64,000 nt of DNA, taken from IMG/VR virus record IMGVR_UViG_3300021256_000067. One strand, 5' to 3'. The notes under the pieces are model-generated. The model ran no database searches, was not told the DNA's origin, and was given only the letters and a program-made list of their open reading frames with translations. Position 1 is the first letter of the stretch. Each line of letters opens with the position of its first letter. The translations under genes were made by a program, and so were the position numbers. This DNA is from an uncultured virus (IMG/VR IMGVR_UViG_3300021256_000067). Its lineage: Duplodnaviria > Heunggongvirae > Uroviricota > Caudoviricetes. This document shows positions 1-64,000 of the stretch, piece by piece.

Positions 1-1
1 T

Positions 2-1468
2 ACAGATGCTAGCGCTAAGTTAGACGGCATTGAGGCAGGTGCACAGGTTAATAAGCTCGAAGCTGTTAAGTTGAACGATTCATTTGTTAATATTCAAACA
101 GATGCTGAGCATGGCAAATATGTAGATCTCGGTTCTATTGCTACTTCCGAATCTCTTGCAGATACAACGGCAGAAGCTAAAAAGCATTCAGTTGTTGAAG
201 AAGGTGCAAATAATCTTTGGGTAAAGGTAGTTGCAGGCACAGATACATCTGTAGGCGGTAAGACTTACATAGTAGATGATTCTTCACTTCGTGCTGAATT
301 AACAGATATGGATTCAGATATCTCGAATGCACAAGAAGCAGCTGATAATGCACAACAAGCTGTTGACGATTTAAGCACATTCGTAGGTACTATTCCTGCC
401 GGTGCAACTGCAACAACCGTTACAGGTTATGTTGACGAGAAAATCGCGGATGTATCGACATTGGCTGTAGTTAATGTGGAAAAACAGGCTACTGCTGAAA
501 GTGGCTTCGCTGCTACATATGTAGTTACACAGAATGGTACACAAGTTGGTTCAAAGATTAATATTCCTAAAGACTTTTTAGTAAAGAGTGCTTCTGTTGA
601 GACAGTTAGTACTGTAGACGATCCTTATACTGGAGCCGCTGTAGGTGACAAATATATTGATTTTGTTGTCAATACTGTAGACTCTTCTGAAACAGCTCAG
701 CACATTTACTTGCCAGTTAATGATTTAGTAGACGTTTATACAGCTACTAATCAAACTTCTGAAGTGACAGTGGCTATTGATTCAAACAATAACATTACAG
801 CTTCTATCGGAAGTATTGACGCTAATAAGATTAATTGGTATGATGGTACAAAATCTACCGATGTTTCTGCTGCTCTTACCGATTTATATTCTCAAATCGG
901 TGCAGGTGGTTCAGTATCAACTCAAATTCAACAAGCTGTTAATGCTCTTGATTCTTCTGTTACAGCAACAGGTACAGCACAGAAGAACGGTGTATTCGTA
1001 ATTTCTAAGGTTAATGAAGTTGATGGTTTACTTGATCAGAACGGTTCTACATTCGTAGAAGTTGAGCAGGCCGGTGCAGCTGCTGCAGCTAAATCAACAA
1101 TCGACGCTTATACCGTAAACGGTAAAGCTATTTCAACAAGTCCAGTTCTTGATGGTAGAGATATTAATGTAGATGCAAGCGCTGCTACTCCAGAAACTGT
1201 TAAGGCTGCTATTGAAAGATTAGATGCTGCTATTGGTGTTGATGGTTCAGTAGGTGAACAGATTGATTCTAAGATTAATGCTCTTGATTCAACTGTAACC
1301 GCTTCGGGTACCGCATCTAATAATGGTATTTTCGTACTCAGCAAAGTTAACCAGACTGATGGTAAACTTGATCCAGTTGAAGCTAATAAGTCTGAAGCTG
1401 TTGAGGTTTGGGCTGCTGCAGATTCTCAAGCTGTCGCAAATGCATTGACATGGGGAACATTCAATTAA
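2..1468 (+). CDS. Putative virion fibre/structural protein (5'-truncated by window edge)
   Basis: Frame is open from position 2 (TDASAKLDGIEAGAQVNKLE...), a motif common in phage fibre proteins. Ala/Thr/Asp/Val-rich, with an internal repeat (NALDSSVTATGTA / NALDSTVTASGTA). Confidence 0.6.
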   Translation, partial: TDASAKLDGIEAGAQVNKLEAVKLNDSFVNIQTDAEHGKYVDLGSIATSESLADTTAEAKKHSVVEEGANNLWVKVVAGTDTSVGGKTYIVDDSSLRAELTDMDSDISNAQEAADNAQQAVDDLSTFVGTIPAGATATTVTGYVDEKIADVSTLAVVNVEKQATAESGFAATYVVTQNGTQVGSKINIPKDFLVKSASVETVSTVDDPYTGAAVGDKYIDFVVNTVDSSETAQHIYLPVNDLVDVYTATNQTSEVTVAIDSNNNITASIGSIDANKINWYDGTKSTDVSAALTDLYSQIGAGGSVSTQIQQAVNALDSSVTATGTAQKNGVFVISKVNEVDGLLDQNGSTFVEVEQAGAAAAAKSTIDAYTVNGKAISTSPVLDGRDINVDASAATPETVKAAIERLDAAIGVDGSVGEQIDSKINALDSTVTASGTASNNGIFVLSKVNQTDGKLDPVEANKSEAVEVWAAADSQAVANALTWGTFN

Positions 1469-1488
1469 TTTAGTTCTTAATAAATTAA

Positions 1489-1518
1489 AAACCTCTTTCA
1501 AATATTTGAAAGAGGTTT
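1489..1518. terminator. Bidirectional intrinsic terminator
   Basis: 30-bp perfect palindrome aaacctctttcaaatatttgaaagaggttt between convergent genes, with A/T tracts on both sides. Confidence 0.8.
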
Positions 1519-1538
1519 AATTTTTTATTTAATTTTTA

Positions 1539-2237
1539 TTATCTTCTGCCGGGTCTCATTCCACCAGGATTACCTCCACCATGAGAACCTCCTGGACGTG
1601 ATCCGCCATTATAATTTCCAGAAGGTCTACTTGGGCCGCTTGATCTTGGAATAGATGGAGAGATACTTCTTGATGGAGAACTTACTCTTGGAGGTCTATT
1701 ACTATTTCCACTTCTTGGATTTACTCCTCCAGGCCTAGATCCATTACCAGGATGTCCATAATTACCGTTTCCACTTCTTGGATTTACTCCACCGGGACGA
1801 TGGCCACCAGGATAACCGGGATTTGGTTTATGTCCGGGATTATGAACTCCCGGGTTATGTGGTCTTCCTGAATGTCCATTACCTGGTCTATCAAAACCAT
1901 GATGGCCGGGAGGGAATCTGTAATTATGATCTCTCCAACTTGGACGAAATCTGTGATAATAATTATAATACCAATCCCAAGAATAAAGTGTACGATATGG
2001 CCTTAAATACCAATATCCGTCATACCAGAAAGGATAGTAATATAATCCATTATAAAAGTAATACCATAGACTGCCATTATAATAATAAGGTGTACCATAT
2101 GTAATTACTATGGATATATCCGAAGAGCCATCACTATAAGTATATACATCATCTGAAGTGACATATAAATCACTTGTGCATGATACTGATACCATTGATA
2201 CCATTAATGCCGCTACAAATAATAAAAGCTTTTTCAT
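1539..2237 (-). CDS. Bacteroidota-type lipoprotein with Tyr-rich domain and Pro/Gly/Arg-rich tail
   Basis: MKKLLLFVAALMVSMVSVSC signal II/lipobox, Tyr/Trp-rich middle, low-complexity tail with duplicated RPGGVNPRSGN. Confidence 0.75.
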   Translation of the reverse strand: MKKLLLFVAALMVSMVSVSCTSDLYVTSDDVYTYSDGSSDISIVITYGTPYYYNGSLWYYFYNGLYYYPFWYDGYWYLRPYRTLYSWDWYYNYYHRFRPSWRDHNYRFPPGHHGFDRPGNGHSGRPHNPGVHNPGHKPNPGYPGGHRPGGVNPRSGNGNYGHPGNGSRPGGVNPRSGNSNRPPRVSSPSRSISPSIPRSSGPSRPSGNYNGGSRPGGSHGGGNPGGMRPGRR

Positions 2238-2255
2238 AATTTTAAAATTTTATTT

Positions 2256-2292
2256 TATATTAAACTTATCTTTTATATAACTGTTTAAAAAA
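2256..2292. promoter_or_regulatory. TAAAC-N17-GTTTA motif, readable on both strands (putative divergent middle promoter)
   Basis: TAAAC 2261-2265, 17 nt, GTTTA 2283-2287. Lies between the divergent genes 2237(-) and 2294(+). Confidence 0.6.
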
Positions 2293-2293
2293 T

Positions 2294-3047
2294 ATGAAAG
2301 TTGCAGTTTTATTAAATACACATTTTTTAAACGATGAAGTCTGGAACAGGTTTAATCTTTTAAAAGAAGACGTACTTGATAATTTTGAATTTTTTATTAT
2401 CCAGAATAATGAATCTGTAAAAAATCCTTATTATAATATTTATAAAATTAATAATATTTCTGTTTTTGATTATTCTTCAGAAGCATTAAAAACCGAAGGA
2501 TATAAACTCTTACCATCATTAGGATTTAAATCTATAATGTGGAGCAATGGTTCATTAATGCCTATTAATTTATTTCAGAAACATTTTCCTGATTATGATT
2601 ATTACTGGTCTATTGAATATGATATAATATTTAATGGGAAATGGAAATATTTTTTTTGAGACTGTACATAAGAAAGATTTTGATTTTTGCACATCACATT
2701 TAGGTATGTCATTATCTGATTGGTGGTGGTATTCATATATAACTATTCCAGGGACAGTATCAAATACATTTATACAGGGATATATAAGAATGAGATCATT
2801 TAATACTATATGTGCTTTCTCAAACAGATTTTTAAAATATTTCGATAAAATATATAAAATGGGATTTTATGGAAACTGCGAGCAGACAATTCCTACAGCG
2901 GCTTTTAATTCTAAAGAGCATTTTAAGATTATAGATTTAGCCAGTGATTTAAATTTATGCAGTTGGGAAAGTAATAACTGGCAGGTCTATTATGAGAATA
3001 TTGATACGGAAAATTATATATATCATCCAGTTAAAATAAAACAATGA
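2294..3047 (+). pseudogene. DUF3405-like glycosyltransferase-related gene split by a frameshift in a T8 tract
   Basis: ORF 2294-2659 carries YDYYWSIEYDIIFNGKW and ORF 2634-3047 ends in YHPVK. Removing one T at 2650-2657 fuses them in frame (KWKYFFETVHKK). Confidence 0.6.
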
Positions 3048-5794
3048 TTATAAGTAAAGAACAACGAGACTGTATTTTACCTAATGGAGAAATAGGAAAA
3101 GAATTAATTATATCTTATGTCAATAAACAAGGTAAAATTCAGTTTCTTCAATATAAAATTCCACAAGAACAGATGTTTCAATGGGAGTATTGTACAAAAA
3201 GAACAATGCTTCAGGCTGATCCTATATTTAAATCTTGGGATAATAAACCAGTAAAGAAGAAAAAATGCAAGAAACTGAATGAATTCAGGTTAAATGAACT
3301 CCTATCAAGTTTTGGCGATGCGATTTCTCCATTATTTGATAGTACAGTTCCGGAGACATGGTTTTGTGATATCGAGACACAGATTTCTGAAGAAGGTTTT
3401 ACCGAGCCAGAATCCGCAAGGATGCCTATTAATACAATAGCTTTGACAAAATTTCCTGAAACTATTGTATGGGGACGTAAACCTTTATCTGAAGCCGAGC
3501 AGATTTCCATTCAGAAAAAGTTGGATACATATGCGCCTGATAAAATAAAAGGATATAAATTTACATATAAGTATTTCGCCAATGAGGCGGATATGATTAT
3601 AGATTTCCTTAAATTTATTAAGGATATCCCAGCACTTACAGGATGGAATTTCGTAGGATATGACTGGCTTTATATTATTAACAGATGTAAATTATTAAGT
3701 ATAGATTATAAATTCATTTCTCCTACCGGGGCATTTATGCAATGGAAACTGAATAATAAATCAGGAAATATTAATTGTCCTGTTCCAATGCATAAAGTAA
3801 TTTATGATTATATGCTTATCATGAAAAGATGGGAATATTCGCTTAAACCATATGAAAGCTGGAAACTTGATTGGGTTGCGGAAAAGGCATTAGGTGTAAA
3901 AAAAGTAGAGCATCCTGATTTTTTAACATTTTATAATGACCATTATGAAGATTATGTTTTTTATAATGCTGTTGATACAATTCTTGTAGAATTAATAGAT
4001 AAAATGATTCATATGGCAGATGTGATGTTTTCACTGGCTGCCGAGTTAAAAATCGAGATTAAAGATACATTATCTACTATTACACCTGTTCATACGGCTA
4101 TTACTAATTTCATTTATAAACAGAATAAAGTGTTTCCTGTAATCGATAAAGGAAATTCTGAGAGAGGTGATTATGAAGGTGCATTTGTATGGCCTTCACA
4201 ACCAGGTGTTTATAAGTATGTATGTGGAGTTGATGCTCAATCTATGTATCCAGGAATTATTAGACAATTCCAAATCAGTCCTGAGAATTTCTTGGGAATG
4301 GCTTCAAAAGGATATATCAGAAAACCTGATGAAATTGTCACAAAGTCAGGAGCCATATTTAAAAAAGATAAAAATGCCGTACTTCCGGCTATCTGTAAAT
4401 TTTATTTCTTGGAACGTGTAGCGGCTAAAGGATGTAAGAAAACAGCGGCAAAGCAATATAAGGATTTTCTCCATATATATGAGAAAAGAGAAAAAGGAAA
4501 AGCTCCAAAGACTTATAAGAATTCTGAAAAGAATTATTCTCAGATAGATCCATTAACATGTTCTATGGAAGAACTATGGAATGAAACAGAAAGATTATGT
4601 CAGCTTATGAATTATTATGAAAATAAACAGTTGGCATTTAAGATTTTCATTAATTCGATATATGGTGCCTGCGGTAATCAGTATATGAGGTTATTCTTAT
4701 TGGAAGCTGCAGAAGCGATTACTCTACAAGGACAGGATTTGAACCATTATACAGAGAATTGTATTAATCATTATCTGACATATGAATTCCAGAAAGATAC
4801 AGAATTACATAAGAAATTAGGAATCGAGACAGAAAAAGCCCAGCAGTTTAATTTGAATTGCGGACGATTGACAAAAACCGCGGTAGATTTAAAAAATTGC
4901 CATTGGCTGGATCCTAAAATCGGAGCGACATCTATTGTATATGGAGATACAGATTCTGTTTATACTGAGCTTGGACGTTTAATTAATTTCTTTAATATCC
5001 CAGATGATCAAGCATGTCAATGGATACTTATATTATGGAATGATGGTATTAATAAATATCTTCAACAGAAATTTCAAGAGTATTCAGACAAATATAACTG
5101 TGATGAAAATCTGCAGGTATGGGAGCTTGAAAAGATTATCCGAACAGCATTAATATATGCTAAAAAACATAATGCACTTGAAGTCGGTTGGGATGATTCA
5201 GGAATTTTTTATGGACCTATGGAGAAAATATCATATACAGGGCTTGAAGTTGTACAAGGATCTACTCCTATATATGCGAAGAAGTGTCAAAAAGAGATGA
5301 TTGAATATGTTTTAGAACATTACAGTCATTCATCTCAGCGTCCAGAATATTCTGATCTTATAATGATGTTGAAGAAATATAAGGCCCAGATGCCGTTGCA
5401 AGATCCAGATGATATATGTAAATCAATGGGTATAAGTGATTATAATAAATGGATTCTGGAAGATAAGAATACTGTGACGACAAGGTTGCATACTCCTTTT
5501 CATGTTAAAGCCGCGGCTGTGGCGAATCATCTTCTATATAAAAATAAGAAGTATATGACTAAGTATAATTTTATTAAATCTGGTGATAAAGTTAAATTCT
5601 ATTACACGACAGACAAGAATTTTGACGCTTTCGGGTTCCAGCCAGGTGAATTTCCTGTTGAATTCGCGCCTAAAATCGATTATGAACAGCAATTTGATAA
5701 ATTGATATTAACTCCTTTGAATTCATTGATAGGAAAAGTATTGGGATATAATGAATTAAACGTAACATTATGTTATTCAGAAAGCCTTTGGTAA
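3044..5794 (+). CDS. Family B DNA polymerase with 3'-5' exonuclease
   Basis: ExoI DIET, ExoII GWNFVGYD, ExoIII YNAVD; motif A DAQSMYP, motif B KIFINSIYG, motif C YGDTDS. Confidence 0.95.
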   Translation: MIISKEQRDCILPNGEIGKELIISYVNKQGKIQFLQYKIPQEQMFQWEYCTKRTMLQADPIFKSWDNKPVKKKKCKKLNEFRLNELLSSFGDAISPLFDSTVPETWFCDIETQISEEGFTEPESARMPINTIALTKFPETIVWGRKPLSEAEQISIQKKLDTYAPDKIKGYKFTYKYFANEADMIIDFLKFIKDIPALTGWNFVGYDWLYIINRCKLLSIDYKFISPTGAFMQWKLNNKSGNINCPVPMHKVIYDYMLIMKRWEYSLKPYESWKLDWVAEKALGVKKVEHPDFLTFYNDHYEDYVFYNAVDTILVELIDKMIHMADVMFSLAAELKIEIKDTLSTITPVHTAITNFIYKQNKVFPVIDKGNSERGDYEGAFVWPSQPGVYKYVCGVDAQSMYPGIIRQFQISPENFLGMASKGYIRKPDEIVTKSGAIFKKDKNAVLPAICKFYFLERVAAKGCKKTAAKQYKDFLHIYEKREKGKAPKTYKNSEKNYSQIDPLTCSMEELWNETERLCQLMNYYENKQLAFKIFINSIYGACGNQYMRLFLLEAAEAITLQGQDLNHYTENCINHYLTYEFQKDTELHKKLGIETEKAQQFNLNCGRLTKTAVDLKNCHWLDPKIGATSIVYGDTDSVYTELGRLINFFNIPDDQACQWILILWNDGINKYLQQKFQEYSDKYNCDENLQVWELEKIIRTALIYAKKHNALEVGWDDSGIFYGPMEKISYTGLEVVQGSTPIYAKKCQKEMIEYVLEHYSHSSQRPEYSDLIMMLKKYKAQMPLQDPDDICKSMGISDYNKWILEDKNTVTTRLHTPFHVKAAAVANHLLYKNKKYMTKYNFIKSGDKVKFYYTTDKNFDAFGFQPGEFPVEFAPKIDYEQQFDKLILTPLNSLIGKVLGYNELNVTLCYSESLW

Positions 5795-5798
5795 AATA

Positions 5799-5830
5799 AA
5801 AAATGGAACTTTATTAGTTCCATTTTTATT
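5799..5830 (+). terminator. Intrinsic terminator
   Basis: Stem aaaaatggaact/agttccattttt immediately after the polymerase stop. Confidence 0.75.
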
Positions 5831-5911
5831 TTGAATCTATATAATTTATAATTTGACATATTAAATTTAGGGCTTTTCCATTATCAAATTTATAAAACTA
5901 GTTATGTTTAT

Positions 5912-5943
5912 AAAACTAATGAGTTTCCTTATCTTTTAAAAAA
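5912..5943 (+). promoter_or_regulatory. Putative middle promoter (AAAAC-N17-TTTTAAAAAA variant)
   Basis: Same spacing as the other TAAAC-N17 elements, directly upstream of ATG 5945. Confidence 0.45.
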
Positions 5944-5944
5944 T

Positions 5945-6640
5945 ATGGAAAAAAGAAATTTAAAATACTTCTGTTTTACTGGTGGATGCTTTTCCGGTAA
6001 AACTACTACAATGAATCTGATTAAAGAAAGATTTGAGAATATACACGGGATTAACTGTATGATTCTCAGTGAGCCTATTCGTGATTACAAAGGAACTATA
6101 GATATATCAGAATTCCGTAAAGATGTGCGTCAATATCTTCAGATGCAGATAGATACATGTGAGATGCGTACCAAGCGTGAATTAGAGGTTTTAGAAAAGC
6201 ATAAAAATGAAAAAGTCTGTGTGCTACAAGATAGAGGTGTAGCCGATTGTATTTTTTACAGCCGTCATTATATCAACAGAAATACTTTACCTGATGATCT
6301 GATAGATTCTTATGATGATCTGTTATTTTATCTTGATAATTTCGGAGAAGACAATTCATATAATTATGTTTATGATTATGTTTTAGAATTCAAGCCATTA
6401 GAGATAAAAGCAGAGACAGATGATCAGAAAAGCTTCAGACCTAAAGATATAGATGAAATCAAATATACAGAATATAAAGAAATCCATAATTGGAATGAAT
6501 GGTTCTGTTCACCGGATGCTGAACATAAGAATCCGTTGAAATATAAAATTATTGATTTAAACCAAATGAGTAAAGATGATTTAAACCAATATATCGATAA
6601 ATTAGCAGAAGAGATTAAAGAAAGTTGGAAAGATGAATAG
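5945..6640 (+). CDS. P-loop nucleotide kinase-like protein (AAA_28/NadR-type)
   Basis: N-terminal Walker A FTGGCFSGKTT and a QDRGVAD motif; overlaps the start of the TS-family gene. Confidence 0.7.
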   Translation: MEKRNLKYFCFTGGCFSGKTTTMNLIKERFENIHGINCMILSEPIRDYKGTIDISEFRKDVRQYLQMQIDTCEMRTKRELEVLEKHKNEKVCVLQDRGVADCIFYSRHYINRNTLPDDLIDSYDDLLFYLDNFGEDNSYNYVYDYVLEFKPLEIKAETDDQKSFRPKDIDEIKYTEYKEIHNWNEWFCSPDAEHKNPLKYKIIDLNQMSKDDLNQYIDKLAEEIKESWKDE

Positions 6641-7541
6641 TTTTGAGAGACAATATGCAGATTCTTTAAAAAGAGTTTTAAATGAAGGAGTAAAATGTCA
6701 TAACCGTACAGGAGTAGATGCTTATACTGTACAGCATCAGGATTTTATTATAGAGGATATAATGAATAATTTTCCGGGGATTAAAGGAAAGAAAGTATAT
6801 CCGTTAATGGCTTTAAAGGAAATTCTGTGGATGTGTCATGGCCGTACAGATGTCAAATGGCTTCAGGACAGGGGAGTTACTTATTGGGATGAATGGGCTC
6901 AAGAAGACGGGACAATTGGTAAAAGTTATGGTTATCAGTATAGAAATTTCAATGGTATTGACCAGTTACAGAAACTTATAAATGATATGATTGAATATCC
7001 TGAATCCAGGAGGTTGATTCTCAATCTTTGGAATGTGAATGAGTTGGATGAGATGGCATTGGCTCCTTGTGTATATGATTTTAATTTTAATTGTTTTAAT
7101 ACAGGAGATAATCATTATGATGTGAATTTACATGTACATGTAAGAAGTAATGACGCGTTCCTTGGAGTTCCTTATGATTTTATGTATGCCGCTTGGTTTC
7201 TTCATATTATATGTAAATATATTTCTATGTACTCACAATGGAGATTTAATCCCAAAAACATTTATTATACAGCCGATAATTACCATATATATGTAAATCA
7301 TATTGATCAGGTAAAAGAATATCTTAAAAACACGGAAGAAAATAAAGATGATATTCTAAGTATTCCTATTCAGTTATTGGGAGATTGCGTATTGGATACA
7401 AGAATAATGGGAAAAATGTCTTTTGACGAGTACCTTGACAAATATGAATTTGTAGCGACAAAAAATAAAATAGTCAAATTGGTTCCTGTAAAAGATTTGA
7501 CATTTGAATATGGACCTATAAAAGCACCTGTAGCAGTTTAA
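6633..7541 (+). CDS. Thymidylate synthase family enzyme with Asp at the specificity position (possible dCMP methyl/hydroxymethyltransferase)
   Basis: NRTG, WDEWA, YGYQYR, SRRLI, MALAPC (catalytic Cys), RSNDAFLGVPYD, HIYVNH. Confidence 0.85.
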   Translation: MNSFERQYADSLKRVLNEGVKCHNRTGVDAYTVQHQDFIIEDIMNNFPGIKGKKVYPLMALKEILWMCHGRTDVKWLQDRGVTYWDEWAQEDGTIGKSYGYQYRNFNGIDQLQKLINDMIEYPESRRLILNLWNVNELDEMALAPCVYDFNFNCFNTGDNHYDVNLHVHVRSNDAFLGVPYDFMYAAWFLHIICKYISMYSQWRFNPKNIYYTADNYHIYVNHIDQVKEYLKNTEENKDDILSIPIQLLGDCVLDTRIMGKMSFDEYLDKYEFVATKNKIVKLVPVKDLTFEYGPIKAPVAV

Positions 7542-7550
7542 ATAAATAAA

Positions 7551-7596
7551 AAAATAAAATCAGGATTGAATTAAGTTTCAATCCTGATTTTATTTT
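7551..7596. terminator. Bidirectional terminator
   Basis: 20-bp stem aaaataaaatcaggattgaa/ttcaatcctgattttatttt between convergent genes. Confidence 0.85.
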
Positions 7597-8180
7597 TAAT
7601 AATCTTCTAATTCATCTAAATCCTCGTCAGTATAATCTTCCCAGCTGATATCCGTATTTCCGTCAAAATAATCATATACTAGTTTATTTTGAAAATCTCT
7701 TATATTTTTTTGAGATTCATCAGATAAAGAATCATAATAATCTACAAAAGTTTTAAACTTCCTGTCTGGATCAACTGAATCTTTATTTAAACCTAAGTCT
7801 TCCCAATTTTCATCGCTCCAATCTTCCTCAGAACTTTCCCATGCATCAAAAAAACAGCAACCGCATTCTTCCATTAATAATTCATCATAATACCATCGTA
7901 TACCTCCAGACCAACTGTCACTGATACACATACGAATTGTATAATTTGTACCGTTTTCTATAAAACCTTTTAAATCTTCTGATAATTCGGCAAAATTGAA
8001 ATCTCTTGAAGTTGTATGTATTAAATCTTTTTCTGAATTATTTACAGTATCATTTTCCCAATTCATTAATACTTCATTCAGATGTTTCTTAACAACTTTA
8101 GAAACATCATTCATTATACTTTCATATAATGATTTATTATTGTTTCTTTTCTTTTTCTGACTTAATCTTTCTATAAGCAT
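7596..8180 (-). CDS. Leader-family acidic protein (long leader SLYESIMNDVSKVVKKHLNEVLMNW)
   Basis: Shared N-terminal motif; AATAAATA upstream on the minus strand (8201-8208). Confidence 0.75.
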   Translation of the reverse strand: MLIERLSQKKKRNNNKSLYESIMNDVSKVVKKHLNEVLMNWENDTVNNSEKDLIHTTSRDFNFAELSEDLKGFIENGTNYTIRMCISDSWSGGIRWYYDELLMEECGCCFFDAWESSEEDWSDENWEDLGLNKDSVDPDRKFKTFVDYYDSLSDESQKNIRDFQNKLVYDYFDGNTDISWEDYTDEDLDELEDY

Positions 8181-8208
8181 ATTTAAAAATTATTTTTTTT
8201 TATTTATT

Positions 8209-8240
8209 TAAACTTCTATTATATATGATATTTTAATAAT
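8209..8240 (+). promoter_or_regulatory. Putative middle promoter TAAAC-N17-TTTTAATAAT
   Basis: Ends 7 nt upstream of helicase ATG 8248. Confidence 0.6.
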
Positions 8241-8247
8241 ATATTTT

Positions 8248-10164
8248 ATGTATAATCCAAAAGATATATTAGATAACATAGAGAAATGGACTGAGAAGTG
8301 GTTAGGCTCTGACTTTCAATTCAGAAAGTATCAGAAAGAAACTGTTCTCAGGACATTAATTAATATACTTAACAAAAGGTCCAGGAATACGATTATCAAT
8401 GCCCCGACGGGATCTGGAAAATCCATAACAGCATTAATAGTCGCCGGGGTGGCTGCGGAATATTATCAGAAAAGCTCATATATCCTCGTCAGTGACACTT
8501 ATCTGCATGAACAGTATGAGAATGCTATTAATAAATTTAATCTTCCGTATGGCAATATAAAAGGCCGCGAGAATAATTATATATGTGATAAAAACCAAAG
8601 GGATGTCATATGTTCAGAATGTGTTCTTAATAATGTAAGCCTGAAAAAACTTATGGATTCCGCCTGGGTATCAAAACATAAAGAATACCATTGCGCCAGA
8701 ACATGTAAATGGATTCTTGATAGGAAAAAGGCGATTGAATCATCTGTCTCGGTTTTGACATACCAGTTCTGGATGTATCAGATTCATCAAGTAGAAGAAT
8801 CTCTGTTTACAGAAAGGGATATAATCATTTATGATGAGTGTCACAAAATCCCGGATATTGTACAGTCCTTATGTACATTAAGGTTCAATGAATTCGACAT
8901 TGATAAGTTAAAGGCTATACAGTCTCATTCATTGTTAAATGATTATACAGATTCTCAATTGAATCTGGTAAAGAAAATAAAACAGGTATTTGACAATGAA
9001 TTAGTTTTAAGTGATTTATCTGCTCCTAAATTCGCCAAATCAATCAAAGATATTTTTGCAGGATTAAAAAAATCAGAAGATAAAGAAAAACAATATTCTT
9101 TATTAAAGGAGTTATATACAGATTTCATTAAACCCTGTATGGCTGTAAGGATGATTTATTCTTATAACATGGAGCAGGAATTGGCGAAAGGAGAACATCT
9201 CACCAAAAAGGATTATGAGATACTGGAGAAATTCCAGTGGTTTGATAATTTTACCATAAAATTTCAGTGGCTGTTTGATGTTATAGACAATTCCAATATA
9301 GGGATATCGACATTAATAAAAGAAATACAGACATTGGAATATAAGACAAATTCTTTATTTGAAGATACAGATCATTATACAGAATTGGCTTTCTGCTCGA
9401 TTGATGAATCATATATAATATGGGATAAGCTTTTAAAGCATTCAGGATCTCATAATGTATTGATGTCCGCTACTGTCGGAGATATAAATATATACACGCG
9501 TAATTTAGGTTTAAATTTATATTATCCTGAAAATGAAGAACTTATATATGATTATATGCAGATAAAATCAATATTTGACTTTTCTAAATCAAATATAAAT
9601 ATTTTACCGTTCTACAGGATGAGTTATAAAGAGAAAGATACATCTCTTCCTAAATTAGCAAGGTATGTAGAAATGATATGCAATGCCCATAAAGGACAGC
9701 ATGGTATTCTGCATACTGGATCATATGAGATAACCAGAAAATTATTAAGTATGATTCAAGACAATAATGTTAAGGAAAGATTAAAATATTATAACACTAC
9801 ATCAGAAAAGAAAGATCTGATACGTGAAATAAATTTTAAAAATGATACAGTTATAACCGGACCGTCAATGATTGAAGGAGTTGATCTTCCAGATGATTTA
9901 TGCAGGTTTATGATAATACTGAAAGTCCCGTATCCTTCACTGGGCTCAGAATATGTAAAAGCCAAAATGAAATATATTGACGGATGGTATCACGCGCAAA
10001 CAGTAAACCAGTTAATACAATGCATAGGTCGGGGTGTAAGAAATGAAAAAGACTGGTGTATTACATATATTTTAGATGGCTGTTTTATGGGAGATATTTT
10101 AAAAGGTGTAACTGAACAAGATAATAACATTAAAAATAGATTAAGAATTTTTTCGCATGAGTGA
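8248..10164 (+). CDS. SF2 DinG/XPD-like helicase
   Basis: APTGSGKS, Cys cluster, DECH, SAT, EGVDLP, KVPYP, QCIGRGVR. Confidence 0.88.
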   Translation: MYNPKDILDNIEKWTEKWLGSDFQFRKYQKETVLRTLINILNKRSRNTIINAPTGSGKSITALIVAGVAAEYYQKSSYILVSDTYLHEQYENAINKFNLPYGNIKGRENNYICDKNQRDVICSECVLNNVSLKKLMDSAWVSKHKEYHCARTCKWILDRKKAIESSVSVLTYQFWMYQIHQVEESLFTERDIIIYDECHKIPDIVQSLCTLRFNEFDIDKLKAIQSHSLLNDYTDSQLNLVKKIKQVFDNELVLSDLSAPKFAKSIKDIFAGLKKSEDKEKQYSLLKELYTDFIKPCMAVRMIYSYNMEQELAKGEHLTKKDYEILEKFQWFDNFTIKFQWLFDVIDNSNIGISTLIKEIQTLEYKTNSLFEDTDHYTELAFCSIDESYIIWDKLLKHSGSHNVLMSATVGDINIYTRNLGLNLYYPENEELIYDYMQIKSIFDFSKSNINILPFYRMSYKEKDTSLPKLARYVEMICNAHKGQHGILHTGSYEITRKLLSMIQDNNVKERLKYYNTTSEKKDLIREINFKNDTVITGPSMIEGVDLPDDLCRFMIILKVPYPSLGSEYVKAKMKYIDGWYHAQTVNQLIQCIGRGVRNEKDWCITYILDGCFMGDILKGVTEQDNNIKNRLRIFSHE

Positions 10165-11236
10165 AAGGAAAAAACTGTTGATTCTTATTATGTCTTGTAA
10201 TCTTGAAAATTATAAGCATAAAGAACAGATTATAAGAGATACATGGTTTAAGGATATAGGGAAATATCCAGATATAGTAGATGCTTATTTTTTTACGTCA
10301 AGCGCCATTGATAATCGTAAAATAGATGAAGAGAATAAAATAATATATGTTCCTGTACAGGATTTCAGAGACAGGACATTTAATAAATTTATGGAAACTC
10401 TTCTTTTATTAGAAAGAGAAAATATAGAATATGATTATATTCTTAGATTGAATATTTCCACATATCCGAATCTCAAACTTATTTGTGAGTATATACAGAC
10501 ATTAGAACAGGATGAAAATTTATATTGCGGAAGTTTATGTAATTCTCCATGGTATAGTCCATTAGAATTACCGTTCGCACAAGGTGAATTTTTTATATTC
10601 ACTAAACCTATTTTAAAAATTCTTAAAGATTATTATTTTTATAATAAGGTAAATTTTGATAATATAAACAATTTAGGATCATATACTAACAAATATTTTA
10701 ATGATGATGGATGGGTTTCTCATATAATGCATAGATATTTCACATATAATAAATCTAATATGGATGATTATTTTAATGCATTGCATTCATTAGGTATTAT
10801 ACATGAATATGATACAATTTATAAGCATAAAGATTTATATAATACTGTATTATGTATTAATTATAAAACTTGCCCTTCTTTAAATCCTGAGCCTTTAATG
10901 ATGGACAGTAAAGACAAATATGATAAGGCGACAGAAATGAAAATTCATGATATACATAATGCTATAACTGAATTGAATAAAACGGATTATATAGATAAAA
11001 GCATTAAAATAATTAATGAGAATAAAGATACGCAATGCTATACTACATCTATGATTCATAGTAATTACAGGATGTTTGATAATTATATGATTTCAAAAGA
11101 AGAATGTATCGAGAATTTTAAAATAGCTAATACTCGAGAATCTATATACAAATATCCTAATTATGATAATTATATTCGTACAAATAAAATATATGAAGAA
11201 TTAAAAAAATCCAATCAAATTCAAGAAATTAAATAA
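10157..11236 (+). CDS. Glycosyltransferase-like protein (GT31/galactosyltransferase-like N-terminus)
   Basis: LLILIMSC...IIRDTW, EYDYILR and NDDGWV patterns; translationally coupled to the helicase. Confidence 0.5.
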   Translation: MSERKKLLILIMSCNLENYKHKEQIIRDTWFKDIGKYPDIVDAYFFTSSAIDNRKIDEENKIIYVPVQDFRDRTFNKFMETLLLLERENIEYDYILRLNISTYPNLKLICEYIQTLEQDENLYCGSLCNSPWYSPLELPFAQGEFFIFTKPILKILKDYYFYNKVNFDNINNLGSYTNKYFNDDGWVSHIMHRYFTYNKSNMDDYFNALHSLGIIHEYDTIYKHKDLYNTVLCINYKTCPSLNPEPLMMDSKDKYDKATEMKIHDIHNAITELNKTDYIDKSIKIINENKDTQCYTTSMIHSNYRMFDNYMISKEECIENFKIANTRESIYKYPNYDNYIRTNKIYEELKKSNQIQEIK

Positions 11237-11239
11237 GTA

Positions 11240-12079
11240 ATGAGAAAAGTTTTATTATATTATTGTTATTGTTATCCTGAACCATATGATACTTTACCGG
11301 ATCAGGTTAAGTATTGTTATAATCTTCATTTTTATTATCTTGAAAAATATAAAGATATTTTTGATCATATAGAAATAATTTTAGCGACAGATGATATGTT
11401 TGAGAATGATGATATATTAACATGGTATAGACAAAAATTTACTAGTATATTCGGTATAGAAAAAGCTGCTATAGCGATGATAGATAATAATCCAGATTTT
11501 CGAGATGCCGTAGTGTACAAGAATTTTTTTGTAAAAAGAATGGAAGCATATAAAGATGATCTTTTATTTTTTGCGCAGTCTAAGGGATTGGCAAATGTGG
11601 GATTTGACTGTAAGCCGATTATTAATATATATGAATGGGTATCTTCAATGTATTATTTTAATCTTGAGCATTTCGAAGACAAGATAAAAAACCAGTTATT
11701 AAATGATTATATAACATATGGTACATTATATATAAAGATACATAATTGCGATAAAGCATCATGTCTGAATGATTATTATAGGTTTTCCCAGACTAAATGG
11801 ATATATTCAGGTTCATTTCAATGGATTAATGTTTCAAAATTATTAGATTATATTAAAGATCATGATATTAATCTTGATAGACTTGCAATTATGCAACGGT
11901 TTTTTTCAGAAGACTTTTTAGGACATATTGTACCAGATGAATTATGCGGAGGAAGAAAAACATTAGAATTTTATGATGATTATAAAGAAATAAGCAAGCA
12001 TCTAAAAGATTTATATACAGATGAAGAGTACTTAGAATTTTATAATTTTTTTAATGATTCTATTAAAGAAATAGTATAA
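11240..12079 (+). CDS. Hypothetical protein, possibly glycosyltransferase-related
   Basis: FFAQSKG...W...MYYFN...YSGSFQW...RFFSE pattern; same operon as the GT-like gene. Confidence 0.4.
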   Translation: MRKVLLYYCYCYPEPYDTLPDQVKYCYNLHFYYLEKYKDIFDHIEIILATDDMFENDDILTWYRQKFTSIFGIEKAAIAMIDNNPDFRDAVVYKNFFVKRMEAYKDDLLFFAQSKGLANVGFDCKPIINIYEWVSSMYYFNLEHFEDKIKNQLLNDYITYGTLYIKIHNCDKASCLNDYYRFSQTKWIYSGSFQWINVSKLLDYIKDHDINLDRLAIMQRFFSEDFLGHIVPDELCGGRKTLEFYDDYKEISKHLKDLYTDEEYLEFYNFFNDSIKEIV

Positions 12080-12165
12080 TTTTGCTATTATTGCTAAGAA
12101 AATCAAATAAATATAGAAATTAAGAGATTTTTATAAACTCTTAATTAAAGTAACAGTTAAAAAAT
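12077..12165 (+). promoter_or_regulatory. Stacked host-type, late-type and middle-type promoter motifs upstream of SSB
   Basis: TAATTTTG 12077-12084, AATAAATA 12106-12113, TAAAC-N17-GTTAAAAAAT 12134-12165. Confidence 0.55.
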
Positions 12166-12197
12166 AAAATAAATTAAAAATTTAAACAGTTAGAATT

Positions 12198-13265
12198 ATG
12201 ACAGACGTATTAAATGATTTATTTAATCCACAGGTTAAAACAGAAACAGAGCAACAGAATGTAACAGAATTTAAACCTTCGGCAAAGAAGGGCAAAGCGG
12301 GAATTTATACAGCGGTTATTCGTTTTATTCCTAATCCCGCAGATCCATCGGGTAAGTCGATTATTCAGAAATATACGACTACTATTCAAAACCCTTTGAC
12401 CAACTCTTGGAGGACTATCGATAATCCTTCAACAGTCGGAAATCCTGATCCAATTGTAGATACATTCTTTAAACTTCGCAATTCAAAGAATGCTACGGAT
12501 AATGAGAAAGCAAAGAACTTTAGCAGACGTAAATCATATGCGTCTCTTATTCAAGTAATTAAGTGTGAATCAGAACCACAACTTGAAAATAAGATTCTTG
12601 TATGGCGTTATGGTCAGAAGATTTATGAGAAGCTTGTTAATGAGATGAATCCACCTATCGGTGATCCTCGTAATCCATTTGATCCTATTCATGGACATTT
12701 GTTCAATGTAAAGGTACAGGAGAAATCTGGTTTCAATAATTATGATCAGAGTATGTTTATCGACGCGGGTGAACAGAATGGTATGAGAATCATTGTAAAT
12801 GATCAGGTTCATGTAGTAACTGATAAGCTTGCCGCGAATGAGAAAGGACGTCAGCTTGTATTGGATTATCTTAATGATAATTGTCCAGATATGACTCTTT
12901 ACGAATTCCATCCTTGGGATGAGGAGACTACCAAATTTGTAGATCAGATGATTCAGTTCTATACTTCATCTGGTGTGACTAACCAGGATGTTCCACAGGC
13001 ATCAGCATCATTTACTGAGATGCTTACACAACAGAATTCTGCTCCTGTACAAGCATCTCCTGGAAATACCGCAGGTTTACAGCTTGGTTTGGAGAATATT
13101 AGTCCTACACAGTCTTCTGATAATACAGTAGATACGGGTATCGATACTTCGGAATTGGATGCTATCCTGAATTCAAATTCACCTGCTACCAGTTCAGTAG
13201 GAGGTTCAGAGGATACAGCAGGCCTCGGAACATTAGATGATATTCTTAATGGTAATATGCTTTAA
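12198..13265 (+). CDS. T4 gp32-like single-stranded DNA-binding protein
   Basis: GIYTAVIRFIP, YGQKIYEK, NPFDP, GFNNYDQS; acidic tail ending LDDILNGNML. Confidence 0.85.
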   Translation: MTDVLNDLFNPQVKTETEQQNVTEFKPSAKKGKAGIYTAVIRFIPNPADPSGKSIIQKYTTTIQNPLTNSWRTIDNPSTVGNPDPIVDTFFKLRNSKNATDNEKAKNFSRRKSYASLIQVIKCESEPQLENKILVWRYGQKIYEKLVNEMNPPIGDPRNPFDPIHGHLFNVKVQEKSGFNNYDQSMFIDAGEQNGMRIIVNDQVHVVTDKLAANEKGRQLVLDYLNDNCPDMTLYEFHPWDEETTKFVDQMIQFYTSSGVTNQDVPQASASFTEMLTQQNSAPVQASPGNTAGLQLGLENISPTQSSDNTVDTGIDTSELDAILNSNSPATSSVGGSEDTAGLGTLDDILNGNML

Positions 13266-13296
13266 TTTTTATAATTTATAAATACTACTAAATTTT

Positions 13297-13325
13297 AAGG
13301 ATGCTTAGATTAAGCATCCTTTTTA
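13297..13325 (+). terminator. Intrinsic terminator
   Basis: aaggatgctta/taagcatcctt stem followed by a T tract. Confidence 0.8.
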
Positions 13326-13353
13326 ATATATTGTTATTCATATTATATTTATA

Positions 13354-13385
13354 TAAACATTACTAACTATTCATATTTTAATAAT
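13354..13385 (+). promoter_or_regulatory. Putative middle promoter TAAAC-N17-TTTTAATAAT
   Basis: Immediately upstream of ATG 13388. Confidence 0.6.
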
Positions 13386-13387
13386 AT

Positions 13388-14005
13388 ATGAAATTTATTG
13401 TATTGGCACATAATGATAATAATAAGTTAATTAGATGTATATCATCTATTTGCACTAATAAAAAATATAAAATAGAGATAGATATTCTTTATAATGGATT
13501 AGAAGTCCAAAGGATTAAAAATACTGTTTTCACATTAAAGAAATATAATCCGGATATTAAATTACAATTTAAGAAATTTAATATTCATAAACGGGATATC
13601 TATAAATCTGTTGATATTTTAATGTTAAGGAAATGGATTAAACAGATTAATAATGAATTTGTCGTAATCTGTAATGAAGACTGTATATTTAAATCTGATT
13701 ATATAGAGAGGTTTTTTGAGGATATAGATTTACATTATAATAATGAGACAGATGATCTTAATGCGTTTATTTACGGAAATCCTGCATTGGTGGATATAAA
13801 CGGAAATGGTAAATGTATATATAGAAAAGAAATCCTGGAGAAAATACCGAACAAGCAGTGGAGAAATTTAAAAGACATATATCAGTTGTATCAATGGTAT
13901 TTCTCAGAGTACTGTCAGTCAAAAATATTTTTTGAGAATATAATAGAAGCTGAAACAAATAAAAAATTTCATGTTATAAAATATGATAATGTAATTATTG
14001 ATTAA
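13388..14005 (+). CDS. Divergent GT2-like glycosyltransferase fold protein
   Basis: MKFIVLAHN...LIRCISSI...EFVVICNEDC resembles a GT-A N-terminus with a degenerate DxD. Confidence 0.4.
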   Translation: MKFIVLAHNDNNKLIRCISSICTNKKYKIEIDILYNGLEVQRIKNTVFTLKKYNPDIKLQFKKFNIHKRDIYKSVDILMLRKWIKQINNEFVVICNEDCIFKSDYIERFFEDIDLHYNNETDDLNAFIYGNPALVDINGNGKCIYRKEILEKIPNKQWRNLKDIYQLYQWYFSEYCQSKIFFENIIEAETNKKFHVIKYDNVIID

Positions 14006-14009
14006 AATT

Positions 14010-15476
14010 ATGAATTTATATTTAGAGCAGATTATATTTTTTTATATCATCAGGAATAAGGATCTTACAGAAATATTCAAGGGTTCTTATTTTCAGTCTA
14101 AACATATTCAGGTTCTTTTTGATTTAGTCAAACCATATATTATTGAATATGGTGAAGAACCTACATTATCACAGGTGATTGAACTTAAGAATATGGCAGG
14201 TAAATCAGATATTATATCTGATGAGGCTATTAATACTATATGGGAAGCAAGGAATAAAGTAGATTCATACGGCAAGGATTGGCTTCAGGAAAATACAATA
14301 GCGTTGGCACAATGGCAGAATTTGATAACGGGATTAAAGAAAACATTGACATATATTAAAACCATTGAATCTGATGTTACATTTGATAATTGTGGAGAAA
14401 TAGTTAATAAAGCCAAGAATATATTTCAGAATGAAACTAATTTCGATCCTACAGATCCAGGAGATATACATGATTTTTCTGATTATTCTACTCATGAGGT
14501 AAAAGAAAAGGACATATTGAAATCTGGATATGATTTTATTGATATAAGTCTTGAGGGCGGAATGTCGCGTAAAGCCTTATATTGTTTTGTCGGAGGTATG
14601 AAAACAGGTAAATCAATGTGGCTTGCTAATTTATGTGCAGAATCTATTAAACGTGGGCAAAATTGCGCATATATTACATTAGAGCTTCCATATAATAAAG
14701 TCGCTAAACGTATAGGCTCAAATCTTTATAATATACCTGTATTTGATTATAATTCTGCATTAGAGGATAAAGAATTTTTTATGAAGAAAACAAAAGAATT
14801 CTATTCCGGTAATTTTATGCAGAAACCAGGTAAGTTAGTTATTATAGAATATCCTACATCCTCTGCAACAATAGATAAGATTGAATCTGATTTATTAAAA
14901 GCAGAAGCTAAATTTTCAACAGCTGAAAATCCATTTAAATTTGATAAGATTTTTATAGACTATCTGGCTATTATGGCTGATAGTAAAAATCCCAGATCTG
15001 AGAATACATATCTTAAATTAAAGAATATATCAGAGATGACCCGTGCGGCAATGCAACGGAATAACTGGTGCGGAATTACTGTAAATCAGTTGAACAGAGG
15101 AGGATTAGATAATGCAAACCCCACAATGGGAGATATGTCTGAGGGTATTTCAATCGGTATGACTGTTGACGGATTATTTATAATAATTAGGACCACTACA
15201 ATGAACGCCCAAGGAATTTATTATCTTAAAACTGAATTGGCGAGAGATTCAGAACATATGGGAGAGAAAAAGAAATTTATATTTGATAAGAAATATCTCA
15301 GGATAACTGAATCAGATGAACCTATTATTGCGGCGGATGTAGAAATTGCAGATATAGCAACGAATCCGGCTCCCGCGGCACCAGAAATACTTAATGTCGG
15401 AATAGATTTAAATTCATCAAAAACCGATTTAGGATTTACAGAAGCTAATATAACTGGCGCTGATTTATTTAAATAA
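14010..15476 (+). CDS. T4 gp41/DnaB-like replicative helicase
   Basis: Walker A GGMKTGKS, YITLE, IFIDYL, QLNRGG. ATG 14010 preferred over TTG 13998. Confidence 0.9.
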   Translation: MNLYLEQIIFFYIIRNKDLTEIFKGSYFQSKHIQVLFDLVKPYIIEYGEEPTLSQVIELKNMAGKSDIISDEAINTIWEARNKVDSYGKDWLQENTIALAQWQNLITGLKKTLTYIKTIESDVTFDNCGEIVNKAKNIFQNETNFDPTDPGDIHDFSDYSTHEVKEKDILKSGYDFIDISLEGGMSRKALYCFVGGMKTGKSMWLANLCAESIKRGQNCAYITLELPYNKVAKRIGSNLYNIPVFDYNSALEDKEFFMKKTKEFYSGNFMQKPGKLVIIEYPTSSATIDKIESDLLKAEAKFSTAENPFKFDKIFIDYLAIMADSKNPRSENTYLKLKNISEMTRAAMQRNNWCGITVNQLNRGGLDNANPTMGDMSEGISIGMTVDGLFIIIRTTTMNAQGIYYLKTELARDSEHMGEKKKFIFDKKYLRITESDEPIIAADVEIADIATNPAPAAPEILNVGIDLNSSKTDLGFTEANITGADLFK

Positions 15477-15505
15477 ACAATAATGCATCTATTTCTTTTA
15501 ATAAG
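15474..15505 (+). promoter_or_regulatory. Putative middle promoter TAAAC-N17-TTTTAATAAG
   Basis: Upstream of ATG 15532. Confidence 0.55.
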
Positions 15506-15531
15506 TATATATTAATTTAATTTTTAAAAAT

Positions 15532-16053
15532 ATGAGTAAGAAAAAGAATTTACCAGAGTACAGAGCACAATATTTAACAGATTACTTTATAGATTATGCA
15601 GGTAATCATAGAATGTTTACATTATGTGCAGTTACAGTTCCAGAAACAACTATAATATCATCTAATACGGCTGAACATTATACAATTCATCAAGATGAAA
15701 TTATTATTAATTTCGATGATATTAAAAATTTGACATTTCCAAAAAAGCTGAAGCTTGGAATGGCTGTACAATGTCCAGAAGATGAGGCAGATGAAGAGCT
15801 AGGAAAAAAGATTGCATACGGTAAGGCATTGAAATATGATGATCATATCATGATGGTTACTCGCGACGGAATGATTAATACAAAATTAGTGACTGCGCTT
15901 CTTGAGCAAGAAGCTGAATATTTCAAGAAAAACCCAGACAGCTATATTGCCGGATATAAAAAGAAAATGTGGAAATATAAAGTTGAACAAATGGAAGATG
16001 TAATTAAAAATGAAATTAATAAACTACACGCATATACAAAAATTTCAGATTAA
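15532..16053 (+). CDS. Hypothetical phage protein
   Basis: Intact ORF containing the CPEDE...ELGKKIAYGKA motif common in phage hypotheticals. Confidence 0.7.
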   Translation: MSKKKNLPEYRAQYLTDYFIDYAGNHRMFTLCAVTVPETTIISSNTAEHYTIHQDEIIINFDDIKNLTFPKKLKLGMAVQCPEDEADEELGKKIAYGKALKYDDHIMMVTRDGMINTKLVTALLEQEAEYFKKNPDSYIAGYKKKMWKYKVEQMEDVIKNEINKLHAYTKISD

Positions 16054-16080
16054 TTAGATAAAATTAATGGGCAGTATGAA

Positions 16081-16578
16081 ATGGATAAAACACAGGGAAG
16101 AATAGATACACTATCTCTCATTAAAAATAATTCATATAAAAACGGTGGAGTTATATCCGATAATTCATATAATTCATCATCTAAGATGGTTGTGGATCCT
16201 ACTATGTATGACAGGTATGATTTTGCAATGACAGATGATATAGTTCTGCTTAATGAAAGAAAGGAGACTAATGAAATATTGTATAATATATTCCATGATT
16301 CATCCTGGGGAAAGAAATATATGAAGAATAATGAGATTTCTAAAATCAATAAAGAAGATATTCATAATGTTTTTTATTACTGCAAGAATGAATTATTAAA
16401 AAATAAGAATTTGTCCATATTTGAAATGCTTATAGCCATTAATGAATTTTTTGATTTTAATTATAATTATATTTTTAAGAATGTCCTTTCTGTCAAGTTA
16501 AAAGCCGAATTATATAATGATTTATATAAATTAGGTTATATGGAAAATAAAGAGGATTTAGAAGAACAATTATTTTAA
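16081..16578 (+). CDS. Hypothetical protein
   Basis: Intact co-oriented ORF followed by a terminator. Confidence 0.7.
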   Translation: MDKTQGRIDTLSLIKNNSYKNGGVISDNSYNSSSKMVVDPTMYDRYDFAMTDDIVLLNERKETNEILYNIFHDSSWGKKYMKNNEISKINKEDIHNVFYYCKNELLKNKNLSIFEMLIAINEFFDFNYNYIFKNVLSVKLKAELYNDLYKLGYMENKEDLEEQLF

Positions 16579-16606
16579 TACATTATATTATTAATGAGAG
16601 AAGTGT

Positions 16607-16642
16607 GATCAGGCATTTATTTTTAAATGCCTGATCTTTTTT
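16607..16642 (+). terminator. Intrinsic terminator
   Basis: gatcaggcattta/taaatgcctgatc stem plus T tract; late box AATAAATA follows at 16645-16652. Confidence 0.8.
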
Positions 16643-16685
16643 ATAATAAATAAAATAAATTTTAATATTAAATTAAATTATAATT

Positions 16686-18047
16686 ATGGCTAATACATTA
16701 AGTGGAAATGTTAGATTCGGACGTGGTTTATTATCAGTGATGCCAACCGGGAATGAATACAGCGATATGCTGTATTTCGCAACTGACGCGGGTGTTGTAT
16801 TCATGAATGGTGAACCAGTTACATCCGGGCTATTAGATATGGTATATAGAGCTGTCTCTTCTTCATCAGGAGAGCTTGCAAGATGGGATTTGTCATCAAA
16901 TTGGTATTATGATAAAGTTTCTCTTGTTACATCGTCTGAAGGTATTTTTGAAGAAAATTCTATAGTTTATGAAAACGGTAATCCTGTAAGAGCGACAGTT
17001 AAAGAAGGTACTTATATATTCTATAAAAAAGTAGAAAGTACACCAGAAGGCAATGTAGTTAAATGGAAAGCTATCATAATTTCATCCAATATTACTCCAG
17101 AAGGTCTTCAAAATGAATTAAATGAATTAGGTGAAGATGTTACTGATTTACAGCAAGATGTTTCTGTATTAGATGCTTCTCTTAAAGAAACAGATCAGAA
17201 GGTAGATGATCTTACAGAGAAAGTTGAAACAGTGGTTATTCCTGATGTTTCTGGGCTGCATCAAGATGTTTCTGCATTACAGGCTACGGTAGCTGCACAA
17301 GATGATACGATTACGGCTTTAGATGGAAGAATCGATACAATCGAGGATATTCTGGATTCTACAAACAGCCAAAATTCCGCAAGACTTGATAGATCAGATG
17401 CATCGATTAATACTATTTTAAGTAATTATATTAATGATGGTGTTGGAGTTGATCCTATTACAGTTGATGTATCTAATAATACAATTACAGTCGGAATAAA
17501 TCTTGCTGATAATGGTGGTATTAAAACCGATAACAGCGGTAATTTAACTATTGATACAGATGCATCTGTATTTGATTCACTTGGATCATACAAAATCGAA
17601 TATAAAAACGGAGGATTTGTACTTACTCAGAATGGACAGGAAGTAGCTGATTCATCAAGCATCCTTGTACCAGAAGATCAATTCCTTGAGGATGTATCTA
17701 TTTATGCGGATCCTGATTCAGGTATAGAATATCTTTCATTCCAGTGGAAACTTTCAACAGGTGTAACAACTCCTACCCGTATACCCGTATCAAGGTTGTT
17801 CCCAGGGGTTGACGGTTCAACCGGTGAAATATTTGTAGATAAATCTACATCGCCTTGGACAATCGGAATAGATTCGGCATTTAAACAGGATGTATCAGCA
17901 TTACAATCTTCTATTGAAACATTACAAGAAGATATTGATAATATTGATATTCCTGAATATGTTGGAGTAAACAGTAACAGCGTAGATGTCAGCGTTAACA
18001 GCAACCATGAAATATCCGCAGCTATAATTTGGAATAATTTTAGTTAA
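16686..18047 (+). CDS. Putative virion structural/fibre protein, coiled-coil, D-x-S rich
   Basis: LYFATD N-terminal motif, heptad region, W-x-x-F C-terminus like gene 2-1468, late box upstream. Confidence 0.6.
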   Translation: MANTLSGNVRFGRGLLSVMPTGNEYSDMLYFATDAGVVFMNGEPVTSGLLDMVYRAVSSSSGELARWDLSSNWYYDKVSLVTSSEGIFEENSIVYENGNPVRATVKEGTYIFYKKVESTPEGNVVKWKAIIISSNITPEGLQNELNELGEDVTDLQQDVSVLDASLKETDQKVDDLTEKVETVVIPDVSGLHQDVSALQATVAAQDDTITALDGRIDTIEDILDSTNSQNSARLDRSDASINTILSNYINDGVGVDPITVDVSNNTITVGINLADNGGIKTDNSGNLTIDTDASVFDSLGSYKIEYKNGGFVLTQNGQEVADSSSILVPEDQFLEDVSIYADPDSGIEYLSFQWKLSTGVTTPTRIPVSRLFPGVDGSTGEIFVDKSTSPWTIGIDSAFKQDVSALQSSIETLQEDIDNIDIPEYVGVNSNSVDVSVNSNHEISAAIIWNNFS

Positions 18048-18081
18048 TTAATAAATAAGTAACAGTCAACAGATTTATCGA

Positions 18082-18801
18082 ATGAGCATGTTCACACATA
18101 CATTAGATGATAAACCCGTTATCAGAGATGATAAAGGGAATTTACTGGTAGATTTGGCGTCATCATATTTCGCCAGATCTGCCGGTACTATTACTAATTA
18201 TAGAGCAAAGAAAATGACATCATATTATGAAATGCGTCCTGATTTAGTTGCGTTGGCAGAATATGATGATACGGATTATACAGAAGTTGTTCTTAAATTT
18301 ACAGGTGTGAGCAATCCTTTTGCTTTGGAGGAAGATGATATTATGATTTTTCCGATGATTGAAGAAGCCCAAAGTATGTTAAGGGTAAACAATCCACAGG
18401 ATGATCCAGATCAAAGCGCTCGAGAAGAAGTTCTCATACAGAATTTCTATAAGTATATTAATACAGACTATAAAAGAGATTTTTCATCATACTACGCTAT
18501 CGAAAACTTACATATTCCATCAGGTATTCTCAAAAGGGAAGACATTCCGAATTATAAAATACCTTATATATCCGAAGAAGGTGAGGCTGTTATGGTTAAG
18601 AACGGTCGATTATATTTCGGTGAGAATGCGGGACTTATGACAACGGCGCAATTAGACGCTGAAACGTTATCTACATCATCAATCGATGATGCTATCAGAG
18701 GCATAGTTAACAGCACAATTTCACGTTTAGACGCTCAGTGCTTATATAATGGAACATCAGTCGCAGAGTTCCAAGCTGCTAATTATGCAAATAACAATTA
18801 A
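18082..18801 (+). CDS. Baseplate wedge (gp53/LysM-like) protein
   Basis: MRPDLVALAEY...VLKFTGVSNPF pattern; late box 18050-18057. Confidence 0.55.
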   Translation: MSMFTHTLDDKPVIRDDKGNLLVDLASSYFARSAGTITNYRAKKMTSYYEMRPDLVALAEYDDTDYTEVVLKFTGVSNPFALEEDDIMIFPMIEEAQSMLRVNNPQDDPDQSAREEVLIQNFYKYINTDYKRDFSSYYAIENLHIPSGILKREDIPNYKIPYISEEGEAVMVKNGRLYFGENAGLMTTAQLDAETLSTSSIDDAIRGIVNSTISRLDAQCLYNGTSVAEFQAANYANNN

Positions 18802-18844
18802 TCTTAATATTATTTTAAAAAATTAAAAAACATATAAATTATTC

Positions 18845-18876
18845 TAAACTATCTTAAAACAAGGTAGTTAAATAAT
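18845..18876 (+). promoter_or_regulatory. Putative middle promoter TAAAC-N17-GTTAAATAAT
   Basis: Upstream of ATG 18917. Confidence 0.55.
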
Positions 18877-18916
18877 TTACATGCTTTTATTATTATAAAA
18901 TTAACTTAAATAGACT

Positions 18917-19705
18917 ATGAAACATTTTATTATTATATTTTTAATTTTATTGACTGCAGGTATATGTATCGCGCAGAGTATTAGTGATTTCCGACGACAA
19001 CATAAGAGGTTGTTAGCGAAACAAGAGAACATGAATAAGAATATTGTTTTTAATGATATTGATCATTACAGATATCACAGATTAGGGTATTACAGCGGAG
19101 ATAAAACTTATGCAGATGTTTACAGAAAACACTGGGATTCGGAAGGAGTGAATCCATATGAAGACGCTGAAATACCCTCGAAATTTAATATTGAATTAGG
19201 CGGAAAGCATGCTATGCCATGTCCATCTTACAGTACTATAAATTCTAAATATGGATACAGAAAAACATTTGGAAGAATGCATAAAGGTATAGATTTAAAA
19301 GCCCAGATCGGTGATACAATTAGATCGACTTTTGACGGACAAGTAAGATTGACAAAATTTGACAGAAGCGGTTATGGTTTTTATGTCGTAATAAGACATT
19401 ATAATTTTACAGAAACTGTATATGGTCATCTTTCTAAATTCTTGGTTAAGCCTAACCAATATGTGAAAGCCGGCACACCTATCGCACTTAGCGGTAACAC
19501 CGGTCGTAGCACAGGACCACATCTTCATTTTGAGGTAAGATATATGGGATATGCTATTAATCCTGAAGATATATTTAATTTTAAAACAGGGACTTTGGTA
19601 TCTCCTACATATATGTTTGTAAAAGCTAATTATAATAAAGTACAGCCGCAGCAACCATCTACCGCTAAAAAATCATCTACCTCAAAACGAAAAGTCAGAT
19701 CATAA
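18917..19705 (+). CDS. Secreted M23 family peptidoglycan peptidase
   Basis: Signal peptide; HKGIDL, YGHL, GNTGRSTGPHLHFE. Confidence 0.92.
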   Translation: MKHFIIIFLILLTAGICIAQSISDFRRQHKRLLAKQENMNKNIVFNDIDHYRYHRLGYYSGDKTYADVYRKHWDSEGVNPYEDAEIPSKFNIELGGKHAMPCPSYSTINSKYGYRKTFGRMHKGIDLKAQIGDTIRSTFDGQVRLTKFDRSGYGFYVVIRHYNFTETVYGHLSKFLVKPNQYVKAGTPIALSGNTGRSTGPHLHFEVRYMGYAINPEDIFNFKTGTLVSPTYMFVKANYNKVQPQQPSTAKKSSTSKRKVRS

Positions 19706-19763
19706 AACAATATGTTTAACTACTTTTAGCAAAGATATGTATAGTTTATTCATATAAAATGCA

Positions 19764-19771
19764 TATCTTTG
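19764..19771 (+). promoter_or_regulatory. Bacteroidota housekeeping promoter -7 element (TAnnTTTG)
   Basis: TATCTTTG upstream of ATG 19797. Confidence 0.55.
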
Positions 19772-19796
19772 CTTCCAATATTTTAAAAATGAATAT

Positions 19797-20582
19797 ATGG
19801 AAAATATCAAGAGCATATATTTTACAGGAGATATACATGGTAATTTTGAACCATTAGTATATTGTATAGGACAAAGATGCTTATATGACTCTGCTGTTAT
19901 TGTAGCGGGTGATATAGGTATGGGATTTTATAAGCATAATTATTATATTGACATATTTAAATATATTAATAAAAAACTTATTAAACGGAATATACATTTA
20001 TATTTTATTCGTGGAAACCATGATAACCCGGATTATTTTAATAATACTCCAGAAGATATAAAAGAGTTTTCAAATATTCATTTAGTACAGGATTATACAG
20101 TTTTACATATCAATACTTATAATATTCTTTGTGTGGGCGGAGCCACATCGGTTGATAAAAAATTCAGAACTAAAGATATAGACTGGTGGGAATTTGAAAA
20201 TGTATTGCCTTATCAAAAACTAAACTGTAAAAATATCGATATAGTAGTTACGCATTGCGCTCCGATTTTTTGCCCTCCTAAATATGAACGTATTTCATGG
20301 ATGGATGATGAACTTGATGCTAAAGCTCAAGAAGATCGAAGGCTACTTGCTCAATTATATTTTGATTTAATTAAAGAGAATAAACCTAAATACTGGTTTT
20401 ATGGTCATTATCATAAATCTTATGAATCCAGACTTCCGAATAATGAAGAATTTTCTGAGTATGAAATAAACTTACTCATGTCAGGAAATCTTATAGATAA
20501 TATAGAATATTTTGAAAATATATGTAAATTTATCGGATTAGATATGATTGACAGAAATAAAATAGATTTATATAAAATATGA
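19797..20582 (+). CDS. Calcineurin-like metallophosphoesterase
   Basis: GDIHG, AGD, RGNHD, THCAP, GHYH. Confidence 0.9.
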   Translation: MENIKSIYFTGDIHGNFEPLVYCIGQRCLYDSAVIVAGDIGMGFYKHNYYIDIFKYINKKLIKRNIHLYFIRGNHDNPDYFNNTPEDIKEFSNIHLVQDYTVLHINTYNILCVGGATSVDKKFRTKDIDWWEFENVLPYQKLNCKNIDIVVTHCAPIFCPPKYERISWMDDELDAKAQEDRRLLAQLYFDLIKENKPKYWFYGHYHKSYESRLPNNEEFSEYEINLLMSGNLIDNIEYFENICKFIGLDMIDRNKIDLYKI

Positions 20583-21166
20583 TTTCAGAAGCTATATATC
20601 AATTGACTAAAGTGGTTATATGTCCGGAACATATATTGGAAAATAAGATTTATTGCACATCTTGGGAATCTGGATATTTTGAGAGTACTATTTTAGCTGA
20701 GGAATTTATCAGAAAACATAATGATACAAAAAACTGTTTCTTTATATTAAAGTCTTATATTTTTAATCCTGCCCATAATTCTCAATGTGGAGATTTTATT
20801 ACAGAAAGGATATATGACCATAAAGGAGATATATTATGTGATTGCCCTACACATCATTTTATTATCAATAAAAAGAATTTATTAGGACAAACTGATGTAG
20901 TATTTAAAGGGAGAGATGATAATAGATTCAAGAAGGGAGATATTGCATGGTTTTATAATTCATATGAGGAAGCATTAGAAAAATGTGTAATCGGAGAAAT
21001 TCCATGGACCACAGAAAAAGTGAAGGAACATAAAGATACATTACTTGAATGGTATGACGACAGTTATCTTATATATCCTGTAACAGATAATAAAAACCAT
21101 CAACATATTATAAGCTGTTATATGTTTACAGATGATTTTATTAAATCACATGTTTCAAAATGTTAA
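20579..21166 (+). CDS. Hypothetical protein
   Basis: Intact ORF with ATGA overlap to the upstream gene. Confidence 0.65.
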   Translation: MISEAIYQLTKVVICPEHILENKIYCTSWESGYFESTILAEEFIRKHNDTKNCFFILKSYIFNPAHNSQCGDFITERIYDHKGDILCDCPTHHFIINKKNLLGQTDVVFKGRDDNRFKKGDIAWFYNSYEEALEKCVIGEIPWTTEKVKEHKDTLLEWYDDSYLIYPVTDNKNHQHIISCYMFTDDFIKSHVSKC

Positions 21167-21214
21167 ATTAATTTAAAAAACATTCAAATATTTTTTTATA
21201 TTAAAAATTATCTA

Positions 21215-21222
21215 TAATTTTG
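21215..21222 (+). promoter_or_regulatory. Bacteroidota -7 promoter element
   Basis: TAATTTTG at the head of the small-gene cluster starting at 21271. Confidence 0.5.
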
Positions 21223-21270
21223 TAATCAGAACAGACAATAGTTTTTATTAATTTATTAAAAAATAAAATT

Positions 21271-21489
21271 ATGTTTACATTAAGCGACACAGACATTTGT
21301 ATAATTATTGGAACATGCGTAAGTGCAGATACATGTATCAATGAAGAGGCATGCGAAGCAAATATCGAATGTCTTTCAAGACTTAAAACGGAATTAACCC
21401 CGAAACAGTTGGAGAAGTATAATGAACAGATTGAAGGATCTATAGAAATTATCCAGAAAGAATTGGAGGCATTCAGAACAGAAAAATAA
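21271..21489 (+). CDS. Small hypothetical protein
   Basis: A-rich 5' leader, intact ORF. Confidence 0.6.
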   Translation: MFTLSDTDICIIIGTCVSADTCINEEACEANIECLSRLKTELTPKQLEKYNEQIEGSIEIIQKELEAFRTEK

Positions 21490-21501
21490 AAATTAAAAAT
21501 T

Positions 21502-21888
21502 ATGAAAAAGACAATTTTAACAATAGTAATTATTATTTTAAGTGTTTGCGGAACTATTAATATATTCGCGAACCACCAAGTAAGAGCGACAAAGTATTAT
21601 GCCGGACACGGCTGTGGGTGGATAACAGCAGATGGCAGCAGAATTAATAACACTAAAGTAAATTCTGGCGAACACCGATGGGTGGCATTATCTCCAGATA
21701 TGTTTAAAAAAGGTTATAAACTCGGTGATCGTATTTATGTAGAGTCAGATAATCCAAGACTTAAAGGCGAATGGGTAGTTAAAGATAAGATGGCTCCCAG
21801 GATTAAGAATGGTATTGATTTCTTGATGACTCGTGAAAACAGTAAGGCGTTTACAAATCCATGTAAAGTAACTATCAGAAAAATATAA
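21502..21888 (+). CDS. Secreted 3D/RlpA-like (double-psi beta-barrel) domain protein
   Basis: Signal peptide; ATKY...TADG...VALSPD...VKDKM...IDFL. Confidence 0.65.
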   Translation: MKKTILTIVIIILSVCGTINIFANHQVRATKYYAGHGCGWITADGSRINNTKVNSGEHRWVALSPDMFKKGYKLGDRIYVESDNPRLKGEWVVKDKMAPRIKNGIDFLMTRENSKAFTNPCKVTIRKI

Positions 21889-21893
21889 TTAAA

Positions 21894-22193
21894 ATGCTTA
21901 CTCTTTTAATATTATTATATTTTCTTATAAGTGTATGGGACCTTTTATTAATTTATAATATATTACAAGGTCCTATAAATCCTTGGATGCTGAGAGCTAT
22001 TATCCCCAAGGTAATTCATCACGAAGAATTGTTTCCATGGGGGTTTTCAGAAGACCGACCAAGATCATATTATGCTATAGTTGATAATAAATGGGCTAGG
22101 ATAATATCATTTATTCCAATCTACAATTTAATATGGATGATACATACCGAACATTTACTGCATAAATTTGGATATAGTCAAATTAAAGAATAA
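21894..22193 (+). CDS. Small membrane protein
   Basis: Hydrophobic N-terminus and FIPIYNL segment. Confidence 0.55.
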   Translation: MLTLLILLYFLISVWDLLLIYNILQGPINPWMLRAIIPKVIHHEELFPWGFSEDRPRSYYAIVDNKWARIISFIPIYNLIWMIHTEHLLHKFGYSQIKE

Positions 22194-22197
22194 TTTT

Positions 22198-22629
22198 ATG
22201 GAAAATAATTATATTGTACCGGGATTTAATCCTGAACATTCTTCTTTATGGGAAGAGCTAGATAAGCTGAATAAAAAAGATACGGATATCATATTTGATA
22301 CACCGGACATTAGAAAAGAGTTTCATGTTAAAGAAATGGAAATTTATTTCAGTATTTCTACCAGTAAATTTTATATTACCCTTGGTAAAATTGTAATGGA
22401 AACTCTGAATAATGGATATGGAACTTTATTCATGGAAGAACTTTGTAAATGGTGTGATGAACATCGAAAATGTTTATGCTTAACACCTGATGATTCTTTT
22501 GGATCTGATATAATCAGATTAAAAAAATTTTATAAAAAATTCGGATTTATTTTAAACAAAGGAAGAAAAAAGCTCTTTGATATTAAAGAAACATATTATC
22601 GTTTACCAAAAAATTTATTTTTTACATAA
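22198..22629 (+). CDS. GNAT-family acetyltransferase-like protein
   Basis: NNGYGTLFMEEL...LKKFYKKFGF. ATG 22198 preferred over TTG 22168. Confidence 0.65.
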   Translation: MENNYIVPGFNPEHSSLWEELDKLNKKDTDIIFDTPDIRKEFHVKEMEIYFSISTSKFYITLGKIVMETLNNGYGTLFMEELCKWCDEHRKCLCLTPDDSFGSDIIRLKKFYKKFGFILNKGRKKLFDIKETYYRLPKNLFFT

Positions 22630-22631
22630 TC

Positions 22632-23024
22632 ATGGAAAGTGAATTATTTTTAGATTTTGCAGGGATGAGTGGACATATTGGGAATGATTATTCCCAATAT
22701 AAAGATTTACATACTTATGTTGATAGGCCAGATGATTATCATAAAAAATTATATGATGAAAAACGAGTTCTTAATTATGCATATTTTTACGAGTGGGATG
22801 AATGGGAAGAAGAAACAATTAATGAGAAACTGGATTATCTGCACAGATTGATTATGCAGGAAATTATTGATTTCTGCGATCGTAATAAGATTAATGCTGA
22901 TTATGTCTCATTAGAAGCCGATAGGCTTATGGATTCAATTAAAGTTAGAGTATGGCATCCTGGAACAGATTCATCTTTAGTTTTATTAGATGAAAATCAA
23001 GAAGTTATTCTTGAATCTTTATAA
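22632..23024 (+). CDS. Hypothetical protein
   Basis: Intact co-oriented ORF in a tightly packed cluster. Confidence 0.6.
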   Translation: MESELFLDFAGMSGHIGNDYSQYKDLHTYVDRPDDYHKKLYDEKRVLNYAYFYEWDEWEEETINEKLDYLHRLIMQEIIDFCDRNKINADYVSLEADRLMDSIKVRVWHPGTDSSLVLLDENQEVILESL

Positions 23025-23052
23025 ACTATTTAATATTTTTTAGTTTAATAAT
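23022..23052 (+). promoter_or_regulatory. Putative middle promoter TAAAC-N16-GTTTAATAAT
   Basis: Upstream of ATG 23074; spacer is one base shorter than the consensus. Confidence 0.45.
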
Positions 23053-23073
23053 TATAATTAAAATCTATTTAAT

Positions 23074-23742
23074 ATGAGTAATTATATTACACGAAGAAAG
23101 ATTATTGAACAGGCTTGCCATGATTTGCTCAAAGAATTATATATGCGGGCGCAGCCAGCTGTAAATATTGATACTTATGTTGACTGTTATAAAAGAGGAA
23201 TTTTAGATAAGGATAAGGATCATTGTTATGAATGGCATTATCTTCCCGCAGAAGTTGAGGAGCAGATTGTAAATGATTATCTTGTGGCGTATAATGCGGA
23301 TGATCAATTTAAGAAATGGGCGCAAGAGTTGATAGATAAATTTAAGAATGGCGGTTATAGAACTGTTTATAAAGATATATTCAATACCGGAGAAAAAGTA
23401 CGTACCGGGGAAGAAACTGAGAAACTAAATGAATTAATCGGAGATGAGAATGCTGATAAAGTATACAATCTTATCAATGAGTTTCTTAATTTTTATCGTA
23501 CTAATATGGATGAACATTCGATTCGCTGGATGGTCATGCAAGGGCCCACAAGCAATCCCGAAACAGTAATCGCCAAATGGGGAGATAAAGTTAAGATTGA
23601 CGACAGTGTATATAAAGGATATGATGATGAAACTTGGGATTATACATATAAAGATTATTATGACGGACGAGTATCAGATGAGTATCTTGAGGCACTTGAA
23701 TGGGAAAAAGCAGAAAAAGAAAATAATGAAATTTTAGAATAA
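23074..23742 (+). CDS. Hypothetical protein
   Basis: Intact 222-aa ORF. Confidence 0.7.
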   Translation: MSNYITRRKIIEQACHDLLKELYMRAQPAVNIDTYVDCYKRGILDKDKDHCYEWHYLPAEVEEQIVNDYLVAYNADDQFKKWAQELIDKFKNGGYRTVYKDIFNTGEKVRTGEETEKLNELIGDENADKVYNLINEFLNFYRTNMDEHSIRWMVMQGPTSNPETVIAKWGDKVKIDDSVYKGYDDETWDYTYKDYYDGRVSDEYLEALEWEKAEKENNEILE

Positions 23743-23760
23743 TTTATAAAAATAGATATT

Positions 23761-24168
23761 ATGGATTTTAATGAACATATATCTTTTAGACTGGCTAAAG
23801 AATTTGCAGAATATGGATATGACAAATATTCATCTGAACAATATTATAAAAAATTTGACAAATATTGGAAGACTACATTTAGTATTGAAGAATGTGCATT
23901 AACTGAATTAATGCTTGGAGAGAAATTTATTTATGCTCCTACAGTTAATGAATTATTGAACTATATAAATTCTTTTGGGTGGATTTTAACTGTATTATAT
24001 AATATGGATATGAACAGTTATTATTTTATAGTTCAGAATAAAAATACTAAGTATATATACAAACAGCCTCCATGTCCAGAAATGGATAATGAAAAAGAGA
24101 TGTATGAATGGGGATTTGAACATATATTAAATAGATTAAGTAATGGAGACGACTCTGAAGAAATATAA
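23761..24168 (+). CDS. Hypothetical phage protein
   Basis: HISFRLAK...YAPTVNEL pattern seen in Bacteroidota phage accessory proteins. Confidence 0.65.
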   Translation: MDFNEHISFRLAKEFAEYGYDKYSSEQYYKKFDKYWKTTFSIEECALTELMLGEKFIYAPTVNELLNYINSFGWILTVLYNMDMNSYYFIVQNKNTKYIYKQPPCPEMDNEKEMYEWGFEHILNRLSNGDDSEEI

Positions 24169-24787
24169 TTATTCAAAAATTAAATACCTGCAATTTTCAG
24201 TGGAAAGCGAATTTGAAGGTATAAAGTTTCAAGATATAATTATTAATCTGGAAACAGATAGGATTGAAGGCGGATATCTTACATTGGGCGAGACAGATGA
24301 TCCATTCAAAGAGACATATAATCTTAATGAATGTCCAGAAAATTATGAAAAATTTAAAGAATTATTAAAACCCAATTTTGTATTATGTGCTAAAATTACA
24401 AATGATGGAGAATATTTTCTTTTAGATGAAAAATGCAATAAGATATATGAATGTATTGGGCATATTCCTCGTTTGATGGATTTTTATAATATTCGCCCCA
24501 GCGAAGGAGTTTATTTTTGTTTATGTATAAAAGAAAATAAACTTTTAAGAGTTTCTGAAGAAAACAAGAAAAAGGGTAAAGTTTTATATAATTCTGATGA
24601 CGACTGGAATCTTTTATCTTCAAACATTAATTTACCAGAAATGTCACAAGACTATATAGATGGTTGGAATGATGGATTTATGTCTCTTGAAGCTGCAATG
24701 GAAGATTTACTTACAGAATATATTCCCAAGATTGTATCTGAAGTTATTTCAGTTTTAGGCAATATAAATAATAAAACTGTAAATTAA
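24143..24787 (+). CDS. Hypothetical protein
   Basis: Intact ORF overlapping the upstream gene. Confidence 0.6.
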   Translation: METTLKKYNYSKIKYLQFSVESEFEGIKFQDIIINLETDRIEGGYLTLGETDDPFKETYNLNECPENYEKFKELLKPNFVLCAKITNDGEYFLLDEKCNKIYECIGHIPRLMDFYNIRPSEGVYFCLCIKENKLLRVSEENKKKGKVLYNSDDDWNLLSSNINLPEMSQDYIDGWNDGFMSLEAAMEDLLTEYIPKIVSEVISVLGNINNKTVN

Positions 24788-24792
24788 TAATA

Positions 24793-25110
24793 ATGAATAT
24801 AATAGGTAAAATAAAAAAGATTTTATTTCCAGAAAAATATGAAATTATTATAGACAATTCCGGATTTTTTAAAGCCGTAGTGTTAGAGCACTTTGATAAG
24901 GCAAAAGAAGGTAAAGAAGTTATTATAGAACGTGTTACAGAACTTCCTAAGAATATGATAAGATCATCTGGAAGCATCATAGTAATAGACGAGGACAAGA
25001 ATAATATTGACGTCATAACGACAGAGCAGGGTATACAATGGAAATTCATTATGCCTGCAAAAAGTGTGACAGTTATTCCGACAGCAAAACGTAAAAGAAC
25101 AACAATATGA
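24793..25110 (+). CDS. Hypothetical protein
   Basis: Intact ORF in the cluster. Confidence 0.55.
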   Translation: MNIIGKIKKILFPEKYEIIIDNSGFFKAVVLEHFDKAKEGKEVIIERVTELPKNMIRSSGSIIVIDEDKNNIDVITTEQGIQWKFIMPAKSVTVIPTAKRKRTTI

Positions 25111-25385
25111 TTTCAAAAGAATTAGAATATAAGATAAAAATGCGGCAGAAAGCCAATATGGAAATTCTCAGGGTACTAAAAGAATATCTTGAGAATTATC
25201 CAGATATGCGTTTCGGTCAGGCGCTAATGAATTTAGATATACTGCATTATAAGAATTCTAAATATGAAAATTCTGATTCTTATAATGTACAGGATCCATT
25301 CAATTATGAATCTGTAGATATGCTGACATATATACAGAAGAGACATGGACATCAAATAAAAATCAATGATATCAGAGAACTTTAA
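25107..25385 (+). CDS. Hypothetical phage protein (YPDMRFGQ motif)
   Basis: YLENYPDMRFGQAL...DPFNYES. Confidence 0.65.
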   Translation: MISKELEYKIKMRQKANMEILRVLKEYLENYPDMRFGQALMNLDILHYKNSKYENSDSYNVQDPFNYESVDMLTYIQKRHGHQIKINDIREL

Positions 25386-25397
25386 AAATATTTCATC

Positions 25398-26003
25398 ATG
25401 TCAACAAATTATTACATCAGAAAAAAACCATCTGAAGAACAGATTGCAGAATTAAAAAAACTTATAGATTTATCGGCAAAAGGTGAAGAATTTAATACAA
25501 TTCTGTCTAAAGCTCATAAATTATATGATTTGCCGGATAAATGGGATGCTTCTGATAATTGGGGAGTTTTACATATTGGTCATCGTTGTGACAGATGGAA
25601 ATTTACCTGGTGTCCTAATTTAATTACTATAAATTCATCTTATATGAATGAAAATAATGAGTATATTACTAAGTTTGAACATAAAACCAGGTATCCATTA
25701 ACTAAACAAGGCATTCATGATTTTATTATGAATGATAATTATGTTGTAGTTAATGAATATAATGAAATTTTAGATAAAAAAGAATTTCTTGAAATGGCTT
25801 TTAACTGGGAACCAGATGGTTATAATTCTGTAAGTTATATAAAAGCTTCTGCCGAGAATTCTATGACATCTTCATCATTAGCTTGGTCATTTATTAGGGA
25901 ACAAGAACCTTTTAAAGAATTGGGATATACATTTGAATTACAGAATCAAACAGATTTTGAATCTGATGGTTTACGTTTTACAATTCTTGAAGATTTTATA
26001 TAA
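25398..26003 (+). CDS. Hypothetical phage protein
   Basis: MSTNYY...LHIGHR...WKF pattern. Confidence 0.65.
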   Translation: MSTNYYIRKKPSEEQIAELKKLIDLSAKGEEFNTILSKAHKLYDLPDKWDASDNWGVLHIGHRCDRWKFTWCPNLITINSSYMNENNEYITKFEHKTRYPLTKQGIHDFIMNDNYVVVNEYNEILDKKEFLEMAFNWEPDGYNSVSYIKASAENSMTSSSLAWSFIREQEPFKELGYTFELQNQTDFESDGLRFTILEDFI

Positions 26004-26022
26004 TAAAATAAAGAATAACAAT

Positions 26023-26262
26023 ATGAGAGATTTTTTTGATGATTATGCTTGGACATATGGTTGTGGAGCATGTTTAGGATTATTATTTTTTTCTGTTTGT
26101 GTAAGTGCATTACTTGCATGGATTGTTATGTTATTATGGAATTGGCTTGCTCCTCTCTTTTGGCAAGCTGCCCCAATTTTAACATTTTGGCAGTCATGGG
26201 GAATCATGTTCTTATTGGCATTAATTGGTAATATACTATTTAAACGAAATGGAAGTAATTAA
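26023..26262 (+). CDS. Small membrane protein
   Basis: AWIVMLLWNW...LTFWQSWG with two hydrophobic segments; ATG 26023. Confidence 0.65.
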   Translation: MRDFFDDYAWTYGCGACLGLLFFSVCVSALLAWIVMLLWNWLAPLFWQAAPILTFWQSWGIMFLLALIGNILFKRNGSN

Positions 26263-26270
26263 TATAATTT

Positions 26271-27365
26271 ATGAAATTTCCGATATCATATAATAAAAAA
26301 TCAATGACATTGCGGATAAAAATAGGCAAATACACTAAATATCTGCAGTGTCCATTTGCCACATGGTGGAAAGCCAGAAAATATTTTAAAAGACCGAAAT
26401 TTAAATTTTATTTTGGACCAACATGTAAAATTCACGGCAAAAAAGAATCTAAATTTAGAGAATATCTAGATTATACACAGAAAGGTATATGGCCGATGGC
26501 TTCTACTGAATATCTAAAATGGATGACTCCAAAATGGTTTCCTATTTATGTAATGAGCTGGGATATAGCTTGGAAAGATAAAATGGATGATCCTCGGTTT
26601 GAAAATGACGGATATTTTATTATATTTTTCGGCAGGAATTATCATACTTGTTGGCAGTTTTCATTTTCAGTAAGTGCGCCAGAAGTATATTGCAATAATG
26701 ATTGTACATCTAAGGATTTTGAAGATAATTATTGGGAAAGTATATTATGGTATCTTTATTATGCGCACAAGTATAATAAACCTGTTGACATAAATACCCG
26801 GAAAGGAACTAGAACCTATGAAGATGTAACATGTAATATAGTTAAGGCTCGGGATACTATGAGAACTAATCATTGGTCACGTAATGAAACTACAGACATA
26901 AATGATTGTTCAACTGTTTTGAATTTCGGATTTGAGAAACTTAATATGGGGCTTGGTTATGATAAGGAATTTTTCTTTGTCGACATTAAATCTGATAAGT
27001 TGTTTAATATATTGAATATATCAAAATATGAACTTCATAATAATATGATATGTTCAGATATTGATGTAGCTATAAGTATAAAAGATAATCATAAAAATGA
27101 AGAAGATATAAAAATAGGTAAAAGTGTATTTGAGACTTCTAAATATCTTCGCATTGTAATTGATAAGAATTCAGATAATAATTATGAATTAATCCGTCTT
27201 TATTTTAATAATTATAATGGAAAATTGGCGGATAGATTTATACATGATAATTACACAGATATTGAATTTTCATATATCCGTAATTTTGATTTAGGACCTT
27301 CTTTTAAAGATGAATTCCTGAATAAAAACGGAGTAAAGGAAATCAGAAAATATAATAAGGAATAA
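26271..27365 (+). CDS. Hypothetical protein
   Basis: Intact 364-aa ORF, Trp-rich N-terminal half. Confidence 0.65.
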   Translation: MKFPISYNKKSMTLRIKIGKYTKYLQCPFATWWKARKYFKRPKFKFYFGPTCKIHGKKESKFREYLDYTQKGIWPMASTEYLKWMTPKWFPIYVMSWDIAWKDKMDDPRFENDGYFIIFFGRNYHTCWQFSFSVSAPEVYCNNDCTSKDFEDNYWESILWYLYYAHKYNKPVDINTRKGTRTYEDVTCNIVKARDTMRTNHWSRNETTDINDCSTVLNFGFEKLNMGLGYDKEFFFVDIKSDKLFNILNISKYELHNNMICSDIDVAISIKDNHKNEEDIKIGKSVFETSKYLRIVIDKNSDNNYELIRLYFNNYNGKLADRFIHDNYTDIEFSYIRNFDLGPSFKDEFLNKNGVKEIRKYNKE

Positions 27366-27367
27366 AA

Positions 27368-28180
27368 ATGGATCCAGAACAATTAACAGGTAAAGAAAAG
27401 GCATTAAATAAAGGTATAGCAACAGAGAATAAATTTTTTATAGATAATAATCCTTCTAATAAAACTCTGCAGGCGACGAAAACATCGGAATTTATGGATA
27501 AGTATATGGGCATTGACGCGGAAATTATATGGAATCCGATTAATGGAGGGAAAGTATTTTTTACTGGAGATATAAAATCAACTACTAGATTTTCAAAAAT
27601 TCCTGAAGATATATACATAGAAAATGAGGATTACAGAAAAACAAGATATATACTCATAGCATATGAAGATGCCCAAGTATCTATGATGCCCAGTACATTT
27701 TTTAAAACAGAAGCAGATTATTTTATTGTATGGCTTCAATATTATAATATGAATTATAGAAGCGGCAAAAATGAATTATGGAGTGGTTGGTATTTTTATA
27801 AGTATGATGTAATGTTTAATTTATGTTTATACGGAACACCGGATAAACCTTCATTTCAAACTAATGAAGAAGAACATGACTATATAATTAAAAGATTACA
27901 TACATTAAATAGTGAACCTAAATTAACTGATGTATGGTTGCGAGGAGGCTATAATAGAGATAGAACAAAAGAAAAAAAGATAACTTCTAAATTATTCGCA
28001 ATACCTGTAAATTTATTTTTTGATTATTGGACATTCGTGAATAAAGGTCCAGCATATCTAGGATTATGGTCTACAAATAAAGAAAAATTTTTACATACAA
28101 ACAAATATTATAGAAGAGGTAAAGGATATAATAGTGATGTATATAGAGAGTATACAGATATTCTTGATAAAAATTTTTAA
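27368..28180 (+). CDS. Hypothetical protein, possible PD-(D/E)xK nuclease fold
   Basis: GIDA...GDIKS...EADY pattern; the fold call is weak. Confidence 0.4.
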   Translation: MDPEQLTGKEKALNKGIATENKFFIDNNPSNKTLQATKTSEFMDKYMGIDAEIIWNPINGGKVFFTGDIKSTTRFSKIPEDIYIENEDYRKTRYILIAYEDAQVSMMPSTFFKTEADYFIVWLQYYNMNYRSGKNELWSGWYFYKYDVMFNLCLYGTPDKPSFQTNEEEHDYIIKRLHTLNSEPKLTDVWLRGGYNRDRTKEKKITSKLFAIPVNLFFDYWTFVNKGPAYLGLWSTNKEKFLHTNKYYRRGKGYNSDVYREYTDILDKNF

Positions 28181-28191
28181 AGACTAATATT

Positions 28192-28587
28192 ATGGAATCA
28201 TATAATGATATTTTAAATTTCACAAAAGCTCTTATTGAGAATTCAAAAGACTGTGAGCTTATTGAAGAAGGAAATGAATTCGCATTGATTATTCATTTTA
28301 ATAACTGCACTTGCTGGATTGCTACAGTTTCTCCGTCAGAAGAAAATGAAGGATATGATATATCTTTAAATATTAAATCTCCCCATGCGAATGAAGCTAA
28401 TATAAGTTATGATATATTATCTCTTCTTTCTGATGAAAGACGACAAGTTCATTCATCTTGGGAAGACAATGATTTACTTCCATTGACAAAAAATAATATT
28501 AAGCTTATAATCGATATGTCTATTTCCTGGAAACTTATGCAGGAAAAATTTAATAAATTAAATTTTTATAACTTTATAAATATTTAA
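28192..28587 (+). CDS. Hypothetical protein
   Basis: Intact ORF before a terminator. Confidence 0.6.
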   Translation: MESYNDILNFTKALIENSKDCELIEEGNEFALIIHFNNCTCWIATVSPSEENEGYDISLNIKSPHANEANISYDILSLLSDERRQVHSSWEDNDLLPLTKNNIKLIIDMSISWKLMQEKFNKLNFYNFINI

Positions 28588-28619
28588 AATTAATAGAACT
28601 AACAAAAATAAAAATAATT

Positions 28620-28653
28620 AAATGAGAAATTTTTAATAAAATTTCTCATTTTT
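28620..28653 (+). terminator. Intrinsic terminator
   Basis: aaatgagaaatttt/aaaatttctcattt stem plus T tract. Confidence 0.7.
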
Positions 28654-28708
28654 GTTTATATAATTAATGGTATAAGAAATAAATATTTTAAAATTATATA
28701 ATATATAA

Positions 28709-30454
28709 ATGCCTTACAGTTCTCAAAATAAATATTCACAAATTGTCCAATTTACTTATAATAAAACTCCTTATGACAGTTATAATACAGCTATACAAAT
28801 GATAGCTAAAAAAAATTTAATGGCAGGTGAACCAGCTGTATGTTTTTATAAAAATAATAAAGGAGATTTAAGATTATTATTAGCTATTGGAACTGTCCAC
28901 GGATCAGAATCACCTCTTATTCTTTCAGAAAATGGCAATTCGGCAGAATTATACGCCCGCATTGAAGAAATAGAAGATATATTAAATTCTTATTATAATA
29001 AAAATTATATAAATTCCAATTATTACACTAAATCTAAAGTTTATTCTAAATCTGAAACTTATTCTAAATCCGAAACAGGAAATATATTAAATTTTTATTA
29101 TGATAAGAATTATATAAATTCCAATTATTACACTAAGTCTGAGCTTAATACTTTAATTCCAGATGAAACAGATTTATCTGATTACTATACCAAAAATGAA
29201 ATAGGAAATATATTAAATTTTTATTATGATAAGAATTATATAAATTCCAATTATTACACTAAGTCTGAGGTTGATGCGTTAATTCCTGAACCAACTGATC
29301 TTTCAGATTATTATACCAAATCAGAAGTTAATGAATTAATCCCTGAACCAACTGACCTTTCAGATTATTATACTAAATCAGAAGTTTATACTAAATCGGA
29401 GGTTTATACCAAATTAGAAGTTAATGAATTAATCCCAGATGAAACAGATTTATCGGATTATTACACCAAGTCTGAGGTTGATGAATTAATTCCTGAACCA
29501 ACCGACCTTTCAAATTACTACACCAAGTCTGAGGTTGACGTATTAATTCCTGAACCAACTGACCTTTCAGATTATTATACCAAATCAGAGGTTTACACTA
29601 AATCAGAAGTTAATGAATTAATCCCAGATGAAACAGATTTATCGGATTATTATACTAAATCAGAGGTTGCCGCATTGATTCCAGGAGATCCAGATTTATC
29701 TGACTACTATACTAAGTCTGAGGTTTACACTAAATCAGAAGTTAATGAATTAATCCCAGATGAAACAGATTTATCGGATTATTACACTAAGTCTGAGGTT
29801 GATAATACATTAAATTCATATACTACAGTAGATACAGTAAGTATTATGATTGCTCAAGCTCAATTAGAACCTGGAACAATTGATATAAGTAATTATTATA
29901 CCAAATCAGAGGTTGATGCGTTAATTCCAGAAGATCCAGATTTATCGGATTATTACACTAAGTCTGAGGTTTACACTAAGTCTGAGGTTGACGCATTAAT
30001 TCCAGAACCAACTGATCTTTCAAATTATTACACTAAATCTGAGACTTACACTAAATCAGAAGTTAATGAATTAATCCCAGATGAAACAGATTTATCGGAT
30101 TATTACACTAAGTCTGAGGTTGATGCGTTAATTCCAGAACCAACTGATCTTTCAAATTATTACACTAAATCTGAGACTTACACTAAATCAGAGGTTAATG
30201 AATTAATTCCAGATGAAACAGATTTATCCGATTACTATACTAAATCAGAAGTTGATGAATTAATTCCAGAACCAACCGACCTTTCAGATTATTATACCAA
30301 ATCAGAAGTTGAAAATTATGTTAATCAAGAAATATCAAATATTCCTACTGGAGGAAGTACTAATTTAAATTATGAAATTATATCTCAATCTGATTATGAT
30401 GATGAAGATTTTACTCCTGATGAAAATAAAATATATTTTATATATAATAACTAA
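28709..30454 (+). CDS. Repeat-rich virion fibre-like protein (DLSDYYTKSE repeats)
   Basis: Many PEPTDLSDYYTKSEVDALI units; C-terminal SQSDYD...DENKIYFI typical of fibre proteins; late box 28678-28685. Confidence 0.7.
   Translation: MPYSSQNKYSQIVQFTYNKTPYDSYNTAIQMIAKKNLMAGEPAVCFYKNNKGDLRLLLAIGTVHGSESPLILSENGNSAELYARIEEIEDILNSYYNKNYINSNYYTKSKVYSKSETYSKSETGNILNFYYDKNYINSNYYTKSELNTLIPDETDLSDYYTKNEIGNILNFYYDKNYINSNYYTKSEVDALIPEPTDLSDYYTKSEVNELIPEPTDLSDYYTKSEVYTKSEVYTKLEVNELIPDETDLSDYYTKSEVDELIPEPTDLSNYYTKSEVDVLIPEPTDLSDYYTKSEVYTKSEVNELIPDETDLSDYYTKSEVAALIPGDPDLSDYYTKSEVYTKSEVNELIPDETDLSDYYTKSEVDNTLNSYTTVDTVSIMIAQAQLEPGTIDISNYYTKSEVDALIPEDPDLSDYYTKSEVYTKSEVDALIPEPTDLSNYYTKSETYTKSEVNELIPDETDLSDYYTKSEVDALIPEPTDLSNYYTKSETYTKSEVNELIPDETDLSDYYTKSEVDELIPEPTDLSDYYTKSEVENYVNQEISNIPTGGSTNLNYEIISQSDYDDEDFTPDENKIYFIYNN
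28980..30320 (+). repeat. In-frame tandem repeat array (about 57-nt units with optional 18-nt YTKSEV inserts)
   Basis: Recurrent gattattacactaagtctgaggtt / ttaatcccagatgaaacagatttatc units. Confidence 0.9.
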
Positions 30455-33400
30455 TGGCTAATTTAATTATTAACAACAAAGGCATACAGAAAGTATTTGC
30501 CGGTATTAAAGAAATTTTTAACATTTGTAAAGGAAGTGAACAAATTTGGCAAAATTTTAAACCCATAGATCTTGGATTACCATCTGGAACTTTATGGGCT
30601 GACAGAAATTTAGGTGCAAAACGCCCAGAGGATTACGGAGGTGAATACGCTTGGGGTACAACAATAAACTCTAAATCAGAATCTTGGAATAATTATATAT
30701 GTCCAGAAGATAAATGTGGAACAGAAAAAGATCCATTAATCATGTCTAATCTTATATATAAAGATATTGATAATGAATATTTTGGTGATATATCTGGACG
30801 AGAGAAAGATATTACACATAAGAAAGGAAATAATAATTGGAGATTACCGACATGTGAAGAGGTTGATGAATTATTAAAATATTGTAAAACTTCACAAGTA
30901 TTTAAAACAGTAGATAATGGAGATAATACGACTACGGATGTACTTATCGGTATAAATTTAACAGGTTTAAATAATAATTCTATTTTTTTACCGATATTAA
31001 ACAAAGAAAGTAATGTAATTAATGAAGCATCAACTGCCATGAGTAATATAAAACATGGTTACTATTGGTCTGGAACAATTAATTCTGGAAATCCCAAGCA
31101 GGCATATTCATTTGTATTTAAATCGGATGATGTAAGCACAAATACTGTTCCTTCTATTGGTATGTGTGTTACATCACGTTTTAGACATTTGGCAATTCGT
31201 CCCGTAAGTAAGTTTAACAATAATGATATAATAAATAATGCCATAGATATTCCGACAATAAAATTTATAGATCCCGAGACTGATAATGAAATAACATCTG
31301 TGGAATTGTATAAAGGCGAAAGCAAAAGTTTATATTTTGAAATTTATCCAGAAACATCATCAGTCAAAAAAGTACATTTTGACAGTTCATCAAATTATGT
31401 AACCGTAACAAATACAGGATATATAACCGTTGATCCATCGGCTAATATAAATTCAACAACTGTAACGGCCACATTGCCAAACGGCAGAAAAGCTGAATGT
31501 ACTATTAATATAAAAAATCAAATTCCAATAGACAAAATAATATTAAATGATAAAAATAATAATCCTTTTACCGAAGAGTCAAACGACAGCATATCTATAA
31601 CAATTAATGAATGGGAATCTAAATGGATAGTACCGTCATTAATTAATGCAGATAATTCATCTGAAGGCATAATCGACAAGAAATTAAAATGGCAAGTTGT
31701 ATCAGGTACTGATAAAGCATTTATAGTCCCATTACATGATATGTCAATATACTGGGATAATACGGTGCCGGAAAATTTTGACTGTCATCCGGTAAAGATA
31801 TTCGGTTTAGCAAAAGGCACCGCGCAAATAAAGATTACAGCGTCTAATGATCCAAGCAAAATAAAATATATTAATGTTACAGTAACTTCTGCAAATACGA
31901 AAAAATGTAATGGACATACATTTGTTAATCTTGGAACATCTGGTTCTAATTATTGGTCAACTGAAAATGTAGGAGCATTAAATTATAATGAATATGGAAA
32001 TTACTATGCATTCGGCGATGTATCTACAAAAGCAACATATACTATAAGTAATTATCAACCTGATCCATCAACAGCGGCGGGAAATGTAGTATATCTTGGA
32101 GAAGAAATATATAATACTAAATATGATGCGGCATATAAAAATTGGGGAGGACATTGGAGGATGCCATCTTACCAGGAATTTAAACTATTGTCAACACTTA
32201 ATGACGCATGTGTAAAAATAGGCAGTATTACATATATTTTAAAAATGGGATTGCATAATGACAATTTCATTTTAATTCCGAAAAATGGATATTGGAATAC
32301 AAAAGTAAATGACAGGCCTTATAACTGTTATTATTGGTCGAGTACTTCTAAAATAACAAAACAGCCGACATCAAACAGTGATAAAAATATTGTATATGAA
32401 TATTGTACAGGATACAGAAATGTAAATTATACCAGACTTAAAGGAGGAGTAGAGAATGGGTGCGGTATCAGGCCTATATATACATTTGAAGCTCCATTAA
32501 TAGAATGTTCTACAAATATGTATAATATATCATATCCCTGGTCAGATTCCAGTGTAACAATATATTATACTGTTGATGGTACAGATCCAAAAATAAATGG
32601 TAATATATATAGTACATCTATAGATGCATCATTAAATAATATTAGGTCGGTTGCAAAGGATTCTGAAGGTAATTATAGTGAAGAAGCGGCTTCACAATAT
32701 ATTGATTTAGGATTACCGAGTGGAATAAAATGGTGTACGCATAATATTGGAGCATCAACATATAAAGACACAGGCAGTTTTTATGGATTGTCAAAACATA
32801 CATCTCAAGGTATATCAGGGAGCACAATCAAAGTTAATACAGCATTAATTAATAGCGGTTCATTCTGTGGAAATTCAAATTGTGATCCCGCGACTAAATT
32901 CTTAGGATCCAATTATTGTACCCCGACATTTGAGGATTTTCAAGAATTGGCCGAGAACTGTTCATTCATTTATACAAAACTCAATAACGGAAAAGAAAAT
33001 GAAATTAATATATATAAAGTTATTGGCCCCAATGGAAACCATATATATTTGCCATTTGGTACTACAAAAACTTCCGGAAATACAACCGGAGAAAGCCAAA
33101 AAGAAATAACATTAATGATTTCGGATTATATTAATTTAAGTAATAATAAATTAATGAATGGGTATGTAAAATTTAATAAAACCTACAGGGCAAGTGATGA
33201 TGATGGTATTTCTGTGCATAATTTAAATTCTGGTGCAAATATTGAATCAAATACAGGACTATTCCATATAAGGCCAATATATGGTAAAAACATTAATAAT
33301 ATAATGGGCAGTCCGCAATTCCGTAATAGTACTAAAGTTAATACAGTTAATCATTTTCCAATGATTCATGATGATAATACTGAACATGAGATTGTCGGAT

Positions 33401-34890
33401 CAACTTTATCACTAACCGATATACTTCATAATTCATGGTCACAATATTTCCCGGCAGGAATTATAGCCCCGAAATATAAATTTAATGGGGGCAGTCATTA
33501 TGGTGTAGGCGGATGTATGGCAATGGCTGGATGCCAGACAATGTGGTATCACAAATGGCCAGTGGTTAAAAAACATGAAGATGATTTTGAACGTACTTAT
33601 AGATGGAACTGCTGCACCGGAAATGGTGGACCTTCAGGGTGGAGAGCTATTTTTGTCGATGCGACGGGTAAAATATTCCCTTTGACATATCGAGAAAGCG
33701 TAAAAAATTATACAGTCAATAAAAAAAGAGTATATCATTATAATATACCTGGACAGTTTTTTACATGTATATATCAAAATAAAGTTGCGGCAACTCCAAC
33801 AAATATAATTTATCCAAGCTATGATGATAAACGTAAAGGAAGCCAATATACTTCCGATCAGGCAAATGAATATGGAAAGATTTTACTGGATTTTGCTCAG
33901 CTTATGTATAACCCTTCAGAATTTTATGGTGATCCTATACACTCTCTTCAATTAGGTCCTTATGAAACAGTTGGCACTGCCACTGATCTTAATAAGTCAA
34001 TGCAAACATTCTATCAGTACAGTAGAAAACAATTTTATATGAATCGAACAACTTGCACAAGAGAAATATTTGAAGAGCTTGTCCAAGACTCATTAAATAA
34101 TTATATGCCGATTACTGCCGATTCTCATGGGCATGAATGGATGATAACAGGATATGATACTTCATCGGGAAATTATTATATAAACATGAATGAAGGAGAT
34201 GCAAGTTCAAGATTACAGGATATAGACAATATAAAAGATGATACTAAAGAGTATTCACATGTATATATTGACTCAAATAGTAATACTAAATATTCTTATG
34301 CCGCTACCGCGATAATAGGAATTGCTCCGAATTGCGTAAAACAGTTAAAAGATTATTTCATGATGTACACATCAACTACTTATAGAAGTATAGCGGGTTC
34401 AAGCGAAAGTAAGTCTATTTTTGGTTATAGTACTTATATAAATAAAACTCCGGAAGAATATGCTGAAGATGGATATACCACATTAGGAACAAATATAGAA
34501 TTCGGAAAAAATGATATATTTACAATAAAATCTGCTGTAGTTACTCCTAAAGGAAATGCTGTCCCGGAAAGAGTATTCATAGCACTTTGTCTAGAAAAAG
34601 AAAATAGCGATTTAATTATACTTAAAAAAATATGGTATACTCCTATTTTTAAAGGAAGCTTTTCAAATGGGGGATCAATAACGGTTACAATTACTCCAGA
34701 AGATAATATTAATTTTTCTGCCGTTCCTGCAGGTAAATATGAATTAACTTTAAGATATTCAAAGAATGACGGTCAAACATATTCTGAACGAGTAATATTA
34801 CCAGATGTCCGTACAAGAGAAATATTAAAAGTAACTGTAACAAACACCACAGTAACAATTACTCCTGATTATAAAGAATATGGAACTTAA
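30454..34890 (+). CDS. Multidomain fibre/adhesin-like protein: three DLGLPSG (Fibrobacter major-domain-like) domains, Ig-like domains, C10-like cysteine peptidase
   Basis: DLGLPSGTLWA, NLGTSGSNYWS, DLGLPSGIKWC, each with a W-R-L/M-P-type motif; IYYTVDGTDP; WSQ...GGCMAMAGCQTMWYHKWP; GHEWMITGYD. Confidence 0.7.
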   Translation: MANLIINNKGIQKVFAGIKEIFNICKGSEQIWQNFKPIDLGLPSGTLWADRNLGAKRPEDYGGEYAWGTTINSKSESWNNYICPEDKCGTEKDPLIMSNLIYKDIDNEYFGDISGREKDITHKKGNNNWRLPTCEEVDELLKYCKTSQVFKTVDNGDNTTTDVLIGINLTGLNNNSIFLPILNKESNVINEASTAMSNIKHGYYWSGTINSGNPKQAYSFVFKSDDVSTNTVPSIGMCVTSRFRHLAIRPVSKFNNNDIINNAIDIPTIKFIDPETDNEITSVELYKGESKSLYFEIYPETSSVKKVHFDSSSNYVTVTNTGYITVDPSANINSTTVTATLPNGRKAECTINIKNQIPIDKIILNDKNNNPFTEESNDSISITINEWESKWIVPSLINADNSSEGIIDKKLKWQVVSGTDKAFIVPLHDMSIYWDNTVPENFDCHPVKIFGLAKGTAQIKITASNDPSKIKYINVTVTSANTKKCNGHTFVNLGTSGSNYWSTENVGALNYNEYGNYYAFGDVSTKATYTISNYQPDPSTAAGNVVYLGEEIYNTKYDAAYKNWGGHWRMPSYQEFKLLSTLNDACVKIGSITYILKMGLHNDNFILIPKNGYWNTKVNDRPYNCYYWSSTSKITKQPTSNSDKNIVYEYCTGYRNVNYTRLKGGVENGCGIRPIYTFEAPLIECSTNMYNISYPWSDSSVTIYYTVDGTDPKINGNIYSTSIDASLNNIRSVAKDSEGNYSEEAASQYIDLGLPSGIKWCTHNIGASTYKDTGSFYGLSKHTSQGISGSTIKVNTALINSGSFCGNSNCDPATKFLGSNYCTPTFEDFQELAENCSFIYTKLNNGKENEINIYKVIGPNGNHIYLPFGTTKTSGNTTGESQKEITLMISDYINLSNNKLMNGYVKFNKTYRASDDDGISVHNLNSGANIESNTGLFHIRPIYGKNINNIMGSPQFRNSTKVNTVNHFPMIHDDNTEHEIVGSTLSLTDILHNSWSQYFPAGIIAPKYKFNGGSHYGVGGCMAMAGCQTMWYHKWPVVKKHEDDFERTYRWNCCTGNGGPSGWRAIFVDATGKIFPLTYRESVKNYTVNKKRVYHYNIPGQFFTCIYQNKVAATPTNIIYPSYDDKRKGSQYTSDQANEYGKILLDFAQLMYNPSEFYGDPIHSLQLGPYETVGTATDLNKSMQTFYQYSRKQFYMNRTTCTREIFEELVQDSLNNYMPITADSHGHEWMITGYDTSSGNYYINMNEGDASSRLQDIDNIKDDTKEYSHVYIDSNSNTKYSYAATAIIGIAPNCVKQLKDYFMMYTSTTYRSIAGSSESKSIFGYSTYINKTPEEYAEDGYTTLGTNIEFGKNDIFTIKSAVVTPKGNAVPERVFIALCLEKENSDLIILKKIWYTPIFKGSFSNGGSITVTITPEDNINFSAVPAGKYELTLRYSKNDGQTYSERVILPDVRTREILKVTVTNTTVTITPDYKEYGT

Positions 34891-35054
34891 ATTTTTGAGA
34901 GACTAGATATTAATAAAAGATATTAAAAATAATTTATTAATAAACTGAAAATAGTATTAAATAATATTAAATTATTTCCCGGATTCACAAATTAGTTATA
35001 TCTTTACAAAGTGAATTTGGGAAATATTTTTTAATAACTATAAATTTCTTCATT

Positions 35055-35339
35055 ATGACTGTAAAAAAGTTTGATGTAACAAGTGGACCAAGTATCATAA
35101 AGCGTTATTTCACCATTTATACAAATGATGGTAAGAAAATCGGATCTATATCTGATGGGTTTATGTGTGAGGTTGGTGGAATGTGTTCAAGCGGGTTTAT
35201 CGTTCGCAAGTATGCAGGTCAATTGGAGATATATTCTACCGCCTTTGATGCTGTAAATAAAGGGCTTGGGTTATATTTACCAACTGCTGATGTAGATAAA
35301 TTATTAAACAAATTATTTAAAGAAGGATTTAAATTATGA
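35055..35339 (+). CDS. Small hypothetical protein
   Basis: Intact ORF after a near-consensus host -7 box (TATCTTTA 34999-35006). Confidence 0.6.
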   Translation: MTVKKFDVTSGPSIIKRYFTIYTNDGKKIGSISDGFMCEVGGMCSSGFIVRKYAGQLEIYSTAFDAVNKGLGLYLPTADVDKLLNKLFKEGFKL

Positions 35340-35614
35340 AAATTGCTATTATTGTACTTGCTGCATTCTGTATGGGATGCATGTTTGTTTGGTATAAAGG
35401 AAAGAAATTTAGATCAACATTGGATTTTATACTTCTGATTATAGTATGGATATTGGGTTTAATCGCAATTTGTAAAACCGCTATATGGTATGAAGAAGAA
35501 ATCACAGAACGCGTTGATAAAATTGCATATGAGAAATATCATTATGATCCTGTCACTATAGAGACGCTCGGAGATATAGATATGATAGCCTCATTGATGC
35601 TACAGTTGAAATGA
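35336..35614 (+). CDS. Small membrane protein
   Basis: Two hydrophobic segments; ATGA overlap. Confidence 0.6.
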   Translation: MKIAIIVLAAFCMGCMFVWYKGKKFRSTLDFILLIIVWILGLIAICKTAIWYEEEITERVDKIAYEKYHYDPVTIETLGDIDMIASLMLQLK

Positions 35615-35642
35615 TTTTGAAGTTACATGAACAAAAACTTTT

Positions 35643-36038
35643 ATGATTATGGCATTTGTTGACGGTGAAAATGGAGAAAACTTTATGACTGAAATTTTTG
35701 GGCTTCCCCAATTTGGCAGAAGTGATACTTGGAAAAAACAGTCTCAAACAGATAATAAAACAAATGATTATAAACGAATATGGCATAGTGGTAGTGAGAA
35801 ACCAGAGCTTTACAAAGACAAAATAACTGGTCATGAATTAAATACATATTGTATTTGTGTTCTATGGTATGACGGCTGGAAAGAGACTATGTGCCGAGTT
35901 ACAGAGGACGGCAATTTTGTGGATATCAGTAACAATGAATCATATGATCATGATTTTTTTGAGTATTGGTGCTATACTTATGACATTTATCCAGTAGATG
36001 CAGATAGTTATTTAGTTGATGTCAGCGTACAAGAATAA
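35643..36038 (+). CDS. Hypothetical protein (start uncertain)
   Basis: WHSGSEKP...WCY pattern resembling DUF551-like phage proteins. Confidence 0.5.
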   Translation: MIMAFVDGENGENFMTEIFGLPQFGRSDTWKKQSQTDNKTNDYKRIWHSGSEKPELYKDKITGHELNTYCICVLWYDGWKETMCRVTEDGNFVDISNNESYDHDFFEYWCYTYDIYPVDADSYLVDVSVQE

Positions 36039-36139
36039 AATTGATAAAAATATGGAAAATTACAAACAAAGATATAAAGAAACTCTTGAAAGAGCGCAAA
36101 GTTGAGACATTTTTAAAATTTAAAAATTAATATAAAAGT

Positions 36140-36289
36140 ATGAATAACATTATAAAGATATTACAATTTTTTTGTGGATTATTTAAATTGCATAAATGGG
36201 AAACCTTTACCAAAGGACAGATGTGTAAACGTTGCGGGAAAAAACGTTATATGGATAAATGGTCATATGAATTAAAAGAAAAATTATAA
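36140..36289 (+). CDS. 49-aa Cys/His protein (DUF1660-like), absent from the ORF track
   Basis: MNNIIKILQFFCGLFKLHKW...MCKRCGK; its stop abuts the next ATG at 36291. Confidence 0.55.
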   Translation: MNNIIKILQFFCGLFKLHKWETFTKGQMCKRCGKKRYMDKWSYELKEKL

Positions 36290-36290
36290 A

Positions 36291-36629
36291 ATGAATATAA
36301 TTGATTTAGAAATAAGTAATATAGGAAATTATTCATCATCAGTTATAGTAAAGACAGTTTCTACAGAACAATATGAATTTTTAACAGAAGTTATAAATGA
36401 GCTTAATGAAAATGGTGATATACATTCACCCACTATTAATATATGTAAAGCGACAAATACAGAAGAATGTATTGAATGGCTTGATATGGAGACATTAGAA
36501 TCTTCTTGTTGTAATTGCTGGTTGTTTGATTATAAAAATAATAATTGTAAGAATAAATCTTTATGTAAAAATGTAAGTGATCATAAAGGGTTTTATATTC
36601 CTTTTATAGATAAAAATTATGAAAAATAA
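36291..36629 (+). CDS. Hypothetical Cys-rich protein
   Basis: Intact ORF with CCNC...C...C. Confidence 0.55.
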   Translation: MNIIDLEISNIGNYSSSVIVKTVSTEQYEFLTEVINELNENGDIHSPTINICKATNTEECIEWLDMETLESSCCNCWLFDYKNNNCKNKSLCKNVSDHKGFYIPFIDKNYEK

Positions 36630-36972
36630 AGACAAAGATTATATAGTTAAGCAGTTAAATGATATTGATGATATAGGTAAACTTTCAGATGGTTTCCATA
36701 CATTTGATTCTTTATATTATCAAAGATGTATTTTATTTGCTGCACTGGTAAAACAGAATAAGGATAAAGCATGGAAATCAAGAAACCACGAAGATGGTAA
36801 ACCTTGTTTTGGCGGTGGATGGTTTATTGTTGGAATTGAAACACCTGAAGGACAGTATACTTATCACTATGAAAACAAATATTGGATTCTTTTTAATTGT
36901 AAAGAATTAGAAAAAGCTCCTAAATGGGATGGGCATACAGATAAAGATGTTGAACGATTATTAAGTATATAA
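36619..36972 (+). CDS. Conserved phage protein (WDGH motif)
   Basis: SDGFHTFDSLY, WKS..HEDG, GWFIVGI, TYHY, APKWDGHT. Confidence 0.75.
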   Translation: MKNKDKDYIVKQLNDIDDIGKLSDGFHTFDSLYYQRCILFAALVKQNKDKAWKSRNHEDGKPCFGGGWFIVGIETPEGQYTYHYENKYWILFNCKELEKAPKWDGHTDKDVERLLSI

Positions 36973-37092
36973 TATTTCATCAAATTTATTCTCATTCAAA
37001 TGTCTCTTAACGGCTTTAGATACATCTCTCATTATACTCTCATACAATGAATTGTTTTTATGTCTTTTTTGACTTGATCTTTTTGTAAGTAT
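36961..37092 (-). pseudogene. Orphan leader-only remnant of the leader family
   Basis: Translates ILTKRSSQKRHKNNSLYESIMRDVSKAVKRHLNENKFDEILYT*. ATA stands where the paralogue at 8180 has ATG, and the upstream sequence with AATAAATA (37110-37117) is nearly identical to that paralogue's. Confidence 0.7.
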
Positions 37093-37125
37093 ATTTAAAA
37101 TTATTTTTTTATTTATTAAAAATTA

Positions 37126-37668
37126 TTATATTAAAGCCTGAAGCTCTTCACTTATATCGGGGTCTTCAATATTGAATTCATTATTATAAATTTGAATCCA
37201 GATTATTCCTACGCATTGCCCCCATATATCATCATTACTATGTAAAAGATCTACATTTATTTTTCTGATAGGGTATATCTTATTTTTATATTTTCCTCTG
37301 GCTTGATCAAGAATCGCATCAGGCAACATAATTTCAGGACCGTATGTATCTATAAAGTCTATATCGGCTGTTGCCAGATTTTCAAACCATTTTCTTCGGC
37401 AGTCATTAATAAAATTCACATAATTAGTTCCTGTTTTAAATATTTCTGTTAATTCATCTAAAATTGTCTGGATATAATCAGTCATTTCTTCTTCATCAGA
37501 AAATCCGCCACCCATAATATTTTGTTCTGTTAGCATTTCTATAGTTTCATCTGATGGCCATGGTATTGAATCAAGATCATCTCCAGTAATATTAATAAAA
37601 TTTTTATCTGATTGATTATCAATATCTTGATTATTCCATTCAATTAATATTTTATTCAAGTATTTCAT
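37126..37668 (-). CDS. Leader-family acidic protein
   Basis: MKYLNKILIEWNNQD...FINITGDDL. Confidence 0.75.
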   Translation of the reverse strand: MKYLNKILIEWNNQDIDNQSDKNFINITGDDLDSIPWPSDETIEMLTEQNIMGGGFSDEEEMTDYIQTILDELTEIFKTGTNYVNFINDCRRKWFENLATADIDFIDTYGPEIMLPDAILDQARGKYKNKIYPIRKINVDLLHSNDDIWGQCVGIIWIQIYNNEFNIEDPDISEELQALI

Positions 37669-38303
37669 TTTTTTGTTATTTCATCATATTTATTTATAAG
37701 GGCTTCACATTTAGAATGCAAATAAGTTAATTTCTCTAAATCTATTACAGACTTTTTCCCAGGACGTTTTATAGAAACCCCTAATTCACGAGTCCAGCGA
37801 AATATGCATATAGAAATTATAAATGGCCCATCTGGCACATTTGACTCTATAAAGGCTGGATTTCTACAGAATCCCCAATTATCATTTATTTGTACATAGA
37901 TATCCCAATAAAAATCAGCATCTGTAGATAACGGGGCAAAGCTTGTTTTTTCATGGTCTTTAATATATCTGTACCATTGTTCGGCAAATTTTAAAAATGA
38001 CCAGAAAGTAATATCTGAATATTCTCCATATATAGGGCCAAAAGCAATATTTATAAAATTTATTATTACATCTTTAGTTATTTCGTTTATTCCAGGAAAG
38101 GGAAATCTAATATCATTAGAAATAATATCAAGAATCTTATTGCAGAATTCATCTTCTATTATTCCAAACTCTTTTTTCATAAAATACCAGAAACTCTGAC
38201 CCAAATTTTTTCCTGTAATATTAATAATTCCCTCTGGAGCTGTATCAGAATTATTATCCCATTCTATTAAAATCTCATTCAATATATTATGATTTGTATC
38301 CAT
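37665..38303 (-). CDS. Leader-family protein
   Basis: ILNEILIEWDNN...IINITGKNL; TATAAATA on the minus strand at 38308-38315. Confidence 0.75.
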   Translation of the reverse strand: MDTNHNILNEILIEWDNNSDTAPEGIINITGKNLGQSFWYFMKKEFGIIEDEFCNKILDIISNDIRFPFPGINEITKDVIINFINIAFGPIYGEYSDITFWSFLKFAEQWYRYIKDHEKTSFAPLSTDADFYWDIYVQINDNWGFCRNPAFIESNVPDGPFIISICIFRWTRELGVSIKRPGKKSVIDLEKLTYLHSKCEALINKYDEITKK

Positions 38304-38322
38304 ATATTATTTATAAAAATAA

Positions 38323-38354
38323 TAAACAATATTCATATATAGAATTTTAAAATA
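38323..38354 (+). promoter_or_regulatory. Putative middle promoter TAAAC-N17-TTTTAAAATA
   Basis: Upstream of ATG 38391. Confidence 0.5.
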
Positions 38355-38390
38355 TAAAACTTTAAAATTAATTTAAAAATAGTATTTTTT

Positions 38391-39659
38391 ATGAGAAAAT
38401 TTTTATCTCTTTTATTGATGCTCTTTATGGGTATGACTATGTGGGCAGGAACAGTAACAATTTGGGAAGAGGATTGGTCAACTGCCGAAAAAAATCAAAC
38501 ACCATCACAAGTAAATTCAATGTATTCAGAAACAGGCACAGGCACAAAGATTTATTTAGACAATTTTGCAGGTGGTACGTCTCCAGAATTATTAGTAGGA
38601 AAAGGCGGGGGTTCATTTACAGCCACAATTAACCTCAATGATATATCTGGCGAGTTAATTCTTGAATATAACTGTAATAAAAATATTGGTGTTTCTAGTT
38701 CAATAGATGGAGTAACAGTTAGTACTGCTACATCTTCGGGAAATCGTTACACAAGAACAATAACTGTTCCATCTAATCTTAATGTAAATACATTTGTAAT
38801 TACTTTTACTCAATCAACAAGTCAAAATGCTAGATTAGATAATATTATTCTTTATTATAATGAAGGGGCAGAGCCTCCAACATCAACTATCGCAGAAATT
38901 GCCACAGCTGCAGATTTTATTGCTTTAGAAAACAATAAAAAATTTAAGTTTATGGGTAATTTAGTTTGTATACAAGATTATATAGCAACAAATGCAAATG
39001 GTCAAGGTCAATCTCATTATCTTTATGTTGCTGATGAAACTGGAGGTATTGTAATTTATAATCCCGATTCAAGCACACCAACATATGAAACGACGGATGT
39101 TATTCCTGGTGGTTGGACAGCAATAAAGACATTTTATAAAAATTTGCCAGAAGCAGCAAGCGCAAAAGATCTTGCTGAAGCAACAACCACACAACATTTG
39201 GATCCTATTGAAATGACCATTGATGCTGCTAATAATAGTACAGATTATGGAGCATATATTATAATTAAAAATGTTTTAATCAGACCTCAAACAGATAATA
39301 TGTTGATGGAAGAAAACGGTCCATCTACTCATGATACAAATGTTATGATTACTGACGGTGGTGGCAATGATATTATTCTTTATTCAAATCATACAGCACC
39401 ATTCAATTTACCAACTGATTGGGAAACTGATACACGTTATGACATTATTGGAATATTAGGGGTTTATAATTTAAATAAACAAATTTATCCTATGGGGATT
39501 AAATTAAATGATGAAATAATTACTTCTATTGAAACTATTGATAATAATGTAAATAAAATTACATATTATAATATGCAAGGTATCGAAAGTATTAAACCAT
39601 TTAATGGTGTAAATATAGTAGTTACCGAATATAATAATGGAATAAAAAAAAATAAATAA
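38391..39659 (+). CDS. Secreted Bacteroidota-type surface protein with T9SS-CTD-like C-terminus
   Basis: Signal peptide MRKFLSLLLMLFMGMTMWA; C-terminal ITSIETI...YYNMQG...PFNGVNIVVT. Confidence 0.7.
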   Translation: MRKFLSLLLMLFMGMTMWAGTVTIWEEDWSTAEKNQTPSQVNSMYSETGTGTKIYLDNFAGGTSPELLVGKGGGSFTATINLNDISGELILEYNCNKNIGVSSSIDGVTVSTATSSGNRYTRTITVPSNLNVNTFVITFTQSTSQNARLDNIILYYNEGAEPPTSTIAEIATAADFIALENNKKFKFMGNLVCIQDYIATNANGQGQSHYLYVADETGGIVIYNPDSSTPTYETTDVIPGGWTAIKTFYKNLPEAASAKDLAEATTTQHLDPIEMTIDAANNSTDYGAYIIIKNVLIRPQTDNMLMEENGPSTHDTNVMITDGGGNDIILYSNHTAPFNLPTDWETDTRYDIIGILGVYNLNKQIYPMGIKLNDEIITSIETIDNNVNKITYYNMQGIESIKPFNGVNIVVTEYNNGIKKNK

Positions 39660-39689
39660 ACAGATTTATAAATTTTAAATTTTTAGAAC

Positions 39690-40337
39690 ATGAAAAAATT
39701 ATTTTATTTGTTTACACTTATTTGTGTAATGGTGATTGGATTTACTTCATGTAATTCCTGTAAGAATGAGAAGCAAGACGCTGACAATCAAAAGGTAGAT
39801 ACTGTTTTGGTAGTAGAAAATCTTATTTCAATGGATCGTGAGGCAATGACTCTTAACTTCAACAAAGATTATCGTTGGTATGAGACTTGCATTGTTGCTC
39901 AAGATTATTTTGACAGTGAGAACGCTAGTAAGGTAGTTGTTACAGGAGTATCTAACATTTTCCAATATCTTGTTAATGCCACTGAAAAGAGTGCTGACGT
40001 ACAAGTAGTAATGTATACTCATGTAAAGGATTCTACTGTTACTGAGGTTAAGAGCGGATTCTGGGTTGGTGACGAACCTATGAATGATCAACAGATTAAG
40101 CTTACATATGTTGAGGCATATAACAAGATGATGGCAACAAATATGCCAAAGCCACACTCTCGTCAATGTGTACTGCGCAAGGAGCTTGGTCCAAAGGATG
40201 CTAATCCTCAATATATCTTCGGTAATGTAAAAGCTCAAATTTATGTTGATGCCGTTACAGGTGAAGTATCTGACAAGAATCCTGTATATAAGGGATTTGA
40301 GAGTAAATTGCAAATGCCACTTGGAGAATGGCCATAA
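39690..40337 (+). CDS. Lipoprotein
   Basis: MKKLFYLFTLICVMVIGFTSC lipobox; PepSY-like C-terminal IYVDAVTGEV. Confidence 0.75.
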   Translation: MKKLFYLFTLICVMVIGFTSCNSCKNEKQDADNQKVDTVLVVENLISMDREAMTLNFNKDYRWYETCIVAQDYFDSENASKVVVTGVSNIFQYLVNATEKSADVQVVMYTHVKDSTVTEVKSGFWVGDEPMNDQQIKLTYVEAYNKMMATNMPKPHSRQCVLRKELGPKDANPQYIFGNVKAQIYVDAVTGEVSDKNPVYKGFESKLQMPLGEWP

Positions 40338-40371
40338 TTTTATGAGGTTATAGTTTAAATTAATTAATAAG

Positions 40372-40410
40372 TAAACAGGATCTTAGTTATTGAAGGTCCT
40401 GTTTATTTTT
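40372..40410 (+). terminator. Intrinsic terminator followed by late box TATAAATA (40411-40418)
   Basis: taaacaggatctt/aaggtcctgttta stem plus T tract. Confidence 0.7.
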
Positions 40411-40446
40411 TATAAATATAATAAATTAGAATTATTTTATAATTAT

Positions 40447-41742
40447 ATGGCAGTATTTAAAGATAATGATACACGTGAAATTCTTAATTATCTTAAGAAA
40501 AGAATATCTGGGCATTACAGTGGATTGGCAAAATCTCCGAGAGCAAGCAGCTATTTTAGCGCAGATACAAAAAGAACTTTGGATACGGTTTGTGATATAT
40601 CTGTTAGTGACAGATATAAACCAAAACAATATAAAGAAAGACCACGTATTAAATTATGTAGAAGATATGGAGAGAATGTCCATGCATTCAGAGTAGAATT
40701 AAAACCGGATTTTTCAGATATATATGGAAATAATAATTTAAATTATAATGTAAATTACCTTGCATTCGCTGTTGAGAATATTACAGGGGGATGGGAAGGA
40801 GAAGTACATATATATGTTCTCCATAAAAATAAAGTTTTAAATGTCGTCAAAAATCTTTTAGAGATGGGGGCAGTCAAGAAAAAAGAAAAACCTGTTGATA
40901 AAGAAGATTTATCTAAGGGATATAAAACTGTTTTAAGCGCTCAGACAAAAGTCAAAGATGAATGGGGAAATTTTATTAATGTATATAAAAAGAATTTCGG
41001 TATAGTTTTATCTAATAAGTTCATTAAATCTGAATATATGGATAAGTTCGGTTTAGGTCTAGGAGAAGATTCCAATTTTAAAAATAATTATAAATTAGAA
41101 GAAGCTTTACTGTCTTGGAAAGATAAAAATGAAGATATGAATGATAATATTATAAAATCTTCAGATGTAAAAAATAGAATGACTTATGAATATTTTCCTA
41201 AGACGCTAGACGAACTTAGAGATAATATGATTGATATAGTTATTGATCAGGTATTATATGATGATTACGATACAAAAGAAAAACCTGTTGATTTTAATAT
41301 TATAGATACATCAAAAATAAAAAATATGTATTCTCTTTTTAATAGCGATTTTTATGATTCATTAGGAGATGTAATTCCTGAATATATAGATATATCTGGT
41401 TGGAATATGTCTAATGTTGAAAATATTGGTTATATGTTCGATGACCAAAGATGTACAGAATTAAAATATATAGGAGATATATCTAATTGGAATCTTAAAA
41501 ATATAGATATGGGTTCAGACGGTGATGACATAACAGGCCTCGAGTTTATGTTTAGTCCATTTTTAGAATCAAAATTAAATCCTGAACTTATACAATCAAT
41601 GGGAGATTTAAGAAAATGGAATAAGTATTTACAAACATCTACACAAGAACCATGGTCTAAATCAATAGATATTATTCCAGGAGGAAAATATAAAATAACT
41701 ATGACTGTTCCCTCATTTGTTTATAAAATAGAAATCGATTAA
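40447..41742 (+). CDS. Fusion protein: basic N-domain, internal leader copy, DUF285/BspA-like repeats
   Basis: ATG 40447 follows TATAAATA. Internal KNNYKLEEALLSW...IIKSSDVK, then DTSKIKNM..LF, DISGWNMSNV..MF, GDISNW. Confidence 0.7.
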   Translation: MAVFKDNDTREILNYLKKRISGHYSGLAKSPRASSYFSADTKRTLDTVCDISVSDRYKPKQYKERPRIKLCRRYGENVHAFRVELKPDFSDIYGNNNLNYNVNYLAFAVENITGGWEGEVHIYVLHKNKVLNVVKNLLEMGAVKKKEKPVDKEDLSKGYKTVLSAQTKVKDEWGNFINVYKKNFGIVLSNKFIKSEYMDKFGLGLGEDSNFKNNYKLEEALLSWKDKNEDMNDNIIKSSDVKNRMTYEYFPKTLDELRDNMIDIVIDQVLYDDYDTKEKPVDFNIIDTSKIKNMYSLFNSDFYDSLGDVIPEYIDISGWNMSNVENIGYMFDDQRCTELKYIGDISNWNLKNIDMGSDGDDITGLEFMFSPFLESKLNPELIQSMGDLRKWNKYLQTSTQEPWSKSIDIIPGGKYKITMTVPSFVYKIEID

Positions 41743-41768
41743 TATAATAATTAATAAAACTGGACAAT

Positions 41769-41787
41769 ATGGGTAGAGGAGATTACG
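41769..41787 (+). repeat. 19-bp direct repeat of the terminase 5' end (other copy 42598-42616)
   Basis: atgggtagaggagattacg occurs at both positions, flanking gene 41831-42580. Confidence 0.9.
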
Positions 41788-41830
41788 CATTTCCTACATA
41801 TTATAGAACTAAATTGATAGAATTAAAAAA

Positions 41831-42580
41831 ATGAAATATTTAAATGAAATATTGATTGAATGGAATGATTCTGATATTGAAGATAATGGAATTGTTAAAT
41901 CATCTGATGTACGGAAAAAAATATCTAATAAAAAATTATTTATTGTCAATGATATAAAATTCAATATGATCAGAATTCCTGATACAGACTGGATGATAGG
42001 AGAAACGCCTGTCACAATGGGATTATGGGAAAAAGTGGTAAGTACAGATGCCGAGAGGCATACAACCTATAGTAATCCATGGGGGATATATCGTAAGTAT
42101 GATCCATTATATCCAGTTTGTAATGTAAGTTATAATGATTGTGTATATTTTATTAATGAACTTAATTCCATTTTTGAAACTTCAAATTTTGATATAATGC
42201 CTGGATGGTTATGGGCAAAAGCATTTAAAGAAGGTGGAATAAAATTACCTGGTGAGGAGTCTGTAGATATTGCAGACGATCAAGATGAAGATTATACCGG
42301 TATGCTTGAAAAATATGGATGGTTTGGTGGTGACGGTATAGGAATTAAAGAAGTTGCAACTAAATCACCAGATAATTTAGGAATATATGATATGATCGGA
42401 AATGTATGGGAAATTTGTAGTTCAGATGATTTTAGTCCACTTTTTTTTGGTGGATCATGTGAGACAGATTTTTCGATGTTTATGTCACCTGGTTCTTATC
42501 CTTTTGTAGGATTTAAGGCACAATCAAAATATACAAGAGAAGATGATACAGGATTCAGGCTGGCATATAAAATAGAATAA
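41831..42580 (+). CDS. Leader-family protein with FGE-sulfatase (CLec-fold) domain
   Basis: MKYLNEILIEWNDSDIED leader; IGETPVT, PVCNVSYND, NLGIYDMIGNVWE, GFRLA. Confidence 0.85.
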   Translation: MKYLNEILIEWNDSDIEDNGIVKSSDVRKKISNKKLFIVNDIKFNMIRIPDTDWMIGETPVTMGLWEKVVSTDAERHTTYSNPWGIYRKYDPLYPVCNVSYNDCVYFINELNSIFETSNFDIMPGWLWAKAFKEGGIKLPGEESVDIADDQDEDYTGMLEKYGWFGGDGIGIKEVATKSPDNLGIYDMIGNVWEICSSDDFSPLFFGGSCETDFSMFMSPGSYPFVGFKAQSKYTREDDTGFRLAYKIE

Positions 42581-42597
42581 AATATATTTTACAATGT

Positions 42598-44694
42598 ATG
42601 GGTAGAGGAGATTACGGTGAAACCATGACTAATATCATGGCCAAGAAAGACGCCGAGAAAAAAGCGACAATTTATACTACAGAAAGAATCGAGTCTATAA
42701 AGAAAGACATGTCACACGGTATACAGAGTGACATGGCTCCTTTTTACCGTGGTGATCCAGATCTCAGAGATAAAGGTGTTCTATTTAAATATACAGATGA
42801 AGAGATGGCGGAACTTGTCAAATGCTCTACAGATTGTAACTATTTTGTCGAGAATTATTGTAAGTTCCTTACAGATAAAGGTCGTGTGCTTGTTAAAATC
42901 CGCGATTACCAGCATGATATGCTTAAATTAATGAGCGATGAGGTTTATGATGAAGAAATTGATGAGTTAATCTGTAAAAATAAGAATATAGTTATATGCT
43001 CTTCAAGACAATCCGGAAAAACAACAACAGTAGTCTCTTATTTCTGTTGGGTAATGTGTTTTCATAATGATAAGCAGATAGCCATTCTGGCGAATAAAGG
43101 AAAAACAGCTACGGAAATTGTAGATAAAATGCAGCAGGTTTTTAAAGGTCTGCCGTTTTTTATGAAACCCGGAATTATTTCAATGGGTAAAACAACAATG
43201 ACATTAGAAAACGGATCTTATATAATGTCCGCAACTACCAACCCGACATCTATTACAGGTCAGTCTGTAAATCTTTTGTACTTAGATGAGCTTGCGCATC
43301 TTCCAGAAGGTTTGGCAACTGATTTCTGGAGATCTGCATATCCTACCCTTGCGTCATTTAAGAATTCACAGATTCTTATAACATCTACGCCAAAAGGAAA
43401 TACTAATTTATTTTTCAGAATATATGATGGTGCTGTAAAAGGGGAAAATGGTTTTATACCTTATAGAGTCGATTGGTATCAAGTTCCCGGAAGGGACGAG
43501 GAATGGGAAAAACGAACAAGGAAAGAATTTGGAGATGAGAATTTTGATCAGGAATTCGGATTGCAATTTGAAGTAGAATCTTCTAAATTAATAAAAGCAA
43601 AAGATATTAAATTTTTAAGTAGATTACGTAAAACCTTTATAACCAGAGATTTAAATAATATGGATAAAATCCTATCCGACAAAACTTATTGGAGACCGGA
43701 TTTTGATCCTGATTCATTAACCAATGATGATCTGAAGAAAAGGTTTTTTGTATTCATGGTCGATACGGCAGAAGGAAAAGAAGGAGAATTTAAAGGCAAG
43801 AAAGATTCTGATTGGAATATAATCAATATATTCGAATTATCCTTAATGTCTCCATTAAGAATATTAAAGAATAAAATCGCGAAGAATATAACATTAAAAG
43901 ATTGTGTAAGATTTACACAGGTAGGTTTATATATGGACAATGAATCTGATGAGGAATTCATGTCAGAGGCGTTAAAGGCTTTATGCTTCAATGTATTTAA
44001 ATGCGGTACAGGGGATATAGATAATGTACGTATTATGCTTGAGATGAATTTTAACGGTAAGAATGTCATTAATTTATTTAAATCTGCTTATAATTTTTAT
44101 GATGATGTAGTTGTTAAAACCCATCATACGCAACCTATTCCAGGACAGAAATTAAAAAAGAAATTCGGATATAAAACCACGGGAGGAAAACATGGAAAAG
44201 GTTACTGGTGTGAAATAGCCGCTAAAATGATTTCAAAAAGACAGATAATTACATATCAGTTCGATGAAAATCCCAATAGGAGTACATTCAGTCAATTACA
44301 GAATTTCGGTAAAAAAGAAAATGGATCATATGAAGGTTCCTGCATGCATGACGATATAGCAGTAACCGTTTTATTCTTGCCGAGATTTCTGATGGAGCCT
44401 GAAAACATAGAATGGATAGAAGAATGGATTTCTCTTCATATAAATGAAAAATCAATAGAAAAGGTATTGCAGCTATTAAAGATATACGCGGATGATGAAT
44501 TCAGCCTTAATGATTCAGAGTTTACTAAATTATATTCTAATAGAAATAGTCAAAATCAAACAGGTTATCCACAGCAGATGAGACAGGGATCATATCTTTC
44601 AAATATATCAAAACCTTCTGAAATATCTTATACTTCCATTATGAAGCAGAATCAGAATTTCGCTATACCTCCTGGATTTAGAAAACAATTCTAA
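42598..44694 (+). CDS. Terminase large subunit (T4 gp17-like)
   Basis: RDYQ, SRQSGKTT, LYLDE, TSTPKG, VDWYQVPGRDE, nuclease VDTAEG...HDD. Confidence 0.93.
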   Translation: MGRGDYGETMTNIMAKKDAEKKATIYTTERIESIKKDMSHGIQSDMAPFYRGDPDLRDKGVLFKYTDEEMAELVKCSTDCNYFVENYCKFLTDKGRVLVKIRDYQHDMLKLMSDEVYDEEIDELICKNKNIVICSSRQSGKTTTVVSYFCWVMCFHNDKQIAILANKGKTATEIVDKMQQVFKGLPFFMKPGIISMGKTTMTLENGSYIMSATTNPTSITGQSVNLLYLDELAHLPEGLATDFWRSAYPTLASFKNSQILITSTPKGNTNLFFRIYDGAVKGENGFIPYRVDWYQVPGRDEEWEKRTRKEFGDENFDQEFGLQFEVESSKLIKAKDIKFLSRLRKTFITRDLNNMDKILSDKTYWRPDFDPDSLTNDDLKKRFFVFMVDTAEGKEGEFKGKKDSDWNIINIFELSLMSPLRILKNKIAKNITLKDCVRFTQVGLYMDNESDEEFMSEALKALCFNVFKCGTGDIDNVRIMLEMNFNGKNVINLFKSAYNFYDDVVVKTHHTQPIPGQKLKKKFGYKTTGGKHGKGYWCEIAAKMISKRQIITYQFDENPNRSTFSQLQNFGKKENGSYEGSCMHDDIAVTVLFLPRFLMEPENIEWIEEWISLHINEKSIEKVLQLLKIYADDEFSLNDSEFTKLYSNRNSQNQTGYPQQMRQGSYLSNISKPSEISYTSIMKQNQNFAIPPGFRKQF

Positions 44695-44731
44695 AAATAA
44701 ATATAAAAAATATTTCTCAGTTTTTAATATA

Positions 44732-46588
44732 ATGGCCAATACATTTCAAATTCAACGTTTAAAAAAGACGTCTAATAAACTGAAAACACAAGGGTTAGAT
44801 ATTCTTGGTGACAGTTTAAATAATCTTTCATTTATATATAATACAGGTGAGAATTCATTTGGATCATATATACATGCAGGTGATGGTGTGTATATCGGCA
44901 AGAATCCTGTAGTTAATAATACAAAGGCTTGGTATACTACAGATTTGGAAAAATCTTATGAATATAACTACTTTAATTACACTACTGCCGGAATGCCTGG
45001 TGTACAACCTCCTCGCAATGCGACTATTACAGATACTGGTGTTCTTCATTTGGTTATGCCATCTGAAAGTACAGGATCTATATATACCCGTTTGAGTTTC
45101 CGTTCATTGGCAGACGCGTCTACTACTTTCGGTGATGTCAATAAAATTATAAAATGGGGCTTGACAGATGAGGGTGGAACTGAACCTCCTACAGAAATCC
45201 ATGATTGGATGGAAGAGCATCCTGGAGATGTTACAATGGATGCATCATTCACTATGTATTATACAGAAGATGGTTCAATTATAAATAAAAACGTTTATGT
45301 AGCATATACTAATGACGCGTCTATAGGTTCTGAAATACTTTCAACAGAAACAACAAATGACGCGGATGAAGATGCATCATTAAGCTCAAGAATCAGAAAT
45401 TCAATAGTAAATGTAAATTCATTGAAAAGTCAACAAATCGGATTTGCGAATGTCTGGATTAAGGCCATGACCAATGCATATACGGGTGTTATTTCTAATA
45501 TTTCATGGGCAAGAAATGATCCTAGTTGGGGAGGCGGTGCCGGAACTACATGGTTATATGGAGCTCCAAAAAGAGATCAAGAAGAAATATTATTTGGTGA
45601 TGGACCAGGTGCAGCTCAAAATGTAAAGCCATCAATTAAACCCAGTGCACAATCATGGGGAGAGGTCACTGATGCTTCAATGTCAAAAATTAAAGATGAA
45701 TATATTGCCGTCGATGAATTGGATGCATCATATGTAGAAGATCACGGAGATATAACAGAAGTTGTATATCAGGATTTATTCAATAAAGATGTTTCAACAA
45801 TGACATCAACACATATTGAATATACCGGCCCTACAATGAATATTGACCAACGTATATGGAGATCTGATACAGAATGGTCACAAGAATCAGAACCAGTTGT
45901 TAATGTTGCAGATGCTGTAGTCGTTGAAGAATATACTCCTACAAATGTTTGGGATGAAATTAATTACAGATTTAAAATCATTAATGAAAACTTCCGTATA
46001 TTAGCAAATGATATTGATCAATCTAATATCATGATTATGGAAGATACTGTAGGTACTCTTATCCCGGCTATTGTCACTACAACCAATAAACAGATTTCAG
46101 TGCTTGATATAAGTGTTGCTTCTCTTGATTCAAGTGTTGCAACTATGGGAGATTTAGTAACAGGTCATGATGCAAGCATCGTAAGCCAAGATACAAGAAT
46201 CAATACACATGATTCAAGTATTGCAGTTCTTGATCATAGTTTTATAGCACTTGATGCAAGTGTTCAAAGAGTTGATATATCAATCGGCTGGAATGATATA
46301 TCTAATCAAGTATTATTCACAGGCGGATTAAATCCAGAAAGAGCACATAATACAGTTATAAGTTACCTGCAAGCTTATGCCGATAATGCTGCGTCAACGG
46401 CGGCTACAGGTGTAGATATGTCTAATTATGTTGATACTAGTACATTTACCGCAACATTAAATAATTATGTCGATACAAGTACATTAAATACTACATTGGA
46501 GAATTATGTTGACGCCAGCACATTAGAAGAAACATTGGATAATTATTTTAATACACAATTTACTATAATAGATTTAGATGAAGAATAA
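44732..46588 (+). CDS. Putative virion structural protein, D-x-S rich
   Basis: Late box 44696-44703; heptad-like D-x-S C-terminal region and NYVDTST repeats. Confidence 0.6.
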   Translation: MANTFQIQRLKKTSNKLKTQGLDILGDSLNNLSFIYNTGENSFGSYIHAGDGVYIGKNPVVNNTKAWYTTDLEKSYEYNYFNYTTAGMPGVQPPRNATITDTGVLHLVMPSESTGSIYTRLSFRSLADASTTFGDVNKIIKWGLTDEGGTEPPTEIHDWMEEHPGDVTMDASFTMYYTEDGSIINKNVYVAYTNDASIGSEILSTETTNDADEDASLSSRIRNSIVNVNSLKSQQIGFANVWIKAMTNAYTGVISNISWARNDPSWGGGAGTTWLYGAPKRDQEEILFGDGPGAAQNVKPSIKPSAQSWGEVTDASMSKIKDEYIAVDELDASYVEDHGDITEVVYQDLFNKDVSTMTSTHIEYTGPTMNIDQRIWRSDTEWSQESEPVVNVADAVVVEEYTPTNVWDEINYRFKIINENFRILANDIDQSNIMIMEDTVGTLIPAIVTTTNKQISVLDISVASLDSSVATMGDLVTGHDASIVSQDTRINTHDSSIAVLDHSFIALDASVQRVDISIGWNDISNQVLFTGGLNPERAHNTVISYLQAYADNAASTAATGVDMSNYVDTSTFTATLNNYVDTSTLNTTLENYVDASTLEETLDNYFNTQFTIIDLDEE

Positions 46589-47375
46589 TTATAAATTAAA
46601 TGAAGTTTTAATTGATTGGAATAATGATAATGTGCCCGATGATTCGGGCATATTATCAACTAATAAAATATCTAATACATTAGATTTGCCGCTATTCCTC
46701 AGAAGAATGAAAAAATACGGATTAACAGAACAATTCTGGAATAATTGGGTATTTAATGAAGTCGATAAAGACGAAGGTAAATCTTCTGCTCAAACATTTG
46801 TAGAAGTTATTGAAGAGATAATTCTTGAAAATACAGAAATGTGGAATGGGCTTGTGGTCGAAGATAATACTTCAGAAGCATTATCAGATCATCTTTCAGA
46901 TATATATGAACTTGTAAATACTGTTATTAATAAGTATAATATTAATTTCAGTGATGAAGATGATTACATATTTGTTTCTTCAAATGAAGATATGTGTGAG
47001 ACACTGTGCTGTACTTCAATGGCTGAGGTATTAGAAAATGTTGCTGTTAAAATAGATCGTAAAGAAATAAAAGCCAAGGAAATATTAAGTATCGGTCTTT
47101 ATTATAATTATGATTTATCTCTCAAAAATCAGGGAACTCAAATTATATCATGGGAAGAAGATGAACCGGAAATCTATTATATAGAAGATATTGAATTATG
47201 GTCATTGGGCAATGGAGAATGCTTTATTATGGAAGTGCCTAATTTATATTACTATAATGCTGATTCTGCTGATTCGCCAGATTTTAGAGGTGAATATTTC
47301 TATGCTGTGATGTTCCCTAAAAAATATAAAGAGATTTTAGAGAAACTTCCCGATTATATAGAAGGAAATGAATAA
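46578..47375 (+). CDS. Leader-family acidic protein
   Basis: MKNNYKLNEVLIDWNND...GILSTNKI. Confidence 0.75.
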   Translation: MKNNYKLNEVLIDWNNDNVPDDSGILSTNKISNTLDLPLFLRRMKKYGLTEQFWNNWVFNEVDKDEGKSSAQTFVEVIEEIILENTEMWNGLVVEDNTSEALSDHLSDIYELVNTVINKYNINFSDEDDYIFVSSNEDMCETLCCTSMAEVLENVAVKIDRKEIKAKEILSIGLYYNYDLSLKNQGTQIISWEEDEPEIYYIEDIELWSLGNGECFIMEVPNLYYYNADSADSPDFRGEYFYAVMFPKKYKEILEKLPDYIEGNE

Positions 47376-47945
47376 TCAGATAAAATCAAACAGACATATG
47401 ACATCATCATTATAAGAAGAGGCTTTTTCTAAGTCTCTTTTCTTATTAAAGAATGAATACAGCCATGGCCATATTTTACCGTACCATGATTTCATACTCC
47501 CTACAAATTGTTCTACCAAGGGATGGAATCCGAAATCATAAAGTTCTTTCCAATCATATTTTCTTCTGCCTCCAAAGAAAATTAAAGACGGCGAATATCT
47601 TTCTTTGACATTTTTACAGAATTTTATGAATTCATCTTCAGATTCCTTGTTATATTTAGAAATCTCAAGAATAATTCTTATATAAATTTTTGTATTGTTC
47701 AATACAGCCAATGCATTAAATTTATTCAAAACTTCTTCCCATGTATGTCTTGATGTTTCATATAAACCATGAGCAAATATCCATCGGTTATTTTTTCGTT
47801 TTACACGTAAATCAAAACACCTGTATCCTTCTCCATATTGTTCAATTATTGTTTTTGACTGGCATTTATATATCCATTTAAATAAATTTATTATTTTATT
47901 GTCTGGATCAAGATATGTCATTGTATTATGTGATCCTTTAATCAT
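47376..47945 (-). CDS. PI-specific phospholipase C X-domain-like protein
   Basis: GSHNTM, CQ..TI.EQ, GYRCFDLRV, FAHG. ATG 47945 lies downstream of minus-strand TATAAATA (47981-47988). Confidence 0.75.
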   Translation of the reverse strand: MIKGSHNTMTYLDPDNKIINLFKWIYKCQSKTIIEQYGEGYRCFDLRVKRKNNRWIFAHGLYETSRHTWEEVLNKFNALAVLNNTKIYIRIILEISKYNKESEDEFIKFCKNVKERYSPSLIFFGGRRKYDWKELYDFGFHPLVEQFVGSMKSWYGKIWPWLYSFFNKKRDLEKASSYNDDVICLFDFI

Positions 47946-48027
47946 AGAAAAATGTGAATTTATTTTAAAAAAATTTATATTATTTATAAAAAATGTTAAA
48001 ATACTTTTCATTTACAGAAATAAACAG

Positions 48028-48035
48028 TATATTTG
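48028..48035 (+). promoter_or_regulatory. Bacteroidota -7 promoter element
   Basis: TATATTTG upstream of DHFR. Confidence 0.5.
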
Positions 48036-48071
48036 CAATAATAATCGTAAATATTAAAAATACTGAGGTTT

Positions 48072-48572
48072 ATGTACAATAATAAAAAAATTACATTAAT
48101 AGCTTGTGTCGATAAAGATTACGCAATCGGTTACAAAAATAACTTATTATTCAGAATTCCAGATGATTTAAAGAGATTCAAGAAATTGACAACCGGAAAT
48201 ACCGTAATAATGGGCAGGAATACTTATGAATCCATAGGTAAACCATTACCTGACAGACAAAATATTATATTAACTCACCAGACAGATTTAAAAGTTCCTA
48301 ATGAAGTTTATATAGCTAATAATATAGAAGAAGCTGTTAATCTCGCGGAACATAATATTTTTGTGATAGGTGGCGAATCAATATATCGTCAGTTTTTTGA
48401 ATATGCTGACGAATTACTGCTTACAGAAGTTGACGGTAAAGTTCCCGACGCCGATGCATTTTTTCCTGAATTTAATAACAATAAAAAGAAAAAATATTGG
48501 GATTTAATAAAATCAGAAAAAATAACTGAATGGTGTACAATAAGTTATAATACATATATTCGTAATAAATAA
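48072..48572 (+). CDS. folA: Dihydrofolate reductase
   Basis: AIG..N.L, DLKRFK, VIMGRNTYESI, PLPDRQNI, VIGGESIY, DAFFP. Confidence 0.95.
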   Translation: MYNNKKITLIACVDKDYAIGYKNNLLFRIPDDLKRFKKLTTGNTVIMGRNTYESIGKPLPDRQNIILTHQTDLKVPNEVYIANNIEEAVNLAEHNIFVIGGESIYRQFFEYADELLLTEVDGKVPDADAFFPEFNNNKKKKYWDLIKSEKITEWCTISYNTYIRNK

Positions 48573-48612
48573 TTGTTAACTAATAAAATAAATATAAAAA
48601 AGATATATCTAA

Positions 48613-49401
48613 ATGGTTCCTTCAGATCAAATTTTAAATAAAATTTTAATTTCTTGGGGAGAAGATCAATCATCTGGTAATAATCCATCTGGTTTAATTT
48701 CAAAAGATTCTATTAAAGATAAATTAAGTAACATTTATAAAATAGATGTTTATAAACATATATATGAACAGCAGGAAAATTTGGTACTGTTATTAGCCGG
48801 AAAAAATAGGATGATAAGAATCAGAAGGAATTACGGATATATTGATGAGGATTTCGGATATTGGCTTATGGATACAGAAGAAGCCTATCGATTATATGAC
48901 GAAATTAAAGATGAACTTATATATTTTTCTAAGAATAAAGATAAGTTTTTGCGGGGACTAATGGATAAGATTGGATTCCCAGAAGATTTTAAATATTTCG
49001 ATTTTGATTCATGGGATGATTTTATTTTTATATTCGCGACCAGAAATATATTTATAGACTTTACAGTTCATGATAAAGAATATAAAGACGAAAATTATAA
49101 TTATAAAGGAAAATTAATAGATATACCGGGAGGAATATCAGATGCACTCTTTTGGGATTTCAGGATATTCTTTCAAAGTATAAAAAGAGAGTGGCTAATA
49201 GATGAGGCATTTTCATGTTTTACGAATGAGATTGTAAATGTAGGAGAGCCTAAAACCGTAAAATTAAAAAATGGGGATAATATAAATTTTTCATATGGGA
49301 AACCTCATGGACCATATTATGGACCATATTATGAATTATTAAACCAGAATGAAGGAGGTTGTCTTATGGATATGATTAAATATGTTAAGACAATAAAATA
49401 A
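48613..49401 (+). CDS. Leader-family protein (paralogue group A)
   Basis: ILNKILISW...GLIS; late box 48587-48594; shares MDTEEAY..YD and FFQSIK with its neighbours. Confidence 0.75.
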   Translation: MVPSDQILNKILISWGEDQSSGNNPSGLISKDSIKDKLSNIYKIDVYKHIYEQQENLVLLLAGKNRMIRIRRNYGYIDEDFGYWLMDTEEAYRLYDEIKDELIYFSKNKDKFLRGLMDKIGFPEDFKYFDFDSWDDFIFIFATRNIFIDFTVHDKEYKDENYNYKGKLIDIPGGISDALFWDFRIFFQSIKREWLIDEAFSCFTNEIVNVGEPKTVKLKNGDNINFSYGKPHGPYYGPYYELLNQNEGGCLMDMIKYVKTIK

Positions 49402-49429
49402 ATATAACAGATTAAATAAAAGTAGTTTT

Positions 49430-49690
49430 ATGTCACAGATATATAAAAAATTAATGGAAGCTGTAAATGATCCATATTGGGATGATGAAGAACAGCCAAA
49501 ATATACATTAGTCGGAGTAGACGGTAATGTATTCGCGGTTATAGGATATGTTGTTAACTGCATGAAAAAAGAAAAAATGCCACCTGAAAGCATAGAGACA
49601 TTTAAGAATAATTGTTTGAAGACAGGCAAGAATTATTATGAGATTATCGCATATGCAGATGAAACTATACAAGCTTTAAATAATCTATAA
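49430..49690 (+). CDS. Small conserved phage protein
   Basis: LVGVDGNVFAVIGYV motif; late box 49397-49404. Confidence 0.65.
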   Translation: MSQIYKKLMEAVNDPYWDDEEQPKYTLVGVDGNVFAVIGYVVNCMKKEKMPPESIETFKNNCLKTGKNYYEIIAYADETIQALNNL

Positions 49691-50508
49691 TGCCTATTAA
49701 TACAGATATATTAAATAAACTCTTGATTACTTGGGATAATGAACCAGATAAATCAACCGGATTGATTAATGTGAATCCGGATGATTTTAATTATAAATTT
49801 ATTGTTTATTATACCCCTGTGGGCAATAAAAATCTAGGTATAACCCCTATAATCCATCGTGATGTTACAACTTATTGGGACAGAAATAGTCTTTTCTTAA
49901 AAAAATATGGTAGGTATATATACATGGATACAGAGGAAGCATATAAATTATATGACATAATTGTATCTAGAATAAAATGGTTATATGAATCAGAAGAGCG
50001 GCTTAAATCTGTAATTGATGGTTTAAATAATATTGCCGGAATAAAAAGTGATTTTTTTGATACATACGGAACAGGAATTTTTACATATGAGAATGCTCTT
50101 TGGAAAGATGGATGGGATGCGTTTGTATTTCTTTTCGCGGTTCAAGATATTTTTATCGAGATTGATTATAACGGAGAAAAAATATACAGCGGTAAAATTG
50201 CTGATTTAACTGATAATGAGGGTTTACAGTTTTTCGGCAGGTTTTTACAGAGTATACGTGAAAATAGTCTGGCGACAATTCAATTTCCTGAAGGATTTGC
50301 ATGGTATATAATTTCTACAGAATCTACAATATCAACACAGGATTTAATACATAAGATAGAAAGCGTATATAAATTTTCAATAAATCATGATAAATTCACG
50401 ACTGCAGTTCCATGGCCTTCAAAATATCCCGATGAAATCAACAAACTTGAATTGTGGAAAGTTTTAAAATCCTATGCATTAAAAATATATAATAAATTTA
50501 AAAGATGA
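49690..50508 (+). CDS. Leader-family protein (paralogue group A)
   Basis: ILNKLLITWDN...GLINVN; MDTEEAYKLYD; FGRFLQSIRE. Confidence 0.75.
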   Translation: MPINTDILNKLLITWDNEPDKSTGLINVNPDDFNYKFIVYYTPVGNKNLGITPIIHRDVTTYWDRNSLFLKKYGRYIYMDTEEAYKLYDIIVSRIKWLYESEERLKSVIDGLNNIAGIKSDFFDTYGTGIFTYENALWKDGWDAFVFLFAVQDIFIEIDYNGEKIYSGKIADLTDNEGLQFFGRFLQSIRENSLATIQFPEGFAWYIISTESTISTQDLIHKIESVYKFSINHDKFTTAVPWPSKYPDEINKLELWKVLKSYALKIYNKFKR

Positions 50509-51320
50509 ATACTGAATTATATAATAATTTAATGAAAGATGTTTCAAAAGTAATCAGGAAGCATCTTGATGAAGCATTAATTAGCTGGAATATGGATGGC
50601 AATGATAATTCTTCAGAAAATATAGTCAATATTACTGGGGAAGATTTGCGACATTATTTCGAATTTCAATGGTTAGAATGGGAAAATGATGAAACTGAAG
50701 GATTATGTACCCAGGTAGATGATGATATTTATATTAATATGCCTGATAAAGATGATGCTATGCTGTTGGCAGATACTGTAATAAGACGCCTTAAAAAATT
50801 ACAAGAAAATGAAAAATATCTAAATAAAGCCTTAGACTTATTAAGATTTAAATTACCTCAAACAGGGTGGACCGGTGAATATCCAACTAATGATTATCCA
50901 TTTATCCATATAAAAAATCTAAAAAATGCTTCTAAAGATATATTTAAAATTAATTCAGAACAATGGTATCAATTTGCCGCAATGGCAGCATATAAAGATA
51001 TTCTAATTAGGATTTATGATCAAAATGGTAAGGAAATGTGGAAAGGTAATCTTATTGATACAGTTATAGGAGATGATAGTTATCCAACAGGTTATTTTTT
51101 AGGAAGATATATACAATCAATTAAAGAATCACGTTATGCGCAGGAAGCTTATCCATGTATATTAGTAAATGAATATGCACCCGAGTCTAAAGTGCCTCAG
51201 GCTTTTGAAGGAGATGATTTTGAATACCCAGATTCTAGCTCTTTTGCTACTTTTGATGATGCATCTGAAGATACTAAAAAGATTTTATTAGAAATTATAG
51301 ATAAATTAGAAATAGATTAA
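50505..51320 (+). CDS. Leader-family protein (long leader; paralogue group A)
   Basis: LYNNLMKDVSKVIRKHLDEALISW...IVNITGEDL; LGRYIQSIKE. Confidence 0.75.
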   Translation: MNTELYNNLMKDVSKVIRKHLDEALISWNMDGNDNSSENIVNITGEDLRHYFEFQWLEWENDETEGLCTQVDDDIYINMPDKDDAMLLADTVIRRLKKLQENEKYLNKALDLLRFKLPQTGWTGEYPTNDYPFIHIKNLKNASKDIFKINSEQWYQFAAMAAYKDILIRIYDQNGKEMWKGNLIDTVIGDDSYPTGYFLGRYIQSIKESRYAQEAYPCILVNEYAPESKVPQAFEGDDFEYPDSSSFATFDDASEDTKKILLEIIDKLEID

Positions 51321-52409
51321 ATGGAGCATTTATATAAATTATTAAGTCGTAAAAAGGGTCTTGATATTAAAGATGTTATCAAGAATTGGAAATGCACTGT
51401 CTCTTTAAAGATAGACGGTAATGCTTTTCAGATAAGTTATGATGATATAGACGGCGAAGTAAAATATTATAAACGTTCCGGATCTCCTGAAAAAGTTTCT
51501 CCGTCAAAAGAAATAACAATGTATGACTGCTGTTTCAATGATTTTTATGGTGACGCGATTTTATTTTTCAGGGATAAAGAAGACATATTAAAAAATTATG
51601 ATATTATAAATTGTGAGATTATAGATAAAAGTCATGTCATAGAATATGAAGAAGACGAAGACAGAAAGATATATCTTTTATCTGCCATTCAAGACGGTGA
51701 CTTTTTAGATGAACAGCAATGTAAAAATTTAGCAGAAGAATTAGGAATCAGTTCGGTATCAGTTATAATTGACGATGAAGTACTTCCCGAAAATATAAGT
51801 AACGCGATTCTTAAATATAAAAAAGACGCCGAAAAATTCGAAGGATCTGTACAAGAGCTTTCTTCTAATAATACAATGTATCAGGATGTCACTAAATTAT
51901 TAGATACAGATACTGATTGGGATAACCAGGAAGGTCTGGTTTTTGTATGGAATAATAATGATGAAAGTGTATCGGCTAAACTTAATAATCCTATGTTTAT
52001 AGATAAATGGTTTGATTTACAAGAAGAGGAAGAAGAGAATATAGATATGGATTTTCATGAGGTCTCGATTATTTTAGCCGATACAATGGAAAACCATTTA
52101 GATGAACTAGATTCAATGAGAAGTGATGATTATCTTGAAAATGTATTAATGTTATTTTCATTATTCACACAGAAAGAAATTGCAGATATATATGACAGTT
52201 ATACAGGTGAACCTAAAGTAAATCCCGCCGAATCAAAATTTGTGACTATGGTTTATCCAGAGTTAGAAGAAAAGTTACAAAATAATGTATATCAATCAGT
52301 TTTAAATGTTTTGTTTATAATTATGTATAAGCCCAAAAAACGTAAAACTGATTTGATGGATTGGGATACACAAGAAAGAATCAATGAAATTATAGATTTT
52401 TTGCATTAA
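51321..52409 (+). CDS. RNA ligase-like nucleotidyltransferase
   Basis: Motif I KIDGN, CEII, EGLVF, AKLN in the expected order. Confidence 0.55.
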   Translation: MEHLYKLLSRKKGLDIKDVIKNWKCTVSLKIDGNAFQISYDDIDGEVKYYKRSGSPEKVSPSKEITMYDCCFNDFYGDAILFFRDKEDILKNYDIINCEIIDKSHVIEYEEDEDRKIYLLSAIQDGDFLDEQQCKNLAEELGISSVSVIIDDEVLPENISNAILKYKKDAEKFEGSVQELSSNNTMYQDVTKLLDTDTDWDNQEGLVFVWNNNDESVSAKLNNPMFIDKWFDLQEEEEENIDMDFHEVSIILADTMENHLDELDSMRSDDYLENVLMLFSLFTQKEIADIYDSYTGEPKVNPAESKFVTMVYPELEEKLQNNVYQSVLNVLFIIMYKPKKRKTDLMDWDTQERINEIIDFLH

Positions 52410-52436
52410 TTATTTTTTTAATTAAATATAATGTAT

Positions 52437-52444
52437 TATCTTTG
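52437..52444 (+). promoter_or_regulatory. Bacteroidota -7 promoter element
   Basis: TATCTTTG upstream of the sigma factor gene. Confidence 0.55.
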
Positions 52445-52486
52445 TAATCGATATTTAAAAGGTTACAATAAAAATATAATATACCT

Positions 52487-53269
52487 ATGAGTAAAGAGAT
52501 TTTGGAAACAAATGTATTTGCTTTCGATATAGATCAAGAAAGCAATAAAGTAAAGAAAGAGAGCAAGAAGGATAGACTTAAAAACGCAATGAATAAATGG
52601 GTGGAAGATCATGATGAGAACGCCTATAAAATAGTTTTTGAATATTATTATCCTAAATTGCTTAATTGGGTAAAGTATTCTTTTTTCCAGCAGGATCCAG
52701 ATATAGCGGAAGATTGTGTAATAGAGACATTCGCGACAGTTTATGAAAAAACACATAAGTATTATAAGCCTCAGGGTTACCAGTTTCAGACATGGATATA
52801 TACAGTATGTAAAAATATCTGTCTTGACAAATTAAAGAAAAAGAATAAACTTGGTGAATTGGATATGGATATCAATGACATATCTGAAAGTATGTGGGTA
52901 AAAAATAATAAACTTGCCGAACTAACGGATACCATAAATGATAATTACGGTGAGTTTGATTTTACCAAAGTTATTTCGGCACAGGAGCCGATGAGCCGTG
53001 ATATGATCTGGCAAAAGGTTTATGATGTCTCTTTGGGCATGATAGATTCATTAGATGATATTTCCCGTGACATGATTAAAGAGAAATTCCTTGATAAGAT
53101 GAAAATCAAAGACATGGCTGAGAAATACGGTCGTAATGAATCTTATATAAAGAATCATATATATAATAGCCTGAAGAAGATTAAGACACGTTTCCTGGAA
53201 ACTTATCCGGAACTGTTCGAGACATACCGCGAATCATTAAGTGAATATACAACATATTTTGAGAAATAA
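52487..53269 (+). CDS. Phage sigma-70-family (ECF-like) RNA polymerase sigma factor
   Basis: Region 2 AEDCVIETF...FQTWIYTVCKNICLD; region 4 HTH KIKDMAEKYGRNESYIKN. Confidence 0.85.
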   Translation: MSKEILETNVFAFDIDQESNKVKKESKKDRLKNAMNKWVEDHDENAYKIVFEYYYPKLLNWVKYSFFQQDPDIAEDCVIETFATVYEKTHKYYKPQGYQFQTWIYTVCKNICLDKLKKKNKLGELDMDINDISESMWVKNNKLAELTDTINDNYGEFDFTKVISAQEPMSRDMIWQKVYDVSLGMIDSLDDISRDMIKEKFLDKMKIKDMAEKYGRNESYIKNHIYNSLKKIKTRFLETYPELFETYRESLSEYTTYFEK

Positions 53270-53790
53270 TGAAACTGAAAGAGAAAATACAAATCTGGAA
53301 ACGATATCTTGAAGAAGCTCCTAAAAATATCAAGAAGTATAAGGAATGGAAAGAAACCGTTATAGAAGAAGAGAATAATTATTATTCTAAATATAATAAT
53401 TTAAATCTTCATTCTAATGACACTAAATCTGTAATCTGGCAGAATATAGAGCTTTCTCCAGAAGAGGAACAGTATTTTGACTGGTTCGCGAAAAATAACA
53501 GGATAACCGAATTGGTTCAGCCAGTCGTGAAATATCTTCAAGAGGATTTAAAATGGGGTGAATATCTCACATATGATATAGCACATTTAGAAAATGAAGA
53601 TGATCCTAGAGAAATAATCAGGTTATATACCGCGATATTCAAATTTACTCCTGTTCCATTAATTGAAGAGGATATGGATTATTTTGCATATGTAAAAAAA
53701 TTCAAAAAAATAAAATTATTCAGAAACATTTCAGTAACCGGTATATTAATATTATTAGCGGGTATTGCTGGATGGTTGGCATTACTATGA
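53269..53790 (+). CDS. Hypothetical protein with C-terminal membrane anchor
   Basis: Hydrophobic C-terminus; TAATG overlap. Confidence 0.65.
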   Translation: MKLKEKIQIWKRYLEEAPKNIKKYKEWKETVIEEENNYYSKYNNLNLHSNDTKSVIWQNIELSPEEEQYFDWFAKNNRITELVQPVVKYLQEDLKWGEYLTYDIAHLENEDDPREIIRLYTAIFKFTPVPLIEEDMDYFAYVKKFKKIKLFRNISVTGILILLAGIAGWLALL

Positions 53791-53987
53791 AAATATACAG
53801 GAATATTTTTTTCCATAATAAAATACCTTCATTAAGAGGAACAGATGTGGTTTATTATACAGGAAAACTTGTGGTGAACGCGAGTAAATCTAAATCATTT
53901 TTAACAGAATATGATCCTAAATTAGATTTATATATTCCTTGCGGAAGTTGTGCTGCGAAAAAATATTCCCAATTTATAAAGAAATAA
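53787..53987 (+). CDS. Small hypothetical protein
   Basis: ATGA-overlap start MKIYRN...CGSC. Confidence 0.45.
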   Translation: MKIYRNIFFHNKIPSLRGTDVVYYTGKLVVNASKSKSFLTEYDPKLDLYIPCGSCAAKKYSQFIKK

Positions 53988-54007
53988 TATTTTAATTTTA
54001 AATAGAC

Positions 54008-54736
54008 ATGGCAAAAAAGACAAAAAAAGATTTAAATCAAATTACAGAAAAAGACATCGAGAAGATGAATGACGCGGATCTTATTAAAACACTTAAAGAA
54101 GGTCGTAAAGATATTATCGAGAGTTTTAATGAGGCTTTTAAAGATATCGCCGTAATGAAAGAAGAGGAATCTACTCCAGAGTTTAAAGAACAGGCTAAGG
54201 CAGATTATGATGCGGCTGTAAAAGAATTTCAAGACGCCGTATATGAGATTTATACAGGTGATCGTGTAATTGAAGTGGCTCAATTCTTACAGGAGTGGAA
54301 TAAGAAATATAATCATTGGCAACGTCAAGCTTGGAAAGGCGTTATAGCTTTTGATGATATTATTACAAAGAAAATTGAAGAGCTTCAAGCAAATCCAGAA
54401 AATCAGACATTAATTCTTGAATATGCTCCAATGATGTTCATTTATGGAAGTATGATGGGACCACAGGGTACCGGCCTTGAAGAAGCACGTCTTATGGAAG
54501 TATTTGAGACTGATCCAAATGGAGGAGAGGATGAGACTGCTCATATTACATACAGCAATATTCTTGAATGGATTGGGCGTAAGGTAGACGGTTTACAGGC
54601 TGTACAAAATAAGATTCAATCATTACAGGAACGTTGGACAATGGCTGAAACTGGATTCATGTTCGACTTTACAGATGATTCTCCAGAAATTTATGTTAAG
54701 TTTATTGAGAAAGCTAATAACAGAGGCGACCAATAA
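54008..54736 (+). CDS. Hypothetical helical protein
   Basis: Intact ORF followed by a terminator. Confidence 0.7.
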   Translation: MAKKTKKDLNQITEKDIEKMNDADLIKTLKEGRKDIIESFNEAFKDIAVMKEEESTPEFKEQAKADYDAAVKEFQDAVYEIYTGDRVIEVAQFLQEWNKKYNHWQRQAWKGVIAFDDIITKKIEELQANPENQTLILEYAPMMFIYGSMMGPQGTGLEEARLMEVFETDPNGGEDETAHITYSNILEWIGRKVDGLQAVQNKIQSLQERWTMAETGFMFDFTDDSPEIYVKFIEKANNRGDQ

Positions 54737-54794
54737 TGTGAGCATATTTTCTGGAAGTTAGTTTTTCTTCCATAATTAAATGTTTTTATTTTTT

Positions 54795-54828
54795 GAATGG
54801 TTTACTTTCATGTAAACCATTCTTTTTT
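54795..54828 (+). terminator. Intrinsic terminator followed by late box (54834-54841)
   Basis: gaatggtttac/gtaaaccattc stem plus T tract. Confidence 0.8.
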
Positions 54829-54869
54829 ATTAAAATAAATAATACAAATGAAAATAATATCGGAACAAT

Positions 54870-56669
54870 ATGAAAGTTCTAATTAAAGATAAATCAGAAA
54901 TTAAATTGAAACGCCTGAATGAAAGTGAAGGTTCACAATATCCTAAATATAAATTCTCAGGTGTTTTTACTCCATGTTCATATCCTGGACATACATTGAA
55001 AAATCGTAATAACAGAATTTATCAGGAAGAAGAAGTATTAAAACATCTTGGTTATCTTCGTGATAAAATTAAAACAGACGGTTGTATTCTCGGTGAGTTA
55101 GATCATCCTGAAGGAAGGTTTGAAGTATATTTAAAAGAGGCTTCTCATAAGATTATCGATTTATGGTGGGATCAGAAAACCCACTGTGTTATGGGAACAT
55201 TGGAATTGCTTCCTACTCCAAACGGTAAAATAGCCATGGAGCTTATTGAAAGTGGTTATCCTTTATATGTAAGTTCAAGATCCGCCGGCGATGTAGATAA
55301 GAATACAGATGAGGTTATCATTTATCAGATTTTTACTTATGACCTTGTTTGCACTCCTGGTTTCGCAGAGGCTAAACTTGAAAGGATAAATGAATCTTTC
55401 AGACCTGCTACAGTTACTTATTTAAATGAATCCGTAAGCTCGGCTAAAAAGAACAAAAATAAAAATCTTTCATCTAATTTCAATCTTAGTGCTAATACTG
55501 AAGTATATAAATTGGATGAAACAGTAGAATTAAATAACAAGATTGACAATATGAAAGAAAATAAAATTAATATTAAAGACATTTCTAAACCTATCCTTGA
55601 AAGCGAGGATGAAAAGAAAGAAAAGCCTGTAATTAAAGCCAATAAGAAATCTAAAAAAGAAGTAGAAGAATGTGATGATTGCAAACCAGGCGAGGCAAAA
55701 ACTCCTAAGCAGCTCGATGATGATAATTCTAAAACTGTAGGTTTGGAATTCAGAGATACTACACCTGCCGGAAATATGGCAAAAGATGAATCTGATAATG
55801 GTGTTTATGCACATCATTTGAATGACGGTGACGGATCTGATGGTGATAAGAAACATGATTTAGTTTTGGATATTACCACTAAGACTACAGAAGAAAAGAA
55901 AGCTGAAGGAGAAGAATCTAAAGAAGATAAGGATTCTGATAATGAGGATAAGAAAGCTGAGGTTCTTGAAATAATTCCTAATAAAGATTCTGATAAGAAA
56001 GAAGATAAAGAAGATAAAGAAGAAAAATCTGAGGAAGATAATAAAGAATCCAAGGAAGATGAAAAGAAAGCTGAAGAAGCCGCAAAGAAATTCAAGAATA
56101 AAGCTGATCAGGTAGAAAAGAAGATAGATGACAAGATAGACAAATATAAAGATCTTCTTAATTCAGTAGACGCTAAACAGAAAGTAAAAGAATCGATTTA
56201 TGCTCAATGGCCATTCAGCGTTTCATTAAGTGAATCTAACTTCGGTAAATTCTGCCGTTTAAACGCAGAGGACAGAACTAAATGCGCAAACTTTATTTTC
56301 GAACATCAGATATATGATATTATTCAAATCAATGAAATGTTCATGACTCCATTAGAAGAAGAAAAGATGTTCCAGAAAAACTGGTTGAGACTTGCTGATA
56401 AAGAGTATATCGATTTATATACAAAAGCTCCCAAGAATATACAGGACGCAATTGAAGAAAGCGCTAAATTCCTGATTCTTGAGACTAAGGCAGATGTTGA
56501 TGAATTCTGGAGAAGAACAGGATTAATGGAACAGTCTATGCAGTCTGAGGCAAATGCCAAATTTATTGAGCAATATAAATCAGCGGTAAGTCCTAAAACT
56601 GAAAAAGATGATATCAATGGTTCCGGTTATACAAAAGAATTTATCAACCTTATGGAAAAAATGATGTGA
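54870..56669 (+). CDS. Prohead protease (T4 gp21-like) with long charged C-terminal extension
   Basis: NRNNRIY, LGELDHPE, TPNGKIA, VSSRSAG, YDLVCTPGF. Confidence 0.9.
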   Translation: MKVLIKDKSEIKLKRLNESEGSQYPKYKFSGVFTPCSYPGHTLKNRNNRIYQEEEVLKHLGYLRDKIKTDGCILGELDHPEGRFEVYLKEASHKIIDLWWDQKTHCVMGTLELLPTPNGKIAMELIESGYPLYVSSRSAGDVDKNTDEVIIYQIFTYDLVCTPGFAEAKLERINESFRPATVTYLNESVSSAKKNKNKNLSSNFNLSANTEVYKLDETVELNNKIDNMKENKINIKDISKPILESEDEKKEKPVIKANKKSKKEVEECDDCKPGEAKTPKQLDDDNSKTVGLEFRDTTPAGNMAKDESDNGVYAHHLNDGDGSDGDKKHDLVLDITTKTTEEKKAEGEESKEDKDSDNEDKKAEVLEIIPNKDSDKKEDKEDKEEKSEEDNKESKEDEKKAEEAAKKFKNKADQVEKKIDDKIDKYKDLLNSVDAKQKVKESIYAQWPFSVSLSESNFGKFCRLNAEDRTKCANFIFEHQIYDIIQINEMFMTPLEEEKMFQKNWLRLADKEYIDLYTKAPKNIQDAIEESAKFLILETKADVDEFWRRTGLMEQSMQSEANAKFIEQYKSAVSPKTEKDDINGSGYTKEFINLMEKMM

Positions 56670-56691
56670 TAAAGCAAAATACTTTAATATG

Positions 56692-56721
56692 AAAGAGACA
56701 TTTTAATGAATGTCTCTTTTT
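56692..56721 (+). terminator. Intrinsic terminator followed by TATAAATA (56723-56730)
   Basis: aaagagacatt/aatgtctcttt stem plus T tract. Confidence 0.8.
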
Positions 56722-56734
56722 ATATAAATATAAT

Positions 56735-57604
56735 ATGAATAACAATATATTAAATAGGATATTGATTGAATGGAATGATTCTGATATAGAGGATTCAGGT
56801 CTTATTAAAGCATCTGATATAAAAAATGGAATGAAATATCAGCTTGTTTATACATTAGATAAACCAGGACAAATAAAAATATTTGATAAACATTGGTTCA
56901 ATTATTATAAATTTAGGGATAAAGTTTATATAAATGATAAGTATATTGAATTAAATGATGACTGTTTTACAGTAAATGAGTATAAACCAGGGGAATATTA
57001 TGTGTATATAGACAGATTTGATGAATTAAATGAGTTTAATTGGCGTGCTTTCTATTGTTGCTTTAACTTAACCTCAATTACTATCCCCAACTCAGTGACA
57101 TCGATTGGCGATCAAGCTTTCAAAAGTTGCACGGGTTTGAAGAGCATCACCATTCCCGACTCAGTGACCGAGATTGGCGACAGCGCCTTTGAGGGTTGTA
57201 GCAGCTTAACCTCGGTAACTATTCCTAATTCTGTGAAAAAGATTAATGGTTGGGTCTTCTCAGATTGCATCAATTTAACTTCGGTGACAATACCCAACTC
57301 GGTGACTTCGATTGGCGCTGGTGCCTTCTATGGTTGCACCGGCTTAACCTCAGTGACCATCCCTGACTCGGTGACAATAATTGACAATGAAGCCTTCTGT
57401 GATTGCACAGGTTTGACCTCAATCACTATCCCAAACTCAATGTTGTGGATAGGTAAATATGCCTTCGAGAATTGTAAAGAGCTAAAAACAGTCTATATAA
57501 AAGATATAGAAAAATTTAAGGAAATAGAATTTGGTAATGAATATTCTGATCCTACATATTACGGTGCAAAATTGATTGAGTTAAAAAATGAAGTATTTAA
57601 ATGA
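56735..57604 (+). CDS. Leader-family protein with BspA-type leucine-rich repeats
   Basis: ILNRILIEWNDSDIEDSG leader; six 23-aa LTSITIPNSVTSIG..AF..C repeats. Confidence 0.9.
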   Translation: MNNNILNRILIEWNDSDIEDSGLIKASDIKNGMKYQLVYTLDKPGQIKIFDKHWFNYYKFRDKVYINDKYIELNDDCFTVNEYKPGEYYVYIDRFDELNEFNWRAFYCCFNLTSITIPNSVTSIGDQAFKSCTGLKSITIPDSVTEIGDSAFEGCSSLTSVTIPNSVKKINGWVFSDCINLTSVTIPNSVTSIGAGAFYGCTGLTSVTIPDSVTIIDNEAFCDCTGLTSITIPNSMLWIGKYAFENCKELKTVYIKDIEKFKEIEFGNEYSDPTYYGAKLIELKNEVFK

Positions 57605-58184
57605 GATATTAATCGAATGGGGTAATTCTAATAATAATTTAAATATGGCAGGACCTATACAGGATCTTGAAATTTCAGAATATCCACCTTGCTTGACTTT
57701 TGCCACATTTGAGAAAAACCGGCAAAAAATATGGAATATATTGATGAATGACTGGAATCCTCTTGTAAATAAGTGTGGCCTTCGAAATTACCTTTCAAAC
57801 AATTTTGATGAGGATATAAATTTGAAATTAATTTTTTCAGGATGGGATTTTAGTCAGGTGGATGGTCTCGAAGAAGACGTTTATTATATATTCCAGGAAG
57901 GTGGAGGAGATGCTTTTGCAGATTTGAATACAGACGATAAAATAAAAGAAATTATTGAAAAGAAAATTAATAACTACTTAGAATTATTTAAAAAAGATAA
58001 AAAATGGAAATTCTGTTCTAATGTAGAAAAAAATAAAGACTGGATATACTGTTTTTATTATAGAACTCCTATCGAAAATGATGAATATCTTTATTTAATG
58101 ATTAATACTAAACGTAAAAAAATGTTCAATACATGGGATACATATTGTACAGCCACTTTATTTGTTAAAGATTGTGAAATATAA
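57588..58184 (+). CDS. Leader-family protein
   Basis: MKYLNEILIEWGN; overlaps the upstream gene. Confidence 0.75.
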   Translation: MKYLNEILIEWGNSNNNLNMAGPIQDLEISEYPPCLTFATFEKNRQKIWNILMNDWNPLVNKCGLRNYLSNNFDEDINLKLIFSGWDFSQVDGLEEDVYYIFQEGGGDAFADLNTDDKIKEIIEKKINNYLELFKKDKKWKFCSNVEKNKDWIYCFYYRTPIENDEYLYLMINTKRKKMFNTWDTYCTATLFVKDCEI

Positions 58185-58195
58185 AATATAATAAA

Positions 58196-58924
58196 ATGAA
58201 AAAATTAAATGAAATATTAATAAACTGGAATAATCTTTCAGATAAGGATTCTCGGGAAAATAATATTATACAGACATCAGATGTCAAAGAATCTTTTATA
58301 AAATATGATATGTTCAATTTAGATGATGATACTGACTGTGAAAATTTAAAGCGGGCAATCAAAGGGTTAAGAACATTATGTTATTATTATAATGAAGAAA
58401 CAGATGAATGGGAAGAATCTGGTGATTATATATATCCTTTTGATGATCAAATAAGAGGATGGAGTTATTGGGGAGAAGGTACAGAAGAATCATTAGGTCC
58501 ATTATTATTAAATTCTCCATCAGAAAGTGAATTAAATGCATGGAAAGCAAAAGATTATCCGCAAAAACTTATACCTGATGGATATTGGGAATTTTTGAAG
58601 GAAAAATATGAAGATCTTAAAAAGACATGTTCTAATAATGAATTATCTGAATGTAGTTCTTATTGTGACTTATTGTCATCCGTTACATTTAGTTTTGAAA
58701 ATGATCCTATTTTAGAAACATCTGATGCAGTAGACGCAGGGGATCTTTATGGATTTTTCTGTAATAATGACTATACAGAAATTAATAAATCAGAAGACGC
58801 CTGGTCATATAATTACCTTTTTCAGATAAAGAAACATCCATGCTATTTAGTGGCAATGTCAACATTTAAAAAAAGAGGCAATGTATTTGTTTATTTTTTG
58901 TCATACGGTATACCTATAAGATAA
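58196..58924 (+). CDS. Leader-family acidic protein
   Basis: MKKLNEILINWNN...NIIQTSDVK. Confidence 0.75.
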   Translation: MKKLNEILINWNNLSDKDSRENNIIQTSDVKESFIKYDMFNLDDDTDCENLKRAIKGLRTLCYYYNEETDEWEESGDYIYPFDDQIRGWSYWGEGTEESLGPLLLNSPSESELNAWKAKDYPQKLIPDGYWEFLKEKYEDLKKTCSNNELSECSSYCDLLSSVTFSFENDPILETSDAVDAGDLYGFFCNNDYTEINKSEDAWSYNYLFQIKKHPCYLVAMSTFKKRGNVFVYFLSYGIPIR

Positions 58925-58944
58925 TATTTAAATATAAATAATTT

Positions 58945-59592
58945 ATGAAAGCAAAGGATGAGAGTAAAGAATTACAGGATCTTATAAATATGTCTGGTCT
59001 GTCATTTGATCAGGCAAAGACCATTATAGATAAAAATCCGGAAGAGCTTAATCCCGAACCCATATTTGAGATTGATTACAAAAAAGAGAAAAAGAAATAT
59101 AAAAAGAAAGCCAGACGGGATGTAATCAACCTCGTAAAATCCATTGTGCCCAATGATGTTATAGAATCCCCTATTATACAGAATAAAATCGAGCAGGATA
59201 CAGGACAGCTCGCGAACCTTTACTGGCAGCAGAAAATGATCGAGGCTGTATTAGAAGCTAATATGGATTCAATAGGAAAAGGAAATCTCGCGCCGAGGAT
59301 GTTCGAGGTGTTTACGCAAATTTCAAAAAACCATTCTGATATAGCCAAACAGATAACTGATTTCCAGGTGATGATGCGTAAAAATTATAATGAAATGAAA
59401 TGGGATATCAGAGCAAAAATAGATGATGATCAGAATCTTCCTGCTCTTAACGCGAAAAAAGAAGAGGTTAAAATAATCGATGAGCAAAAAAATGAGAATA
59501 TGTTTCTCGGATCTAAATCTTTAATATCTGATATAGTAAACATAAAGAAAAAAGAGGCATTAAAAAATAAAAAAGAAACAGAAAATGAGTAA
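58945..59592 (+). CDS. Probable terminase small subunit (T4 gp16-like)
   Basis: Helical hairpin with APRMFEVF, resembling the gp16-family PR.(F/Y)EV motif; TATAAATA 58933-58940. Confidence 0.5.
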   Translation: MKAKDESKELQDLINMSGLSFDQAKTIIDKNPEELNPEPIFEIDYKKEKKKYKKKARRDVINLVKSIVPNDVIESPIIQNKIEQDTGQLANLYWQQKMIEAVLEANMDSIGKGNLAPRMFEVFTQISKNHSDIAKQITDFQVMMRKNYNEMKWDIRAKIDDDQNLPALNAKKEEVKIIDEQKNENMFLGSKSLISDIVNIKKKEALKNKKETENE

Positions 59593-59893
59593 AGAAGATA
59601 TGAATATGAATGATATGATTGATATGGCTAATGCTATGTCATCGCGTCCTAAAGTAAATCCATTTGAATACGATACAATTAAATGTGATGAATGCGGATC
59701 TGAGAATTTTACGCCTGTGATGCAATTTCGTAAAATTCCAGGTTTATTGGTAGGAGAAAAAGAAGATATTCTTTATCCACATAAGGTATTCATCTGCAGA
59801 AACTGCGGGGCATTATCTCCGATGTCAAAAGAAGAAATTGATGAAATAAACAAATTAAGTAAAAAAGAAAAGAAATCAGATTTAATTATTTGA
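59585..59893 (+). CDS. Zn-ribbon protein
   Basis: CDECG...CRNCG. Confidence 0.7.
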   Translation: MSKEDMNMNDMIDMANAMSSRPKVNPFEYDTIKCDECGSENFTPVMQFRKIPGLLVGEKEDILYPHKVFICRNCGALSPMSKEEIDEINKLSKKEKKSDLII

Positions 59894-59919
59894 TTTATAT
59901 ATGCACCCACTGATTTTTT

Positions 59920-59948
59920 GACAGCTTAATAATCATTAAGCTGTCTTT
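59920..59948 (+). terminator. Intrinsic terminator followed by late box (59960-59967)
   Basis: gacagcttaat/attaagctgtc stem. Confidence 0.75.
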
Positions 59949-59995
59949 ATTATATATAAAATAAATATTTAAAATATTTTATATTAATATAATAA

Positions 59996-62920
59996 ATGGC
60001 ACATCCTATTGAAGTCGGAAAATCAGTATCTATAATTGACGCCAATTCAACTAATATATGGCCGATTACTTCAACTAACAATATATTCTATGTTGTTCCC
60101 TCAATGACTATAAATAATCCTGAAAACATGGAGTATTCAGGTGAATATGCGAATCCTGTTACAGGCAATATGATTGTATACAGCTATGATACTTCTACAC
60201 AGAATAATTCTGTTTTCAGAAATTATATATGTAAAGGCTATAATACTAAGCAATACCCCGATACCAGTGTATTATTGAATAATGATACAGATATAAATGA
60301 TCCAGCCAAATCTCAAATGGCCATTAATAATGATATTTGTAACTTTGGAGTAGTTACCCGTATTGAGAATATGCAATATGGAAAGGATTCAAGTATACAG
60401 TTACCTGCTATAGAAGGAATTAAATTCCCGTCTCCAAATCAAAAAGTTTCTATAATGAATGTTCATATTACTCCTCTTGAAAAATTAATGAGGAATGTAA
60501 TAAACACTGGGAATTTAGATGAAAATATAGTTGATTCTATAGAATTCAATTATGACAATTTAAAATTCATTGGGGATGTATCTACTTCTAAAAAAGTTGT
60601 AACCACGACAACTGGCAGGAATAAAGTTTCTGTCACTGTAGATGTTTCCGTAATTAGATTAAGGGATTCGGTAAATCCTAAAAACGGAAATAAAATAGAA
60701 GTTAATGACGGCAATATCAATATATTAACAAATAATGCAGGGACTAGGATATTTAAAACTAAGAACTATCAATATTCAAGTTCAAGTTATACTATAGGGG
60801 AGATAAACACAAGATATCGTCCATTATGGCAAGAAGGCGTGACAGAAACACAATATAATATAGCATATGTTGAAGATTTAAGAGATGAACATAATTATTT
60901 ACAATCACAAATAAATGAAATTACAGGTGCCGGATATATTACTGTCGGCGCCGAAGTTGCTGCCGGAACAAATATAAATGTGGCTGTATCAGCTCCTTCC
61001 GCCGGAATAAACCGTTATACGGTATCAACTACAGATGATATAACTGTTAATAATCTTACTGTTAATAATATAGGAACATTTAATAATAATGTCTCTATAA
61101 AACATAATCTTCGAAACGGTTTACCGTATTTCAGCATAGAAAATAATGAATATATAAATAACAGCGAAACATCCCAGAAAAATATATATGGTTCAAGCAA
61201 TGTAAATTCTGCAGTATTAAATGAATTAACATTATATAATCCTATTAGGATATCTGCAAATTCGCGTATGTTATTCTCTGGGCAATGGCCCTCTGGCAAT
61301 AATGCCGCATGGCCAGATCGATCTCCTATTAATATTGAATGGGATGTGCCTTCTAGCAGGATTGGAGGAAGAAATTATTGGGGAAAAAGTCCCAAAGACG
61401 GAAAATCAATTATTGTTAATCCAGACGGAAATAATGCGGCGAATGGTCCAGATTTATCATATTTAAAATATTGGAATCACGGTACATTCCCAGTCATAAG
61501 TTCACAAGCGGGAAGAAATGATTGTATGTGGATAGATTTATCTACATATAAAGAAGTGAGCAATGGAAATCCTCTTATGGACTTACGATTAAATATCGGA
61601 GATGACGGAGCACAACGAATTATAGCAAGACAGACAACATATTATGAGGTCTTTAATTCTCCCGGAGTTTCCAATATGACAAGAAAAGACGCGTTTGCAA
61701 AAGTGATAAGGGACCGTTTTTTCAGCAGGGAGTATCCATCAGATTCTAAACATGCCTGGTTTATAATAGAGGTATTAGATTCAAACTGTACATATAATCC
61801 AAATAATAATAGTTGGTATAATAAAAAATATATCACATCATCATTCGGTACAATTCCTACAGAATCTTATACTAATAATATCAATACACTGGCGCAGATT
61901 CGCGAAGATGATATTAAGGCGGTCTGCAGACTTCCATTACATTCTAGTACAGGATATCCTAATACATCTTCATTAAGCGGAACTATATTTAATAATTCAT
62001 GGTTTAACAGTACAGTAGGCAATGAATGCTATAGAATTTATACAGCCTCTTCTGAACAGGCGGATATAGGAACGTCTGCTTCAAATAATCCCGAAGCCTG
62101 GATATTATCATGTGTAATTAATCCATGTATTGGAGATAAAAAATTCGCAAATACAGGCGCGGAAGCTGTATTATTAGATGATAAGCATAATACCCAATTC
62201 CCCGGTACTTTAACTTGTAATAAATTGGTAACCTCTGATTTTAGTTTAAACGGTAATGGAAAAAAATTCATATTGAATAATGGAGCAAGTGGTGCTTCTA
62301 TTCCTCTAAGAACAAAAATAACCTGTGGAAATACTTATATATCAAAAGAAAATGCACAGTTAGATCCAAGCGAAGAATATTATGTAAGCAATATACCCAT
62401 TCCAAGCTGTAGTTCAACTTTAACAGTATATGTATTTGAAGTAGTAGAAAATACGACAGGCAATAATTATGTATATTGTAAGACACAAGTGCCTAATCAT
62501 GATAATTATGATATATATAAATTTAAATTTGACACTAAATTTGGAATTAATATTTTACATGTTGATATTACCTATCGTGGAGCGGCAGGAACAAAAATAT
62601 ATGGATTCCGAGGAATAAACAGTTATTCAAATGGACGTTTTTATGAATTTAGATACAATGCGGCATATTCCAATTCTCCTATCTCTGATTGGATAACCAG
62701 TTTATGGGGAAATGGTAATATTTTCAATAATCCAAATATAATTATAAATCAATCTGTAATATCTACTTCTGCGGGTGGTGGCGATGTCAGCGATGATGAC
62801 GCTCAATTTGGAGTTGTATATTCTTATAATCCAAGTACTGCTACCTTTGGTATAGAAAGATGGAGAAATTTTGCTAATCTTGATGCTACTCAAGCACATA
62901 TAGATTTTATTTGGATATAA
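59996..62920 (+). CDS. Large Asn/Ser/Thr-rich putative tail/fibre protein
   Basis: 974-aa ORF with a late box, LQSQINEI..AG..VAAGTNI neck-like motif and beta-rich composition. Confidence 0.55.
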   Translation: MAHPIEVGKSVSIIDANSTNIWPITSTNNIFYVVPSMTINNPENMEYSGEYANPVTGNMIVYSYDTSTQNNSVFRNYICKGYNTKQYPDTSVLLNNDTDINDPAKSQMAINNDICNFGVVTRIENMQYGKDSSIQLPAIEGIKFPSPNQKVSIMNVHITPLEKLMRNVINTGNLDENIVDSIEFNYDNLKFIGDVSTSKKVVTTTTGRNKVSVTVDVSVIRLRDSVNPKNGNKIEVNDGNINILTNNAGTRIFKTKNYQYSSSSYTIGEINTRYRPLWQEGVTETQYNIAYVEDLRDEHNYLQSQINEITGAGYITVGAEVAAGTNINVAVSAPSAGINRYTVSTTDDITVNNLTVNNIGTFNNNVSIKHNLRNGLPYFSIENNEYINNSETSQKNIYGSSNVNSAVLNELTLYNPIRISANSRMLFSGQWPSGNNAAWPDRSPINIEWDVPSSRIGGRNYWGKSPKDGKSIIVNPDGNNAANGPDLSYLKYWNHGTFPVISSQAGRNDCMWIDLSTYKEVSNGNPLMDLRLNIGDDGAQRIIARQTTYYEVFNSPGVSNMTRKDAFAKVIRDRFFSREYPSDSKHAWFIIEVLDSNCTYNPNNNSWYNKKYITSSFGTIPTESYTNNINTLAQIREDDIKAVCRLPLHSSTGYPNTSSLSGTIFNNSWFNSTVGNECYRIYTASSEQADIGTSASNNPEAWILSCVINPCIGDKKFANTGAEAVLLDDKHNTQFPGTLTCNKLVTSDFSLNGNGKKFILNNGASGASIPLRTKITCGNTYISKENAQLDPSEEYYVSNIPIPSCSSTLTVYVFEVVENTTGNNYVYCKTQVPNHDNYDIYKFKFDTKFGINILHVDITYRGAAGTKIYGFRGINSYSNGRFYEFRYNAAYSNSPISDWITSLWGNGNIFNNPNIIINQSVISTSAGGGDVSDDDAQFGVVYSYNPSTATFGIERWRNFANLDATQAHIDFIWI

Positions 62921-62952
62921 TAAACTAATTTAATATCAAACAGTTAAATGAT
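62921..62952 (+). promoter_or_regulatory. Putative middle promoter TAAAC-N17-GTTAAATGAT
   Basis: Upstream of ATG 62983. Confidence 0.55.
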
Positions 62953-62982
62953 TATAAAGGATTTTATAATCATTTTTCTTTT

Positions 62983-63393
62983 ATGGATACAAAAGATAAA
63001 AAGAAATTAATATTAAAATTAAGTAAAGAAAATAATATAAGCGTATTATCCGCTCAGAAATTATTAGCAAAAAATGATTGGGATTATCAAAGATGTATTA
63101 TAGAATCATCAAAAAGCCCAGAATCTCAATCTAAGGAGATTAATCCTAAAAATAATAAAGTTACTAAGGAAAGAAAAAAATGTCCCCAGAAGTCAAATAA
63201 TGAAGAAATAGAGTTTATTAATGGCAGACCTGTTACAAATGATATTCATTTTGATTGGGAATTATATTTAAAGAATTGTGAAGAATATTCTAAGCACCCA
63301 GAAAAAGTTCCAGAAGTAACACAGATAGGAGAGGGGTATTGGACAATGCAGGAAATTGTTAAATATAAGAATTCATCAATGAAACAGAAATAA
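62983..63393 (+). CDS. Hypothetical protein, UBA/EF-Ts-N-like N-terminus
   Basis: SVLSAQKLLAKNDWDY; weak resemblance only. Confidence 0.5.
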   Translation: MDTKDKKKLILKLSKENNISVLSAQKLLAKNDWDYQRCIIESSKSPESQSKEINPKNNKVTKERKKCPQKSNNEEIEFINGRPVTNDIHFDWELYLKNCEEYSKHPEKVPEVTQIGEGYWTMQEIVKYKNSSMKQK

Positions 63394-63420
63394 ATAATAA
63401 AAATTAAAGATTAGATAATA

Positions 63421-63738
63421 ATGGGTTATACACATATGATGGTCCGTAATGTTATTCTCGGACAAAAATCGAAAAAGACAAATGGCAAAAATACAATAAA
63501 GGAAAATGATCCTGATAATATTTTTGCGTGCCCAGTAACAAATGGTGATACAGAAGTTCCAGCCAAAGAAGAAGCAGAAAAAGTTATTGAAGAAATAAAA
63601 GAAGAAAAGGCCGCTAAAGAAGAAGCGGAAGAATCTTCAATGATCGCTGGCAATAATATAGTGGATATAGAACCGGAAGAAACACCAGTTACTGAAGAAA
63701 TTAAACCTAAAAAAAGAGGAAGAAAAACAAACAGGTAA
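63421..63738 (+). CDS. Small charged hypothetical protein
   Basis: Late box 63389-63396; KKRGRK C-terminus. Confidence 0.6.
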   Translation: MGYTHMMVRNVILGQKSKKTNGKNTIKENDPDNIFACPVTNGDTEVPAKEEAEKVIEEIKEEKAAKEEAEESSMIAGNNIVDIEPEETPVTEEIKPKKRGRKTNR

Positions 63739-63776
63739 TTTTTCCATAGGTAATTTTTTATATTTTTATTTTTAAC

Positions 63777-63800
63777 GGGCTAAGAAATTTCTTAGCCCTT
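63777..63800 (+). terminator. Palindromic terminator followed by TATAAATA (63808-63815)
   Basis: gggctaagaaatttcttagccc is a perfect 22-bp palindrome. Confidence 0.7.
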
Positions 63801-63836
63801 ATTCATTTATAAATATTAAAATAAACCTTTTAATTT

Positions 63837-64000
63837 ATGAGTATATTAAAACTAGGAAGCAAAGGCGACGAAGTAAAGAAATTGCAAGAAAAGTTAGGAT
63901 TAACCGCAGATGGCGCGTTTGGTCCTAAAACTGATGCTGCCGTTAAAGAATTTCAAAAGAAAAACAATTTAGAAGTTGACGGTATCGTGGGACCTAAGAC
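63837..64000 (+). CDS. Peptidoglycan-binding (PG_binding_1) domain protein, probable endolysin (3'-truncated)
   Basis: MSILKLGSKGDEVKKLQEKLGLTADGAFGPKTDAAVKEFQKKNNLEVDGIVGPK. Confidence 0.85.
   Translation, partial: MSILKLGSKGDEVKKLQEKLGLTADGAFGPKTDAAVKEFQKKNNLEVDGIVGPK

Follow-up and report, generated by a model that had tools for sequence, protein, structure and literature searches.

A ThyA-fold enzyme with aspartate at the nucleotide specificity position, a probable dCMP C5-methylase coupled to a P-loop kinase in a large ruminant-gut phage

The DNA analysed here (the window, 64,000 nucleotides) is the first half of a linear, 126-kb virus record, the completeness of which was estimated at 28%. 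The window encodes a T4-like terminase, prohead protease, gp32 and helicase, and long matching pieces come from public runs on sheep and goat gut samples. Along the strand, a family B DNA polymerase gene is followed by a P-loop kinase gene and a thymidylate synthase (TS) gene, and the dihydrofolate reductase (DHFR) gene reported by the initial annotation is indeed present, 40 kb away (Table 1). The kinase gene overlaps the start of the TS gene by 8 nt. We found no close cultured phage, as the best matches were 28–38% identical and the DNA matches only short. Scanning viral contigs with either the TS or the polymerase as the sole query retrieved no relative and did not recover the missing part of the genome; a recorded contig of 320,940 bp has the same TS sequence.

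Table 1. Features of the window, and of the loci and genomes compared with it.
Feature	Position	Strand	Basis or source
Family B DNA polymerase, directly upstream of the kinase-TS pair	3044..5794	+	PF00136/PF03104
P-loop NMP-kinase-fold protein (AAA_28), predicted kinase for C5-modified dCMP	5945..6640	+	PF13521, E 1.7e-8
ThyA-fold enzyme, predicted 5-methyl-dCMP synthase, 302 aa	6633..7541	+	PF00303, E 7.6e-60
Leu143 (7059-7061), catalytic Cys146 (7068-7070), Val147 (7071-7073)	7059..7073	+	alignment to E. coli ThyA
GAT codon, Asp at the Asn177 specificity position	7176..7178	+	alignment to E. coli ThyA
Dihydrofolate reductase	48072..48572	+	PF00186, E 4e-48
DUF3405-like ORF, split over two overlapping frames	2294-3047
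Fringe/Galactosyl_T-like ORF	10157-11236		atlas
Weakly GT2-like ORF	13388-14005		E 0.004
Xp12 dCMP methylase module: TS, with dCMP deaminase and DHFR	45326-46195 (TS)		MT664984
Divergent Asn169/Asp177 TS-fold gene after the kinase	L335:5618-6427
Divergent Asn169/Asp177 TS-fold gene after the kinase	L337:5615-6388
Divergent Asn169/Asp177 TS-fold gene after the kinase	L338:5608-6426
Kinase fused to a uracil-DNA-glycosylase-superfamily domain	L334:4995-6284
D12-class adenine methylase, near-identical strain	L187:427-1389
Divergent dUTPase-fold protein, G002	L169:3545-4186
Divergent dUTPase-fold protein, G010	L288:12196-12798
Protein of the 510-590 aa family upstream of TS	L005:7987-9624
Asn-type TS within a split DNA ligase gene, G001	L011:9313-12066

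The TS gene product contains the segments ...MALAPCV... and ...RSNDAFLGVPYD... and was modelled by AlphaFold with a pLDDT of 93. The top Foldseek matches are all ThyA (TM 0.77/0.88), and no hydroxymethylase appears among the PDB matches listed, whether by sequence or by fold. The protein passes the TIGR03284 cut-off and fails the seven other NCBIfam TS cut-offs. The closest solved structures are those of E. coli ThyA (28% identity), with which the folate- and phosphate-binding residues are conserved. As the initial annotation had claimed, aspartate occupies the specificity position: D182 aligns with E. coli ThyA Asn177 on the PDB chains, and the histidine following the catalytic cysteine is replaced by V147. 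The protein thus differs from E. coli ThyA by N177D and H147V, as well as by Q165V, F176Y and a longer C-terminal region. In E. coli numbering, which we use throughout, the other active-site residues are E58, W80, W83, Y94, L143, C146, R166, D169, H207 and Y209, and the C-terminus reads KAPVAV. An engineered L. casei TS double mutant, His199/Asn229Asp, is reportedly a better dCMP methylase.

A sequencing or assembly error at the GAT codon was excluded, because among the 15 of 23 cluster members listed, all 13 that cover the site keep the PYD motif. Independent contigs from three public runs (X4, X5 and X2) also span the codon, and no change to AAT or any other codon is found there among the differences listed. 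Similarly, PCV is kept in 12/12 listed members covering the cysteine. Contigs from RNA libraries lie over the gene (X4, 6467-7515; X16 and X17, partially), but such contigs cannot show transcription.

Published residue rules allow a prediction of the product. In the available part of PMC13326640, N177D makes the enzyme prefer dCMP, and a hydrophobic residue 143 shuts out water and leads to a methyl product, whereas an acidic residue 143 leads to hydroxymethyl and D169N to hydroxy. The accessible text of PMC6400193 describes the C-terminal tail, together with W83 and L143, as sealing the site for hydride transfer and as marking methylating enzymes, and gp42 as having no such tail. Positions 177 and 147 are the top separators of modified and unmodified contigs in the excerpted analysis of PMC8670742. 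In the portion of bioRxiv 2024.12.05.627091 consulted, 5mdC was made by five of the seven Asp177 homologues tested, with none from the other two, and dT is proposed to arise by deamination.

The protein has features expected of an Xp12-type 5-methyl-dCMP synthase: the TS fold with Cys146, Glu58, Arg166 and Asp169, Asp177 and a hydrophobic residue at 143. T4 gp42 shares Asp177, the cysteine nucleophile and the Glu58 equivalent with it, but combines an acidic residue 143 with the lack of a C-terminal tail, whereas the window's TS has Leu143 and the tail. The D169N replacement of the RB69/DLP3-type 5-hydroxy-dCMP synthases is absent, as Asp is found in 64/64 members of the clade described below, and the canonical ThyA pair of Asn177 and His147 is absent as well. 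Given that Leu143, Asp169, Trp80/Trp83 and the ThyA tail are all kept, the residue rules predict a 5-methyl-dCMP synthase rather than a T4-type hydroxymethylase. The dCMP specificity on a ThyA-like scaffold put forward by the initial annotation is supported by these rules, and of the two products it had allowed, 5-methyl-dCMP is the one favoured by Leu143, Trp83, Asp169 and the tail, while 5-hydroxymethyl-dCMP appears less fitting. We therefore favour, with a probability of about 0.7, the prediction that ORF 6633-7541 is a folate-dependent dCMP C5-methylase, and that 5-methyl-dCMP is phosphorylated by the kinase and replaces cytosine in the phage DNA.

In the proposed pathway, Asp177 would accept the 4-amino group of dCMP, and methylene transfer would end by hydride transfer, yielding the methyl product and dihydrofolate, which would be recycled by DHFR. 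The overlapping kinase would phosphorylate 5-methyl-dCMP, and 5mdCTP would then be built into the DNA, blocking most type II restriction enzymes. The dTTP may be taken from the host, or a deaminase like that of the Asp-type relatives described below may form it from 5mdC nucleotides. Counting against this pathway, no deaminase, dCTPase-like gene or PRA-PH was found in the 28% fragment with Pfam (141 ORFs, 71 + 70) and family searches. The same searches of the fragment revealed no second TS, ThyX, dUTPase, C5 methylase or carbamoyltransferase; the second thyA or thyX and the dCTPase were those that the initial annotation had proposed to look for. Since the fragment represents 28% of the genome, these absences tell little about the missing 72%.

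The kinase shows weak thymidylate-kinase matches (PDB, E 0.006; PHROG, E 1e-5) and belongs to a family of ~270 relatives at 50% clustering. We surveyed the neighbourhoods of the kinase family in 37 viral loci, corresponding to 19 lineages at 60% identity, within a distance of 4 kb. A carbamoyltransferase was present in 35/37 loci and 18/19 lineages, and a TS-fold gene in 33/37 loci and 18/19 lineages, and the neighbourhoods were confirmed by Pfam on six loci. The combination of carbamoyltransferase and TS is a published signature of modified contigs. The sole lineage without carbamoyltransferase is G018 (complete, 52 kb), in which a single ThyA-like Asp177 gene lies 0.8 kb downstream of the kinase, as in the window. 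The location of the family beside carbamoyltransferase and TS-fold genes supports the kinase-TS coupling, giving the initial annotation's view of the gene pair independent support. Since the base-selecting asparagine of the TS is replaced by aspartate and the overlapping kinase is from a family that usually adjoins cytosine-modifying genes, the DNA of the window phage likely carries 5-methylcytosine, as is already known for phage Xp12. The kinase is not a constant partner of the TS clade, being found at 1/78 loci (the same species) and in 1/17 records, and the relatives of the window's TS carry a T4-gp1-type kinase elsewhere in the genome.

Several members of the kinase family have an unusual architecture. 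Among the long members tested, 16/17 are fusions with a uracil-DNA-glycosylase-superfamily domain (among them P0202, P0206, P0217 and the locus in Table 1), and in one family member (P0192) the fusion partner is a TS-fold domain. In the carbamoyltransferase-kinase cassettes, at about 15 loci and the three named in Table 1, the gene after the kinase encodes a divergent TS-fold protein with Asn169 and Asp177, the published signature of 5-hydroxy-dCMP, and in many cases another TS, resembling gp42, comes next.

Phage Xp12 resembles the window in having a ThyA homologue with Asp177 and without His147, and a DHFR in the genome. The two enzymes are only 25.5% identical over 235 aa, and the window's TS keeps the W80/W83 segment and the AV-type tail, both of which are missing from the Xp12 enzyme. 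Unlike Xp12, the window phage is large and AT-rich and has T4-like genes and an AAA_28 kinase partner, and a deaminase was not found in the fragment; the deaminases of Xp12 and of the window's relatives are 29% identical over 96 aa. Given the 25.5% identity and its closer relation to canonical ThyA, the window's TS is probably an independent lineage of an already described enzyme class. The metavirome Asp177 homologues described by Yan et al. (bioRxiv 2024.12.05.627091) and Yang et al. (eLife 2021, PMC8670742) agree with the window's TS in residues 177 and 147 and in the predicted product. They are linked to 5mC-selective deaminases, whereas none lies within 3 kb of the window's TS, and the relatives of the latter, unlike the metavirome loci, have a deaminase-DHH fusion 6-18 kb from the TS.

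The top homologues of the window's TS form a clade of 64 proteins, 49 with Asp and 15 with Asn at position 177. The phylogeny suggested by the initial annotation set this clade apart from canonical ThyA with an SH-aLRT of 100. All 49 Asp-type members keep E58, W80, W83, Y94, C146 and D169 and have a hydrophobic residue at 143. Quick trees need five to six Asp/Asn changes, of which at least two to three are forced by well-supported (starred) branches, and the switches include one close sister pair; a single Asp clade was rejected by the AU test (p 8e-16). With ThyA as the outgroup, one gain of Asp followed by several reversals would be the simplest reading, the root within the clade being poorly resolved. 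Bacterial genome matches to the clade profile are all Asn-type. In two related contigs of 161 and 396 kb (L010 and L012), the TS reads through only if TAG is translated as Gln (table 15), and it has Asp177 and Gln147. The Asn-type TS of G001 is flanked on either side by one half of an NAD-dependent DNA ligase gene. The loss of His147, on which the initial annotation had also relied, is real but not diagnostic on its own, because all 15 Asn-type members lack this residue too.

The alternation bears on whether the enzyme could be an ordinary or dual-specificity dUMP methylase that tolerates Asp, the two residues being interchangeable in the clade. Such an enzyme would be in line with the well-supported switches, the loss of His147 in both types, the TIGR03284 match and the presence of a sole TS in every record searched. 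However, ThyA mutants and natural enzymes alike change specificity with N177D, according to the available parts of PMC8670742 and bioRxiv 2024.12.05.627091. Moreover, residue 147 covaries with residue 177, as Gln or Glu is found in 10/15 Asn-type but 2/49 Asp-type members, and the two types differ in both gene content and composition. We regard a dUMP methylase as improbable.

The gene content of the relatives was compared in 17 records, each of which has one TS and no ThyX. The Asp-type G002 (circular, 161 kb) also has DHFR, a dNMP kinase and a deaminase-DHH fusion, and its gene set equals that of Xp12 (one TS, DHFR, dNMP kinase and dCMP deaminase). The Asn-type G001 (complete, 223 kb) lacks a deaminase; its DHH gene adjoins a canonical dUTPase, and a C5 methylase is encoded at a distance of 2 kb from the TS. 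DHFR is not diagnostic, because G001 has one as well; it was rejected as an Asp/Asn discriminator together with the T4-gp1-type dNMP kinase, since both types carry them, and the C5 methylase was too sparse to serve (1/5 Asn versus 0/12 Asp records, plus the Asn locus L013). Deaminases are present in the Asp-type G002, G004, G009, G010 and G016 and at loci L188, L189, L213 and L233; those resembling the G002 protein were found solely with Asp-type TS, and deaminases of other kinds are present in the Asn-type outsiders G013 and G014. Three complete Asp-type phages, G005, G007 and G018, lack a deaminase altogether, so that phage genes do not account for their dT. PRA-PH was not found in the five records searched. 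A divergent dUTPase-fold protein, found in G002 and G010 (47% identical to each other) but not in the fragment, is a candidate dCTPase. At L005 and 25 other loci, a protein of 510-590 aa (35-54% identity) is encoded just upstream of the TS. The 546-aa copy has no Pfam, PHROG or PDB fold match, with uncharacterised viral proteins as its only matches, and the protein is absent from the window's fragment and G001.

Silent-site composition was compared at 59 loci, reduced to 36 by 90% dereplication, from which four rows keeping His147 were dropped. Fourfold-site GC was 0.045-0.194 in the 23 Asp loci and 0.246-0.525 in 8/9 Asn loci, the ninth being at 0.09. The nominal p of this contrast is 1e-4, but the Asn rows represent about four lineages, and with kinship correction by independent pairs (three starred pairs, median p 0.5) it is not significant. 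The low silent-site GC of the Asp loci fits a 5mC mutational load, and host differences could explain it too.

Restriction sites were classed as cut or blocked on C5-modified DNA from the Xp12 digestion table in the available part of PMC7653180, with T4gt taken instead wherever Xp12 lacked the site or gave an inconclusive digest. GATC and GATATC are nearly gone from most Asp-type genomes and CCWGG from some, and all of these sites would still be cut. CTAG is generally rare. With CTAG set aside post hoc, a blocked site is strongly depleted in 1/16 Asp versus 6/7 Asn sets (Fisher p 5e-4), a contrast in favour of the predicted methylase that vanishes when CTAG is included (11/16 and 6/7); both sets contain TS from outside the core clade, inside which the contrast is weak, and low GC lowers the power in the Asp set. 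Mean depletion did not differ significantly between the types at either blocked (p 0.09) or cut sites (p 0.53). The window's genome strongly avoids none of 54 sites (0/15 cut, 0/39 blocked), much like Xp12 (0/13 cut, 2/51 blocked), and shows mild depletion of GATC, CTAG and the 5mC-blocked GGCC (0.71) and CCGG (0.82). G014 (L319-L328) avoids palindromes to an extreme degree, with 19/52 tested C-containing sites having zero copies in 191 kb.

The mild depletion of GGCC and CCGG would suit a phage in which 5-methyl-dCMP is a mere detour to dTMP via a deaminase, the DNA keeping ordinary cytosine. The lack of a second TS-family gene or ThyX in the 17 records, the deaminases accompanying many Asp-type relatives and the thymidylate kinases that are the best named matches of the kinase point in the same direction. 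Against such a detour, the kinase family resides in cytosine-hypermodification cassettes, and the same gene set in Xp12 yields both dT and full 5mC (bioRxiv 2024.12.05.627091, in the portion available). The route would also lead nowhere in the complete Asp-type phages without deaminase, and we consider it slightly less probable still than a dUMP methylase.

Three glycosyltransferase-like ORFs lie amid the replication genes of the window (Table 1), and a D12-class adenine methylase is encoded in the near-identical strain L187, ~2 kb past the record's left end. The Fringe/galactosyltransferase-like and weakly GT2-like ORFs could belong to a phage whose product is 5-hydroxymethyl-dCMP, subsequently carbamoylated or glycosylated by these or by genes in the missing 72%. 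The nearly constant carbamoyltransferase beside the kinase family and the strong avoidance of 0/54 sites, unlike most Asp-type relatives, are compatible with such a product. However, L143, W83 and the sealing tail are kept, no carbamoyltransferase was found in G000, G002, G004 or G010, and the glycosyltransferase-like ORFs match the same-species locus L187 only, or nothing; the adenine methylase of L187 can explain the weak GATC avoidance. A 5-hydroxymethyl product is as unlikely, in our estimation, as the detour.

Returning to the predicted dCMP C5-methylase, the enzyme class is already known (Xp12, MetaGPA), and what the present analysis adds, suggestively, is the kinase family and the Asp/Asn switches, which recur and are matched by genome composition. 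Our literature search found nothing joining rumen jumbo phages, TS and cytosine modification. If true, the prediction would extend whole-genome 5-methylcytosine to large ruminant-gut phages and put forward a candidate kinase for modified dCMP. The DNA of such phages would withstand most type II restriction enzymes but not the methylation-dependent ones, and virome work relying on bisulfite or restriction would give anomalous results for it. The close Asp/Asn pairs of the clade would offer a test of 5mC as a driver of AT content, and of what else changes when specificity flips.

Taken jointly, the observations allow a more tentative reading, which we hold to be rather doubtful: a family of gut jumbo phages may repeatedly have toggled one enzyme between Asp177, for 5mC, and Asn177, for thymidylate (often with Gln147), with their genomes recording the switches. 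The 5mC lineages would decay to extremely AT-rich silent sites and no longer avoid restriction sites that 5mC blocks, whereas Asn revertants would regain GC and acquire a dUTPase and a C5 DNA methylase in place of the deaminase. The AAA_28 partner would, on the same reading, mark out a family of kinases specialised in C5-modified dCMP. If true, these phages would have run, in nature, an experiment on what full methylation costs a genome in mutations.
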